A stretch of 64,000 nucleotides of DNA from Chlamydiota bacterium (lineage in GTDB: Bacteria; Chlamydiota; Chlamydiia; Chlamydiales; JAAZZY01). Below, one piece after another: positions 1 through 64,000 of this stretch; within the stretch, counting starts at the first letter, position 1, and each line of letters starts with the position of its first letter. The stretch is taken from contig JAJACV010000053.1 of assembly GCA_022601335.1 (NCBI GenBank), positions 6,293 to 70,292 of the forward strand, read 5' to 3'. The translations under genes were made by a program, and so were the position numbers. The notes under the pieces are model-generated. The model saw only the letters and a list, made by a program, of their open reading frames with translations, did no database searches and was not told the origin of the DNA.

Positions 1-1283
1 TTTACTTGAATGGTTTTAAGCCCTGAAGTTGGGAGGCCTAAGTTTTTTAACTTCTTAAGAGCTCTTTTACCTCCAGGGGATGCTGAAATACTTGCTTTTC
101 TAAAGTATTCAATAGCTTCAGCTTGTCTCTCTTTGTTATAATCTATTTCTCCTAGCGCATAGTATGCCTCAGCTGTAGGCAGAAGAGCTAAACTCCTTTC
201 TAGATCTTGGCATGCATCAGCCCAGTCATCCAGCTGCTCTTTTACTAGGCCTCTTTGCAAATAGTGATCAAAATAGTAAGGATCTTTTGCTATAGCTGCG
301 TTTAAAGCTTTTAATGCGGGAACAAAGTTGCCAAGTCTCGTTTGAGCTTTAGCTTTTAAAAGTAAAAAATGAGATTCATTGGGTTCTTCGCTCAGCCCTT
401 CATTGGCAATGTCTATAGCTGATGCATAGTTTTGGCTTAATAAAGCGGTGTAACCTTTGTCTAGTTTTTCGTAAGTACTTACTTGGGATTTTAAGAGAGA
501 AAGGTGTTGGGAAAAGAGTTTAGTCTTATATTGAGATGGTTCTTTATATTGCTTCTGACAAGACTCACATTTGTTTAGTTGATATTCTGAAAAGGGGTGT
601 TTAGCAATATAGCCGCCCATCCAATTGGGGTCTTTGCTTTTTTGATAAACATTAATCCTTTGTTGCAGATCAATCATAGCTTTAGGTGAATAGCCCATTT
701 GGCTCATTTGTATCATAGCTGACTGATCCGCATGCACTTCGGAATTTACATCATATTTGAGTGTTAAAAGGCCTGAACCAGAGCCTAGTGGACCTACTGT
801 GAAATCACTCACATAGTAATTTTTGTGGACGTTGAGTTTTACAGGTCCCGCATTTAAGATGATTTTTTGAATGTTCTCTCGACCATCTTGATGGTATAGA
901 TGTGAGATTTCATGAGATAAAACACCTACAAGTTCATCTTCATTTTGAAGTTCTGTTAACAGGCCACGTGTAATAGCAATATGTCCTGATGGAAAACTCC
1001 ACAAATTAGGAATAGAGCTATTTACAATGACCACCTTGCAAGATAAATTAGGATAAGGTGAGTTTTGAACAATTTTTTTGGTGAGATCGTTTAAGTAAGT
1101 AGATAATTCTGGATCCAGAGAATAACGACCTCCATAAGCTTGCTGTGAATACTCGAAGTTTTTCTTGTTGGTCTCAGGTAAATTACTTGGTGTTGCTGAA
1201 ATAACTCTATGGCTGTTTCTTTGATGGTAGGAACAAGAGGTTAACGAAATGAGTGCAAAAAGGTAAAAAAAAAGTTTAAACAT
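1..1283 (-). CDS. M48-family zinc metallopeptidase with C-terminal TPR-like repeats (BepA/YfgC-like); C-terminus runs off the window
   Basis: Absent from the ORF track because it stays open to position 1. My translation from the ATG (rc of 1281-1283) gives MFKLFFYLFALISLTSCSYHQRN (signal with a lipobox-like Cys). It continues to LVGVLSHEISHLYHQDGRE (HExxH of M48). Further 3' it reads as TPR-like helices (AIAKDPYYFDHYLQRGLVKEQLDDWADACQDLERSLALLPTAEAYYALGEIDY). Confidence 0.7.
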   Translation of the reverse strand, partial: MFKLFFYLFALISLTSCSYHQRNSHRVISATPSNLPETNKKNFEYSQQAYGGRYSLDPELSTYLNDLTKKIVQNSPYPNLSCKVVIVNSSIPNLWSFPSGHIAITRGLLTELQNEDELVGVLSHEISHLYHQDGRENIQKIILNAGPVKLNVHKNYYVSDFTVGPLGSGSGLLTLKYDVNSEVHADQSAMIQMSQMGYSPKAMIDLQQRINVYQKSKDPNWMGGYIAKHPFSEYQLNKCESCQKQYKEPSQYKTKLFSQHLSLLKSQVSTYEKLDKGYTALLSQNYASAIDIANEGLSEEPNESHFLLLKAKAQTRLGNFVPALKALNAAIAKDPYYFDHYLQRGLVKEQLDDWADACQDLERSLALLPTAEAYYALGEIDYNKERQAEAIEYFRKASISASPGGKRALKKLKNLGLPTSGLKTIQV

Positions 1284-1358
1284 ATTTCCATATTATGATT
1301 ATTTTAGGTAAAGCTAGCAATTTACTTTTGTTAAATCAAGAACTATTATGGAAAATGG

Positions 1359-1398
1359 AAAAAAAATGAATTCTCAAATCTTAATTTTTGAGAATTCA
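1359..1398 (-). terminator. Rho-independent terminator downstream of the ankyrin gene 1518..2480
   Basis: Perfect 12-bp inverted repeat TGAATTCTCAAA (1367-1378) / TTTGAGAATTCA (1387-1398) with an 8-nt loop. On the minus strand it is followed by T8 (A8 at 1359-1366). Confidence 0.7.
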
Positions 1399-1517
1399 GT
1401 AAAATTTATCTCTATTAGCCTTTAAAGAACGTTTTTCAGTAGTAGTTTCTTCTGTTTGGGTGTTAAACAAATTCGTTAAAAAACAGTTCGAAGAGCCGTT
1501 TTTTTAGATGCTGAAGA

Positions 1518-2480
1518 TTACTCTCCATTATTACTAGGGGGCTGGGCTAATATTTTTAATAGGTTAAAGTGGCAATGCTCTATTGCTACGTCTAGAGGTG
1601 ATTGTTCTCTCTTATTTTTGCTGTTTAGGCTTGCCTGAGCAGCAATCAGTAATTCAATAGCATCAGTATGTTTCTTACTAGATCCCGTCTTAGCTACGCA
1701 ATGGAGAGGGGTTTTTCCTTGATTATTTGAGATGTTTACATCTGCCCGAGCGGTAATGAGAGCCTTGACTTCATCAGGATGTCCTAAGGTAGCTGACCAA
1801 TGCAGAGGAGTGTATCCTGAATTATCTTGGATATTTGGATCTTTGAGAGCATTAATAAGTATAGCGGGCACATCTCTACGTTCCTCGCGAATTGCCATAT
1901 GGAGAGGGGTCTCTCCTGTAGTTTTATATTGGATATCTACATCTGCTTGAGCCTTAATAAGTGCTTTAGTTGCATCAACATCTCCGTTATGGGCTGACCA
2001 ATGGAGAGGGGTGTATCCTGAATTATCTTCATTATTTACATTTGCTCCAGTAGCAACTAGCAGCTTTAGAAGGCTATTTGCTTCATTGAAAGTACACTGA
2101 ACTTTGAGCAATTTCAAGCAGGAGTCAGGTTCAATTTCACCGTTATTTAAATAATTTCGTAGTGGGTGTGCCCATTTCTCCTTATTATTTAGTTCCTTAT
2201 TTTCTTGGGGATTTATAAGGTACATGTAAGCAAGTTTTCTTGTTCTACTTTTTGTTGTGGAATCGTCTACTAGATTGTTATTTTCTCTATACACATCAAG
2301 TTGATTCATCCAGTCGTTTGGAAAGTGTTTAAGATTAGTTTGTAGAGATGCAATGCTATTAGATGTTGAACTGTTTGTAGGATCAAATAGGTCTAATGGA
2401 GAGTTATCGGCATAAACAAACAATCCTTTTGTACTTGTTAACACAGAAGAAAATTCAAAATTCTGAGAAAAGAGAGCCAT
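1518..2480 (-). CDS. Ankyrin-repeat protein
   Basis: 320-aa ORF with several ANK units, e.g. GYTPLHWSAHNGDVDATKALIKAQADVD, GETPLHMAIREERRDVPAILI and GYTPLHWSATLGHPDEVKALITARADVN. Internal DNA repeats are visible (around 1798 and 1998). Confidence 0.85.
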   Translation of the reverse strand: MALFSQNFEFSSVLTSTKGLFVYADNSPLDLFDPTNSSTSNSIASLQTNLKHFPNDWMNQLDVYRENNNLVDDSTTKSRTRKLAYMYLINPQENKELNNKEKWAHPLRNYLNNGEIEPDSCLKLLKVQCTFNEANSLLKLLVATGANVNNEDNSGYTPLHWSAHNGDVDATKALIKAQADVDIQYKTTGETPLHMAIREERRDVPAILINALKDPNIQDNSGYTPLHWSATLGHPDEVKALITARADVNISNNQGKTPLHCVAKTGSSKKHTDAIELLIAAQASLNSKNKREQSPLDVAIEHCHFNLLKILAQPPSNNGE

Positions 2481-2569
2481 ATGAAATAATCTATTTTAAT
2501 TATTAAAATTATAGAACAATTTATATTCAAAACATATTTTTTGCAAAAAAAATAGTTACTATTCGTTCT

Positions 2570-2690
2570 TTAGAGGTGACTTTCCTATATTATTTGGGGT
2601 TTTTACATCTGCCAGAGAACTCAATAAGTGCCGTTACTTGATCACTATGTTCCTAGTTATCTGACCAATAGAGAGGGGGCCTTTTTCATT
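2570..2690 (-). pseudogene. Decayed single ankyrin-repeat unit (gene remnant)
   Basis: DNA aligns by eye with intact ANK-unit DNA at about 1700-1830 (ttatttg..gtttacatctgcc...ctgaccaat.gagagg.g). Minus-strand translation gives PLYWSDN*EHSDQVTALIEF, then a frameshift before ADV. It therefore carries both an in-frame stop and a frameshift. Confidence 0.55.
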
Positions 2691-2721
2691 TAGACGCTTC
2701 CTCTTTCGAAATATTTATTTA

Positions 2722-4416
2722 TCAGACTCGACTTTTAAATAAAGAAGAAATTTGCTGAGTCATACACTCTTGAAATGTTGTTTTCGTCTCTTCGTCTTCA
2801 CCGTTCCACCAAGCTTGCCATCCACTTTGAACAGGTGCAGTTTCTAGTGACCAAGGATGGTCAGAGCACTCTTCATAAGCGTAATATAACGTGGCGGCTA
2901 CTCCAGTTACAGCTAAAGCAGTTAAAATGAATCTATTGCGATGAATATTCGTTTTCTGTGCTGTCTTCACATTAGTTGTACTAATTGAAGTGATTTTTCT
3001 TGCCATTGGTTTAGTATTAGATGCAAGTTCTTTGCCTGAGGTTGACTTTTTTTCTAATTCTTTAATCGTAGGATTAAGTCTTGTTCTTGTAAGCTTTGTG
3101 GGTGTTTTTTCTGTATTAGTTCCGGTGCGTGTGAGTGACTCTTCTTTTACTGCTTTAGTCGTAGACTTATATTTTGTTCTTGTAAGCGTTGTGGGTGTTT
3201 TTTTATGAATACCATGTCGGGTGCGCCTGCCTGACTCTTTTTCTAATTCTTTAGTCTCAGTAGCAGGGGGACGGATAGGCAATGGCTGATTTGGATTCTT
3301 TAATAAATCAATTATAATTTGATCGTTATTAATTTCCGCTAAATCCGATGCTGATTGCTTAAGAAAATCTTTTGCATCCTTGTTGCAATTTGTTTTATTT
3401 AAAAGATAGTGAGTGACTTTTTCACTTTTCATTATAGTAGCTAGTAGAAGAGGTGTTCGTCCATAATTTTCTCGGGCCTCAAGATCTGCTTTGTTATCAA
3501 CGAGAAGTTTAGCTGCTTCTACATTGTTATTTTTACAGGCTAAATGCAGAGCTGTTTCGGTTTTTTCGTTTGGCAGGTCGATCAACATAGTTTTATCACC
3601 AAAAAAGAATTTTGCTAGACTTTCTGCCGCTAGATTCATATTAACGAAACTTTGATCATCATGATATCTGAGAGCAAATTTAATAGAATTTTTGAGCCAT
3701 GGCGTAAACTTTTCAACAGATTCATTAGAATAATCTGCAAAACCAGAATATGTTTTAAAGTCCTTGTTCTTTATATTAATATTTAAATTGAGTAGGCTGC
3801 GAAGACTCTCTAGCTTATTATCAATAACCAATTTATGGATAATGCTATTTCCAAAATTATAATTGAACTCACACAGAAACCTGGGGTTCCCACATACAAG
3901 AAATTCAACTATATCTTGACAATTGTTTTCAGTAGCATTGTTAAATGCTTCGAAACATTCGTCACTTCCAAACAAGGAATATCTTCTCCAGCCATGTTTT
4001 GCCTCTAATAGGGACAGTTTAACCATATCTAAATTGTTATTCTCACTTGCTTTTTTGAGAGCATCTTCAAAAACAGTATTATAATCCGACTTATCAACGT
4101 CGCATTTATTAGTGGGATCTTGTAATCGCAATGTTTCTTGTTTCGTGAGATGTTCTAAAAACAATCGTGTTGTTTTAGCATCTAGACAATTAACAGCAGA
4201 TTCACGTAGTGGTGTACAATGCTCATTGTCTTTAGCAAATATATCAGCATTGTTATCGACTAAGTACTTAATTAGATTAATGTCGTTGATCTTGGCAGCT
4301 TCGTGTAGAGCCGTTCGACCCATTTCATTTTTATGATTAATATCTGTGTTGTGAGCAATGAGAGATTCAACTCCATTTAAATTGCCTTGAGAAGCCTGCG
4401 CCTGTATTGTTGTCAT
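2722..4416 (-). CDS. Ankyrin-repeat protein with basic repeat linker, single C-terminal TM helix and conserved Cys-containing tail
   Basis: 564-aa ORF with ANK units (GRTALHEAAKINDINLIKYLVDNNADI; ETALHLACKNNNVEAAKLLVDNKADLEARENYGRTPL). The linker is T/K/R-rich and repeated (TPTTLTRTKY / TPTKLTRTRL). A TM helix (FILTALAVTGVAATLYYAY) is followed by the tail EECSDHPW...TTFQEC...SRV. That tail is shared with 43049..44425 and 44948..46843. Confidence 0.85.
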   Translation of the reverse strand: MTTIQAQASQGNLNGVESLIAHNTDINHKNEMGRTALHEAAKINDINLIKYLVDNNADIFAKDNEHCTPLRESAVNCLDAKTTRLFLEHLTKQETLRLQDPTNKCDVDKSDYNTVFEDALKKASENNNLDMVKLSLLEAKHGWRRYSLFGSDECFEAFNNATENNCQDIVEFLVCGNPRFLCEFNYNFGNSIIHKLVIDNKLESLRSLLNLNINIKNKDFKTYSGFADYSNESVEKFTPWLKNSIKFALRYHDDQSFVNMNLAAESLAKFFFGDKTMLIDLPNEKTETALHLACKNNNVEAAKLLVDNKADLEARENYGRTPLLLATIMKSEKVTHYLLNKTNCNKDAKDFLKQSASDLAEINNDQIIIDLLKNPNQPLPIRPPATETKELEKESGRRTRHGIHKKTPTTLTRTKYKSTTKAVKEESLTRTGTNTEKTPTKLTRTRLNPTIKELEKKSTSGKELASNTKPMARKITSISTTNVKTAQKTNIHRNRFILTALAVTGVAATLYYAYEECSDHPWSLETAPVQSGWQAWWNGEDEETKTTFQECMTQQISSLFKSRV

Positions 4417-4446
4417 AGTTGTCTCTTTAATCTTTTGTTATTATAA

Positions 4447-4475
4447 ATTGTACTATCTAAAAATTTAATTGTCAA
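4447..4475 (-). promoter_or_regulatory. Sigma70-type promoter for 2722..4416
   Basis: On the minus strand: TTGACA (rc of 4470-4475), a 17-nt spacer, then TACAAT (rc of 4447-4452), about 30 nt upstream of the ATG. The context (ctgaattttt..attgacaattaaat) resembles the promoters at 42982 and 44882. Confidence 0.6.
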
Positions 4476-4839
4476 TAAAAAAATTCAGATTCGGATATCT
4501 TTAGATAGATATTGACCTCCTTATTTTAAGAATAGTATGTGTTCATCCGTAAGAAGGGGTTAATTTTAACCTAAGTTTTTATATAAGTCATTTATAAATA
4601 ATATTTTAAGTGGGTCGTTAGTGGGTGAATAGTGATAAAACTAAGCGTTACTTTAAATCTATAAATTGAATCCTAAGCGTGAAAATAATAATCAAAAAAT
4701 AAGCTAAGTTAAACGTAACAGGCCTTATTATCACTAAAACAGGTAAATTGAGAAAGTATTTTCCCTAGAAGAAGATATTTTTTTAAATCAAATTGCTGCA
4801 TAATCTACTTTTTTAACCATCTATAATTGAAATTATTTT

Positions 4840-5481
4840 ATGACTCGTAATTTATTAAAGGCTCCTGATAGTCCAGTCCTTATGCATTCATGTTGCGCGC
4901 CTTGTGCAGGAGAATTAATGGAAGCGATGGTGGAATCTAAAATTCCTTTTGCTATCTACTTTTACAACCCCAATATACATCCATTAAAAGAGTATGAAAT
5001 TCGTAAGAATGAAAACATACGTTATGCTGAAAAAATGAATATTCCATTTATTGACGCCGATTATGATGCAGATCGCTGGTTTGAAAAAACCGAAGGTTTA
5101 GAAGATTCTCCTGAAAGAGGAGAGCGTTGTACGCTTTGTTTTGATATTCGTTTTGAAAGGACAGCTGAATATGCAAAAAGAGAGGGGTATCCTGTTATTA
5201 CTTCAAGTCTTGGTATCTCTCGCTGGAAAAACATGCAGCAGATTAATGATTGCGGAGTCAAGGCTGCAAAAAGGCATGATGTCGAGTATTGGACCTATAA
5301 TTGGAGAAAAGGGGGTGGAGGCGCTCGCATGTACGAAATTGCAAAACGTGAAGAGTTCTATAAGCAAGAGTATTGTGGCTGTATCTATTCGTTAAGAGAT
5401 TCAAATAAATGGCGAAAGCAAAATAATCGCTCTCTCATTCAAATCGGACAAGAATACTATACTAAGTTGGAAGAAAAGTAA
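4840..5481 (+). CDS. queH: Epoxyqueuosine reductase QueH (DUF208 family)
   Basis: 213 aa. Family landmarks are [36 protein letters not shown] and EYCGCIYS. Confidence 0.8.
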
Positions 5482-5484
5482 TTC

Positions 5485-6957
5485 TTACCAAAATTTGAGA
5501 ATTTTCCACCAAAGTCCTCCAACAACTAACCAAACTAGAATGTTGCAGATACTCATAATGAGTCCTATTTGCCACCATTTCTTTAAAGAGACATATCCAG
5601 AGCTAAAGAATATGGGGGCAGGGCCACAACTGTAGTGGGTTAGTCCTCCAAATAAGCTGCTAAAGAAAGCTAAAATAAGCACTGTGAGTAGGGGCGGTGC
5701 TCCTATTTGGATAGCAGCTGCCAAAAAAGCAGAGTACATCGCTGTAAGGTGCGCTGTGTTGCTGGCGAAGAAGTAGTGACTGTAGAAATAAAGGACAATC
5801 ATAATCAGAAAAGCCCAGTGCCAAGTCATTGAGGAAATAAACGAGACAATGTTCATCGAAAACCAAGTGAAAAAACCGAGGTTTTTAAGAGCTGTTCCAA
5901 TGGCTACGAGAGTGCCTAACCAAAAAAGGGTGTCCCAAGCGGTGTGCTCTTTCAAACAATCTTTCCAGTTAATCACCCCACAAAACAATAAAAACATCAC
6001 ACCCAAAAGAGCGGCTGTTGTGTTTGAAATTTTTAGGTAAGCTCCAAATAGCCATAAATTTAATACGACAAAGAAAATACCGAGCATTAATTTTTCATCG
6101 AGAGTCATTTTACCCATTTCTTTAAGCTTATCGCTTGCCATAACGGGCGCTTCTGGAGAGTGTGACAATTTAGGGGGAATGATTTTTTTCAGAAGCATAG
6201 GAATAATCAGTATACTTGCAATTCCCGGGACAGAGGAGGCTAAAAACCACTTACCCCATGTTAAAGTAATTCCAAATTCGCTTGCAATTTCAGCTGCAAT
6301 TGGGTTAGCTGCCATGGATGTTAGAAACATAGCACTGACAATTACAGAACCTTGAAACGTCGCTATAATTAAGAATCTTCCGGTACTTAAAGTTTTGTCT
6401 TGTTCATCATAGGTTTTAGCTAAGGCTAAAACAATAGGAAAAATAATTCCTCCCGCTCTTGCTACTAGGCTTGGGATAAAAGGAGCTAAAATAAGTTCGC
6501 TTAAAATAATTCCGTAGACTAAGCCAATAATACGGTGACCAAATGATCTTACAAAGATATAGGAGGCTCGCATGGCAAGACCTGTCTTTATCAGACCTTG
6601 AGCTAGAAAGAAGGAAACAAAAATAAGCCAGATACTAGGGCTGCTTAGTCCTATAGAAATTTCCTTAAAAGTAAGAGTGTGTGTTGTAATGGCAATAAGA
6701 GAGCCCATCAAAACCATAGGAGCTACAGGGAGCGGCCTTGTAACAAGTCCTGTAATAATAAATAGAAATATAGCAAAAAGGTGCCAGGCTTGAGGGGTGA
6801 GTCCCGCAGGGACCGGAATAGCCCAAATACCAGCTCCGACTAAAGCTGTTATTAAGAAAGGGATCGGTTTGGCTCCTCTCCATTGAGCTTTTTCAGGAAC
6901 GACGATATGTCCCTTTTCTTGAACACTTGCTGTTTTATTAAATGTAGTCATAGGCAA
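5485..6957 (-). CDS. DASS/SLC13-family anion symporter (2-oxoglutarate/malate translocator-like)
   Basis: 490-aa polytopic membrane protein. Length and repeated-hairpin architecture are typical of DASS di/tricarboxylate transporters. Family assignment is by resemblance only. Confidence 0.65.
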   Translation of the reverse strand: MPMTTFNKTASVQEKGHIVVPEKAQWRGAKPIPFLITALVGAGIWAIPVPAGLTPQAWHLFAIFLFIITGLVTRPLPVAPMVLMGSLIAITTHTLTFKEISIGLSSPSIWLIFVSFFLAQGLIKTGLAMRASYIFVRSFGHRIIGLVYGIILSELILAPFIPSLVARAGGIIFPIVLALAKTYDEQDKTLSTGRFLIIATFQGSVIVSAMFLTSMAANPIAAEIASEFGITLTWGKWFLASSVPGIASILIIPMLLKKIIPPKLSHSPEAPVMASDKLKEMGKMTLDEKLMLGIFFVVLNLWLFGAYLKISNTTAALLGVMFLLFCGVINWKDCLKEHTAWDTLFWLGTLVAIGTALKNLGFFTWFSMNIVSFISSMTWHWAFLIMIVLYFYSHYFFASNTAHLTAMYSAFLAAAIQIGAPPLLTVLILAFFSSLFGGLTHYSCGPAPIFFSSGYVSLKKWWQIGLIMSICNILVWLVVGGLWWKILKFW

Positions 6958-7028
6958 AAAAAATAGGTATTAATTTGACGATCATGATATTAAAATGAGG
7001 ATCGTGTTTATCATAACTTAAGAAATCT

Positions 7029-7472
7029 TTGAAAGAGAAAAAAATGAAAAGTGTCAAAATAAAAAAAAAAGTAAGGGGATCTGGTTTATATTCACTTCAA
7101 GTAGAAATTGAAAATGCTTTAAATCAAATTCTAAGCTCAGCTCCTCGCTCTCAATCAGGAATATTAAATCTCTTTAATCTACATACGAGCTCAGCGCTTC
7201 TTATTAATGAATCATGGGATGACTCAGCAAAACGTGATCTAGAGAAATTTTTTGATCACTTAGCTCCGTATGATCTCCCTTTTATTGAACATACCTTAGA
7301 GGGACCTGATGATTCTCCAGCTCATATGAAATCAGCTCTATTACAACAAAACATCGCCCTTATTGTTGAAGAAGGCCAACTTTTAATGGGTCAATGGCAG
7401 GGTGTTTTTTTAGCTGAGTTTAGAGAAGCTCCACAGACTCGAACTATTTTAATCAAATATCAACCAGATTAA
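7029..7472 (+). CDS. YjbQ/UPF0047 family protein (secondary thiamine-phosphate synthase-like)
   Basis: 147 aa. Motifs are LHTSSALLINESWD, HTLEGPDDSPAHMKSALL and LLMGQWQGVFLAEF. The start may be the internal Met at 7044. Confidence 0.7.
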   Translation: MKEKKMKSVKIKKKVRGSGLYSLQVEIENALNQILSSAPRSQSGILNLFNLHTSSALLINESWDDSAKRDLEKFFDHLAPYDLPFIEHTLEGPDDSPAHMKSALLQQNIALIVEEGQLLMGQWQGVFLAEFREAPQTRTILIKYQPD

Positions 7473-7475
7473 TTT

Positions 7476-8627
7476 ATGAAGAAAATGGTTTACTTTCATC
7501 ATAAACTAAACTGCCCTCCTTTAACGGGAGCGGAGCTGCATTCACATGAAATTCTTAAAACGATGAAAGATCTAGGCTTTAAGATTTATATTTTTGTCTT
7601 AGAGACTGAACAGCGTCCCGTTGTAATGAGAGATAACTGGATTTATGAAGAGGTTTTTATTTCAAAAAATATCACTTCTAAAAAAAGAATGAAAAAAAAA
7701 TTTAGTGATTATCTTGATAAAGTAGTCCCTGATTATATTTTTATAAACTATGCGTCTTGGGATTTTATCCTAGATCATAAAAAATATGCGGCAAGTACTC
7801 GAATTATTTACAATCATCACTTTGAGTCTATTCGTTTAAAAATGACAGAAGCCTATCTTAAAAAATTTAAAGATCACTTTCCAAGCTCTATTGATGATGT
7901 CCACCCAGAACTCTATTCACAAGATTTTTTCATCAATAAAAATTTCACACCTGATCCAGAAGAATACCGCATTTATAATCAATATGATTTTACTTTAGCT
8001 ATTGAAGATTTTGGAGCACCCTTGATTAAACAAAAATGCTCTAAAACAACTGTTATTAGTTTCCCTGTTACTTTATCTCCAAGAGACTGTAAACCCAAGT
8101 ATCAAAAATTAGCTCTCTATACGATGTCACCTTATACTTTCGCTTTTCAAGGATATTATTTTTTTGTTAAAAAAATCTTGCCTCTCATTGTAAAAAAAGC
8201 CCCTCTTTTTAGAACGAGAGTTATTGGTCTTGGCTCGGATCTGTTTTTTCCTGCACCAAATATGGTATGTAAAAATTATGTGCTAGATTTAAAAGCAGAG
8301 TATCAACAAGCCTCCCTTAGCTTATCACCCGCTTTTTCAGGCACAGGACAGCAAATAAAAATCATAGAGTCTATGCATTTTGCAGTACCTCCCGTTGCAA
8401 TGAGAAACCCTATGCAATTTAACCCAATAGAACATGCAAAAACAGGATTTATTGCAGATACTGCAGAAGAATTTGCTCACTATACCTTGCAGCTGTACCT
8501 AGATAGAGATTTAGCTCAAACCATGGGGAAAAAAGCGCAAGAAGTAGCTCAATCTTATTATAATCATCAGCTTTTGAAAAATAAGCTTCGTAGTCTTTTA
8601 GAAATAAAAAAGCCGCTAAAAAATTAA
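7476..8627 (+). CDS. Glycosyltransferase (GT-B, family 1/4-like)
   Basis: 383 aa. The C-terminal half has the GT1-type pattern (SGTGQQIKIIESMHFAVPPVAM ... GFIADTAEEFA). Confidence 0.55.
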   Translation: MKKMVYFHHKLNCPPLTGAELHSHEILKTMKDLGFKIYIFVLETEQRPVVMRDNWIYEEVFISKNITSKKRMKKKFSDYLDKVVPDYIFINYASWDFILDHKKYAASTRIIYNHHFESIRLKMTEAYLKKFKDHFPSSIDDVHPELYSQDFFINKNFTPDPEEYRIYNQYDFTLAIEDFGAPLIKQKCSKTTVISFPVTLSPRDCKPKYQKLALYTMSPYTFAFQGYYFFVKKILPLIVKKAPLFRTRVIGLGSDLFFPAPNMVCKNYVLDLKAEYQQASLSLSPAFSGTGQQIKIIESMHFAVPPVAMRNPMQFNPIEHAKTGFIADTAEEFAHYTLQLYLDRDLAQTMGKKAQEVAQSYYNHQLLKNKLRSLLEIKKPLKN

Positions 8628-8656
8628 CGACTTTTTTATTATTGAATTGCTGTGGA

Positions 8657-9409
8657 TTAACGATCCGTGGAGAGAACTAAATTTTCTAAATCAAATCCGT
8701 GCAGCTGCTCTAACAGAAGAGCGTAGCTTACACCTACAGCTGTTTGTGTATTAATCTCTACCCATTTATGAGATGCTTTATAGTAATCTCTGATAGGTTC
8801 AAATTCATCATTAAATTTAACAAGTCTGTTTCTGATAGCCGCTTCGCAATCATCATTATTGGCTGTAAGATTGTGGCCACACTCATCACAAATACCTTCT
8901 TTTTTAGGAGGCATATAATCTAGGTGATAAGATTCACGGCAGTTTGGGCATGTTCTTCTACCTAATAAGCGATTAATAACAACCTCTTCCTCTATGAGCA
9001 GATTTACAGCTACTATGTTATGGTCTTTAGCTAGAATTTTATCCAGCATTTTAGCCTGATTGACTGTTCTTGGAAATCCATCTAAGATAAAGCCCTTTTG
9101 GCAGTCGGATTCTTTAATCCGTCTTGCTAATATTTTAGCGATCACTTCATCAGGCACGAGTTGTCCCTCAGACATATACTCTACAAGCTCGATAGAAAGA
9201 GGCGAGTTTTCATTGTTTTGAGCGCGCCTTAAAAGATCTCCCGTTGAAATATGCGGCAGCTGAGTGCCGCGGCTGAGTTTTTTACAAAGCACTCCTTTTC
9301 CTGCGCCAGGAGCTCCCATAAAAATAAAAACAGTTTGCTCACAATAACTTTTAGCTGGATTAACTAAGGTTAAAAGGAAAAGAGCAAGAAATGAGATGCG
9401 TTTGAACAT
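8657..9409 (-). CDS. Adenylate kinase paralogue with N-terminal Sec-type signal peptide
   Basis: I place the start at the ATG (rc of 9407-9409), preceded by AGGAG. The product begins MFKRISFLALFLLTLVNPAKSY, then FIFMGAPGAGKGVLCKKL, HISTGDLLRR and ILDGFPRT, with a Cys4 lid (CPNC...CDEC). The 279-aa track ORF would overlap the upstream adk. Confidence 0.8.
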   Translation of the reverse strand: MFKRISFLALFLLTLVNPAKSYCEQTVFIFMGAPGAGKGVLCKKLSRGTQLPHISTGDLLRRAQNNENSPLSIELVEYMSEGQLVPDEVIAKILARRIKESDCQKGFILDGFPRTVNQAKMLDKILAKDHNIVAVNLLIEEEVVINRLLGRRTCPNCRESYHLDYMPPKKEGICDECGHNLTANNDDCEAAIRNRLVKFNDEFEPIRDYYKASHKWVEINTQTAVGVSYALLLEQLHGFDLENLVLSTDR

Positions 9410-9417
9410 AATAACTC

Positions 9418-10119
9418 CTAATTGGATGTTAGCTGAGCATTTAAAGAAAGTTGAGGGAGTTTCTTTGAAAGATTGTCCATCAGATTTAAAAAACAATTGT
9501 CAACGGAGCCAAAAGCTGGGAGATCAAACCATACGGGGTGATCTTTATAGTGTTCTTCTAGGTTTTGGAATTCGTTTCGAAATAGATCTAATCTATCTCT
9601 TATGACTGTAGGATTGTCGTCGGATCTAGTAAATAAAGGGTGCTCGCAGTCCTCACAGTGGGTTTCTTTCTTTGAAGGAGCATAATCTACATGATAGATT
9701 TTAGCGCAGGAGTGACAGGTGCGTCTTCCTGATAACCTTTGGATAATAGTTGAGTCATCTAAACAGATATTGAGCAGGTACAGAGTTCGAGGATCTGCTA
9801 CATACTGATCAAGAACTTTAGCCTGATCAAGGGTGCGGGGAAAACCATCTAAGATAAAACCCTCTCTGCAGTCAAAAGATTGAATTCTCATTAGAAGAAG
9901 CTCAAGCATCATCTCATTTGAAACAAGTTTTCCTGCGTTAATGAGTTCTCTAATGGATAAAGCTATTTCAGTGTTTTCTTCTGAAACACGTCGAAGTAAG
10001 TCTCCTGTAGAAATATGGGGTAAGTTTAGAGTCATCGAAAGCTTTTTAGCTTGCGTACCTTTACCAGCTCCAGGAGGGCCAAAAAAGACAAATACGGGAC
10101 AATTAATTTTTTTTTGCAT
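9418..10119 (-). CDS. adk: Adenylate kinase (Zn-lid type)
   Basis: 233 aa. Motifs are FFGPPGAGKGTQAKKL, HISTGDLLRR and ILDGFPRT, with lid CHSC...CEDC. Confidence 0.9.
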   Translation of the reverse strand: MQKKINCPVFVFFGPPGAGKGTQAKKLSMTLNLPHISTGDLLRRVSEENTEIALSIRELINAGKLVSNEMMLELLLMRIQSFDCREGFILDGFPRTLDQAKVLDQYVADPRTLYLLNICLDDSTIIQRLSGRRTCHSCAKIYHVDYAPSKKETHCEDCEHPLFTRSDDNPTVIRDRLDLFRNEFQNLEEHYKDHPVWFDLPAFGSVDNCFLNLMDNLSKKLPQLSLNAQLTSN

Positions 10120-10305
10120 TGAAATCTATAACCTTTAAAACCCTGATAATATCGAGATGAGTGCAAAAATTCAATTATATTCTTATTTCTAGGTTTGATT
10201 GACCCTATGTGTTTTTTATATAAGTTTTTATAGATAAGATAAATACAGTTTAAATCGATAAAGAATATGTTTTTTAGCTGCGGGTAAAAGGATCTTTTTT
10301 TTAAG

Positions 10306-10818
10306 ATGCAGAATATGAGTAAAAGATTTTTTATATTGCTCGGCGGTGCTTTTCTACTGGTGCTCTCAGGGTGTTCTCACTTTACCCCTGAACCCAAAAG
10401 AACGCAGCTTGAAATTCGTCAAATGCAAACACATGTTTACGATATCAAAAGCTTCAAGCTTGTGATGAAAGCAATGCTCAATGTGCTTCAAGATGAAGGC
10501 TTTGTTGTCAAAAATATCCAGCTTAATGTTGGATTCTTAACAGCCACCAAAGAAGTAGATATTGAATCACCTGGGGTGCGTTTTTGGGGAGGTGCTTTTG
10601 CGACCCCGGATCGCTGGATAAAAATGAGTGTCATAGATGTAACGGCAAATGTATCCGAGTTCGGAAGCCGCACCAAAGTAAGAGTTAATTTTCAGATGAA
10701 AAAAATTGATAATTATGGGGCTGTAGTGGGTGTTTACCAAATTCAAGACCCTCAGTTTTATCAGGACTTTTTTGCTAAAGTTAGTAAAAGTATCTTTATC
10801 CAAGAGGAAAAATTATGA
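10306..10818 (+). CDS. Lipoprotein, unknown function
   Basis: 170 aa with a signal peptide and lipobox (LLVLSGC). Overlaps the next lipoprotein gene by 4 nt. Confidence 0.6.
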   Translation: MQNMSKRFFILLGGAFLLVLSGCSHFTPEPKRTQLEIRQMQTHVYDIKSFKLVMKAMLNVLQDEGFVVKNIQLNVGFLTATKEVDIESPGVRFWGGAFATPDRWIKMSVIDVTANVSEFGSRTKVRVNFQMKKIDNYGAVVGVYQIQDPQFYQDFFAKVSKSIFIQEEKL

Positions 10819-11210
10819 GAATTTTTTTATTGCTCCCTATAATCGCTCTTCTCTGTAGTGGTTGTGGACATCGCTATCGAAAAGATCAGGCTAAGAATCC
10901 AAGCCGATTTACTCTCGGTGAAGTGCAACTAAAGATTAAAAAAGGGATGAGCCAAGCGGAAGTAGCTAAGGCGCTAGGGTCTCCTAACATTGTCACCAAA
11001 GATAGTGACGGTCAAGAAGCTTGGGTCTACGATAAAATGAGCCGTAGCGTCGAGTATTACGACAGTAGCGGTGGCTTTTGGGTTCTTATTGTTGGCGGAG
11101 GCGGCACCAGAGGAGGTGCTACGACGACTCAAGACACCTTAACTGTCGTTATCAAGTTTAATGACCGTGATCGTGTTGATAATGTTACGTATCACTCAAG
11201 TCGCTTTTAA
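10815..11210 (+). CDS. Lipoprotein with BamE/SmpA-OmlA-like domain
   Basis: 131 aa with lipobox LLCSGC. Contains LGEVQLKIKKGMSQAEVAKALGSPN...GQEAWVYD, typical of SmpA/OmlA folds. Confidence 0.55.
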   Translation: MRIFLLLPIIALLCSGCGHRYRKDQAKNPSRFTLGEVQLKIKKGMSQAEVAKALGSPNIVTKDSDGQEAWVYDKMSRSVEYYDSSGGFWVLIVGGGGTRGGATTTQDTLTVVIKFNDRDRVDNVTYHSSRF

Positions 11211-11529
11211 GAACGGTGCCAACGATCTTTTCAAGTTCGCCTTGTTCTTGTAGATCCATAATAATGTCACATCCCCCTATAAACTCTCCACCAATGTAGA
11301 GTTGAGGAATGGTTGGCCAATCCGAAAACTCTTTGATTGCTTGTCTTAGGTTATCGTCTTCTAAAACATTACGAGTGACGTAAGGAATCTCTAAGCGGTT
11401 TAAAATTTGAACAACGCGAGCTGAGAACCCACATTGAGGCATTAATTTTGAGCCCTTCATGTATAGGATAATAGGGTTTTCTTTGATTTCTTCTTCTATA
11501 ACTTTTTTAGCTTGTTCTATTTCAGACAT
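11185..11529 (-). CDS. grxD: Grx4-type monothiol glutaredoxin
   Basis: 114 aa with the CGFS active site (PQCGFS), WPTIPQLYIGGEFIGGCDI. Confidence 0.9.
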   Translation of the reverse strand: MSEIEQAKKVIEEEIKENPIILYMKGSKLMPQCGFSARVVQILNRLEIPYVTRNVLEDDNLRQAIKEFSDWPTIPQLYIGGEFIGGCDIIMDLQEQGELEKIVGTVLKSDLSDT

Positions 11530-11819
11530 AGTTTTTCCTTGGGTAACTGATTCCAGGTCTTAAAGGTATATGTTTTGACTTTAAGAGCGTGTAGATAGGA
11601 AGTAAAAGAGTCTTTTAAAGGCTTCATCACTAAGCGGTGTTGTTCTAAGAGAGTTTTACCTTCAAATGAGTCAGAGATAACAATTGCCTCAAGGTGAGTT
11701 TGATCCTGCATGGGGTCAAGTATTTCAATGCGACTATCTTTAAAAGAATTTTCTAAACATTTCTTTACTTGATCTACAACGTTCATAGGCTCCTTATTCA
11801 AAAGAGATATTTTATCCAT
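11517..11819 (-). CDS. BolA-family protein
   Basis: 100 aa. Has a BolA-like pattern (THLEAIVISDSFEGKTLLEQHRLV). Overlaps and precedes the Grx4 gene, which is the classic BolA-Grx pairing. Confidence 0.7.
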   Translation of the reverse strand: MDKISLLNKEPMNVVDQVKKCLENSFKDSRIEILDPMQDQTHLEAIVISDSFEGKTLLEQHRLVMKPLKDSFTSYLHALKVKTYTFKTWNQLPKEKLCLK

Positions 11820-11833
11820 TATTTTTGATTAAA

Positions 11834-12427
11834 TCAAGATGTGTATGGACCTTCAATAAGAATCTCATTGATCGGTCTACGGCTATTAGGATGTTCTTCA
11901 TGAGCTACATCTGAGCGGTTTTTTGGTTTTTTTCCAATAGCGAGCATAGCTTCGACGTGCATTTCACTTGGAATGTTTAAATCTTTTTTTGACTTATCAT
12001 AATCAAATCCTTCCATGGCGTGAATAACGTAATCGCGATGAGCCCCTTCAAGAGCTAGGCTCATCCAGGCTGCCCCTGCATCAAAACTATGAGTAATAGA
12101 AGGCTTTCCATTTCTTTCAAAATGTGTTTTAGAGGTAAGAACGACTAAAAGAGCTGCTTTTTCAGCCCATTCTTGGTTCGCTGGAACCAGTAGATCAAAA
12201 AAAGTTTTCCAGTGAGGAGATGATTTTTTGGCATATAAAAATCTCCAAGGTTGAGCGTTGTATGAAGAGGGGGCCCATCTGGCCGCTTCAAAGAGAGGTA
12301 GAAATTCATCTTCAGACATTTCCTCACCACTCATTATTCTAGGGGACCAACGATTCAATAAAAGATTATGAATAGGGTAGTTTGGGTGTCTATACGGTTC
12401 AACTTCTGGATTTAGATTGTCTGACAT
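11834..12427 (-). CDS. Nitroreductase-family oxidoreductase
   Basis: Start placed at the ATG (rc of 12425-12427), preceded by AGGAGA. Contains RWSPR, APSSYNAQPWRF and a typical fold length. Confidence 0.75.
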   Translation of the reverse strand: MSDNLNPEVEPYRHPNYPIHNLLLNRWSPRIMSGEEMSEDEFLPLFEAARWAPSSYNAQPWRFLYAKKSSPHWKTFFDLLVPANQEWAEKAALLVVLTSKTHFERNGKPSITHSFDAGAAWMSLALEGAHRDYVIHAMEGFDYDKSKKDLNIPSEMHVEAMLAIGKKPKNRSDVAHEEHPNSRRPINEILIEGPYTS

Positions 12428-12493
12428 GAGTTCTCCTAAAACTTTTTTTTTATTGCCTAATGTAATACAATAGATGCTTGAATAAAACAAAAA

Positions 12494-13339
12494 ATGATTA
12501 TGAATGAAATATTAATTAATGCCATTGAATTACTGCAAAAGCAGTTTCCTCAAAACTCTAAATCGTCCCTTCAGAAATGGATTAAGCATGGCCGCATTTA
12601 TTATCTAGGGCGCGTTGTGAAACGAGCTAATCAACCAGTCTCTTCGTCAGGAGAATTAACTCTGAATAAAAAAGAGATTCAACGCTTTTCTTTCCCTGTT
12701 CTCTTTGAGGACGATGATTTAATCGTAGTTAACAAACCCGCTCAACTTCTATCTGTTGCTAGTTTAGATCCTGATGAAAGAAGTGTTCACGAATACCTTA
12801 AAAAAGAATTCAAACCTCAAAAAATTTATCCGGTGCACAGACTTGATAGAGAAGTTTGTGGTCCTCTCATTTTTGCTAAAACAAAAAGAGCTTCAGACGC
12901 TCTAAAAGAAGCTTTTTTTGAACGATGCGTAAAGAGAGAATATAAAGCAATTGTTGAGGGGCTTCTTCAGCCATCAGAAGGTACTTGGGAGAGTTACTTA
13001 GAAGAAAAAGCTAATTACAAAGTCCATGTTACTAAAGATCAAGGAAAGCATGCCGTCACTCATTACACGGTTCTAGATCAAAACAAAGCAGCTTCTTTAA
13101 TCGCGCTGACCCTCGATACTGGACGGAAGAATCAATTGAGGGTACATAGCCAGCAATCAGGACACTCTATTGTAGGTGATGTAAAGTATGGATCCTCTTT
13201 TGAAAGAGGTGCTAAGTTTGCTCTTATGGCTCATAAGCTTGACTTTAAGCATCCATTTACTGAACAAGAGCTCACTTTTGAAGTGGAGCCACCTCCATTT
13301 TTCAAGAAACTTCTTCATGAATTTAAACTCAAATTCTAA
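12494..13339 (+). CDS. RluA-family pseudouridine synthase with N-terminal S4-like domain
   Basis: 281 aa. Contains the catalytic motif HRLDREVCGPLIFAKT and GRKNQLRVH. Confidence 0.85.
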   Translation: MIMNEILINAIELLQKQFPQNSKSSLQKWIKHGRIYYLGRVVKRANQPVSSSGELTLNKKEIQRFSFPVLFEDDDLIVVNKPAQLLSVASLDPDERSVHEYLKKEFKPQKIYPVHRLDREVCGPLIFAKTKRASDALKEAFFERCVKREYKAIVEGLLQPSEGTWESYLEEKANYKVHVTKDQGKHAVTHYTVLDQNKAASLIALTLDTGRKNQLRVHSQQSGHSIVGDVKYGSSFERGAKFALMAHKLDFKHPFTEQELTFEVEPPPFFKKLLHEFKLKF

Positions 13340-13342
13340 AAA

Positions 13343-13370
13343 AAGGAGCTCCAGCTTGAAGCTCCTTTTA
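13343..13370. terminator. Bidirectional hairpin terminator between convergent genes
   Basis: AAGGAGCT (13343-13350) pairs with AGCTCCTT (13360-13367) around a 9-nt loop. It is flanked by an A-run and a T-run. Confidence 0.6.
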
Positions 13371-13377
13371 ATAAGAT

Positions 13378-13767
13378 CTATCTTAAATTGGCCTCAAAAA
13401 CCCCTTTTAAGATAGCATTTGTGTCTGAAAAATCAGTTGAGAATCCAAACTCTCCGCTAAATAATTCAGTAAACTCTGACCAGCTCTCTCCATCTAAGCT
13501 AAACAAAAGATCATTCTCAGAGCACTTTACAAAAAAATCATGAATAATTTTGATAGATCCGACTCTAGAATCTGCTAATTGAAAAACCTCACCTTTGACT
13601 TGAAGATCTATTGGAAAAGAGTCTCCAGCGGAAAATTTTTTCTCTAGCCAAAAGTTTTGAGTGAGATCATTTGTTTTTGAAGCACTTGAATTTGTTTCAA
13701 CGTTTTGTTTGTTTGAAGCACAGGTAGGTGCTGCATAGTTTGTGTTAGAAATTAATAATGTTTGCAT
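13378..13767 (-). CDS. Hypothetical ~130-aa protein, paralogue of 13835..14227
   Basis: 129 aa with a strong RBS (AAGGAGA). Shares IKIIHDFFVKCSENDLLFSLDGESWSEFTELFS with LEIIQDVYIKVINDETVFSIDGENWSDLQDLFS of its neighbour. No signal peptide or TM helix. Confidence 0.7.
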   Translation of the reverse strand: MQTLLISNTNYAAPTCASNKQNVETNSSASKTNDLTQNFWLEKKFSAGDSFPIDLQVKGEVFQLADSRVGSIKIIHDFFVKCSENDLLFSLDGESWSEFTELFSGEFGFSTDFSDTNAILKGVFEANLR

Positions 13768-13777
13768 ACTATTCTCC

Positions 13778-13797
13778 TTACTACATGTGTAGTATTT
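13778..13797 (-). promoter_or_regulatory. BlaI/CopY-type operator candidate (TACA-nn-TGTA dyad)
   Basis: The plus strand reads TTACTACATGTGTAGTATTT, with dyad CTACA-TG-TGTAG. It lies 11-30 nt upstream of the ATG of 13378..13767. It is nearly identical to 15663-15682 upstream of blaI. Confidence 0.55.
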
Positions 13798-13834
13798 AGG
13801 GGGTTAAAAAAAGTAGTTCTATAAGAATTTTTTC

Positions 13835-14227
13835 TTAATTCATGGCGTTTATTTCAAAGTCTAGATTTAATTTAAGGGGTTGGTTATCTTCTGTTACAGG
13901 TAAGTCAAAGTTACATGCGAGAGAGAAGAGATCTTGTAGATCAGACCAGTTTTCTCCATCGATGCTAAAAACGGTTTCATCATTAATGACTTTGATATAG
14001 ACATCCTGAATAATTTCTAAAAGAGCCGGTTGACTAAAGTTAAAAACATTTCCATCAGCTCTAATCTTCAAAACATGAAAACCTTTAGGTAACACAGTAT
14101 GGGTTTTCCTATCTGAAGAAACATAGTCTAAGGGATTAATTTGTTCTTCTCTATCTTGATAGTAATTAACTCTCTCTCTTACGGTTAGTGAAGTCATGGG
14201 TAGTAGAGATGTAGGGGATAGTGTCAT
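13835..14227 (-). CDS. Hypothetical ~130-aa protein, paralogue of 13378..13767
   Basis: 130 aa. Starts 23 nt downstream of the BlaR1-like gene on the same strand. The paralogy motif is described under 13378..13767. Confidence 0.65.
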   Translation of the reverse strand: MTLSPTSLLPMTSLTVRERVNYYQDREEQINPLDYVSSDRKTHTVLPKGFHVLKIRADGNVFNFSQPALLEIIQDVYIKVINDETVFSIDGENWSDLQDLFSLACNFDLPVTEDNQPLKLNLDFEINAMN

Positions 14228-14250
14228 ATAATTTTCTCTTGTTAATGAAG

Positions 14251-15294
14251 TTAAAAATAGCCAATATCACTTCTAAAAAAGCAATAGCTGAAATAAAGTA
14301 ATAGAATAAATGATATAATATCCAGGATAAAATATTTTTTAACTCTTTGCTTTAGTAGAATATTTTTCACTCTCCCTCTTACTTTGTTTTTTATAATAAA
14401 GGGATGAGAAGTTATTGAATTTTGAGTCCTGCGCACTTGAGCTAGTTTGTAAATTGCTTGAGAGAGGTTGAGATTTGTGACATGAGAACGAAGAGCTCTT
14501 TCATCGCATGCTTTTTCTCTCGTTTGACTTAATAAATAAAGAGGTAGTCCTGGTATAAGAGCTTGTATCAATTTTAAGACAGGAGTTGTCCATAAATCAA
14601 ATCGCTCAATATGTGCGAGCTCATGGTAAATGACACTTTCTACTTCATTTAAGGAGAGTCTTTTTCTAATGTGCTTTGGTAAAATAATTTTAGATTTAAA
14701 GAGACCATGAACTAAGGGGGATTGATTTGAATATGTAGACTCTTTGATGGAAACCTTTTTCTCTATAAGCCTCTTTTTTAAAGAATCAGACAATTCACTT
14801 GTGTCAAATTTCACGTGCTCTTTAGATAAAAAGTGGCGCTCTTTAAGACAGTTTTTAAGAAATAAGCCAACTCTTACCAGAGAAAGAATTATCAAAAAAT
14901 AACAAACACAGACAATACAGTAACTTTTCATTGAAGCTGTTATAAGATCAAAAAAAGAGAAAGCGCTCCCAGCTCCTCCCTCTGTTTTAAAACATAAGGA
15001 AACGTTAAATAAGCAGCTTTTTATAATACCGATCCCTAGAGATAGGTTTTTTGAGTTTTTTTCTAATTGATGTAAATGAATTCCTTGATAAATGGACCAG
15101 TCGCGTAAGTTGTATAAGAAGAAATTAAACACAACTTTAGCGACAGGGATCAGTCTAAACAGAAACTTCCAGTTGTGGGATTTTATAGGTAGAACCCACA
15201 GCAAAAGTTCAATTAACAGAAAGAAAATGAAGTAAGTTGTCACACTATTAAAAACGAGATTAGGAATTAGATGGACAAATAGATTATGATTCAT
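14251..15294 (-). CDS. BlaR1-like M56-family membrane metalloprotease without an extracellular sensor domain
   Basis: 347 aa with multiple TM helices and the HExxH motif in YHELAHIERFD. The region after the protease is short and ends in a TM helix. No penicillin-binding or other sensor domain is present. Confidence 0.7.
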   Translation of the reverse strand: MNHNLFVHLIPNLVFNSVTTYFIFFLLIELLLWVLPIKSHNWKFLFRLIPVAKVVFNFFLYNLRDWSIYQGIHLHQLEKNSKNLSLGIGIIKSCLFNVSLCFKTEGGAGSAFSFFDLITASMKSYCIVCVCYFLIILSLVRVGLFLKNCLKERHFLSKEHVKFDTSELSDSLKKRLIEKKVSIKESTYSNQSPLVHGLFKSKIILPKHIRKRLSLNEVESVIYHELAHIERFDLWTTPVLKLIQALIPGLPLYLLSQTREKACDERALRSHVTNLNLSQAIYKLAQVRRTQNSITSHPFIIKNKVRGRVKNILLKQRVKKYFILDIISFILLLYFSYCFFRSDIGYF

Positions 15295-15652
15295 GTTTGT
15301 ACCTTTTGATAATTTTCTCGATTTCTTCTAGTTCCTTTTTAGATATTTTATCCGACGAGTTTATTAAGTATTGGATCATTCCTGAGGTTTGTCCCCCAAA
15401 AAGTTTTTGTTTAATGCGGTTTAGAATAGATAAGTTCTGTTCTTTTTGAGCACTATAGACAAATTGTCTTCCGATTTTAATACGTTTGACCAGTTTTTTT
15501 GAATGCATGCGCGAGAGAACCGTTAAAATAGTTGTGTAGGCGTAAGTATTGTTTAGTTCTTTTTCAAGTTCACTTACAGTGGCTTGTTTGCAAAGTTGGA
15601 GTTTTTGCAAAATAATAAGTTCTAGTTCGCCTGGAGCATTTCTTTTTTTCAT
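15284..15652 (-). CDS. blaI: BlaI/MecI/CopY-family winged-helix repressor
   Basis: Start placed at the ATG (rc of 15650-15652). The product begins MKKRNAPGELELIILQKL... and includes TVLSRMHSKKLV. It has no C-terminal Cys metal site, so it is the BlaI type rather than CopY. Overlaps the M56 gene by 11 nt. Confidence 0.8.
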   Translation of the reverse strand: MKKRNAPGELELIILQKLQLCKQATVSELEKELNNTYAYTTILTVLSRMHSKKLVKRIKIGRQFVYSAQKEQNLSILNRIKQKLFGGQTSGMIQYLINSSDKISKKELEEIEKIIKRYKHES

Positions 15653-15662
15653 GCGCAATATC

Positions 15663-15682
15663 TTACTACGTTTGTAGTATTT
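15663..15682 (-). promoter_or_regulatory. BlaI-type operator candidate upstream of blaI
   Basis: TTACTACGTTTGTAGTATTT lies 11-30 nt upstream of the blaI ATG. This is the same spacing as the copy at 13778-13797. Similarity between the two copies extends over about 33 nt. Confidence 0.55.
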
Positions 15683-15848
15683 CAGGCAAGCGCTTTTGCT
15701 TTTAGTTATTTTTGATATGTTATAAAGATTCCTTTTGAAAGTGATGATTCACACTTATTTAAAGAAGCTCATTAAGATAAAAAGAAAGAGTCTGTGCTAT
15801 ACAGGCTTCAAATGCCGGTTGTCCAAGGATTGTCTAGAGAAGAGTCCC

Positions 15849-16211
15849 TTACATTTTTTTTTCAGAAGATTGTCTTTTAGGCATTCTCAACAGTAGAAAA
15901 AGAGCCATAGAAAAGCTTACAATAATCATCGGAATGGCAGGCATCGCTTTTTGTGTTGTCTGGTATCTATATACAAAAAAAGATCCTAAGATAATTGCTT
16001 GAATTAAAGCGAGCTGTTGCCCTTTAGGGTTTCCTTTCAACATTTTAATGCCGTTAAAGGCTATTAAAACGCCAAATGTAACTCCTGCAATAAGAGAGGG
16101 GATGCTACCTGCAATAAAGCAGCCTAACATTCCACCTAGAAGAACGAGGGTTGCATAGGCTAAAACGACTTTGGCTGATGTTTTCATAAAATTCCTGGGG
16201 TTAATCTTCAC
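15849..16211 (-). CDS. TMEM14/UPF0136-family small membrane protein
   Basis: 120 aa with four hydrophobic helices and a Gly-rich pattern (LLGGMLGCFIAGSIPSLIAGVTFGVL). The start may be the internal Met at 16187. Confidence 0.55.
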   Translation of the reverse strand: MKINPRNFMKTSAKVVLAYATLVLLGGMLGCFIAGSIPSLIAGVTFGVLIAFNGIKMLKGNPKGQQLALIQAIILGSFFVYRYQTTQKAMPAIPMIIVSFSMALFLLLRMPKRQSSEKKM

Positions 16212-16467
16212 TTGGGTTGGTTACTAAAGAGATAGAGTGAATGGCGGTTTTTAAGTGAGGTTTTAAAAGCTCAAAAACCATGCGGTGCTGCTCTACTTGA
16301 GATTTGTCCTTAAAAAGGTTGGAGTGAATTTGAATTTTAAGATGAGCTTTACCAGCTTGGTGTCCTGGGTGGTTTTTATGCAAATGTGTTTTGTCTTCGA
16401 TAATTAATTTTGAGGGGTTTAGTCTTTCTATTAAAAGCTCTTCTATCTCATCTATCCAATTACTCAT
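16201..16467 (-). CDS. BolA/YrbA-family protein (second copy)
   Basis: 88 aa. Contains HKNHPGH..GKAHLKIQIHSNLFKDKSQVEQHRMVFELL. Confidence 0.75.
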   Translation of the reverse strand: MSNWIDEIEELLIERLNPSKLIIEDKTHLHKNHPGHQAGKAHLKIQIHSNLFKDKSQVEQHRMVFELLKPHLKTAIHSISLVTNPSED

Positions 16468-16527
16468 ATCTTTCCTTGATTATTCTTATAAAAAGTGTAT
16501 AAAAAAACTAAAAGGAGGTTTCATCCT

Positions 16528-16842
16528 ATGTCTTCACAAGAGCCCTGCCCAGATAAACTAGAACGTCTTTTAGAAGAATATTCTTTAAAGTTAGATCATT
16601 TTGAGAGTAAATACAATCCTTTTTTTAAAGAAGTGGGTGTTCAGCTAAAAGAAAAAGTAGATCATTTGAGAGAACGCATTGAAAGGTATGCTAAGTATCA
16701 TGGAAATCATCAATTAAAACATCTAATAGAGTCAAAAAGCGCTAAAGATGAGATAGATGCAGTTCATATGGAAGTTGAAACGCTGAAATCCAAAATGAAA
16801 GAGATGGATCGCTTGCATAAGTTAAATGAGAATATATCTTAA
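16528..16842 (+). CDS. Hypothetical coiled-coil protein
   Basis: The ATG at 16528 is preceded by AAAGGAGG. The sequence is charged with heptad character. The track ORF begins 33 nt earlier at a non-ATG codon. Confidence 0.5.
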   Translation: MSSQEPCPDKLERLLEEYSLKLDHFESKYNPFFKEVGVQLKEKVDHLRERIERYAKYHGNHQLKHLIESKSAKDEIDAVHMEVETLKSKMKEMDRLHKLNENIS

Positions 16843-16883
16843 AAAAGCTTGAAACTTTATTTGAAGTTCTTTTTCATGGTCTC

Positions 16884-17384
16884 ATGAATGATTCTTTGAA
16901 AATGTTTGATGCACCAAGAGTTATGAGCCCTCCTAAACAGAAAGTACCAGGGTGGGTGCGTTGGCCCCTGCGTATTTTAGCTTACCCAATTATGATTTTG
17001 GATGTCTATTCCCAGAAGTTTGTTTATCTTCTGTTTAAACCTAAATATAAAATTGAAGGCGATTGTAAACAAAGAGGCAATTGTTGCCACTTTATTCATA
17101 TGGGCTGGCCTAAGAAGGGAAAACTATCTCTTTTTTCAAAACTCTACATTTTCTGGCAAACTGAAATACTAGGCTTTTACTTTAGAAGTTTTGATTTTAT
17201 TGAAGATGAAGAGTTGACTCGGGTGATGAGTTGCAGGTATTTAGGCTCAAATGGGAAATGTAATCATTACGGTCTGAGACCCGGTATTTGTAGAGATTGG
17301 CCTAAAACACATCTTTTGAGAAAACCACATTTACTCAAAGGATGTGGTTTTAAAGTTGTCCTACGCAAAAAAAATAAGCTTTAA
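16884..17384 (+). CDS. YkgJ/UPF0153-type cysteine-cluster protein
   Basis: 166 aa. Contains CKQRGNCCHF and CNHYGLRPGICRDWP, the CxxCxxCC-family pattern. Confidence 0.55.
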   Translation: MNDSLKMFDAPRVMSPPKQKVPGWVRWPLRILAYPIMILDVYSQKFVYLLFKPKYKIEGDCKQRGNCCHFIHMGWPKKGKLSLFSKLYIFWQTEILGFYFRSFDFIEDEELTRVMSCRYLGSNGKCNHYGLRPGICRDWPKTHLLRKPHLLKGCGFKVVLRKKNKL

Positions 17385-17456
17385 GAAGAAAGAATCTCAT
17401 TTTTCATTTCATAAATTACCTTCCTTGCGTTATCAGAAAAATTAAGTGAGGTAGGT

Positions 17457-18065
17457 ATGATTAAGCGAGCTTTTGTAAGAGGACTTTTAGCGCTGACTCC
17501 AGTCGCTATTACATTCGCTGTTTTAATATGGCTCTATAATCTTATTGAAAACTTTGTAGGAGGGCTTTACAAACGCTATATAGGTGAACAATACTATTTT
17601 GAAGGGCTTGGAGTTCTAATTGTTTTTGCTCTCATCTTCTTGGTGGGCATTATTATAAATAATTGGTTAATGCGGAAAATTTACTCGGGATTTGAAAAGC
17701 TTCTCGATAAACTTCCTTTTGTTAAAACCCTGTATCGCTCTGTTGTCGACTTAATGAGTTTATTTAAAGGCAATTCTCAAATGAAAGAGAGCCGGGTTGT
17801 AATGGTTCTTTATCAAAACAGTAAAGTTTTAGGGCTCGTTTCTCGAGATAGTTTTGAAGACTTACCTAAAGGAGTGGGACAAGAAGGGGAAGTTGCTGTA
17901 TATATTCCAATGAGTTACCAAATCGGAGGCTTTACAGTAATTGTTCCTAAATCAATGATCCAACCCATTGATATGGGAATTGAAGAAGGTCTTCGCTTTG
18001 CTGTTACAGCGGCTATGCCTGGACAAGCAAAAGAGGGGAGCGCTGAAGATGAGCCTAAAAAGTAA
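17457..18065 (+). CDS. DUF502-family membrane protein
   Basis: 202 aa with two N-terminal TM helices, then PFVKTLYRSVVDL and a PMSYQIGGFTVIVP-type C-terminal domain. Confidence 0.65.
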   Translation: MIKRAFVRGLLALTPVAITFAVLIWLYNLIENFVGGLYKRYIGEQYYFEGLGVLIVFALIFLVGIIINNWLMRKIYSGFEKLLDKLPFVKTLYRSVVDLMSLFKGNSQMKESRVVMVLYQNSKVLGLVSRDSFEDLPKGVGQEGEVAVYIPMSYQIGGFTVIVPKSMIQPIDMGIEEGLRFAVTAAMPGQAKEGSAEDEPKK

Positions 18066-18582
18066 CAGCTACTTTTTAATCGTAGCTCTTCTCTTTTTGC
18101 ACACCTCTCTTCAATCTCAAAATCGCGCTCTTAGCGACTATATTGTCACCTTTAATGATCATATTACTCAACAGCAACAACTCTCCTATACAGGCTTTTA
18201 TGAAAGAGGCTCGGCAGGTATTCATGAAATTAGCTTGTATTATTCTTCTACAAAACTTCTTTCTCTAGATCAAGCTCGCACGCTAGTTGTTGAGTTTATA
18301 AATGAGTTTCTTTCGGGGTTAAACCAAAGCGCAAGACTAAAGTCTCAGTTGCAGCCCTATCCTTTTACTGAAAAAGGGTTAGATATAGTTATTTTTTTTA
18401 GGAATGATAGGGGAGGGTATGCCCCATCCCCTTATATAGGACAAGTTTCAATACAAAAAGGAATCGTTACTTATTCAAAATTTATAAGAGGTCAGTTTGA
18501 AGTAATCAAGCAAGAAAATTTTTCCTTTTCTGAAAAAGCAATTGCTAAATTAGAGGCTTGCTATCAATGGAACATGAATTAA
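18049..18582 (+). CDS. Secreted hypothetical protein
   Basis: The ATG at 18049 gives MSLKSNSYFLIVALLFLHTSLQSQ (signal peptide). The track ORF start at 17968 lies inside the previous gene. Confidence 0.6.
   Translation: MSLKSNSYFLIVALLFLHTSLQSQNRALSDYIVTFNDHITQQQQLSYTGFYERGSAGIHEISLYYSSTKLLSLDQARTLVVEFINEFLSGLNQSARLKSQLQPYPFTEKGLDIVIFFRNDRGGYAPSPYIGQVSIQKGIVTYSKFIRGQFEVIKQENFSFSEKAIAKLEACYQWNMN
18474..18552 (+). repeat. Direct repeat copy 1 (3' end of gene 18049..18582)
   Basis: This 79-nt stretch matches 19620-19698 with 3 mismatches by eye. The motif cttcaagc follows both copies (18583 and 19699). Confidence 0.85.
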
Positions 18583-18633
18583 CTTCAAGCGTTTCTAGTT
18601 ACTTATAATCAGTATGATTAAAGATCTCATTTT

Positions 18634-19017
18634 TTATTGTCTTTCAGTAGCAGCGATAATTGAATCAATCAATCCAGAATAATTAACAGCTCCCAATACA
18701 ATAGCTCCTGCTGTAAGTGCTGCTGGTAATGCAAAAGGCCAAGAAAGTCTGTTTATGCATGTCAATGCAATAAGAGGAGTTGCCACACAAGTAACAAGAT
18801 AAACATTTAGGAAGGCATCCGCCACACTATTGAAAGTTTTCTCTAGATAGGCAACACTTCGGTCTGTCTTTTTTCCATTAAGTGATTGAATATCATGAGA
18901 GTAGCTAAAATATTTTCCTGAAATAACGGGAAAATAATTAAGGTAGTTCTTTTTGTTGCCGATCGCTGGAAAATCTCTGGCTTGACTTACAGTAGCTTCT
19001 ATATTTTGTATGCTCAT
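18634..19017 (-). CDS. Small membrane protein with Inc-like bilobed hydrophobic domain
   Basis: 127 aa. VYLVTCVATPLIALTCI, then NRLSWP, then FALPAALTAGAIVLGAV: two hydrophobic lobes separated by a short loop. Confidence 0.5.
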   Translation of the reverse strand: MSIQNIEATVSQARDFPAIGNKKNYLNYFPVISGKYFSYSHDIQSLNGKKTDRSVAYLEKTFNSVADAFLNVYLVTCVATPLIALTCINRLSWPFALPAALTAGAIVLGAVNYSGLIDSIIAATERQ

Positions 19018-19619
19018 TTTCTGGAAATCCTTTAATTGCTTATCTAGTTCTTATATTTTAAGTGTTTTTTATTAATTTAAGATAAAGACAATGTTTTTTT
19101 TTAAAAATTGATTTAAAGCAAGTTTGATTTAGATATAATGAGCATGGCTCAAGCTAGACGTTGAGTGAATAGTTTGGGTGAGTTGTGTGTAAAATTCTTG
19201 AAATAGAAGTAATTTGTGCTTTTTTGCTTAGCATATTTATGCTCGTTTATTGACTTCGGATGAGTATGAAGAATTAAAATCTTTTCTCTAACCCATTTGA
19301 GAAGCAAAGTGTGCAGCTACTCTGGTGGAATAAAATCTAAGAAAGTGTCTACTTAAAGATATCACACCAGCTGTGATCATCAACTGGTAATGTGGATGCT
19401 TGGTTCTATCCACAGTACTGTACCTACAGAACCAGCTGCAATAGTTCCTTGTAATACTCTGAGAGCTCTAGTAAACATGAATATCTCCAAATTTATTCAG
19501 TTAATAGAATAAGGGACTTAAGAAGTAAAAAGCTATTCCTTCGCCATTTTTTTTAGAATATATTCCAAAAAAATCAGAAATTAATCACCAGAAGGAGACA
19601 CGCCCATAACAGCAGTAGG

Positions 19620-19722
19620 TTCAAAATTTATAGGAGGGCAGTTTGAAGTAATCAAGCAAGAAAATTTTTCCTCTTCTGAAAAAGCAATTGCTAAATTACT
19701 TCAAGCCTATCCTTTGAATTAA
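19620..19722 (+). pseudogene. Truncated duplicate of the 3' end of gene 18049..18582
   Basis: Reads SKFIGGQFEVIKQENFSSSEKAIAKLLQAYPLN*, against SKFIRGQFEVIKQENFSFSEKAIAKLEACYQWNMN* in the intact gene. An in-frame stop lies a few codons upstream. Its stop overlaps the typA stop convergently. Confidence 0.7.
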
Positions 19723-21533
19723 CGGATTCGTTTTCTATCAGATTCCTTTAAAACTCTTTTCCTGAGCCTAATATGATTTGGAGTAACCTCAATAAGCTCA
19801 TCTTCAGCTATGTAATCAATAGCTTGTTCAAGGATGAACTTTTTAGGAGGTATTAATTGGATCATTTCATCTGTTCCTGAGGCTCTTACGTTAGTAAGCT
19901 GCTTGCCTTTGGTAATGTTAACAACTAAGTCATTCGTTCGACTGTTTTCTCCGATGATCATACCCTCATAAACATCTTCAGGAGGGTTCACAAAAAGAGT
20001 GCCTCTCTCTTGAAGATTAAAGCAAGCATAACCATTTACTTTGCCTGTCATATTTGAAATCAAAACGCCTCTAGAGCGCTGTTGAATATCTCCTTTCCAA
20101 GGTGCAAAAGAATCAAAAAGAGCTGTTAAGATTCCTTGTCCACGTGTTTTGGTTAGAAAGCTTCCTCTCCAGCCCATCAAGCCACGTGTGGGCATTAAAA
20201 ATTCAAGTCTAGTGATGCCATGTTCGTCTGTTTCCAAAGACTGCATTTCACCTTTGCGTACAGAAAGTTCTTCAATAATTGTTCCACTGTATGCATCTGG
20301 TACTTCAATGTAGATACGTTCAATAGGTTCGTGTTTTTGCCCATCAATCGTCTTGAGTAAAACTTTAGGTTTACTAATGCAAAGCTCAAAACCCTCTCTT
20401 CTCATACTTTCAATAAGAACAGCTAAGTGAAGTTCTCCTCTACCAGCTACTGTGACTTTTTCTTTATCTTCAGCATCAAAAATGATTTGAAGAGAAACAT
20501 TGCCCTTCTTTTCTTCCAGCAATCTCTCTTTAATTTTATTCATCGTTAAATGTTTTCCATCTTGACCCGCAAAGGGACAAGCGTTCACCATAAAGTCGAC
20601 AGACAAAGTAGGCTCGGCAATATCAATAGTTGGTAATTGCGTGATTTTTTTAGGAGAGCAGATGGTATCTCCAACTAATACTTCTTCAGCGCCTGCAATA
20701 CAGACAATATCTCCGCAAAGACCTTCTTCTTGCTCCAGTTTTGTGATTCCTAGATAAGTTTGAATACGAGTGACTTTCTTCTTAACTTCTTTGCCCTCTC
20801 TATTGATTAAAATAAAATCATCACCCTTTTTAATCGACCCATTTAGTATCTGTCCCGTTGCCTGTCTTCCTCTATATTTGTCATAGTGCAAAGTAGCGCA
20901 CTGCATCAAAAAGGGAGCTTCAGGATCTCCTTGAGGAGATGGAGCTTTTTCTATGATTAAATCAAAGAGAGGCTTTAAGTCTTTAGGCTCATCTGTTGAT
21001 TCTTTCATTGCGTAGCCTTTCATTGCTGAGGCATAGCAGCATGAAAAGTCCGCTTGTTCGTCTGTGGCTCCTAACTCTATGAAGAGGTCAAAAACTTCAT
21101 TAAGCACTCGATCAGGATCTGAGTGAGGGCGATCAATTTTATTAATAACAACAATAGGGTGAAGTCCAGCCTCTAGCGCTTTCTTTAATACAAATCGTGT
21201 TTGAGGCATGGGGCCTTCTCTTGCATCTACAAGTAGAAGAACCGAGTTAACCATTCCCAAAATACGCTCCACTTCTCCAGAGAAGTCTGCGTGACCCGGT
21301 GTGTCAATAATGTTAATTTTAACCCCTTCATAGACAACAGAGGTGTGCTTCGCAAAAATAGTAATTCCACGTTCTTTTTCTTGATCATTACTATCCATTA
21401 CGCGTTCTTGGACAGCTTCGTGTTCTTCAAAAGTGTGTGTATGCGCCATGATAGCGTCTAAGAGAGTCGTTTTACCATGGTCAATGTGTGCAATAATAGC
21501 AATATTTCTTATCTTAATGTCTTTGTCTTTCAT
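19719..21533 (-). CDS. typA: Translational GTPase TypA/BipA
   Basis: 604 aa. Contains AHIDHGKTTL, DTPGHADF and NKIDR, with EF-G-like domain order. Confidence 0.95.
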   Translation of the reverse strand: MKDKDIKIRNIAIIAHIDHGKTTLLDAIMAHTHTFEEHEAVQERVMDSNDQEKERGITIFAKHTSVVYEGVKINIIDTPGHADFSGEVERILGMVNSVLLLVDAREGPMPQTRFVLKKALEAGLHPIVVINKIDRPHSDPDRVLNEVFDLFIELGATDEQADFSCCYASAMKGYAMKESTDEPKDLKPLFDLIIEKAPSPQGDPEAPFLMQCATLHYDKYRGRQATGQILNGSIKKGDDFILINREGKEVKKKVTRIQTYLGITKLEQEEGLCGDIVCIAGAEEVLVGDTICSPKKITQLPTIDIAEPTLSVDFMVNACPFAGQDGKHLTMNKIKERLLEEKKGNVSLQIIFDAEDKEKVTVAGRGELHLAVLIESMRREGFELCISKPKVLLKTIDGQKHEPIERIYIEVPDAYSGTIIEELSVRKGEMQSLETDEHGITRLEFLMPTRGLMGWRGSFLTKTRGQGILTALFDSFAPWKGDIQQRSRGVLISNMTGKVNGYACFNLQERGTLFVNPPEDVYEGMIIGENSRTNDLVVNITKGKQLTNVRASGTDEMIQLIPPKKFILEQAIDYIAEDELIEVTPNHIRLRKRVLKESDRKRIR

Positions 21534-21546
21534 GAATTAGGGGGTG

Positions 21547-21945
21547 TTATAGTTTTTTTTCGGGAATAATAAACCAGCCTACTAGGTAAGCTATCGTCAT
21601 TGGGGCAAATAAGGTGGTCAGTGTAATGACAACCATAATAAGCCTTAGAACAGTGGCATCAACTTTTATCAATTTTGAAAGGCCTCCGCATATCCCGGCT
21701 AAAATGCGGTTGTTTGTTGACCTGTATAATCTTCGAAACTCGAACGCAGGAGAGTTCTTTGGCTCTAGCGGTATAAATGCCGATGCAAGCAAGTAGACCA
21801 GCACAATAGGAACAAATCCTGTTAGGGCACATACAAAAATAAATAATAGACGAACTATAACAGGATCTAACCTGCAGTAAGATCCTAAACCGCCACACAA
21901 GCCTACTATTTTTTTGTCATACCTAGAGCGGTATAGTCGTCTCAT
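21547..21945 (-). CDS. PspC-domain membrane protein (two tandem PspC domains)
   Basis: 132 aa. RRLYRS..K..G.CGGL....(D)..(V)(L)RL occurs twice, each followed by a TM helix. Confidence 0.75.
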   Translation of the reverse strand: MRRLYRSRYDKKIVGLCGGLGSYCRLDPVIVRLLFIFVCALTGFVPIVLVYLLASAFIPLEPKNSPAFEFRRLYRSTNNRILAGICGGLSKLIKVDATVLRLIMVVITLTTLFAPMTIAYLVGWFIIPEKKL

Positions 21946-22060
21946 TCGTTCAGTTTTGTTTGATTTGCTATTGATTATAAAGAAAATCGATTACTATTGA
22001 AATAGAAAAACGGCTCTCATAAAAGAAGCTTTTTTTTGAAAATGCTAGGGAAATATTTTT

Positions 22061-22258
22061 TTACTTCTTAGTAGGGTCTAAGGGAATAATGATCCAGGCT
22101 ATCAAGTACCCTATGAAAAAAGGGACTATCCCCGTAAGTAGCATTAATATAACGGTGATAATTCTGAGAAGAGATGAATCCATTTTATAGCGTTTTCCCA
22201 TGCCGCCTAGAATTCCTCCAATCATTCTGTCTTTTCGAGATCTATATAACCTTTTCAT
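22061..22258 (-). CDS. PspC-domain membrane protein
   Basis: 65 aa. KRLYRSRKDRMIGGILGGMGKRYKMDSSLLRIITV plus a TM helix. Confidence 0.75.
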   Translation of the reverse strand: MKRLYRSRKDRMIGGILGGMGKRYKMDSSLLRIITVILMLLTGIVPFFIGYLIAWIIIPLDPTKK

Positions 22259-22385
22259 TATAAACGCCTTAATTTTCGTTTAACCCTTTAAACTTCACCT
22301 TAGTGTAGTCTGAAATAAAAATAAAGCGGATCTTATTAATTAAGACTTCATTTTAACATAATTTGTTTAAAATGTTATTAATCAG

Positions 22386-23021
22386 TTACGATTTTTTTTT
22401 GTAGAATTGCTGTAAAAAATGAGCTAAAAAACTTTTTTGATATAGTTTTTTAGTCAGATATTGAACAGTAATGTCTTCGGGATCTATCATTTTAGCATAA
22501 ATACAGTAGTCTTTAGCTTTTTCTCTATCCCCTGTTTTCAAGTAATAGAACCCCATTAGAGTGCTAAAACCTAAGACTTCTGAATAGTGAAATGTCTTTC
22601 TATCCGGATAAAGGGAGCTTAAATGATTTTGTTGTTTGAAAATTTCAGGTATTTTGGACGTTTTTCCTCGTCTTAAACATTGATCTGCATAATTAATTTT
22701 AGCGAAAAGATTTTCAGGATTGTGTTCATAGTTTTTTTGGATAAGTGATTCCGCTTTTCTTATTTTTTTTAGCTGAACGTAAATATAGCCTAATAAGTTG
22801 TAAACCTCAGAAAGGTGATTAGATTTATCAAGAAGTTCTTCTACAGGTTTTTTTGCTTCTTTGGGCTTTTTTTGAGCAAGTTCATATAAGTTTAAATACT
22901 CTCTGAGGTCGCTTGGAGAAAAAACTTTTGAGAGCTGGTTTGTTAACCGATCATAAGTAATGTCATAAGGTGGAAAAGTAAGAGATTCAAATTTATGCTG
23001 TGGAATTTGTGTTGTACTCAT
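22386..23021 (-). CDS. TPR-like repeat protein
   Basis: 211 aa with helical-repeat signatures (YNLLGYIYVQLKKIRKAESL; GFYYLKTGDREKAKDY). Confidence 0.5.
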   Translation of the reverse strand: MSTTQIPQHKFESLTFPPYDITYDRLTNQLSKVFSPSDLREYLNLYELAQKKPKEAKKPVEELLDKSNHLSEVYNLLGYIYVQLKKIRKAESLIQKNYEHNPENLFAKINYADQCLRRGKTSKIPEIFKQQNHLSSLYPDRKTFHYSEVLGFSTLMGFYYLKTGDREKAKDYCIYAKMIDPEDITVQYLTKKLYQKSFLAHFLQQFYKKKS

Positions 23022-23076
23022 AGGGCTCCTTTTGGGCTATTGATAAAAGAGAGAGTCGAATAGTGCAAGAAACTTT

Positions 23077-24534
23077 TTAAATCAAAAGAGGCTCTACTTC
23101 ATGTAAAGAGTCTTGGTGTACAAGCATTAGTATTTTATCATTAGCAAAAATTTCGGTTTCACCAGAAGGTACAATATATTTTCCATCTCGTACTATAAGT
23201 ACAATTAAGATGTTCTTAGGAAAGTTAAGTTCAATAACTTCTTTCCCAACAGATTTTGAATATTCAGGAATAGAAAGCTCCAGCATTTTCATGTCGTGGT
23301 GCCTCCCATCTGAGATAGCTGTTTCATCTGTAGTAATGGAACCAGGAGGGGGAGCCGCCTCTTCTAGTTTTAACCATTTAGCAACCACGCCAATGGTTGT
23401 ACCTTGTAGAAGAATCGAGGTCAAAACAATAAAGAAAACGACATCAAAAATTAACTGAGCTCCTTGAACTTCTGCCATAAGAGGGAACGTAGCTAAAATA
23501 ATAGGGGCCGCTCCTCTTAAACCTACCCAGGAAATAAGAGTTTTTGCTTTAAAGGAGATAGCTTTTGTGGGTAAACTGATAAACACACTCAAAGGCCGAG
23601 CTACAAACATTAAAAAAGCGGCTATGGCAAGTCCTATCCAAATAATTTGAACGGTTTGAGATGGGGACATCAGAAGGCCTAGAACAATGAACATTGAAAT
23701 TTGCATGAGCCACGAAATTCCAACATGAAACTGTCTTAAGCTTTTTTTATGAAGTGAATTACTATAACTGCAAACAAGACCAGCAACATAGACGGCTAAA
23801 AATCCACTACCTCCTAAATAAGTGACCACTGAATAAACAAAGAGTACGGAAGATATTGTAAATACTGGATATAAGCCTTTGTACTCGAGTTTAAGGTGAT
23901 TAATTCCAAGAACAATAAGCCTTCCAAAGAAATATCCCAGAATAAGTCCAAAGGCCATTTGCTGCACAAACATCAAAATAAGTTTAAAAGTACTTGCATT
24001 ACTCTGTTGGATAATCTGTATGAGACCAATAGTTAGAAAGACAGCCATGGGATCGTTACTTGCAGATTCCATTTCAAGAAGGGATCCTAGAGACTTTTTT
24101 AAACCCACATTCTTTGATTTCAAAATACTAAAAACAGCTGCTGCATCTGTGGATGAAACCACGGCTCCCAAAAGAAGACTCTCTAGAACAGGAAGGCGTA
24201 AAATAAAATAGACAAAAGCTCCAGTTGCAATAGCTGTTACAAAAACACCCACAGTCGAGAGGAGAATTCCTTTTCCGAAAATAGGTCGTATGTTATCCCA
24301 AATCGTATTATATCCTCCTGAAAAAAGAATATAAACTAAGGCTAAAATTCCTAAAAATTGAGCGGCAAAGGTGCTTTGAAAGTCAATAAATCCAAGCCCT
24401 TCTTTACCAGCCAAAACACCTAGGATTAAAAAAAGAATTAGAGAGGGGATTCCTAGCTTTAAAGAGGCTTTACTACTAAAGATGCTCAGCACAAGTAAAA
24501 TTGACACTTCCAGAAATATTTTTTCAGTAATCAT
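23077..24534 (-). CDS. CPA1-family K+(Na+)/H+ antiporter with C-terminal TrkA-C-like domain
   Basis: 485 aa. About 12 TM helices, SASNDPMAV, and a soluble tail of roughly 80 aa. Confidence 0.8.
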   Translation of the reverse strand: MITEKIFLEVSILLVLSIFSSKASLKLGIPSLILFLILGVLAGKEGLGFIDFQSTFAAQFLGILALVYILFSGGYNTIWDNIRPIFGKGILLSTVGVFVTAIATGAFVYFILRLPVLESLLLGAVVSSTDAAAVFSILKSKNVGLKKSLGSLLEMESASNDPMAVFLTIGLIQIIQQSNASTFKLILMFVQQMAFGLILGYFFGRLIVLGINHLKLEYKGLYPVFTISSVLFVYSVVTYLGGSGFLAVYVAGLVCSYSNSLHKKSLRQFHVGISWLMQISMFIVLGLLMSPSQTVQIIWIGLAIAAFLMFVARPLSVFISLPTKAISFKAKTLISWVGLRGAAPIILATFPLMAEVQGAQLIFDVVFFIVLTSILLQGTTIGVVAKWLKLEEAAPPPGSITTDETAISDGRHHDMKMLELSIPEYSKSVGKEVIELNFPKNILIVLIVRDGKYIVPSGETEIFANDKILMLVHQDSLHEVEPLLI

Positions 24535-24708
24535 CCAGTATATAGAGGAGTTGAGAATGTAAAAGTTTTCTTCTCGCTTATTAGAAAATATAAGTAAATT
24601 ATTTTTTTGACTCTACTGCTTTGAAATAGGAGATTCTTTTAATATATTTAGTGAATTTTTAGATATTAAAGATAAAGGTTGGTACAATATCTGAAAATTA
24701 ATTATTTA

Positions 24709-26094
24709 ATGAGACTTATGAAAAAAGAATATGATGCTGTTATTATTGGTGGGGGTGGTGGACTTAAAATAGCTCGACCCGCTGCAAACTTAGGTTACCG
24801 TATCGCTGTTGTTGAGCCGGGTCCTTTAGGAGGAACTTGTTTAAACCGAGGTTGTATTCCGTCTAAAATGCTTATCCATCCAGCAGATGTCGTTCAACAA
24901 TTAAATGAGGCTTCTTCTTTTGAAGTATTGGGTGCAGCTCAGGTAGATTTTAAAAAATTGATAAAACGAGTTAATACTACAGTAGATGCTGAATCTCAAA
25001 GTATTGTTCCCTTACTAGAGAATCATCCTAATGTTGATTTTTATCCTTATTCAGCTAGATTTCTAGATAACAAGTCTGTTGAAGTTAATGGTGAAATTCT
25101 TTTTGGAAAAAAGTTTTTTATTGCTGCGGGAGCTCGTCCAGCTATTCCTCAAATACCCGGCCTTCAAGATACACCCTTTATGACCTCAACTGAGTTACTC
25201 AGAAGAGAAAATCTTCCCAAAAAAGTGATTATTTTAGGCGGGGGATACATTGCGTGTGAGCTGGGACATTATTTGGGAGCCATGGGGGTAGAGGTTTGTT
25301 TTATAGTCAGGAGCAAACTTTTAAGCCAGTTAGATGAGACCATTCAGAAAACCTTTGCTCAAGCTTTTTCTAACCGATTTAAAGTGATTCAGGGACTCCC
25401 TGATCAGGTCACTTATCAAAACGATGAGTTCAGAGTTTTTGTGAATGATAAAGAACTTATAAGTGACGCCCTGCTTGTCTCTACAGGGGTCGTCCCAAAT
25501 AGCGATCAGCTAAATCTAAAAGCGGCAAACATTGAAACAAATGAATCTGGTTTCATTAAAGTCGATGATCACTTGCAAACCAGTCAGAAAAGTATTTACG
25601 CTTTTGGAGATATTATCGGACGTTATTTATTTAGACATAGCGTTAATTTTGAAGGTGAATATCTTCTTTATGAACATTTTGAAAACTTAAATTCAAATAA
25701 ATCGATTGAATATCCCCCTATTCCCTACGGTGTTTTTACTTGGCCTCAAATTGCAGGTGTTGGTAAAACCGAGAATGATTTGAAAAAAGAACAAGTTAGT
25801 TATTTAGTTGGAGTCAATGAATATAAGGATAGTGCCATGGGAATGGCACTGCAAACAGATGTAGGGCTTGTAAAACTTTTGTTTGATAAAAAAACATTAA
25901 AGTTGCTAGGAGCGCATTGTATTGGGGAACAGGCAACGACTTTGATTCATATGTTGATTGCTTATTTGAATTGCGACGCAACTCTTAATCAGATTTTGAG
26001 GACGGTTTATATTCATCCAGCACTTCCTGAAGTTATTAGAAATGCAGCTCGAAAAGTAAGAGCTCAGTTGAACGAAGCTAAGAATTCATGTTAA
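24709..26094 (+). CDS. Class I pyridine nucleotide-disulfide oxidoreductase (dihydrolipoamide dehydrogenase / glutathione-reductase-like)
   Basis: Contains YDAVIIGGGGG, the redox-active GGTCLNRGCIPSK, a second GGGYIACE dinucleotide fold, and C-terminal HPALPE. The start is ATG 24709 or 24718. Confidence 0.8.
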   Translation: MRLMKKEYDAVIIGGGGGLKIARPAANLGYRIAVVEPGPLGGTCLNRGCIPSKMLIHPADVVQQLNEASSFEVLGAAQVDFKKLIKRVNTTVDAESQSIVPLLENHPNVDFYPYSARFLDNKSVEVNGEILFGKKFFIAAGARPAIPQIPGLQDTPFMTSTELLRRENLPKKVIILGGGYIACELGHYLGAMGVEVCFIVRSKLLSQLDETIQKTFAQAFSNRFKVIQGLPDQVTYQNDEFRVFVNDKELISDALLVSTGVVPNSDQLNLKAANIETNESGFIKVDDHLQTSQKSIYAFGDIIGRYLFRHSVNFEGEYLLYEHFENLNSNKSIEYPPIPYGVFTWPQIAGVGKTENDLKKEQVSYLVGVNEYKDSAMGMALQTDVGLVKLLFDKKTLKLLGAHCIGEQATTLIHMLIAYLNCDATLNQILRTVYIHPALPEVIRNAARKVRAQLNEAKNSC

Positions 26095-27416
26095 AACTAT
26101 TTAAAAGTATTGTAGCACCCTTGTTGAGCTTAGCTATTGTCATGGTTTCTGTGGGGCTTTTTTCTACCTTTGTTCCACTCAGACTTACTTTAGATGGACA
26201 TAGCTCTATTATTGCGGGAGCTGTTACATCGGCATACTTTGCAGGTCTTGTTCTCGGTTCCTTAAAAATAGAATCTTTTATTGCTCGAGTTGGGTACATT
26301 CGGACCTTTGCAGCTTTAGCGTCGATGACAGGTGCTATTGCTACTATTATGGGATTGCTTGTAAAACCTTATCTTTGGATCTTTCTTAGGTTTTCAATGG
26401 GAGTTTTTACAGCAGGTATTTATATTGTTATTGAAAGCTGGCTGCTGGTAGTTGGAGGAAATGATAGAAAAGGAGTTATATTAGCTTTCTATATGATAGC
26501 CTTTTATGCAGCTCAAGCAGGAGGGCAGTTTCTCTTAAATGTGGCACCTCCAATGTCGTTTATTCCCTTTAGCTTGGCGACTCTCTTTATTTCTCTTTCT
26601 GTTGTTCCTGTCTGTTTGACTAAGCATTCGACACCTTTTATAGAGGAGCCTTCTCTTTTAACCCCTCTTCAACTCCTTAAAATTTCAACTTTTGGCATAC
26701 TCTCAACCTTTGGGTCGGGTTTAATTATGGGAGCCTTTTTTGGCTTAGCGCCTGTTTTTGCCCATAATGTTGGGATGGTCACATCGGAGGTTGCCACCTA
26801 CATGGGAGTCACTATTATTGGAGGTTTTGTCCTTCAATGGCCTCTTGGGAAACTGTCTGATATGATTAATCGTCGATCTGTATTAATTGGTGTGAGTTTT
26901 ATTACCTCTATCTTAGCAATTTTAATTGCATTGGCATCCATTGTTTCTACTAACTTCTTATCGACGCTAACCGTCTTGTTTGGTGGATTTGCTTTTACGA
27001 TGTATCCCTTGAGTATTTCTTATACAAATGATTACTTAGACCCTAAAGATGTCGTTGCTGCGACAGGGGGACTCTTGGTCTGTTATGGAATAGGTTCTGT
27101 TGTGGGTCCTCTACTGGCGCCGCTTTGTATGAATGTATTTGGCCCCTCTGGGCTTTATGTTTACTTTTCAGTTATTTCAAGCTTAGTGGGGGGTATAGGG
27201 CTTTACAGAAAGCGTTTCAAGCCCTCTATTCCTCTTAGGGAACAAGTAGAGTACAGGCCGATCCCGCGTACTACTCCGATGGTATCAGAATTAGACCCTA
27301 GAAGTTCTGAGAAAAAAGAAAATCTAGAGGAATCGATATCGATAGATTCAAAGGAAGAATTAGCAGATTCTTTGAGTGACATTGAGGAAAGCGAAGAAGG
27401 AAGTCCTGTTAGCTGA
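26088..27416 (+). CDS. MFS transporter
   Basis: 442 aa with about 12 TM helices and an acidic C-terminal tail. Overlaps the upstream gene by 7 nt. Confidence 0.75.
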   Translation: MLKLFKSIVAPLLSLAIVMVSVGLFSTFVPLRLTLDGHSSIIAGAVTSAYFAGLVLGSLKIESFIARVGYIRTFAALASMTGAIATIMGLLVKPYLWIFLRFSMGVFTAGIYIVIESWLLVVGGNDRKGVILAFYMIAFYAAQAGGQFLLNVAPPMSFIPFSLATLFISLSVVPVCLTKHSTPFIEEPSLLTPLQLLKISTFGILSTFGSGLIMGAFFGLAPVFAHNVGMVTSEVATYMGVTIIGGFVLQWPLGKLSDMINRRSVLIGVSFITSILAILIALASIVSTNFLSTLTVLFGGFAFTMYPLSISYTNDYLDPKDVVAATGGLLVCYGIGSVVGPLLAPLCMNVFGPSGLYVYFSVISSLVGGIGLYRKRFKPSIPLREQVEYRPIPRTTPMVSELDPRSSEKKENLEESISIDSKEELADSLSDIEESEEGSPVS

Positions 27417-27425
27417 TTTTTTAGA

Positions 27426-29297
27426 TTAACTATCTTCTAAACTCTCAGAAATCTCTCTTAAAACTTCAGGTAATTTAAAAGTTTTTAAATAAGCTCTTAT
27501 TGTATCTCGAATATATGTCTCACTAAAAGTTCCTGGGACAATACCTTCTTCTTTTAAAAAGGATAAAGCAACCGTTTTTCTAGTCATTAGAGCTAGGTCA
27601 GCTAGATTGAATTTTTCTTTAGGACCGTGAAATACTATATCATTTAATTTGATGCCTTGCTCTTTTAAGAACTGCAAAATCCTATGAGAAGGATCTATTA
27701 TTCCTTCATATTTCATTATTTTGAGTAAAGCCATTATAGCTATTATATCGGAATCCTGAGGTAGAGAAATAAGACCTCTAAAAATGAGGTATTCTACCAT
27801 GTCAGAGGAGTTGCAAGCTGCTAAAGCAGCCGCCATATTAGTATAAACGGGAAAGGAGATGCTTTTTTGTTTTAGAAATTGAAGGGTATCAACGGAGCCT
27901 TCTGTAATAATTTTGGAACCCACTTCAGAAGAAATTGAGGTGGTTATTCCGAGTTTATCTCTATGTTCAAAAACTAATTCTAAGAGATCGATATCGCCCT
28001 CTAAACACAGGGATTCAAACAGTGTTCTTTTAGTCCAATGTTTCTCTTGAAATTTGATGGGAATTTCTATGTCGTTTGGAAAATTTTTTAAATACCATTC
28101 AAAAACCTTCTTTTTATGGATCTTGATAACTTGAAGATTGTCTAATGCAGATGGACGTAAAGAAGGGTTTTTTCTTAGCCACAATTGAATCAGAGGGTCT
28201 TGAAGTCGAGCAAGATTATGAGAGATAGTCGTTGCTACAACTTCCTTTTGCATATTTTTCAGACAAAGCAGGAGAGGTGTTATTTCATCCCTGAGTTGTG
28301 GTGAATGCACATCAAATCCACGCTCATGAAGTAATTGCAGAATTTCAACTTGTCCAAAGAGTGCAGCTAAGTGAGACAATGAGAGCACCGTTGCATCTTG
28401 AACATAGGGCCCATGGGGAGCAAGTAAAGCGTTTACACCTAAACAACCTCTTGTAGGAACCTGAGAACTGCCAATACCACCAAATAAGACATCCCTATGA
28501 TCATGATGAAAGGGGGATGGACCAAAGCCGGTAGCGCAAGGAGGTTCTCCTTTAATAACTAGTTCCTTTTCAATGAAAAATTGCAAAGCCTTTGCTTTGC
28601 CTAGAATAGTGGCATATTCAGAAAAAGTGAAGTGGTTATAAAAATGATTTGCATTATTCCACATAGGGTCTTCAGAGTATATTTTCAATTGATTGAGATC
28701 CTCTGAATCGATAGCTCTAAACACATTAGAGCGAAATGTTATTTCCTGGAGATTGTGATTTCCGCTAGGCAATGAGGTCATGCCCATTCTTTCTAATAAT
28801 CCACTTCCTTCTTCATGAGTCTCTAAGGTGCTCTGAAGTAAATCAGGATCATCAGAAGTGTCTAAAACTTCCTGACATCTATCTAGAAATGAAGAGTATC
28901 TTTGAGCCGCCTCTTCATGGCTTTCAAATAGTCTTGTAAATAGAGGAAAACATTGAATAACAACCGGTGGAGAAGCGAGTTGTTTGAAGGTTCCCAAATG
29001 TTCAAAAATGGATTCAGCTAAAGTTGCTTTCGTGGGCAGTAATCCCTCAGACAATTTTATTATTTGAGAAAAAATCGATTTAATTTTTGAAACTAGAGTT
29101 TCATTTATCACCATATAAGGAATTAAAGTATAGGTCGGTCGATTAAACTGAGCTGAAACCCCACTTCCAGGTCCTTCGGGGGGCGGTGGGGGATCAAAAA
29201 AGTTGCTTTGTGAAAAATTAAAAAGGTTCGTTTGAGGGTGGGGTAAATCGAAAAAGGAAGAAGATGTAGAGTTTGTCGATAATAAGTTAGAAGTCAT
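27426..29297 (-). CDS. Large hypothetical protein with degenerate ankyrin-like repeats and a disordered Pro/Ser/Asn-rich N-terminus
   Basis: 623 aa. The N-terminus is MTSNLLSTNSTSSSFFDLPHPQTNLFNFSQSNFFDPPPPPEGPGSG. ANK-like units include LSHLAALFGQVEILQLLHERGFDVHSP...ITPLLLCL. The start overlaps the aclA stop by 11 nt. Confidence 0.65.
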   Translation of the reverse strand: MTSNLLSTNSTSSSFFDLPHPQTNLFNFSQSNFFDPPPPPEGPGSGVSAQFNRPTYTLIPYMVINETLVSKIKSIFSQIIKLSEGLLPTKATLAESIFEHLGTFKQLASPPVVIQCFPLFTRLFESHEEAAQRYSSFLDRCQEVLDTSDDPDLLQSTLETHEEGSGLLERMGMTSLPSGNHNLQEITFRSNVFRAIDSEDLNQLKIYSEDPMWNNANHFYNHFTFSEYATILGKAKALQFFIEKELVIKGEPPCATGFGPSPFHHDHRDVLFGGIGSSQVPTRGCLGVNALLAPHGPYVQDATVLSLSHLAALFGQVEILQLLHERGFDVHSPQLRDEITPLLLCLKNMQKEVVATTISHNLARLQDPLIQLWLRKNPSLRPSALDNLQVIKIHKKKVFEWYLKNFPNDIEIPIKFQEKHWTKRTLFESLCLEGDIDLLELVFEHRDKLGITTSISSEVGSKIITEGSVDTLQFLKQKSISFPVYTNMAAALAACNSSDMVEYLIFRGLISLPQDSDIIAIMALLKIMKYEGIIDPSHRILQFLKEQGIKLNDIVFHGPKEKFNLADLALMTRKTVALSFLKEEGIVPGTFSETYIRDTIRAYLKTFKLPEVLREISESLEDS

Positions 29298-31152
29298 TTA
29301 AATGTTCTGGAATTATATTCTCAGCTTTTTTTATGTCATAAAGAATATCGTCAGTCTGATGACGATAAAGCGGCATATTCAATCTTTTTTCATCTAAAAT
29401 ATGACCTACGAATCCTATAGATCTACCAATCACAAAGAAGGCATTTAGTACGCCCACATCAATGAATTCATTAATGTCGTCTTCTGAATAATTTAAGTTT
29501 CTCCACATATCCACCATAAGCACGCCTATGACACCATCGACATTGAGAATTAAATTTTCCTTTTTAGCTGTCGTAATTTGCTCAACCCTTAAAGCATAAT
29601 CTAATAAGGAGGTGCTCGGAAAACTATCATAAGCAAAGCGCTTTAGACAAGAGACTCTTAAATCTGGGTTTCTTATCGATTTCACTCGGTGCCCAATCCC
29701 AGGAATAGGAGTGTTTGTTTTTTTCATCTCTTCAACAAATTCTTTAGGGTCTTGTTCTTTTGAAAGCGCATTTTTAAAATATTTAGCAGCTCCATCAATA
29801 GCGCCACCAAATTTAGGTCCAATAGTAAGTAGGCCTGTAACAAGCGATGAAACTAAGTCTTTTCCAGCTCTTGCGGTGACTCTAGAATTATGGGCTCCGC
29901 TGACCGCAGGTCCGTGGTCAGCCACTGTCTTAATAACGGTTTCAATAAACTCAACAGCCCATCTTGGGAAACGTTTTTTAAACCAAAGTAGCGTAAGTAC
30001 ATCGCCTATAGAAAAGCCTGTTTCTGGTGTTGCAAGAGAACTAATAGGGTAACCCGCATAAACAGCTTCTTCTCCTCGATCATCCGAAATAGTGCAGATA
30101 AAGTTTGTCGCTTTTCTGACCTTACCCGTTTTTTGAGCTGTCTTATAGTCTTCTGGAATATTGGGAACTTCTTCTTCGGAAGTCTCTTGAATAATTCCTT
30201 CTGCATGGAGGTCTTTATAGATAGCTTCTATGACTTCAGGTAGATGGTTAAAGGTTTTAGGAACATGTATACCCGCTTTTCTCATGGCTTTATTTTTAGC
30301 TTCAGCAGTTTCTATATCCTTTTTTGCCGATGCTCCAGCATGGCCAAATTGAATAGATTGATTGAAGTGGTTAGCCACTGTACCTATACACCAAGCTATT
30401 ACAGGTTTTTTTATCAGACCTTTTGTTACAGCTTCAACTATCTCATATTCAGCGAGTCCTCCAACTTCACCCAGTACAATCATGTATTTGATTGCTGGAT
30501 TATTTTCCATTCTTAGAAGATGGTCTATGTAAGAAGAGCCAGGGAAACGATCTCCACCAATAGCAAGCCCCTCTGCCATCCCATCGGTTCTTAATGAAAT
30601 AATATTAGCTAGCTCGTTGAACAATCCGCCTGACTTTGTTACAACACCACAAGAGCCAGGCCGGTGCAACTTTGCATTCAAAATATTAGAGATAGTGCCT
30701 CCCACATTTCCTGTTTTGAAGCCTCCTGGAGTAATAGCTCCCACACTTGCAGGACCAATGACAACTTTCCCCTGATTTTTGGCCTCGAGAGCTAGCTCTC
30801 TTGCAAAACGCTCAGGAATACCTTCTGCTGTAATCATGAGTGTTTTTAAAGAAGGGAATTTTAAAGCTTCTTTCGTTACATCATACGCGGATCTAAAAGA
30901 GGCGAAGTTTAACAAAACGGCGGTATCAGGATGTTTTTCTACAGCTTCTTGAGTAGATGTGTAAAGAGGGATTAAAACCTCTTTAGCTCCCATAAAAAAC
31001 TTTTGAAAAGAGGAGGGTTTAGAGGGCTGAACAATGGCTGAAATAGAGGGAGTATCACGTCCGCATAAGTAGTCATAGTCTAGCATTCTTTGGATAGCTT
31101 TTGGATTATTATTCCAGAAAATTGCCTGCGTCTCTCTGTTAAATAAAGTCAT
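29287..31152 (-). CDS. aclA: ATP-citrate lyase large subunit (CoA-ligase alpha-like domain fused to a citrate-synthase-like domain)
   Basis: 621 aa. Contains the phosphohistidine loop QFGHAGA, VADHGPAVSGAHNSRVTARAGKDLVSSL..GLLTIGPKFGGA, GIGHRVKS, and LILNVDG ... GHILDEKRL..PLYRH. These closely match my recollection of eukaryotic ACLY. Confidence 0.9.
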   Translation of the reverse strand: MTLFNRETQAIFWNNNPKAIQRMLDYDYLCGRDTPSISAIVQPSKPSSFQKFFMGAKEVLIPLYTSTQEAVEKHPDTAVLLNFASFRSAYDVTKEALKFPSLKTLMITAEGIPERFARELALEAKNQGKVVIGPASVGAITPGGFKTGNVGGTISNILNAKLHRPGSCGVVTKSGGLFNELANIISLRTDGMAEGLAIGGDRFPGSSYIDHLLRMENNPAIKYMIVLGEVGGLAEYEIVEAVTKGLIKKPVIAWCIGTVANHFNQSIQFGHAGASAKKDIETAEAKNKAMRKAGIHVPKTFNHLPEVIEAIYKDLHAEGIIQETSEEEVPNIPEDYKTAQKTGKVRKATNFICTISDDRGEEAVYAGYPISSLATPETGFSIGDVLTLLWFKKRFPRWAVEFIETVIKTVADHGPAVSGAHNSRVTARAGKDLVSSLVTGLLTIGPKFGGAIDGAAKYFKNALSKEQDPKEFVEEMKKTNTPIPGIGHRVKSIRNPDLRVSCLKRFAYDSFPSTSLLDYALRVEQITTAKKENLILNVDGVIGVLMVDMWRNLNYSEDDINEFIDVGVLNAFFVIGRSIGFVGHILDEKRLNMPLYRHQTDDILYDIKKAENIIPEHLNDF

Positions 31153-32468
31153 ACTAAAACCCCTTCTTTTTGAGTAATCAGTGCTTTTCTTACGATGTCA
31201 GTTAGGTGGGTATCAGGGCCATGGACTTCAATAGGAAGGCCTAATTGGCTAGCTGCTGTTTCTATGTTTTTTAGGCCTATTTCATAGTTAGGTCCGCCGC
31301 GGCGTACAAAAATACGCGTTTCTACTTCTTTCATTTGTACATGCATTTCTCGGAAAGCTTGAATAATTCCATCAAATGTTTTGGCAACATCGGTAAAGTT
31401 AGCAATGGATCCACCGATAATTAAAACCTTACCTCGTCCTTTTGGATCTTTTTGCGCGGTCATGAGCTTTAAAACACCCATAGTATAGCAGTAAGTTTCC
31501 TCTTTAGAAGGATTGCCTGAATATTCCCCGTAGTTAGCAATTTCAGAAGCGCCCCATAGATTCGCAATACTATCTGCAAAAACAACGGAGGCTCCTCCTC
31601 CAGCTACAAGAGTCCAAACGATCCCTTCAGAATTAAGTAAACTAAGTTTTAAGCTAGCTCCTGAATTTTCATCCATTGTTTGAATTTCTTTTTCAATGGC
31701 AGTGGGTTCTTTTTCTCCAAAAGCAGAAGGGAATTCAAGATCTCCCCAGGCCTGATTCATTAAGAAGCGTGCTGTATCATCTATTCGAGCTACTACATCT
31801 AGAATATGAACGGTATTTCCATCTAATATAAAGGGATTAAACTCTAAGTAAGAAAAGTGTAAGTTTTTAAAGAATTGATAAAAGCAAAAGACTAAATCAG
31901 CGAACTGTTTTTTGTTTTCGATCTCTTTTGGAGTATTGTTATATATGAGTTCATTTAATTCGGTATCAGTGGACTGAGGCGCTATACGTAACTCTTTCAC
32001 GCTGTCCCAATTCTCTTCTACTTCAACGCCTCCAAACGCTGACATGTAAAGCAAGTCGCAATCGTTTTCGACGGAAAAAGCGACATAGTATTCAGGTGCT
32101 TTTTTTAAGTTGCAAAAAGGTTCTACAATAAATGTATTTAATTGACCTTTAGTTCCACAGATAAGCGTCGTTTCTTTTTGGCTATTGGCATTGATCCACT
32201 CTTTTGCAAGTTTAAGATCGATATCACCCGCAGATTTGTTTTTTAGTAAGACGAGCCGGTTAAGTCCTCTTTTACCAAAAAGCATATCAGGTTTGACCAC
32301 TAAACCTGTTTTTTTTAGCCAATTTTTTTCTTTAGACTGCTCTACTAAGTCATCACCACTATGTACAAGGGCGCTGGAAAAGGGATATTTAAAATTTGGG
32401 AAATAGGTGTTCCAATGTTTTGCTAATATTTTTTTAGCGCTGTATTCTCTGATAGGTTTTTGTGCCAT
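31149..32468 (-). CDS. aclB: ATP-citrate lyase small subunit (ATP-grasp / succinyl-CoA-synthetase-beta-like)
   Basis: 439 aa. Contains LVVKPDMLFGKRG, SGASLKLSLLN, LVAGGGASVVFADSI, ANYGEYSGNPS, IGGSIANFTDVAKTF and FVRRGGPNY. Overlaps aclA by 4 nt (ATGA). Confidence 0.9.
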   Translation of the reverse strand: MAQKPIREYSAKKILAKHWNTYFPNFKYPFSSALVHSGDDLVEQSKEKNWLKKTGLVVKPDMLFGKRGLNRLVLLKNKSAGDIDLKLAKEWINANSQKETTLICGTKGQLNTFIVEPFCNLKKAPEYYVAFSVENDCDLLYMSAFGGVEVEENWDSVKELRIAPQSTDTELNELIYNNTPKEIENKKQFADLVFCFYQFFKNLHFSYLEFNPFILDGNTVHILDVVARIDDTARFLMNQAWGDLEFPSAFGEKEPTAIEKEIQTMDENSGASLKLSLLNSEGIVWTLVAGGGASVVFADSIANLWGASEIANYGEYSGNPSKEETYCYTMGVLKLMTAQKDPKGRGKVLIIGGSIANFTDVAKTFDGIIQAFREMHVQMKEVETRIFVRRGGPNYEIGLKNIETAASQLGLPIEVHGPDTHLTDIVRKALITQKEGVLV

Positions 32469-32526
32469 ACCTGCCCCTTAATGGTTGTTGCAGAAGGGAA
32501 GCTTTTTACAGGTTTTAGTCATTTTT

Positions 32527-33102
32527 TTAAAGAGAATTCGACTCTGCTTTTGAGAGCATATAAAGAGCTTTTGAATGCATTCTTAAAATGGAAAGATCCC
32601 AGTTAAATCTATTAAATTCATTGAGGTAAATCCATTTTAGGTCATGGGATTCATCACTTATAATAAGGGGATCGTTTTTTTTTGCTCTTAGCTGAAATCT
32701 AACATCGTAGTGTAAGTGGGCACTTACATTTTTATATGGAGGAATCTCATGAATAGAAAGATCTAAGATTTCATCGGAAATAAGTTCAATATCTTTAAGG
32801 CCTGATTCCTCGTAAGCCTCTTTAAGGCAAACGTTGATTAAATCAGGATCGCCGTCAGCATGGCCTCCTAATTGAAGCCATTGATGTAATTTTTTATGCA
32901 GAGTAAACAAACAGGCTGTATAATCTTCATTCCAAAGCCAGCAAGAGGCTGTTAAGTGTCCTGTTTCTAGGGTGCGGTGAAAGCAATCTTCATTATTATT
33001 TATGAATGACTCGAATTTAGATGCAATTTCAAGGTCTATCGGCTTTAAGTGAGTCAGTGTTTTGTAATGGGCGATTTTTTCCAAGAGAGGAGATCTTTGC
33101 AT
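32527..33102 (-). CDS. NUDIX hydrolase
   Basis: 191 aa with a Nudix-box-like GGHADGDPDLINVCLKEAYEESGL. Confidence 0.7.
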   Translation of the reverse strand: MQRSPLLEKIAHYKTLTHLKPIDLEIASKFESFINNNEDCFHRTLETGHLTASCWLWNEDYTACLFTLHKKLHQWLQLGGHADGDPDLINVCLKEAYEESGLKDIELISDEILDLSIHEIPPYKNVSAHLHYDVRFQLRAKKNDPLIISDESHDLKWIYLNEFNRFNWDLSILRMHSKALYMLSKAESNSL

Positions 33103-33161
33103 ACCTTTACCTGTTTTTGAAAAATTTTAAATAAAGGGATATTTTAAGGAAAGTTAGTACT

Positions 33162-34409
33162 TTACAAAGCATCCATTTTGACTCTGAGTATATCATTCCA
33201 GTTTGTTGTGTAGTCAGGCGTTTTATGTTTAGCTTTGCAAGACCAAGAGCGCGAAAACCCTTCAGCTGCATAAAACAGGGTGTTTTCCCCATATCGTTGA
33301 TTAACAGCGTCTAGTGTTTTCATTAGCTCTTTTTGAGACTGGTTTTCTGAATGTGTTAAATCAAGTTGAATGTTTTTTTGTGAAGCGAGTTGATTGAGTT
33401 GTATTCCGGCTTTTAGATAGACTCCTTTTATATAAAGTTGCTTTAATAATTTTAGAGATGTTTCGATATAGATAGACGTTGAATTTGATGGAAATGAAAG
33501 AGAAGCTGTTTGCGTAGCAAAACCGTCTCTTCTTTTTAGATAAAGAGTCAATAAATGAGCGCTGTAGCCTTTGTTCCTAATTTTTAGTGCTGCTTTGGCA
33601 GCATAATGTGCGACAGCTTCAGATAGATGCTCATAAGACGTAATTGAAGAACCGAAAGATTTAGAGTAAATTAAGGACTTTCTTTTGGAATCATTAACCT
33701 CAGGGACGTAGCAAGGTGTTCCTCTAAGTTCAAGGACTGTTCTTAATCCTGGTAAATGTAACTTTCTACGTATCCATCCCTCTGAAGCTACCTTTAAATC
33801 ATATGCCGTTATGATTTGATGAGAATGTAGTTTTTTATTTTGAGCTCTTCCTATTCCCCAAATATCTCTTATAGGAATTGTTTTTAGAATAGCATCGTGT
33901 GTTTTGGGGTCCATAAGTGAGTAAAGTTTATCGTTCATTTTTTTGGCTTTATGAGCCGCGACTTTAGCAAGTGTTTTAGTGGGCCCTAAACCTATCGACA
34001 CAGGGATTCCGGTCCATTGAAAAATACGTTCTTTTAAATAGCGAAAGTCTTCAAGCGTTTGACAGTCTATGGGCACAAAAGCTTCGTCAATAGAGTAAAT
34101 TTCTAAATCCGAGCTAAATTGAGAAATAACTTGCATAACTCGATCAGAGAAATCGGCATAAAGATTGAAGTTAGAGGAAAATAAGTAAGCTTTGTGCCTT
34201 TCAAGAAGGTTTTTATATTCAAATAAAGGCGCTCCCATAGGTACACCTAAATCTTTAACTTCTTGAGATCTGGCTATAATACAACCATCGTTAGTTGATA
34301 AAACAGCAACAGGTAGGAAGTTTAAATGCGGTTTAAAAACACGTTCACATGAAACAAAAAAATTGTTGCAATCTATGAGAGCAAATCCTTTACAAACTGT
34401 GGATGGCAT
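33162..34409 (-). CDS. umuC: Y-family translesion DNA polymerase (UmuC-like)
   Basis: 415 aa. Contains FALIDCNNFFVSCE, SIDEAF, and WGIG ... LKVA (HhH). Follows and overlaps the umuD-like gene. Confidence 0.85.
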   Translation of the reverse strand: MPSTVCKGFALIDCNNFFVSCERVFKPHLNFLPVAVLSTNDGCIIARSQEVKDLGVPMGAPLFEYKNLLERHKAYLFSSNFNLYADFSDRVMQVISQFSSDLEIYSIDEAFVPIDCQTLEDFRYLKERIFQWTGIPVSIGLGPTKTLAKVAAHKAKKMNDKLYSLMDPKTHDAILKTIPIRDIWGIGRAQNKKLHSHQIITAYDLKVASEGWIRRKLHLPGLRTVLELRGTPCYVPEVNDSKRKSLIYSKSFGSSITSYEHLSEAVAHYAAKAALKIRNKGYSAHLLTLYLKRRDGFATQTASLSFPSNSTSIYIETSLKLLKQLYIKGVYLKAGIQLNQLASQKNIQLDLTHSENQSQKELMKTLDAVNQRYGENTLFYAAEGFSRSWSCKAKHKTPDYTTNWNDILRVKMDAL

Positions 34410-34821
34410 AAGTGACTATACCCCATATAGAAAAATCCATTTCTTCTGTGATTTCTATAGGTTTAAACTTTTCATTCTCAGGTAGGAGAAAAAGCTTAGA
34501 TTTGCTTTTTTTAATTTTTTTAACCGTGAACTCTCCATTAATCACAGCAAGCACAACGTGGTTTTCTTTTGGAGTGATAGAGCGGTCTACAATTAAAAGA
34601 TCTTGATTGTAAATTCCAGCGTCTTTCATAGACTCTCCTTCAACGCGGACGAAAAAGGTTGCAGCTGGATGCTTAATAAGTGATTTATTTAGATCTAATT
34701 TGCGTTCAATACCGTCATCAGCAGGAGAAGGAAACCCTGCCGAAACAGAGTGACTAAACAACGAAAGAAGGTTATTTTGAGAGTCCTCGCTTTGATAAAT
34801 AGAACAAACTTTCATAGACAT
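34390..34821 (-). CDS. umuD: UmuD-like S24 self-cleaving peptidase (no DNA-binding domain)
   Basis: 143 aa. Has the cleavage-site region VSAGFPSPADD, catalytic Ser in GESMKDAGI and Lys in FTVKKIKK. Confidence 0.85.
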   Translation of the reverse strand: MSMKVCSIYQSEDSQNNLLSLFSHSVSAGFPSPADDGIERKLDLNKSLIKHPAATFFVRVEGESMKDAGIYNQDLLIVDRSITPKENHVVLAVINGEFTVKKIKKSKSKLFLLPENEKFKPIEITEEMDFSIWGIVTYAIHSL

Positions 34822-34878
34822 TCTCCATAAGAATCAATTTGAATTCATAGGTAAAAGGAGAATTTTTGGCAAATTAAT

Positions 34879-35604
34879 CTATACAAAAGTTTCTTTTCCA
34901 GGTTTTAAGGCTAGAAGGCAAACGCGTTGCTGTTTATAAGTGGAAGTTTCAGCTATCTGAATAGGGGTAATGCCTTGGTTATCTTGTTCATCGGGTCTTG
35001 CATTCGCATTAACTAGGAGATCTGCTGTCCTTGGACAGCCTGCCTCTGTTGCATCATGGAGGGCTGTTCTTCCATCTAATCTTTTGAAGTTGGGATCTGC
35101 TTGAGCTGATAGCAAAGGTTGAATACATGACTCAAAGCTTAAAGAACTAGCAGCCAGCTGCAGAGGGCTTTTCTTTGAATATGGCAGAGTCATATCGATG
35201 TCTGGAGTCATGAAAGTAAGTGCATAAAGAGTGATTGTAGATAGTTCCGTATGAGCTAGAACCTCTTCTCTCTTGAAATGGTTCCTGCCATAAGGGGCAT
35301 CGACGTTAAAAAAATCTTCCCAAGCTTTAGGTAGCTGAAGTGGATTTTCTTTCACGCATGTAAAAAATGGAGAGCTTTGATGTAAGCTCAGATATGCAAA
35401 GGCAATTTTGCCAATTCTCTCTTGGGTTTGACCTGAGCGCTCTAATTCTTGGCTCAGCTTTTGACAGAAAGATTTGGTTTTGTCGGAAGGTATACTTTGC
35501 AGGTAATTCTTAGTAGAAAAAGTAAGCTTGTCTTCTCTTTGATAGGTTTCAAAGGGGGAGTCAGCTTGAATCATTTCCGTTGGAATATTCAGGGGAGTTG
35601 TCAT
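34879..35604 (-). CDS. Hypothetical protein with C-terminal ankyrin repeats
   Basis: 241 aa. Contains SPLQLAASSLSFESCIQPLLSAQADPN and DGRTALHDATEAGCPRTADLLVNANARPDEQDNQGITPIQIA. Confidence 0.7.
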   Translation of the reverse strand: MTTPLNIPTEMIQADSPFETYQREDKLTFSTKNYLQSIPSDKTKSFCQKLSQELERSGQTQERIGKIAFAYLSLHQSSPFFTCVKENPLQLPKAWEDFFNVDAPYGRNHFKREEVLAHTELSTITLYALTFMTPDIDMTLPYSKKSPLQLAASSLSFESCIQPLLSAQADPNFKRLDGRTALHDATEAGCPRTADLLVNANARPDEQDNQGITPIQIAETSTYKQQRVCLLALKPGKETFV

Positions 35605-35694
35605 ATTAATTTGTTCTCATTTTGATGTAAAATAGTTTAAAAAAAGAATATTTTAGTTTGATGAGATGAAATTAATCAACGAAATTTATTATTT

Positions 35695-35737
35695 TAAAAA
35701 AGCTCTCGCTTTCTCTTTTTTTAAGAAAACGAGAGCT
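35695..35737 (-). terminator. Rho-independent terminator after the OMP gene 35769..36311
   Basis: AGCTCTCG (35701-35708) pairs with CGAGAGCT (35730-35737), with further imperfect pairing inside. On the minus strand a T-run follows. Confidence 0.55.
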
Positions 35738-35768
35738 AGTTGAGAAATAAAGACAGTTGTCCCTAGCA

Positions 35769-36311
35769 TTAGAACATGTAGGTAAGCAATATATTTCCCC
35801 AATTTAACACTCCAACCTCAGTGTTGACTGTATTAGCCTTTTTAAGAGCCTGTTGAGAATAGGAAACAATATTATAAGTCATTGTTAAGTAAACTTTTTT
35901 ATTAAATCGATATTGAGCTCCTGTAGATCCCCAAATATTGTAATCATATTGTACAGTGGATCCACTTTGCTTTCCGAAGTACTCTTTCCATCCAAGAGCA
36001 AGAAAAAGAAACGAAGTGTTATTTAAGCTTTTTTTAAGGAGCGGAAAGTAGTACCGAGCTGTGGCCCCAACGCCAAATAATTCACTATTTGAGTTTTTTT
36101 TGTTTGTTTGATAATTTCCATAAAAAGGTAAAAAATTAACATCAATGGACGCTTGATTATTATTTAAAAAATAATAGACGGGGCCAATTCCTGAAAAGGT
36201 ATCTAAAGTAACTCCAAATCCATTTTGATAATTGTTTTTGCTGTTTGGTTCTGCAAAACATGCTTTAGTAGAGCAAATTGCCACTAAAAGCAGTAAAATT
36301 TTAAATCTCAT
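35769..36311 (-). CDS. Small outer-membrane beta-barrel protein (OmpW/OprF-N-like size class)
   Basis: 180 aa. Signal peptide MRFKILLLLVAICSTKACFA, alternating aromatic beta-strand pattern, and a C-terminal Phe (LLTYMF). Confidence 0.6.
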   Translation of the reverse strand: MRFKILLLLVAICSTKACFAEPNSKNNYQNGFGVTLDTFSGIGPVYYFLNNNQASIDVNFLPFYGNYQTNKKNSNSELFGVGATARYYFPLLKKSLNNTSFLFLALGWKEYFGKQSGSTVQYDYNIWGSTGAQYRFNKKVYLTMTYNIVSYSQQALKKANTVNTEVGVLNWGNILLTYMF

Positions 36312-36455
36312 TTTAACCTCATAATTTAAAGATGCATTTTGTTTAAATCTTCTTATTGCAACTTGCTTTTTAGCTAAAATCTAAAAAAGCACTGTACAAG
36401 AAGTTTATTTTCACCTTTATTGTGTATAGATTAAATTATTTAAATAAAAGAAATA

Positions 36456-44947: not shown

Positions 44948-46843
44948 ATGACTTCACCGCTTCAAAACTTTTTATCTCAAGTTGATTATAATGGTCGAAC
45001 ACGACTTCACCAAGCTGTTTTGCGAGGAGACGCAATTCAGGTTACTAAACTTCTTGAAGTAAACGCAGATGTCAATGCAAGAGATAATAACAGTCGAACA
45101 CCACTTCATTTAGCCGCTTTCGAGGGAAAGAAAAACATAGCTTTAAGACTTATTGATAGCAATGCAGATGTCTATGCAACAGATAATAAAGGTTATACAG
45201 CATACGACTTAGCTTTGCACGAAAATCGTAGATTTACACTTACAACATTAATTAACAAAATCGTAGATCTAAATCCAGAAAAACAAGAAGCTCTAACAGA
45301 GCATCAATTAGCTATGCGGGAGGAGGATGGTTATACAGCACTTCATAGAGCTGTTTTGAATAATAATAATACTGAAGTCCTAAAACTTATCGAAAGAAAC
45401 GCAAATGTCAATGCAAGAGATGGTAAAGGTCTAACACCACTTCACCATGCTATTCGCAAAAGCAACTCATTCATGATCTCGGTGCTCGCCACAGGATTAG
45501 GTGACGTTATCCCTGGACTCGATTTAAGCGATACCAACTTAGGCTCAAAAACAACCTTTGAATACAAAAAAACTAGTATTAAGGATTCGCTTGATTTAGC
45601 TATTAAGAAGCCAGGGGATCTAGAGTCAAATAAGAGTCCTAAAGCAAATCTATCCTTAAAAAATATAAGTGGAAACACTGTACTTCACTATGCTGCTTTT
45701 GCTGGAGATCTAAATCTGGTTAAATACTTCGTAAAACAAGAGCCAGACCTCATAAATATATTAAATAACTCTAAGCAATCAGCATGCGATTTAGCGCTAG
45801 GTAAAAGAAAACCTGAATACTTGGAAGTGGTTAAATTCCTCCAAAGCAAGGTAGTAGTAGAACCTAAGGAGGATGGTTATACAGCACTTCATAGAGTAGA
45901 ACCTAAGGAGGATGGTTATACAGCACTTCATAGAGCTGTTTTGAATAATAATAATACTGAAGTCCTAAAACTTATCGAAAGAAACGCAAATGTCAATGCA
46001 AGAGATATTAACGGTCGAACACCACTTCACCATGCTACTCGCAAAAGCAACTCATTCATGATCTCGGTGCTCGCCAAAGGATTAGGTGACGTTATCCCTG
46101 GACTCGATTTAAGCGGTACCAACTTAGGCTCAAAAACAACCCTTGAATACAAAAAAACTAGTATTAAGGATTCGCTTGATTTAGCTATTAAGAAGCCAGA
46201 GGATCTAGATAAAGTAGATCTATCCTTAAAAGATATACGTGGAAACACTGTACTTCACTATGCTGCTTTTGCTGGAGATCTAAATATGGTTAAATACTTC
46301 GTAAAACAAGAGCCAGACCTCATAAATATATTAAATAACTCTAAGCAATCAGCATGCGATTTAGCGCTACGTAAAACAGAACCTGAATACTTGAAAGTAG
46401 CTGAATTTCTCCTAAGCGAGGAACTAGAATCTGAAACGGAACTAGGTGATAAAGTAGAAGAATCTGAAACGGAACTAGGTGATAAAGTAGAAGAATCTGA
46501 AACGGAACTAGATGATAAAGTAGTAGAATCTGAAACGGAACTAGATGATAAAGTAGTAGAATCTGAAACGGAACTAGATGATAAAGTAGTAGAATCTGAA
46601 ACGGAACCCAGTCTCTACCTAAGAGCTAAATCTGTTATTACGCATCCGAGGGTAGTTATGCCTCTACTTACTACAATTACTTTAGCAACAGCAGCATTCT
46701 CTCTCTACTCGGAATGTGCTGATCATCCATGGGAGCAAGACCGTGATGATGGCATCTTTTCTAGACTCACAGGACAAACAGAGACAACATTTGAAGAATG
46801 TGTAGAAAAAACGGCTTCTTATTATCTTAGTAGGGTTTTGTAG
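44948..46843 (+). CDS. Ankyrin-repeat protein, expanded paralogue of 43049..44425 (internal segmental duplication, acidic repeats, TM helix, conserved tail)
   Basis: 631 aa with the same N-terminus pattern (LSQVDYNGRT.LH.A). The block EDGYTALHRAVLNNNNTEVLKLIERNANVNARD...KYFVKQEPDLINILNNSKQSACDLAL occurs twice. ESETELGDKVE repeats follow. The tail is nearly identical to the neighbour's. Confidence 0.9.
   Translation: MTSPLQNFLSQVDYNGRTRLHQAVLRGDAIQVTKLLEVNADVNARDNNSRTPLHLAAFEGKKNIALRLIDSNADVYATDNKGYTAYDLALHENRRFTLTTLINKIVDLNPEKQEALTEHQLAMREEDGYTALHRAVLNNNNTEVLKLIERNANVNARDGKGLTPLHHAIRKSNSFMISVLATGLGDVIPGLDLSDTNLGSKTTFEYKKTSIKDSLDLAIKKPGDLESNKSPKANLSLKNISGNTVLHYAAFAGDLNLVKYFVKQEPDLINILNNSKQSACDLALGKRKPEYLEVVKFLQSKVVVEPKEDGYTALHRVEPKEDGYTALHRAVLNNNNTEVLKLIERNANVNARDINGRTPLHHATRKSNSFMISVLAKGLGDVIPGLDLSGTNLGSKTTLEYKKTSIKDSLDLAIKKPEDLDKVDLSLKDIRGNTVLHYAAFAGDLNMVKYFVKQEPDLINILNNSKQSACDLALRKTEPEYLKVAEFLLSEELESETELGDKVEESETELGDKVEESETELDDKVVESETELDDKVVESETELDDKVVESETEPSLYLRAKSVITHPRVVMPLLTTITLATAAFSLYSECADHPWEQDRDDGIFSRLTGQTETTFEECVEKTASYYLSRVL
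45858..45935 (+). repeat. 39-bp tandem duplication at the junction of the internal segmental duplication
   Basis: tagaacctaaggaggatggttatacagcacttcatagag occurs twice back to back (45858-45896 and 45897-45935). It encodes VEPKEDGYTALHR twice. Confidence 0.9.
46427..46606 (+). repeat. In-frame 33-bp tandem repeat x5 plus a partial unit
   Basis: Units start at 46427, 46460, 46493, 46526 and 46559, with a partial unit at 46592-46606. They encode ESETELGDKVE x2 and ESETELDDKVV x3. Confidence 0.95.
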
Positions 46844-47145
46844 AATAACTAATTAACAATCAACTAATTTTAGAGATTGCTCTCTGTTTTTATTGAATAT
46901 AAAAAATTTGAATCATGGTTTTTAACGGTATCAAACTTTGAGAATGGAACTCATTTTTCATAATTCTTATAGGCAAAAGGTAGAGAATTCAGTGAAATTA
47001 TTTAAATTAACTCTCTTCTTCAATTAAGTTTTTAAGAGAAGTTAAAGCTATTGTTGTAGAGAAATGTCAGCGCTACCTAAAGCCTTCGTCTAAAAAACCT
47101 CCAGTATTGACTTTATACATTCCTAAAGAGTAATAGAAGTAAGAG

Positions 47146-48627
47146 TTGTTCTTTTGGAGAGATGTATTGCGCTTCGTATTCATTCTATTCACATTATTGA
47201 GTTTGATCTCATGCATGAAAATCTCTGACTTGAACCAAAACAAAGCTTTTATTCAGCCGTCGATCGTAAACCCCTTAATAGAAAGCGAATTATCTGAGCC
47301 TTATTTCAAAGTTGGTTCTTGGCCTACAAGCTCTTGGTGGAAAAGCTTTAATTCACAAGAGCTAAATACTTTTGTTGAAGAAGCTCTTGCTAGCAATCCA
47401 ACAATACTCTCTATTGAGCAAAAAGTGGAAGCGGCTCATCAAGTCGTAGAAGAATCCAAATCACCATTATTTCCGGCTGTTTTTTTTAATGCCAGTGAGG
47501 ATTGGGGGAAATTGAGTAAAAATGGAATCCCTTATCAATTCAATCCCTCTTTGGGGAGTATTTATAATTTAGTTGATCTCAATCTAAATTTTAAATACGA
47601 ATTTGATTTTTGGGGAAAGAATCGCAATGCGCTTAAAGCATCTGTTGGATTGGAAAAATCTCAGAGAGCCGAGTATAAACAAGTTGAGTTGATGATCACG
47701 ACTACTTTAGCTAAGGCTTATTTTGCTTTGAAAACCAACCTTCAAAGAAGAGAACTTTATATTGAGCTTAAAAATATACAGTTGAAAGTGTTAGAGCTTA
47801 ATAATTTGCTAGAGCGAGATGCTATGCGTTCTAAAATAGATCCTGCAACAGCTACCGAAGATTTAGAAAGTATAACTAAAGAAATTTTCGCTTTAGATAA
47901 TGAAATTAATCAAAATAAAACATTTATTAATATTCTTAAGGGAAGTGGACCTAGTGATGAGTTGAAAATAGATGAAAATTTAAATCCTGTTCCAAAAGCT
48001 TTTGCTTTACCTGTTCAGCTCTCTTCAGACTTAATTATCAGACGTCCTGATTTAGTAGCTTCTATCTGGAAAGTAGAATCACTTGTCTACGATGTCAATG
48101 TATCTGTGGCAGACTTTTTTCCAAGGGTAGATCTTTTGGGTTTTATAGGGCTTGAAAGTTTTCCTTTTAAATATCTCCTTGACTGGAAAAGTCGTCAAGG
48201 AAGATTGCAGCCCTCTATTCATATACCCATTTTTAAAGCAGGGGAGATAAGAGCGAAGTATAGAAAAAATAAGGCGAAATTAGAAGGGGCTATTTTTGAT
48301 TATAATGATCTTTTGTTAAAAAGTTTAAAAGAGGCTGCTGATAACATTGTCACGCTCTCTCAAACTTATAAACAAAAAAACTCCCAAAAAATTATTTTGA
48401 ATAGAGCTCAACTTAAATTAGATTTATATGAGCTTAGGTATGAGAGGGGAATAGATAGCTTGTTGACTGTATATAACGCTCAAGAAGAATTGATTCGAAA
48501 AAAGCTAGATGATCTTATGATCACCTACGAGCAATATGTTTCTATTGTTCAGCTTATTAAATCTTTAGGAGGAGGTTATTGCGAGACAGATCTAAAAGGC
48601 TTTTTTAAGGAGGACATCAATGGATGA
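47146..48627 (+). CDS. Outer-membrane efflux protein (TolC/NodT-family lipoprotein)
   Basis: 493 aa with lipobox LLSLISC and two OEP-type helical repeats (SNPTILSIEQKVEAA...; RRPDLVASIWKVESL...). The start is non-ATG. The TTG at 47167, after GGAGAG, is a plausible alternative to 47146. Confidence 0.8.
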   Translation: MFFWRDVLRFVFILFTLLSLISCMKISDLNQNKAFIQPSIVNPLIESELSEPYFKVGSWPTSSWWKSFNSQELNTFVEEALASNPTILSIEQKVEAAHQVVEESKSPLFPAVFFNASEDWGKLSKNGIPYQFNPSLGSIYNLVDLNLNFKYEFDFWGKNRNALKASVGLEKSQRAEYKQVELMITTTLAKAYFALKTNLQRRELYIELKNIQLKVLELNNLLERDAMRSKIDPATATEDLESITKEIFALDNEINQNKTFINILKGSGPSDELKIDENLNPVPKAFALPVQLSSDLIIRRPDLVASIWKVESLVYDVNVSVADFFPRVDLLGFIGLESFPFKYLLDWKSRQGRLQPSIHIPIFKAGEIRAKYRKNKAKLEGAIFDYNDLLLKSLKEAADNIVTLSQTYKQKNSQKIILNRAQLKLDLYELRYERGIDSLLTVYNAQEELIRKKLDDLMITYEQYVSIVQLIKSLGGGYCETDLKGFFKEDING

Positions 48628-49804
48628 TTCTTCTTTGAAAAAGAAAAGACTTCTTTTTACGTTTATTTTTTTTGGAATTATTGTCCTAGCAAGTCTTGTT
48701 ATTGGAGTTTTTTGGACAAGTCGCTGGCAATATACAAAAAAAACAAGTGATGCTTATGTTCAAGGGAATAAAGTTATTCTCACCCCTCTAGTGGATGGGT
48801 TTGTAACAGGAGTCTATACGGATGATACCTTTCTCGTTGAAAAAGGTCAGTTAATTGTGCAGCTCGACTCTGCGGATGCAGAACTTGCCTATAGGGACGC
48901 CCTACAAGAGTTTTCTAGAGCTGTTCGTGAAGTATGTGCTCTTTATCATAAAGTGTTTGCTTATGAATCAGAAATACAGGTTAAAGAGGCTGAGTGGATT
49001 AAGGCTCAAGAGTTTTACAACCATCGTCTTGAAGTTTTAAATCAGGGCGCTATTTCTTTAGAAAATTTCCAAACCTCGGAAGCTGATTTAGAAGAGTCTT
49101 TTTATGAGCTATCCAGAGCAGAAAGCAACTATCAAGAAGAAGTAGCTAAAATCATTGGCAAATCTATTCGCACCAATCCACTTGTGAAATCTGCTGAAGA
49201 TAAGCTTTCTCAAGCATGGATTAATTTGTATCGCTGTAAAATTTATGCCCCTGTCAGAGGCCTTGTGGCTCAAAGAGCCGTTCAAGTTGGGATGTGGATA
49301 GACTCTGGGACATCTCTTTTGAGTATTATTCCGCTCGATCAGATCTGGGTAAATATGAATTTTAAAGAAACTCAGATGAAACATATGAAAATCGGGCAAA
49401 AAGTTAAACTCAAAGCTGATATGTATGGAGGAGACGTTCAATATAAAGGGAAAATTGTAGGTCTTCCTGGAGGTGCTGGGAACGCATTCTCAATTCTGCC
49501 TCCCCAAAACCTTTCTGGAAATTGGATTAAAATAGTACAAAGACTGCCTGTTCGAGTAGAGCTTGATGAAGATGACCTGGCCGCCTATCCACTTAGAATA
49601 GGGATGACGATGCGAGCTCAGGTCAATGTGAAAAATCAATCTGGAAGTTACCTTCCAAGTTCATCAAAAGGAGCTCCTAGCTATTGCACTAATATTTATG
49701 AAAATGAAATCATGAAGAGTAAAAAGCAAATTGCCCGTATATTTTTAGACAACGCAGACCCTTCTTTAGAAGCCTACTTCTTCACTCCATTTCAACTTGA
49801 ATAG
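48620..49804 (+). CDS. HlyD/EmrA-type membrane fusion protein
   Basis: 394 aa with an N-terminal TM anchor, YVQGNKVILTPLVDGFV, a coiled-coil hairpin and IYAPVRGLVAQRAVQVG. The RBS is GGAGG. Overlaps the OMF gene by 8 nt. Confidence 0.85.
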   Translation: MDDSSLKKKRLLFTFIFFGIIVLASLVIGVFWTSRWQYTKKTSDAYVQGNKVILTPLVDGFVTGVYTDDTFLVEKGQLIVQLDSADAELAYRDALQEFSRAVREVCALYHKVFAYESEIQVKEAEWIKAQEFYNHRLEVLNQGAISLENFQTSEADLEESFYELSRAESNYQEEVAKIIGKSIRTNPLVKSAEDKLSQAWINLYRCKIYAPVRGLVAQRAVQVGMWIDSGTSLLSIIPLDQIWVNMNFKETQMKHMKIGQKVKLKADMYGGDVQYKGKIVGLPGGAGNAFSILPPQNLSGNWIKIVQRLPVRVELDEDDLAAYPLRIGMTMRAQVNVKNQSGSYLPSSSKGAPSYCTNIYENEIMKSKKQIARIFLDNADPSLEAYFFTPFQLE

Positions 49805-49980
49805 GCCTCGTAGTATTAACCTTTAAATCTAACGTATTTAACTGTCTAAAAAAGGCGAGTATATGCTAAGTTTTTTTTGATTTTTACTAAAGACGATGTT
49901 TTTTCTAGGTAAATCTCTCTTAAGAGAGTTCAATTGAGCTCAGCTTATTTTATTACATAGTTTGTTAATCATTTATTGGG

Positions 49981-50685
49981 ATGAGTTCTGGATTGTTATC
50001 TTCAGAAATAGAAGCCTTAGAGAAAATTCTCGGTTACACCTTTAAAGACAAGAGTTGTCTTCATACGGCGATCTGTCACATATCCTTTCAAAGTTATATT
50101 TCCAAAGATCAAAAAATTACAAATGAACGCTTAGAGTTTTTAGGAAACTCCATATTAAGTTTAATTATTGCCAATCGAGCTTTTGAAAAGCTTGTAAACT
50201 TAAAAGAGGGTGCTTTAAGACGTTTACGCACGAAGCTCATGAAAGACAGTGTTTGTTCGCAATACTTCAATCATTTAAAACTAGTTAGGTTCGTTAAAAT
50301 GGGTGTGAGTGAGCGCAAACACTTAGAAACCCTTGGTAATGACAAGGTCGCAGCTCATCTTATTAAGTCAATTTTAGCCGCAATCTATATTGATGGAGGA
50401 TTAGAGCCTGCTACCAAGTTTTTCAATGGCCGCTGTTTACCAGCTGCTAAAAGTGTTTTAAAAGATAGGCACCATTCAAATTGGAGACGTAAGCTTCAAG
50501 AGATTTGTCAAAAGAAGCATCAAAAGCAGCCCTCATTTGTTCTTTTAAATGAACAGGGGCCTGAGCATTCAAGAATTTATCAAATAGGGATTTTTATGAA
50601 TGATCATTTGATAGCAAAAGGAGAGGGGAAGACAAAGAAACTGGCAGCTAGTAAAGCCGCCTCAAAAGCTCTTGAGAAAATTTAA
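49981..50685 (+). CDS. rnc: Ribonuclease III
   Basis: 234 aa with signature NERLEFLGNSIL and a C-terminal dsRBD (GPEHSRIYQIGIF...GEGKTKKLAASKAA). Confidence 0.9.
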   Translation: MSSGLLSSEIEALEKILGYTFKDKSCLHTAICHISFQSYISKDQKITNERLEFLGNSILSLIIANRAFEKLVNLKEGALRRLRTKLMKDSVCSQYFNHLKLVRFVKMGVSERKHLETLGNDKVAAHLIKSILAAIYIDGGLEPATKFFNGRCLPAAKSVLKDRHHSNWRRKLQEICQKKHQKQPSFVLLNEQGPEHSRIYQIGIFMNDHLIAKGEGKTKKLAASKAASKALEKI

Positions 50686-50732
50686 TAGTTTAGTTAGATT
50701 ATTTTGAATGAAAAATAACAAGGAAGAGTGAC

Positions 50733-51176
50733 ATGACAGGAAAATCTCAGACGACATCATCTATACCGGTTAGTTTTACTGACTTTGACTTAACAATGCC
50801 CTACGATAGAAAAATAGCGGAGACTAAAAAGCACGAGCAAAGTGAAAATCCATGTGAAAGTTTAAGAAGAATGAATGCGCTTATTACAAATTTAGAAGTT
50901 ATGAAATCTGAGTATTATAGAAGGCCTTGTCCTGAGGGCTGGTGTTTTGGGTTGACGACACCACATAGGTCTAGACTTGAAAGAAGAATTTCAGCTTTTA
51001 GATCAGAAGTTAAAGTCTTTCACACTCCTAATTGTCAAGCATACTTGAGGGAAAAAGAAAGTGCTAATAAAGCAGAGCTAGAGCTTAAAAAGGAAGAGAT
51101 GTGGGTAGAGGCTGCAAAAGCATCAAAAGAAACTATTACACGACGCGGGTATTTTAAGAGTAGAAATGAGCCTTAA
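50733..51176 (+). CDS. Hypothetical protein
   Basis: 147-aa ORF, charged, with no recognisable domain. Confidence 0.4.
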   Translation: MTGKSQTTSSIPVSFTDFDLTMPYDRKIAETKKHEQSENPCESLRRMNALITNLEVMKSEYYRRPCPEGWCFGLTTPHRSRLERRISAFRSEVKVFHTPNCQAYLREKESANKAELELKKEEMWVEAAKASKETITRRGYFKSRNEP

Positions 51177-51227
51177 TCTTTAAAGAAATAAAATGGCAGT
51201 ATCACGATTTTAACCATTTAGGCTCTT

Positions 51228-51848
51228 ATGCAAACCAAAATCTTTTTAACACTCCTTTTGTTGCCTTGTATTTTGATTTCCGAAACTTCTAGGGAAGGTA
51301 TTGACAAGCTTATTGCAGGAAATCTGCGTTTTCAAAAAGATCAAATGATTTGTCAGAACCAAAATGAAAATAGACGGGCTGAGCTGATTGATAATCAATC
51401 TCCGTTCGCTGTTATTGTTGCTTGCTCAGACTCGCGGGTAGCGCCTGAGATAATCTTTGACCAAGGGATAGGAGATCTATTTGTTATTAGAGTGGCAGGA
51501 AACGTTATTGGACCTTTCGAAATGGAAAGTATCGAATATGCAGTTAAGGAGTTAGGTTCTTCTTGTATTCTTGTTATAGGACATAAGAACTGTGGCGCTG
51601 TCAATGCTGTGGTTCAAAACAAAGTAGAAGGCATTCCTTTTATTGCTGAGATGATTAAGCCTTCGGTCTCTAAGGCTAAAATCTCAAAGGCAAAGGATCT
51701 TCTGAAAGATTCAATAGAGTTTAATGCTGAAAAAATGAGCGAACTTATTCAACAGTCTCACCTTATTAAACAATTCACCTCTCAAAATAAAGTTCATGTC
51801 TATGCTGGATATTACGACTTTCAAACAGGTCATGTAAGCATACTTTAG
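51228..51848 (+). CDS. Beta-class carbonic anhydrase with signal peptide
   Basis: 206 aa. Signal MQTKIFLTLLLLPCILIS; zinc ligand motifs CSDSRV and GHKNCGAV. Confidence 0.85.
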   Translation: MQTKIFLTLLLLPCILISETSREGIDKLIAGNLRFQKDQMICQNQNENRRAELIDNQSPFAVIVACSDSRVAPEIIFDQGIGDLFVIRVAGNVIGPFEMESIEYAVKELGSSCILVIGHKNCGAVNAVVQNKVEGIPFIAEMIKPSVSKAKISKAKDLLKDSIEFNAEKMSELIQQSHLIKQFTSQNKVHVYAGYYDFQTGHVSIL

Positions 51849-51976
51849 TTTTTTTTCTGCCTAAGTCAACAACTGATCAAAGCGTGAGTGTTTTTATGAA
51901 AATCGACTATCTTTATATAAACTTAATAAATATTTTCTATAACTGAGGTCTGATTAATCCAAAATGGAAACTTTTT

Positions 51977-52579
51977 ATGAAGTTAATTTCCACAGAGAAT
52001 AACTTATCTGCAAGCATCGGTTTGAAAAATCAACAAATAAACTCTAAAAACCCCTGCGAACAAAAAGAAAATAAGTACAGTGTTAGCCTGATTTGCGTTT
52101 CTGACCTGCTGACTGCAATGACTATTAATTATTTTAAAGCAGAAAACAGCCAAAGCATACTATCTACCTATATTTCCCCAATTGTAGCTAACGCAGCAGG
52201 TACTCTTGTAACAAATATTTTTTTAAGATTTTGCTTTGAACAATTTAGGGGAGAGAATCGCCTGCCAGTTCCTGATATTATTAATAGAACAAGTAAAGTA
52301 TTTGTGATGTACAGTCAATTGAAACTATCTTTAATGGCAGCTCACTATACTTCAGATTATTTGATAACCATGACATCAACATCACAGACCTTTTATTCCT
52401 TAGCTCCAGGTGCTATTTGCAGTTTAATATATTTACATTTAGGAATGCTTTCAGCGGCTTTTGCAGCTTTAGATGTCATACATGAGAAGACTGGTTTTTT
52501 CAATTATATTCATGATAAAATTGACTACATAACCGGTACCACTGTTTCGGCACTAGGAGCCCAAGAATCATCTACGTAA
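51977..52579 (+). CDS. Hypothetical membrane protein
   Basis: 200-aa ORF with several hydrophobic segments and no recognisable domain. Confidence 0.4.
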   Translation: MKLISTENNLSASIGLKNQQINSKNPCEQKENKYSVSLICVSDLLTAMTINYFKAENSQSILSTYISPIVANAAGTLVTNIFLRFCFEQFRGENRLPVPDIINRTSKVFVMYSQLKLSLMAAHYTSDYLITMTSTSQTFYSLAPGAICSLIYLHLGMLSAAFAALDVIHEKTGFFNYIHDKIDYITGTTVSALGAQESST

Positions 52580-52897
52580 AACGTAACTGGCGTGAGTATA
52601 TCAAAAAAACCAATAAATCACAGCATTTCTAGTCACTGATTAAAAGGCTTCAGAAAGTGCTGCATTTACTTTTCTCATTGAAAAAAGTCGAAAGTCTGTT
52701 AAGAACAATTTTAGCAAATGAACACCTTTATGCCGAAAAGAAAACTTTATCCGTGAGAGTAGAAGGATGCAAGTAGCTTGAGGCTTCTTTTTTGCTAGTA
52801 AAATTTAAGCTTTGATTTCCCTCTGTTTTTTTAGTTGAATTTTTCTGAAAATCTGATGATAGTATGGCATAATTTCAAAATTTAGCTAGAGGTTTTT

Positions 52898-53668
52898 ATG
52901 CGCTTCAACGGTAAAAAAGTCGTTGTGACTGGTGGTAATAGCGGAATTGGAAAAGAAAGTGCAAAACAATTCATTAAAGAAGGTGCTTTAGTTGCTATCA
53001 TAGGCCGTAACGAAAAGAGACTAGAGCAAACTAAAAATGAATTGGGTGAACAATGCATCGCTTATCAAGCTGATGTTTCTCAGGTATCTGAACTGGAAGA
53101 TGTCTTTAAAAATATAAGTGAAGATCTTGGAACCGTAGATATTTTAGTATTAAATGCAGGTGTTTCTGAGCATCTTGAAACCTCACAAATGACAGAGTCT
53201 GTATTTGATCGCATGATGGATATTAATATTAAAGGCCCCTACTTTACGGTTCAAAAAGCTCTGCCATTTCTAAATACAGGAGCTTCAATTGTTGCAGTCT
53301 CTTCTATTTCATCTCGTCTTGGAATTAAGCATATGGGTGTTTATGCAGCCTCAAAATCAGCTCTCGAGACTCTTATAAGAGCATTCAGTGCTGAATTTAT
53401 TGATAAACAAATGAGATTTAACATAATCTCTCCTGGATACACAGAAACACCTATATTTTCTAAAGCGCTTGATCAAGACCCTCATTTTTTTGAAAACGCT
53501 TCTAAAACAATACCTATGAAAAGAATGGCTCAGCCTATTGAAATTACGCACAGTATCCTCTTTTTAGCTTCAGATAAAGCTAAATACATTACAGGAGCCA
53601 ATCTAGTTGTTGATGGAGGATTTAGTTCCATTTTTCCACTCGACGTGATCCAAGAGGCATTCAAATGA
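52898..53668 (+). CDS. Short-chain dehydrogenase/reductase (SDR)
   Basis: 256 aa. Contains TGGNSGIG, NAG and the catalytic YAASK. Confidence 0.9.
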   Translation: MRFNGKKVVVTGGNSGIGKESAKQFIKEGALVAIIGRNEKRLEQTKNELGEQCIAYQADVSQVSELEDVFKNISEDLGTVDILVLNAGVSEHLETSQMTESVFDRMMDINIKGPYFTVQKALPFLNTGASIVAVSSISSRLGIKHMGVYAASKSALETLIRAFSAEFIDKQMRFNIISPGYTETPIFSKALDQDPHFFENASKTIPMKRMAQPIEITHSILFLASDKAKYITGANLVVDGGFSSIFPLDVIQEAFK

Positions 53669-53757
53669 GCCACTTAATCGGTAATCGAGTTTTTCAGTGA
53701 TTACACGCTCTTGAGTTTAATAGAGGCTTTTAAGTATCTTCTACTCTTACTTTAATT

Positions 53758-54771
53758 ATGAGTCTAAATATGAAAGATAAAGAAAAGGTTCCGATCGGAT
53801 TATTGGGAGCTACAGGAGTTGTGGGGCAAATGGCCATAGCTTTAGTTGAGGAGCATCCCCAGTTTTATATTTCAGAGATCTCAGCAAGTTCAGCTCGAGT
53901 TGGAAAAACCTATAAAGATGCTGCGACTTGGCTTTTAAAGGGTAAAATGCCCCTAGGTGTTGAAAACCTTTTGTTTAAAACACCAGAAGAGTTTACTTCT
54001 ACCTATATTCTATCAGCACTTCCTTCAAGAGTAGCGGGAGACATTGAGTATAAACTCGCTCAAAAAGGGCATTATGTTTTTTCCAATGCCTCTGCTTTTA
54101 GAATGGATCCCAAAGTTCCAATTTTAATCCCAGAAGTGAATGAATCTCACTTAGGCCTGCTGGACTCACAACCCACTTCTGGAAAAATTATAACTAATTC
54201 AAATTGCGTAGCCGTTTTTGTCTGTTTAGCGCTTAAACCTCTTTTAAAGTTAGGCACTATAAAACAAGTTAGTGTTGTGACATTGCAAGCTATTAGTGGA
54301 GCGGGATATCCTGGGATGAGTGGTTTTGATATTCAAGGAAATATAGTTCCTTTCATACCAGAGGAAGAGAATAAAATTAGAGAAGAGACGCTTAAAATTT
54401 TAGGATCAAAAAACACACCGGCTTCTTTTGATATCTGCGCTCAAGTTCACAGAGTACCTGTTCTTCATGGACATACTATTTCATTGCATATTCATTTTGA
54501 CAATGAAGTGGATAGAGAACAGGCTATTTGCTCTTACCACAATAACAAAAAGCTTTATAAAGTGCATACTCAGCAAGAGCGTCCACAACCTGCAAAGGAT
54601 ATAGAAGAATACGACTATAAAGCACATATAGGTCAAATAAAGCAGGGAACGAATAAAAAAATACTAAATTTAGTCGTCATGGGACATAACTTAGTAAGAG
54701 GCGCCTCAGGCGCCTCTTTATTGAATATGGAAGCTTTTATGCAAAGAACAAAACGGATGGTTTTTGCATGA
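53758..54771 (+). CDS. asd: Aspartate-semialdehyde dehydrogenase
   Basis: 337 aa. Contains LLGATGVVGQ, the active-site region NSNCVAV, and SGAG. First gene of the dap cluster. Confidence 0.85.
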   Translation: MSLNMKDKEKVPIGLLGATGVVGQMAIALVEEHPQFYISEISASSARVGKTYKDAATWLLKGKMPLGVENLLFKTPEEFTSTYILSALPSRVAGDIEYKLAQKGHYVFSNASAFRMDPKVPILIPEVNESHLGLLDSQPTSGKIITNSNCVAVFVCLALKPLLKLGTIKQVSVVTLQAISGAGYPGMSGFDIQGNIVPFIPEEENKIREETLKILGSKNTPASFDICAQVHRVPVLHGHTISLHIHFDNEVDREQAICSYHNNKKLYKVHTQQERPQPAKDIEEYDYKAHIGQIKQGTNKKILNLVVMGHNLVRGASGASLLNMEAFMQRTKRMVFA

Positions 54772-55502
54772 AAATAGCTTTGATTGGATATGGAAAAATG
54801 GGAAAGCAGATAGAACTTCTAGCGCCGCTGTTTCATTCAGAAGTTGTGCTTCGTTTAACATCTCAAGCAACTGAGAATGACTGGAAACTTGTAGAAAATG
54901 TAGATGTTTGTATTGACTTTAGCACACCTCAATCAGTCTTAGAAAATATTAAGAAAGTAGCAAAATTTCACAAACCAATGGTTGTAGGTACGACGGGATG
55001 GAATTCTCATCTCTCAATGGTTCAAAAGCTTGTTGAAACTAAAAATATAGGCCTAATTTATGCAGCAAACTTTTCTATAGGATTGAATTTATTTTTAAAA
55101 ATAGTAGAAAAAGCTGCCGTTTTAATGAATCCTTGTGAAGAATTTGATATAGCAATTTCAGAGGTGCATCATAAAGAAAAATTAGATGCTCCATCAGGCA
55201 CCGCTTTGATGCTCGGTGATGCCATATTAAATCGAGTTCATCGAAAAACCTCTCTTTCTGTACAAACCTCAGAAAAATTGAGCAAAAAAGATCTCTCTAT
55301 TTGTTCACAAAGAGTCGGGTTTGAGAGGGGAACTCATAGCGTGACTATTGATTCTGAAAATGAAACTATAACACTCGCTCATCAAGTGAGAGATCGCTCC
55401 GTTTGGGCAAAAGGTGCTCTTAAAGCTGCCCAGTGGATAATAGATAGAAGAGGAATCTATACTTTAAATGACATGTTGGAGGTGCCTTGTGTCTTATCCT
55501 AG
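54768..55502 (+). CDS. dapB: 4-hydroxy-tetrahydrodipicolinate reductase
   Basis: 244 aa. Contains IGYGKMG and EVHHKEKLDAPSGTA. Confidence 0.9.
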   Translation: MKIALIGYGKMGKQIELLAPLFHSEVVLRLTSQATENDWKLVENVDVCIDFSTPQSVLENIKKVAKFHKPMVVGTTGWNSHLSMVQKLVETKNIGLIYAANFSIGLNLFLKIVEKAAVLMNPCEEFDIAISEVHHKEKLDAPSGTALMLGDAILNRVHRKTSLSVQTSEKLSKKDLSICSQRVGFERGTHSVTIDSENETITLAHQVRDRSVWAKGALKAAQWIIDRRGIYTLNDMLEVPCVLS

Positions 55503-56394
55503 TTTAGTAACAGCAATGATTACTCCTTTTTATGAAGAAAAAGTTGATTTGGAGGGATTAGAAGAAAATATTAAATTTCAATTACAAGCTGGGATTGAAG
55601 GGCTTCTTTTTTTAGGAACAACAGGAGAATCACCTTCACTTACTAAAGTGGAAAAGAGGTCATTACTTGAATTAGCAAGAAAAACAGTTCCCGCAGATCG
55701 TAGCTTCTGGGTAGGAACAGGAACCTTTAATACAGAGACTACCATAGAAAGGACTTTTGAAGCTGAGCAATTAGGAGCTGATGTAGCACTTATTGTGACT
55801 CCTTATTATAACTGCCCCACTCAAGAGGGGATTTTAAAGCATTTTGAAGCCGTTGTAGAAAATACAACTATTCCAATCTGCCTTTATAATCACCCCAAAA
55901 GGTGTGGTGTAAATATTGAAATAGAGACCTTAAAAAAAATAGCTAAATTACCTAATATTATAGGAATAAAAGAAGTTTCAGGAGATTTAACTCAAATTTC
56001 TAGAATACAAAGTGAAATAGTTGACTCTTCAGAAAACTTTTCGATTTGGGCTGGTGATGATTTAGCTATACTTCCTCTGATGTCTTTAGGGGTGCATGGT
56101 CTAATATCAGTTGCAAGTAATCTACTTCCTAAAGAAATGTTTTCTCTACTCTCTCTTTTAACTCAAAATGACTTTTTAAAATCCAAGTCTCTCTACTATC
56201 GAATATTTCCACTCTTAAAGGCTCTTACAATAGAGACAAACCCTTTGCCCATTAAAGCGGCTATGAACTATTTAAACAGGCCTTCGGGCTCTTGTCGTTC
56301 ACCTCTGAGCTCCTTAAAAGAGGACAACTTGGAATCTCTAAAAAAAATTATTAATTCTGCAAATTTTGTAGAAAATGGAGTTATTTGTGGTTAA
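55489..56394 (+). CDS. dapA: 4-hydroxy-tetrahydrodipicolinate synthase
   Basis: Contains TPF, GTTGESPSL and the Schiff-base Lys region IIGIKEVSGD. I favour the GTG start at 55489, 6 nt after GGAGG. The track gives ATG 55468. Confidence 0.85.
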   Translation: MSYPSLVTAMITPFYEEKVDLEGLEENIKFQLQAGIEGLLFLGTTGESPSLTKVEKRSLLELARKTVPADRSFWVGTGTFNTETTIERTFEAEQLGADVALIVTPYYNCPTQEGILKHFEAVVENTTIPICLYNHPKRCGVNIEIETLKKIAKLPNIIGIKEVSGDLTQISRIQSEIVDSSENFSIWAGDDLAILPLMSLGVHGLISVASNLLPKEMFSLLSLLTQNDFLKSKSLYYRIFPLLKALTIETNPLPIKAAMNYLNRPSGSCRSPLSSLKEDNLESLKKIINSANFVENGVICG

Positions 56395-57601
56395 TAGAAA
56401 TAAAGATATAGCTGACTTGTCAGCTAACTATTTATTTAGAGAAATTACTCAAAGAAAAAATCAGTTTTTACAAAAAAATCCTGATGCAAAGCTGATCAAT
56501 TTAGGAATAGGTGATACGACGCAACCATTATCTAGCAGTGTCGTTGATTCCTTTATTAAAAAGGCTCATGCATTAAAAACTCCTGAGGGGTACCAGGGAT
56601 ATGGTGATGATTTTGGTCTTTTAGAATTGAGAAAACAAATAGCTTCTAAGTTATATAACAACCGTGTTGATGAAGCAGATGTTTTTATTTCTGATGGGGC
56701 AAAATGTGACTTGGGACGTCTGCAATTACTTTTTGATAGAACTGCCCGTATCACAATACAAGATCCCTCTTATCCAGTGTACATAGATACAAGTCTCATC
56801 ACTGGAAAAAATGAAATAGTTTACATGTCTTGTAGCCCAGAGAATCACTTTTTTAAAAACCTAGATGAACTTCCAAGTACTGATTTAATCGCTATATGCT
56901 CTCCAAACAACCCAACAGGTGCTGTCTTATCTCACTCTCAATTAAAAAGTCTGGTAGATGAAGCTAAAAGACGAAAAAGTGTTATTCTATTCGACGCGGC
57001 TTATTCAAATTTTATACAAGATTCTTCCTGCCCTAGATCTATTTACGAAATTGAGGGAGCAAAAGAAGTCGCAATTGAAATTAATTCTTTTTCAAAATTA
57101 GCAGGGTTTACAGGTGTTCGACTTGGCTGGTCAGTGGTACCAAAAGAGCTTACCTTCAATGATGGAACATCCATTCAAAAAGATTGGATTAAAATTATCA
57201 CCACTTTTTTCAACGGAGCGTCAAATCTTGCACAACAGGGTGGGCTTGCCTGTTTAAGTAATGACGGCCTAATACATTCTAAAAATACAGCACTGTACTA
57301 CTTAGAAAATGCAGCTGCCTTGAAGCAAGTTTTTGAACAGAATGGCTATAAATGTTATGGAGGCGTTAATGCTCCCTATCTATGGATTGATCTAAAGGGT
57401 CAAAAATCCTGGGATGTTTTTGATCACTTTTTGACTTATGCTGGATTGATAACGACACCTGGTATTGGTTTCGGTCCATCAGGTGAAGGCTTCTTGAGAA
57501 TAAGTGCGTTTGCTCATAAAGAGTGCGTTGTTGAAGCCGTATCAAGATTTGAAAATATCTTTAAAAAAAATAAAAAAGAAGTTTATTTAACTAACTTTTA
57601 A
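56375..57601 (+). CDS. dapL: LL-diaminopimelate aminotransferase (DapL)
   Basis: 408 aa. Contains NYLFREI, LGIGDTTQPL, FISDGAKCDL, CSPNNPTG, the PLP-Lys region INSFSKLAGFTGVRLGW, and TPGIGFG. It closely resembles my recollection of chlamydial and plant DapL. Confidence 0.85.
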   Translation: MELFVVNRNKDIADLSANYLFREITQRKNQFLQKNPDAKLINLGIGDTTQPLSSSVVDSFIKKAHALKTPEGYQGYGDDFGLLELRKQIASKLYNNRVDEADVFISDGAKCDLGRLQLLFDRTARITIQDPSYPVYIDTSLITGKNEIVYMSCSPENHFFKNLDELPSTDLIAICSPNNPTGAVLSHSQLKSLVDEAKRRKSVILFDAAYSNFIQDSSCPRSIYEIEGAKEVAIEINSFSKLAGFTGVRLGWSVVPKELTFNDGTSIQKDWIKIITTFFNGASNLAQQGGLACLSNDGLIHSKNTALYYLENAAALKQVFEQNGYKCYGGVNAPYLWIDLKGQKSWDVFDHFLTYAGLITTPGIGFGPSGEGFLRISAFAHKECVVEAVSRFENIFKKNKKEVYLTNF

Positions 57602-57713
57602 TAAAACAAATAAAATTCATTTTTTCTTGTTGATTTATATTTCCAAATTTTGTTATGCTGCGCTCATCGTATAATTCGCGATTCTTCTTTTTAACTCACA
57701 CCCTTTTTGACTT

Positions 57714-58724
57714 ATGTACGAAAAAATGAACTTGAAAATCTGTAATGAAACTATTCATCCAGGAGAAAATCTTTCTCTAGCTATACGCTTGCCTGAGTTA
57801 TATTCCTGTTTGCCAGCTTATATGCCAGTTAAAATTTTTCGAGGAAAAGAGCCTGGTCCAACTCTACTTGTCTTTGCAGCTATAAACGGTGATGAAGTTA
57901 ATGGCACTGCCATTATTAATCAACTTACGAACCTAAAGAGGATCAAAAAAATCAAAGGAACTCTCATAGTCATTCCCGTTGTTAATATTTTTGGTATGGC
58001 AAACAAAAGCAAATTTCTTCCTGGAAATATAGCGTTAAGTGAAAATTTTCCAGGTGCTGAACATGGAACGCATGCAGATCGAATCGCACATCTATTTACT
58101 ACTGAATTTTTCGATCAAGCTGATTACTCTATTTCACTTGAAACAGGACCTTTAAATTACAGCTATTTGCCCGAAATTTCAATTCATTTAGATAAAGATG
58201 AAAACAAAAAATTGGCAAAAACATTTGGAGCGCCAGTCATCAATGAATCTACAGATGAAATTGGCTCTCTCGCCGCTTATGCCAAAAGAAATGGTAAACA
58301 GCTTTTAACTTATACCGGCGGAGAAAGCTCTAGGTTTGACTCAGCAGCTATTAGAACTGGTCTTAATGGAGTCTTAAATGTAATGACAGATCTAAAAATG
58401 ATTGAGCCCAATAAAATAACTTCTGAAAAAAAACCGGAAACCTTTTTCATGAAATCGTCACAATGGGTACGCAGTTCGCTCAGCGGTATAGCTATAAAAA
58501 AAATGAAGCTTGGTGCTCATGTAACGAAGAACAAAACGCTTTATACTATTCAGGATCCCTTTGGAAACTTTTCTCAACAAAAAGTGCAAAGTCCAGTTGA
58601 TGGGATTATCGTAGGGGTCAATAATATTCCTCTAGTAAAAGAAGGGGATGCCCTGTTTAAAATTGCAAAATTCCCAGACTCCGATGATCAGCTAAGTCGT
58701 TGGAATAAATTTATTGAAGAATAA
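57714..58724 (+). CDS. Succinylglutamate desuccinylase/aspartoacylase (AstE/AspA, M14-like) family protein
   Basis: 336 aa. Contains GPTLLVFAAINGDEVNG, a C-terminal hybrid-barrel-like VDGIIVGVNNIPLVKEGDALFKI, and typical family length. Confidence 0.65.
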   Translation: MYEKMNLKICNETIHPGENLSLAIRLPELYSCLPAYMPVKIFRGKEPGPTLLVFAAINGDEVNGTAIINQLTNLKRIKKIKGTLIVIPVVNIFGMANKSKFLPGNIALSENFPGAEHGTHADRIAHLFTTEFFDQADYSISLETGPLNYSYLPEISIHLDKDENKKLAKTFGAPVINESTDEIGSLAAYAKRNGKQLLTYTGGESSRFDSAAIRTGLNGVLNVMTDLKMIEPNKITSEKKPETFFMKSSQWVRSSLSGIAIKKMKLGAHVTKNKTLYTIQDPFGNFSQQKVQSPVDGIIVGVNNIPLVKEGDALFKIAKFPDSDDQLSRWNKFIEE

Positions 58725-60010
58725 TGATTCAAAGACAAACAAGTAAAAAAATTTCTGCTTTAGGACTTATCGTATGGTCCTGCTGCCTTGTTTTCTATCT
58801 GTATGAGTTCTTTTTAAGAACTTTTGTAGGAACGGTTGCTAAAAGCATCATTGCCGATCTCTCTCTCTCCGCTGAGCAATTCGCTCTAATGGGGGCTGCT
58901 TACTACATTATTTATAGTTTCATGCAAATTCCAGTAGGTTACTTAACGGATCGCTATGGAGCTAAAAGAACGGTTATTTTTGCTATGACACTTTGCGCCA
59001 CCTCTTTGCTCATATTTGCAGTAGCAAATCATTTTTTATTAGGCCTTTTTGCTAGATTGTTGATGGGGTTAGGTTCTTCTTTTGGATTTGTCACTTTACT
59101 TGTTGTAATTACCAATTGGTTTCCTCCTTCAAGCTATGCAATGTTTATTGGAACCTCCCAATTTATAGGAACTCTAGGACCTTTACTTGCAGGAGGACCT
59201 TTAATTAGTGTATTGAAGGCTTCGGGTCTTACATGGCGATCCGTATTTATCCGTATTAGTTTTTTTGGTTTTGCTTTTGCAGCACTCATGTTTTTTCTGT
59301 TTAGAAATAAAAAACAAGCCCAATCAGATGATATCGTTGTTGTTGAGCGCCCCAAAAGGTTTTTAAATCAGCTTTTTAAGCTTTTTAAAAATAAGCAAGC
59401 ATGGCTGGTTGCCTTCTATTCAGCAGTTACGTATGAAGCAATTGATTTTTTAGGAGCTCTTTGGGGAACTTATTATTTGGAGGCTAGAGGCCTTCCTTTA
59501 GAATCAGCAGGCTATTCTATTTCACTGGGTTGGCTTGGGTTTGCGATTGGATGTCCGTTGACAACCCTTTTGTCAGGAAAAATAAAAAAAAGAAAGCCTG
59601 TCTTAATTTCTTGTAGCATTCTAGGACTACTCTCAACGATACTATTAAACTATTTTCATTTACCGTTGTGGTGCTATCCCATTATTCTATTTTGTATTGG
59701 AATAGCGGCTTCTTCTTTAAATCTAGCGATTGTTATTATGATTGAACATGTTGAAATATCCGTTAAAGCATTAGCTTTGGGTTTTAATAACGGTATTCTG
59801 GTTCTATTTGGTGCGATTGTTCCAATTGCGACAAGTTTTTTAATTAATCTTCCTAAAAATCAACCTGCAGTTCCCTCAGATTTTATAAGCGCTTTTACGG
59901 TCCTTCCTGCGATGTATGTGGCGAGCTGTATTCTCTCTATTTTTTTTATAAAAGAAACCTTTTGTAGACCTCAGAAAGGAGTCATTCACCTGCATCCTAA
60001 ACAGCTTTAA
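58724..60010 (+). CDS. MFS transporter (paralogue of 37979..39268)
   Basis: 428 aa with 12 TM helices. The start overlaps the upstream stop (TAATG). Confidence 0.8.
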   Translation: MIQRQTSKKISALGLIVWSCCLVFYLYEFFLRTFVGTVAKSIIADLSLSAEQFALMGAAYYIIYSFMQIPVGYLTDRYGAKRTVIFAMTLCATSLLIFAVANHFLLGLFARLLMGLGSSFGFVTLLVVITNWFPPSSYAMFIGTSQFIGTLGPLLAGGPLISVLKASGLTWRSVFIRISFFGFAFAALMFFLFRNKKQAQSDDIVVVERPKRFLNQLFKLFKNKQAWLVAFYSAVTYEAIDFLGALWGTYYLEARGLPLESAGYSISLGWLGFAIGCPLTTLLSGKIKKRKPVLISCSILGLLSTILLNYFHLPLWCYPIILFCIGIAASSLNLAIVIMIEHVEISVKALALGFNNGILVLFGAIVPIATSFLINLPKNQPAVPSDFISAFTVLPAMYVASCILSIFFIKETFCRPQKGVIHLHPKQL

Positions 60011-60214
60011 TAACGACTAAGCTGTATCCATCTGACAATGCATTTACACCTTCTTTTCTATATCTTTAAGAAAACAACTCTTACTCGACCCTAATCCTGC
60101 CTTGCCATAGTCAGAAATAACTCCAGATTCATACATCAATGTAAAAAAAAAATTAAAATAATTAATACATCATGTAGAGTCACAAAAATAACCAAACTTT
60201 AAAAAAAGGATATA

Positions 60215-60424
60215 ATGATGAATCGTTCAAAAGTTTTAGATTGTTTCTGTTCTATAATCTTAATTATTGGGGGCTTAAACTGGGCATTAGTTGGAATTTT
60301 CAATTTCAATTTTGTTAGTTGGATCTTTTCAGCAGCACCAATTTTTGCTAGAATTACCTATATTTTAGTCGGTCTAGCAGCACTTTGGCAACTAATTAGA
60401 TTTAAATGCACTAAAAATTGTTAA
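60215..60424 (+). CDS. DUF378-family small membrane protein
   Basis: 69 aa. Contains IIGGLNWALVGIFNFNFV. Confidence 0.75.
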   Translation: MMNRSKVLDCFCSIILIIGGLNWALVGIFNFNFVSWIFSAAPIFARITYILVGLAALWQLIRFKCTKNC

Positions 60425-60441
60425 ATGAATTAAGTAAGATT

Positions 60442-60478
60442 GAACCTGGTTCGATTCGAAACCAGGCTCTTTCTTTTA
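60442..60478 (+). terminator. Rho-independent terminator after the DUF378 gene
   Basis: GAACCTGGTT (60442-60451) pairs with AACCAGGCTC (60460-60469) with one mismatch and an 8-nt loop, followed by TTTCTTTT. Confidence 0.65.
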
Positions 60479-60541
60479 AAGTTTTGTATTTTTGATCTAA
60501 AAAGCTTGCTATCTAAACTTGTTTTAAGAATACTCTTCGCC

Positions 60542-60835
60542 ATGTTCAATATTTCAGCTTGCAATCAAACCAATCAGTCCTTTTTAGTAGACCCTAAACA
60601 AGTGAGTCTTTATTCAGCTTTGGGGGGATTCGGGGCAAACTATTTCTTAATGGCACGTTATAACGTTGAGTTTCAATTACGCGATATAGTAAGCACGACT
60701 CTGATTTGCTCATCGTTAGGAGCAATTGGAGGGTATTTTTCAGCACGGGCTTTTAATGTAATTGCAAATACCTCAAGCTTTCTATCTTGCGCTGTTCAGC
60801 AAGTATACAGCCAAGTATTCCCAGCCTCTGATTAA
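60542..60835 (+). CDS. Hypothetical small membrane protein
   Basis: ATG at 60542 (MFNISACNQ...) with two hydrophobic segments. The longer track ORF (from 60440) would read through the terminator hairpin. Confidence 0.45.
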   Translation: MFNISACNQTNQSFLVDPKQVSLYSALGGFGANYFLMARYNVEFQLRDIVSTTLICSSLGAIGGYFSARAFNVIANTSSFLSCAVQQVYSQVFPASD

Positions 60836-61012
60836 AATCTATAAAGGTTCTTTTTCTAATTTCGACAATTTTAGATTCCTCTACAGAGTTCTATTATAGG
60901 TTTCCAGTAAATTATTTGAGACAACAGTAATTAATATAAATCAAATTTGTGTACACTAAATAAAAAAAAAGAGAAACCTATAAACACTGCGTCGAGTTTT
61001 AAAATTACGTGA
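60803..61012 (+). repeat. Diverged direct repeat, copy 1 (gene 3' end plus downstream spacer)
   Basis: The ends are well conserved relative to 62076..62231. They are gtatacagccaagtattcccagcctctgattaa vs gtatatagcaagtattcccagcctctgactaa, and tcgagttttaaaattacgtga, which is identical in both. The A/T-rich interior is loosely similar. Confidence 0.6.
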
Positions 61013-61051
61013 TCATCGATATAATTCAGTAAACGAATTAATGGGATAACA

Positions 61052-61993
61052 ATGACAGTCATATTTTTTATAGCAGTTTTTGCATATGCAATTATTCCTC
61101 TTTATCTTATCTACAGAATCTATAAAAACTTTTCTACAAGTTATATTGATTTCTTAGCTACATGTCTGTGTTCTTTTTCATACCTTTTAGCAGTAAGTTT
61201 AATTGGTAATTGGTCGCTATTTCCATTTTCTTATTTAAAATATCCTTTGCTCATAGCCTTCTTTTTTGTTTCATACAAAAATTTTAAGAACGTGAAAAGA
61301 AAATGGATCTTAAAGCCCATCAAGCTAAAAAAAATAGGTAAATACTCCCTATTATTTTTTCTCTTCTCTTTATATTCATATCAATCTTTTCAAGCTTGCT
61401 TGGGATTTATTTCCCCTAAAAACACTATTGAATTAGCCTTTCCCCTTCAGGGGAAGAATTTTTGTGTCATTCATGGTGGCGCTCATGAGATTATTAACCA
61501 TCATCAAAATGTTTGCGCTCAAAAATACGCATTAGATATCACTAAAACAGATTGGCTAGGAAGGAGAGCAAAAGCTTGGGTTCCAAAACTGCTCGATGAT
61601 TTTTTTGTTTATGAATCTCAAGTGGTCAGTCCTTGTAATGGAAAAATAATAAAAGCCCTTGATTGTTTCCCTGACCAATCTCTCTTGGAAATGGATTGCG
61701 AAAATGTTTGTGGAAATCATATTGTTATTTTTTCAGAAAGCCATCAGGCTTATATTGTTTTAGCTCACCTAAAAAAAGATACTCTTTTGGTCAAAGTAGG
61801 GGATGAAGTAAAAAAAGAACAACCTCTAGCACTTGTTGGAAACTCTGGACACTCTAGCGAACCTCACTTACATATTCATTGTTCAAAATCAAACAATCAA
61901 GATTACCTTTATGATGGAGAGGGGATACCTATTCATTTTGATAAAAAATTCTTAGTTAGAAATCAAAGAGTTTCTACAAGTGAACATCAATAG
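61052..61993 (+). CDS. M23-family metallopeptidase with N-terminal TM helices
   Basis: 313 aa with about four TM helices, then the C-terminal LytM domain (HIVIF...VLAHL ... GNSGHSSEPHLHIH). Confidence 0.8.
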   Translation: MTVIFFIAVFAYAIIPLYLIYRIYKNFSTSYIDFLATCLCSFSYLLAVSLIGNWSLFPFSYLKYPLLIAFFFVSYKNFKNVKRKWILKPIKLKKIGKYSLLFFLFSLYSYQSFQACLGFISPKNTIELAFPLQGKNFCVIHGGAHEIINHHQNVCAQKYALDITKTDWLGRRAKAWVPKLLDDFFVYESQVVSPCNGKIIKALDCFPDQSLLEMDCENVCGNHIVIFSESHQAYIVLAHLKKDTLLVKVGDEVKKEQPLALVGNSGHSSEPHLHIHCSKSNNQDYLYDGEGIPIHFDKKFLVRNQRVSTSEHQ

Positions 61994-62075
61994 GTGTTAG
62001 GTGAAAACCTTTTGAATTATATAATTGATATTAAATAGGATGCGTGCACTTTTTTCCCATTGGACTTCAAGCCCC

Positions 62076-62231
62076 GTATATAGCAAGTATTCCCAGCCTC
62101 TGACTAATATCGATATATAATTTCAACAAACTATTTACGAAAAAACAAAGTAATAAAAAATCAATTTTATATAGACAAAATAAAACTAAGAGAAATATAT
62201 AAAAAAAGCATCGAGTTTTAAAATTACGTGA
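62076..62231 (+). repeat. Diverged direct repeat, copy 2 (includes a remnant of the 3' end of gene 60542..60835)
   Basis: See 60803..61012. It ends 6 nt before the autotransporter ATG. Confidence 0.6.
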
Positions 62232-62236
62232 CTGTT

Positions 62237-64000: not shown

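Follow-up and report, generated by a model that had tools for sequence, protein, structure and literature searches.

The gene pair aclB-aclA described here very probably encodes a bacterial-type, heteromeric ATP-citrate lyase (ACL) of a sponge chlamydia of, or like, the family MCF-D, which was acquired once, has been inherited vertically since then and presumably cleaves citrate in a non-autotrophic metabolism. The genes are located in a 64-kb stretch of DNA that was analysed as a whole and is called the window in the following.

Subunits, domains and catalytic residues of the chlamydial ACL

The two genes (Table 1) had been described in a sequence-only reading of the window, and their positions and the ATGA overlap between them were both confirmed from the list of open reading frames (ORFs) and the junction sequence. 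In the junction (AGTATGACT) the stop codon TGA of aclB overlaps the ATG of aclA, which suggests translational coupling of the two genes. The small subunit contained the Pfam domains Citrate_bind (PF16114, E 3.9e-72, 242 bits at a cut-off of 26.8) and Citrate_synth_N (PF24948, E 1.6e-60, 205 bits at a cut-off of 83), and in the large subunit Ligase_CoA (PF00549) and, over residues 398-597, Citrate_synt (PF00285) were found. In a search against the PDB, the small subunit matched residues 2-419 of human ACLY with 303 bits (E 2.6e-89) and the large subunit matched residues 491-1095 with 733 bits (E 1.8e-219); the enzyme of M. concilii was matched with 379 bits (small subunit, ACLY-A) and 701 bits (large subunit, ACLY-B). 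The small subunit aligned over its full length to 6hxi_A.

Table 1 Features of the ACL locus and of the window
Feature	Positions	Strand	Length	Description
aclB-type small subunit ORF	31149..32468	(-)	439 aa	ATP-grasp domain and citrate-binding domain
aclA-type large subunit ORF	29287..31152	(-)	621 aa	CoA-binding/CoA-ligase part with phosphohistidine loop and fused citryl-CoA-lyase (citrate-synthase-like) module
ATGA stop/start overlap of aclB and aclA	31149..31152	(-)		Junction AGTATGACT
GHAGA loop, aclA residues 270-274	30331..30345	(-)		H271 equivalent to the phosphohistidine H760 of human ACLY (motif and alignment)
aclA H488 codon	29689..29691	(-)		In GIGHRVKS; conserved
aclA D539 codon	29536..29538	(-)		Equivalent to human D1026, in LNVDG of the citryl-CoA lyase module (alignment)
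IGGSIANFT citrate-binding loop, small subunit residues 351-359	31392..31418	(-)		N357/F358/T359 equivalent to human N346/F347/T348
Ankyrin-repeat gene	27426..29297	(-)	623 aa	Weak matches to Ank profiles
Dihydrolipoyl-dehydrogenase (Lpd)-like flavoprotein and MFS transporter genes	24679..27416	(+)		Convergent with aclBA; common to relatives
DASS di/tricarboxylate transporter gene	5485..6957			PF00939 (E 1.3e-133), TIGR00785 (395 bits)
Beta-carbonic anhydrase gene	51228..51848			

Every motif that had been quoted from the two proteins was found: LVVKPD, GGGASVV, ANYGEYSG, IGGSIANFT and FVRRGGPNY start at residues 56, 290, 311, 351 and 387 of the small subunit, and GHAGA, ADHGPAVSGAHN, ARAGKDLVSSL, GIGHRVKS and LILNVDG start at residues 270, 411, 427, 485 and 534 of the large subunit. 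In the alignment, the large subunit had kept the equivalents of E599, H760, H900, H975, D1026 and R1065 of human ACLY, with H413 (in ADHGPA), H488 and D539 aligning to H900, H975 and D1026. The roles of this catalytic His/His/Asp of the lyase module are presumably those described by Verschueren et al. 2019. Likewise, the equivalents of K58, R66, N203, D216, G281-283, G309, N346, F347, T348 and R379 were kept in the small subunit. Here, G318, N357, F358, T359 and R390 are identical to human G309, N346, F347, T348 and R379, which we take to be the citrate-binding residues as listed by Sun et al. 2010. In sum, the small-subunit domains, the GHAGA loop, the fused lyase triad and the citrate-binding residues of a heteromeric AclAB-type enzyme (EC 2.3.3.8) are all present, and the assignment as a two-subunit ACL made of an ATP-grasp/citrate-binding and a CoA-ligase/citrate-synthase-like subunit is supported by Pfam, PDB matches and single residues.

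A succinyl-CoA synthetase (SCS) was rejected, as the NCBIfam SCS models gave only 128 and 66 bits, with cut-offs at 336 and 375 bits. The same holds for a CcsAB+Ccl system (6hxq, 6hxp), which is homologous and has the same overall chemistry, but is distant (CcsB 82, CcsA 53 and Ccl 61 bits, as compared to 700+ for ACLs); in Ccs/Ccl the lyase is a separate protein, whereas lyase and alpha-type subunit are one polypeptide in the window. AclAB of Chlorobium limicola (6hxj) is homologous throughout and shares the overall chemistry, but is much more distant (415 bits for AclA and 130 bits).

Human ACLY (PDB 6hxh, 6poe and others) has its domains in the same order and does not differ in any of the catalytic and ligand residues checked, and the solved mechanism is therefore transferable. 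Based on the conservation of these residues, ATP and citrate would be taken by the ATP-grasp part of the small subunit, H271 would be phosphorylated, citryl phosphate would be converted to citryl-CoA, and the C-terminal module with H413, H488 and D539 would split citryl-CoA into acetyl-CoA and oxaloacetate. Judged from the sequences, cleavage of citrate to acetyl-CoA and oxaloacetate is the likely role of the enzyme.

Phylogeny, gene order and inheritance

In a careful AclA tree, the chlamydial sequences formed one clade (support 100/100) with a Marinamargulis-like group as sister (98/94). The bacterial clade around the chlamydial ACL, comprising Marinamargulisbacteria, Campylobacterota and Aquificota, was supported as a whole with 100/100, and the eukaryotes were separate (100/98). 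Quick AclA and AclB trees agreed with the careful AclA tree. Eukaryotes were sampled with Metazoa, one fungus and one dinoflagellate; a search with the C-terminal part of human ACLY returned almost exclusively animal sequences, and the few named members of the 50%-identity representative clusters were Paraphysoderma and Effrenium. AclAB of Campylobacterota/Aquificota (Nitratiruptor, Caminibacter, Nautilia, Phorcysia) and of Marinamargulisbacteria fall into the same 100/100 clade and share subunit sizes and motifs, with identities to the window of 66-68% (AclA) and 56-58% (AclB). These bacteria are free-living, whereas the chlamydial host is of the intracellular type, as had been read from the letters. 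Its host-associated setting is confirmed by ankyrin-repeat genes, several of which are found within the window, by the presence of the locus in sponge metagenome runs and by the relationship to chlamydial metagenome-assembled genomes (MAGs). The locus was found in DNA runs only and in no RNA run. The samples of the sponge-metagenome assembly from which the window comes include Halichondria panicea P_S1.

The nearest relatives are chlamydial MAGs with 81-86% identity (tblastn) and metagenome proteins with up to 88%, followed by Marinamargulisbacteria and Campylobacterota with 65-69%. The window belongs to a sub-clade, with members 84-88% identical, that is sister to the sequences of the MCF-D MAGs (1070360-7, bin105s, O_S4.2_6 and O_S4.2_7). 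Among the closest relatives are MAGs assigned to the chlamydial family MCF-D by Dharamshi 2022, and AclA/AclB of MCF-D, monophyletic with campylobacterotal AclA, were reported by Köstlbacher et al. 2021 (Nat Commun 12:4021, PMC8242063). ACL, K15230 and K15231 are not mentioned in the sponge-chlamydiae paper of Dharamshi 2022 and its supplements, nor in a paper on coral chlamydiae. The MCF-D enzymes have the same two-gene architecture and the same tree position beside the Campylobacterota-type ACL, and AclA and AclB of the window are 81-82% and 63-65% identical to those of bin105s and O_S4.2_6.

A block of at least 14 genes is colinear between the window and O_S4.2_6 (contig L002; like L001 an MCF-D MAG), and parts of it are colinear with L001 and L003. 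The part comprising NUDIX, aclB, aclA, MFS, Lpd-like and Na/H exchanger genes is kept even in a lineage of 74% identity (L084), and the Lpd-like and MFS genes are colinear in all four. This shared block argues for vertical inheritance within the chlamydial lineage. AclA is the best-conserved protein of the block (81-82%, as compared to 74-75% for BipA), which argues for a selected function. With the same 100/100 clade and a common locus, the gene pair is orthologous to the ACL of MCF-D, and the ACL tree and the synteny, rather than marker genes, place the host genome presumably in, or very close to, MCF-D. The window differs from the MCF-D MAGs in that it comes from another sponge-metagenome assembly and has an extra ankyrin-repeat gene right after aclA. 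This gene overlaps the 3' end of aclA by 11 nt and has no counterpart at the same position in L001-L003, where the MFS gene directly abuts aclA; it is probably outside the ACL function. A near-consensus promoter (ATGACA-16-TATAAT) is found at 29339..29312, within the 3' end of aclA.

The gene pair was very probably acquired once, from another bacterium, by an ancestor of the chlamydial lineage; the nearest sampled sister group are Marinamargulisbacteria-like marine bacteria, and the donor proper may differ. Since then, it has very probably been inherited vertically in the shared gene block under strong purifying selection.

Physiological role of the chlamydial ACL

The gene content of relatives was taken from published tables; these cover MCF-D relatives and not the genome of the window itself, and this holds for the absence of 2-oxoglutarate synthase (OGOR), pyruvate synthase (PFOR) and fumarate reductase as well as for the presence of citrate synthase. 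K00174 and K03737 are both 0 in 1070360-7, and PorA is 0 in all four MCF-D MAGs, which have PDH, OGDH (SucA) and citrate synthase instead. The MCF-D MAGs encode a full oxidative TCA set including citrate synthase, aconitase, Icd and SucA; Pta, AckA and 3-4 genes of the citrate synthase family (COG0372) are present in these relatives, too. Citrate that is either taken up from the host or produced in the cell itself would be cleaved to supply acetyl-CoA and oxaloacetate, which we consider more likely than an autotrophic reductive TCA (rTCA) cycle.

ACL and citrate synthase in one compartment form a futile cycle unless they are regulated and, therefore, direction and role in vivo are uncertain. 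The ACL reaction is reversible, and the enzyme could mainly form citrate with conservation of ATP, or serve a partial reductive branch in hypoxia, instead of providing acetyl-CoA from host citrate. ATP-yielding use of ACL is established for Desulfobacter; the citrate-forming direction was reportedly described for Desulfobacter postgatei by Möller, Schauder, Fuchs and Thauer in 1987. Furthermore, PDH, Pta and AckA of the MCF-D relatives make the supply of acetyl-CoA independent of ACL. However, with 3-4 COG0372 genes in the same relatives ACL is not needed for making citrate, and chlamydiae as a rule obtain ATP by uptake from their host, which lowers the worth of one more substrate-level ATP. 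A role of the partial reductive branch in hypoxia and redox balance was proposed by Köstlbacher et al. 2021 (PMC8242063), and ACL may serve such a branch for redox balance in addition to citrate cleavage; that citrate formation or the reductive branch is the main function appears rather unlikely.

Far less probable still is a function as key enzyme of a complete autotrophic rTCA cycle, although Campylobacterota and Aquificota fix carbon in the rTCA cycle with enzymes of this clade and a beta-carbonic anhydrase gene is encoded in the window. Fixation of CO2 in Campylobacterota and Aquificota relies on ACL together with OGOR and PFOR, whereas both enzymes were reported to be missing in ACL-bearing chlamydial MAGs (Köstlbacher et al. 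2021, PMC8242063), in line with the MCF-D tables. The sequence-only reading had noted that no autotrophy genes are visible in the window and, indeed, none of the ~45 annotated ORFs is rTCA-specific. It had also named, as an outcome that would speak against its own interpretation, a position inside ordinary bacterial rTCA clades together with a full rTCA gene set; the trees gave the former, but the latter is reported absent in family members.

Comparison with the eukaryotic enzyme

The proteins had been described as strikingly eukaryote-like, and a transfer between bacterium and eukaryote in either direction had been suggested. The scores with human ACLY are high, and the eukaryotic clade neighbours the whole bacterial clade in the careful AclA tree with moderate support (84/83). 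However, AclA shares 54% identity with human ACLY, as compared to 68% with Nitratiruptor, Caminibacter and Marinamargulisbacteria, and AclB shares 43% with human/primate ACLY. Both values are not only below those to the bacterial relatives but also below those of the free-living rTCA bacteria to human ACLY (AclA 56-57%, AclB 49%), and a particular likeness to eukaryotes was thus not supported. The motifs that had given this impression are conserved family-wide across ACL. The chlamydial clade is nested within bacteria in both subunit trees (100/100), in agreement with the published ACL tree, and monophyly of chlamydiae and eukaryotic ACLY/ACLA-ACLB was rejected (delta lnL 129, AU p = 4.3e-7). 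In addition, animal ACLY is one fused polypeptide with a linker, whereas the window has two genes, split with a bacterial ATGA overlap. With the eukaryotes sampled here, an exchange of ACL between a eukaryotic host and the chlamydia, in whichever direction, is therefore extremely improbable.

That the locus was wrongly binned or assembled from DNA of a Campylobacterota or Marinamargulis bacterium in the same sample can virtually be dismissed. The organism is known from metagenome assemblies alone, and the GC content is slightly higher in the ACL region (0.38-0.40) than in the window on average (~0.36), but the BipA gene shows the same slight rise, the genes lie in the middle of 64 kb rich in ankyrin-repeat genes, and the gene order recurs in four chlamydial MAG contigs that were assembled independently, in different studies and from different samples, which rules out contamination.

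Discussion

That chlamydiae have ACL, that it has a campylobacterotal affinity and that a full rTCA cycle is missing was already published in 2021 (PMC8242063); the locus analysed here is another orthologue at the level of the family, and it has little evolutionary consequence. What is added is that eukaryote-likeness is family-wide and in chlamydiae rather lower than higher, that a link to eukaryotes is statistically rejected, that the locus belongs to a gene block common to the compared relatives with AclA as its best-conserved protein, and that the nearest sampled sister are Marinamargulisbacteria-like ACLs rather than those of Campylobacterota proper.

A puzzle of modest interest is the reason why ACL is retained by a bacterium that lives inside cells and has both PDH and citrate synthase. 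Cleavage of host-derived citrate, the putative role given in the sequence-only reading, is plausible. In this case, citrate could be taken up by the MFS transporter encoded beside aclBA in relatives, or by a DASS or SDF carrier; the DASS transporter had been predicted correctly, and its gene is located 22 kb from aclBA and outside the block common to relatives. Tentatively, and with considerable doubt, we suggest that MCF-D keep ACL beside the complete oxidative TCA cycle to use citrate released from the mitochondria of the host as a source of acetyl-CoA, for making fatty acids and lipids of their own, and of oxaloacetate. If true, the chlamydial ACL would be a bacterial, functionally convergent copy of the eukaryotic cytosolic route from citrate to acetyl-CoA.

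Identification of the ATP-citrate lyase genes

The aclB-type and aclA-type ORFs adjoin each other, and the junction sequence, AGTATGACT, revealed that the aclB-type stop TGA overlaps the aclA-type start ATG (ATGA overlap). The two-gene ATP-citrate lyase (ACL) of the sequence-only reading was, indeed, found, with 10/10 of its quoted motifs at the expected places, and ACL identity was confirmed by Pfam domains and full-length matches to solved ACLs. The small subunit contains Citrate_synth_N (ACL ATP-grasp; E 1.6e-60) and Citrate_bind (E 3.9e-72), the large subunit Ligase_CoA and Citrate_synt. Among solved structures, the large subunit matched human ACLY residues 491-1095 end to end (733 bits), Methanosaeta concilii ACLY-B (701 bits) and Chlorobium limicola AclA (415 bits). 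For the small subunit, the matches were M. concilii ACLY-A at 379 bits, human ACLY 2-419 at 303 bits and Chlorobium AclB at 130 bits. In these searches, citryl-CoA synthetase and citryl-CoA lyase reached just 53-82 bits; the NCBIfam models of succinyl-CoA synthetase scored 128 bits (cut-off 336) and 66 bits (cut-off 375).

Features of the window and of two other contigs
Feature	Position	Strand	Remarks
DASS carrier	5485..6957		22 kb from ACL, outside the shared block
Two tandem adenylate kinase genes	8657..10119	-
MFS gene	26088..27416		transporter adjoining aclBA in the relatives compared
Ankyrin-like gene	27426..29297	-	623 aa, weak ankyrin matches; between aclA and MFS gene
Promoter-like site	29339..29312	-	near-consensus sigma-70, ATGACA-16-TATAAT (11/12); inside aclA 3' end
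aclA-type ORF	29287..31152	-	621 aa, large subunit
aclB-type ORF	31149..32468	-	439 aa, small subunit
umuD-like/umuC-like pair	33162..34821	-	S24 peptidase (PRK10276, 166 bits); PRK03609, 317 bits
Beta-class carbonic anhydrase	51228..51848	+	PF00484, E 7.9e-34; ~20 kb from ACL
Symporter gene, contig L084	6019..7299		sodium:dicarboxylate symporter family (PF00375); ~1.4 kb upstream of aclB, one gene between
aclB/'double AclA' pair, contig L085	4715..9063		followed by HdrA-, MvhD-, FrhB- and HdrB/C-like genes

The window proteins were aligned to human/primate ACLY and compared at functional sites from the structural literature on ACLY (Sun et al. 2010/2011; Verschueren et al. 2019; Wei et al. 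2020). In the large subunit, human E599, H760 (phosphohistidine), H900, H975, D1026 and R1065 correspond to E110, H271, H413, H488, D539 and R577. The small subunit is identical at human K58, R66, N203, D216, G281-283, G309, N346, F347, T348 and R379; it has no N-terminal extension and no signal sequence, and its MAQKPIREY matches archaeal MAQRGIREY. Since the checked residues are conserved, the ACL appears catalytically competent.

The 621-aa protein is also encoded on contigs of the ENA assemblies DHAR22-1_SAMN20424373 and DHAR22-1_SAMN20209033, the latter from the sponge Halichondria panicea (sample P_S1; Dharamshi et al. 2022), and the public runs holding the locus are sponge metagenomes only. 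The window has a GC content of ~36% and contains several ankyrin-repeat genes. Nearest ACL relatives among species-representative genomes are the chlamydial MAGs L001-L004 (81-86% identity). Together, sponge runs, ankyrin-repeat genes and MAG relatives bear out the proposed host-associated setting. L001 (bin105s) and L002 (O_S4.2_6) were classed as MCF-D (Dharamshi et al. 2022); ACL is not mentioned in the main text and supplements of that paper. Since ACL in chlamydiae was already published (Köstlbacher et al. 2021, PMC8242063), the window locus is a further orthologue of a known enzyme.

The enzyme is of bacterial origin

The sequence had been read as strikingly eukaryote-like and as a possible bacterium-eukaryote transfer. 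Neither view was supported. AclA and AclB are 53.7% and 43.1% identical to human/primate ACLY but 68.4% and 58% to Nitratiruptor and 66-68% and 56% to Marinamargulisbacteria; AclA is 68.4% identical to Caminibacter, AclB 56% to Nautilia and 56.5% to Phorcysia. In both subunits, the enzymes of free-living rTCA bacteria come closer to the human one than the chlamydial ACL does: Nitratiruptor AclA and AclB are 55.7% and 49% identical to human/primate, Caminibacter AclA 57.4% to human, and AclB of Nautilia and Phorcysia 49% to primate. Among 50%-identity representatives, a bacterial-type AclA came first (65%), followed by named eukaryotes (51-54%; Paraphysoderma 54%, Effrenium 51%). The motifs recognised before are conserved throughout the ACL family.

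Chlamydial ACL was described as related to the enzymes of Epsilonproteobacteria and Aquificae (Köstlbacher et al. 2021, PMC8242063). In a quick AclA tree (102 sequences, 614 columns, LG+C20+F+G4), the window fell into a 24-member clade (SH-aLRT 100) that includes the named chlamydial MAG sequences and whose sister (98) is a Marinamargulisbacteria-like marine group; a long branch with full support unites both with Campylobacterota, and eukaryotes formed a separate clade. A careful tree of 52 sequences (ultrafast bootstrap/SH-aLRT) supported the chlamydial clade at 100/100, its position as sister to the Marinamargulis-like group at 98/94, the bacterial clade at 100/100 and the eukaryotic one at 100/98. 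The latter two neighbour each other (84/83), which explains the general resemblance. One clade of chlamydial and eukaryotic-clade sequences was rejected by the AU test (delta lnL 129, p = 4.3e-7). In agreement, the AclB tree nested the chlamydial clade (98) among bacteria: the enclosing clade (99) also takes in Marinamargulisbacteria, Campylobacterota and the aquificotan Phorcysia, and M. concilii and eukaryotes fall outside it. Eukaryotes in these trees comprise animals, one fungus and one dinoflagellate, plants missing, because the third homology search yielded animals almost exclusively.

Four proteins of 1020-1040 aa (P0020, P0031, P0033, P0034) are 'double AclA' forms, in which a complete AclA is joined to a second, partial one (CoA-ligase and citrate-synthase-like part); they are preceded by aclB on prokaryotic metagenome contigs. 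They share 62-64% identity with human ACLY and fall inside the eukaryote-containing clade, beside fungal and animal sequences.

A shared gene block

When the window was compared with L001, L002 and L003 at the protein level, a colinear block emerged: DUF502 (54%), BipA (74-75%), PspC-like (56-64%), TPR protein (47-52%), Na/H exchanger (72%), Lpd-like flavoprotein (58-61%), MFS transporter (67-70%), AclA (81-82%), AclB (63-65%), NUDIX (53-55%), UmuC (51%) and UmuD (57%). AclA is the best conserved, and the block is fullest in L002, where more genes follow. The gene order common to window and relatives argues against an assembly artefact. L084, a more distant chlamydia-like contig (AclA 74% identical), keeps NUDIX, aclB, aclA, MFS, Lpd-like and Na/H exchanger genes in this arrangement. 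Block and partial arrangement argue for a single old ACL acquisition, followed by vertical descent under purifying selection. On the 579-kb contig L083 (AclA P0024, 74% identical), aclBA has other neighbours on its flanks, namely IS630/DDE_3 transposase fragments and a HigB/HTH toxin-antitoxin pair, which suggests that the operon moved at least once within the wider clade.

Locally, the window block differs in the ankyrin-like gene alone; 11 nt of this gene overlap with the aclA stop, and L001-L003 have nothing equivalent at this site. The umuD/umuC-like pair (translesion polymerase V) lies just upstream of NUDIX-aclBA, and L002 has this pair too.

Possible role

That the genes are intact, the checked residues conserved, the origin bacterial and the locus shared was established directly; the gene content of relatives is taken from the literature and comprises a complete oxidative TCA set and PDH, without 2-oxoglutarate: or pyruvate:ferredoxin oxidoreductase. 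The four MCF-D MAGs encode COG0372 citrate-synthase family proteins (3-4), aconitase (AcnA, 1-3), Icd (1), SucA (1-2) and PDH/acetoin E1-beta components (3), PorA being 0 (gene tables, Dharamshi et al. 2022). MAG 1070360-7 has one each of ACL, citrate synthase, SDH, SCS, PDH, Pta and AckA, with K00174 = 0 and K03737 = 0 (Köstlbacher table, PMC8242063); two AMP kinases are also tabulated for it, and the window has tandem adenylate kinase genes. ACL-bearing chlamydial MAGs were reported to be without ferredoxin-dependent pyruvate synthase and 2-oxoglutarate synthase (Köstlbacher et al. 2021, PMC8242063). We infer that the ACL does not take part in autotrophic CO2 fixation.

A reverse or redox-balancing role is the main alternative, in line with the suggestion of Köstlbacher et al. 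2021 (PMC8242063) that a partial rTCA may balance redox in hypoxic conditions, but we consider it rather improbable. Cleavage of citrate to acetyl-CoA and oxaloacetate is the most likely predicted activity, favoured by a modest margin of confidence. The DASS carrier pointed out before is genuine. The symporter of L084 is a possible substrate carrier; its position is not conserved in the window.
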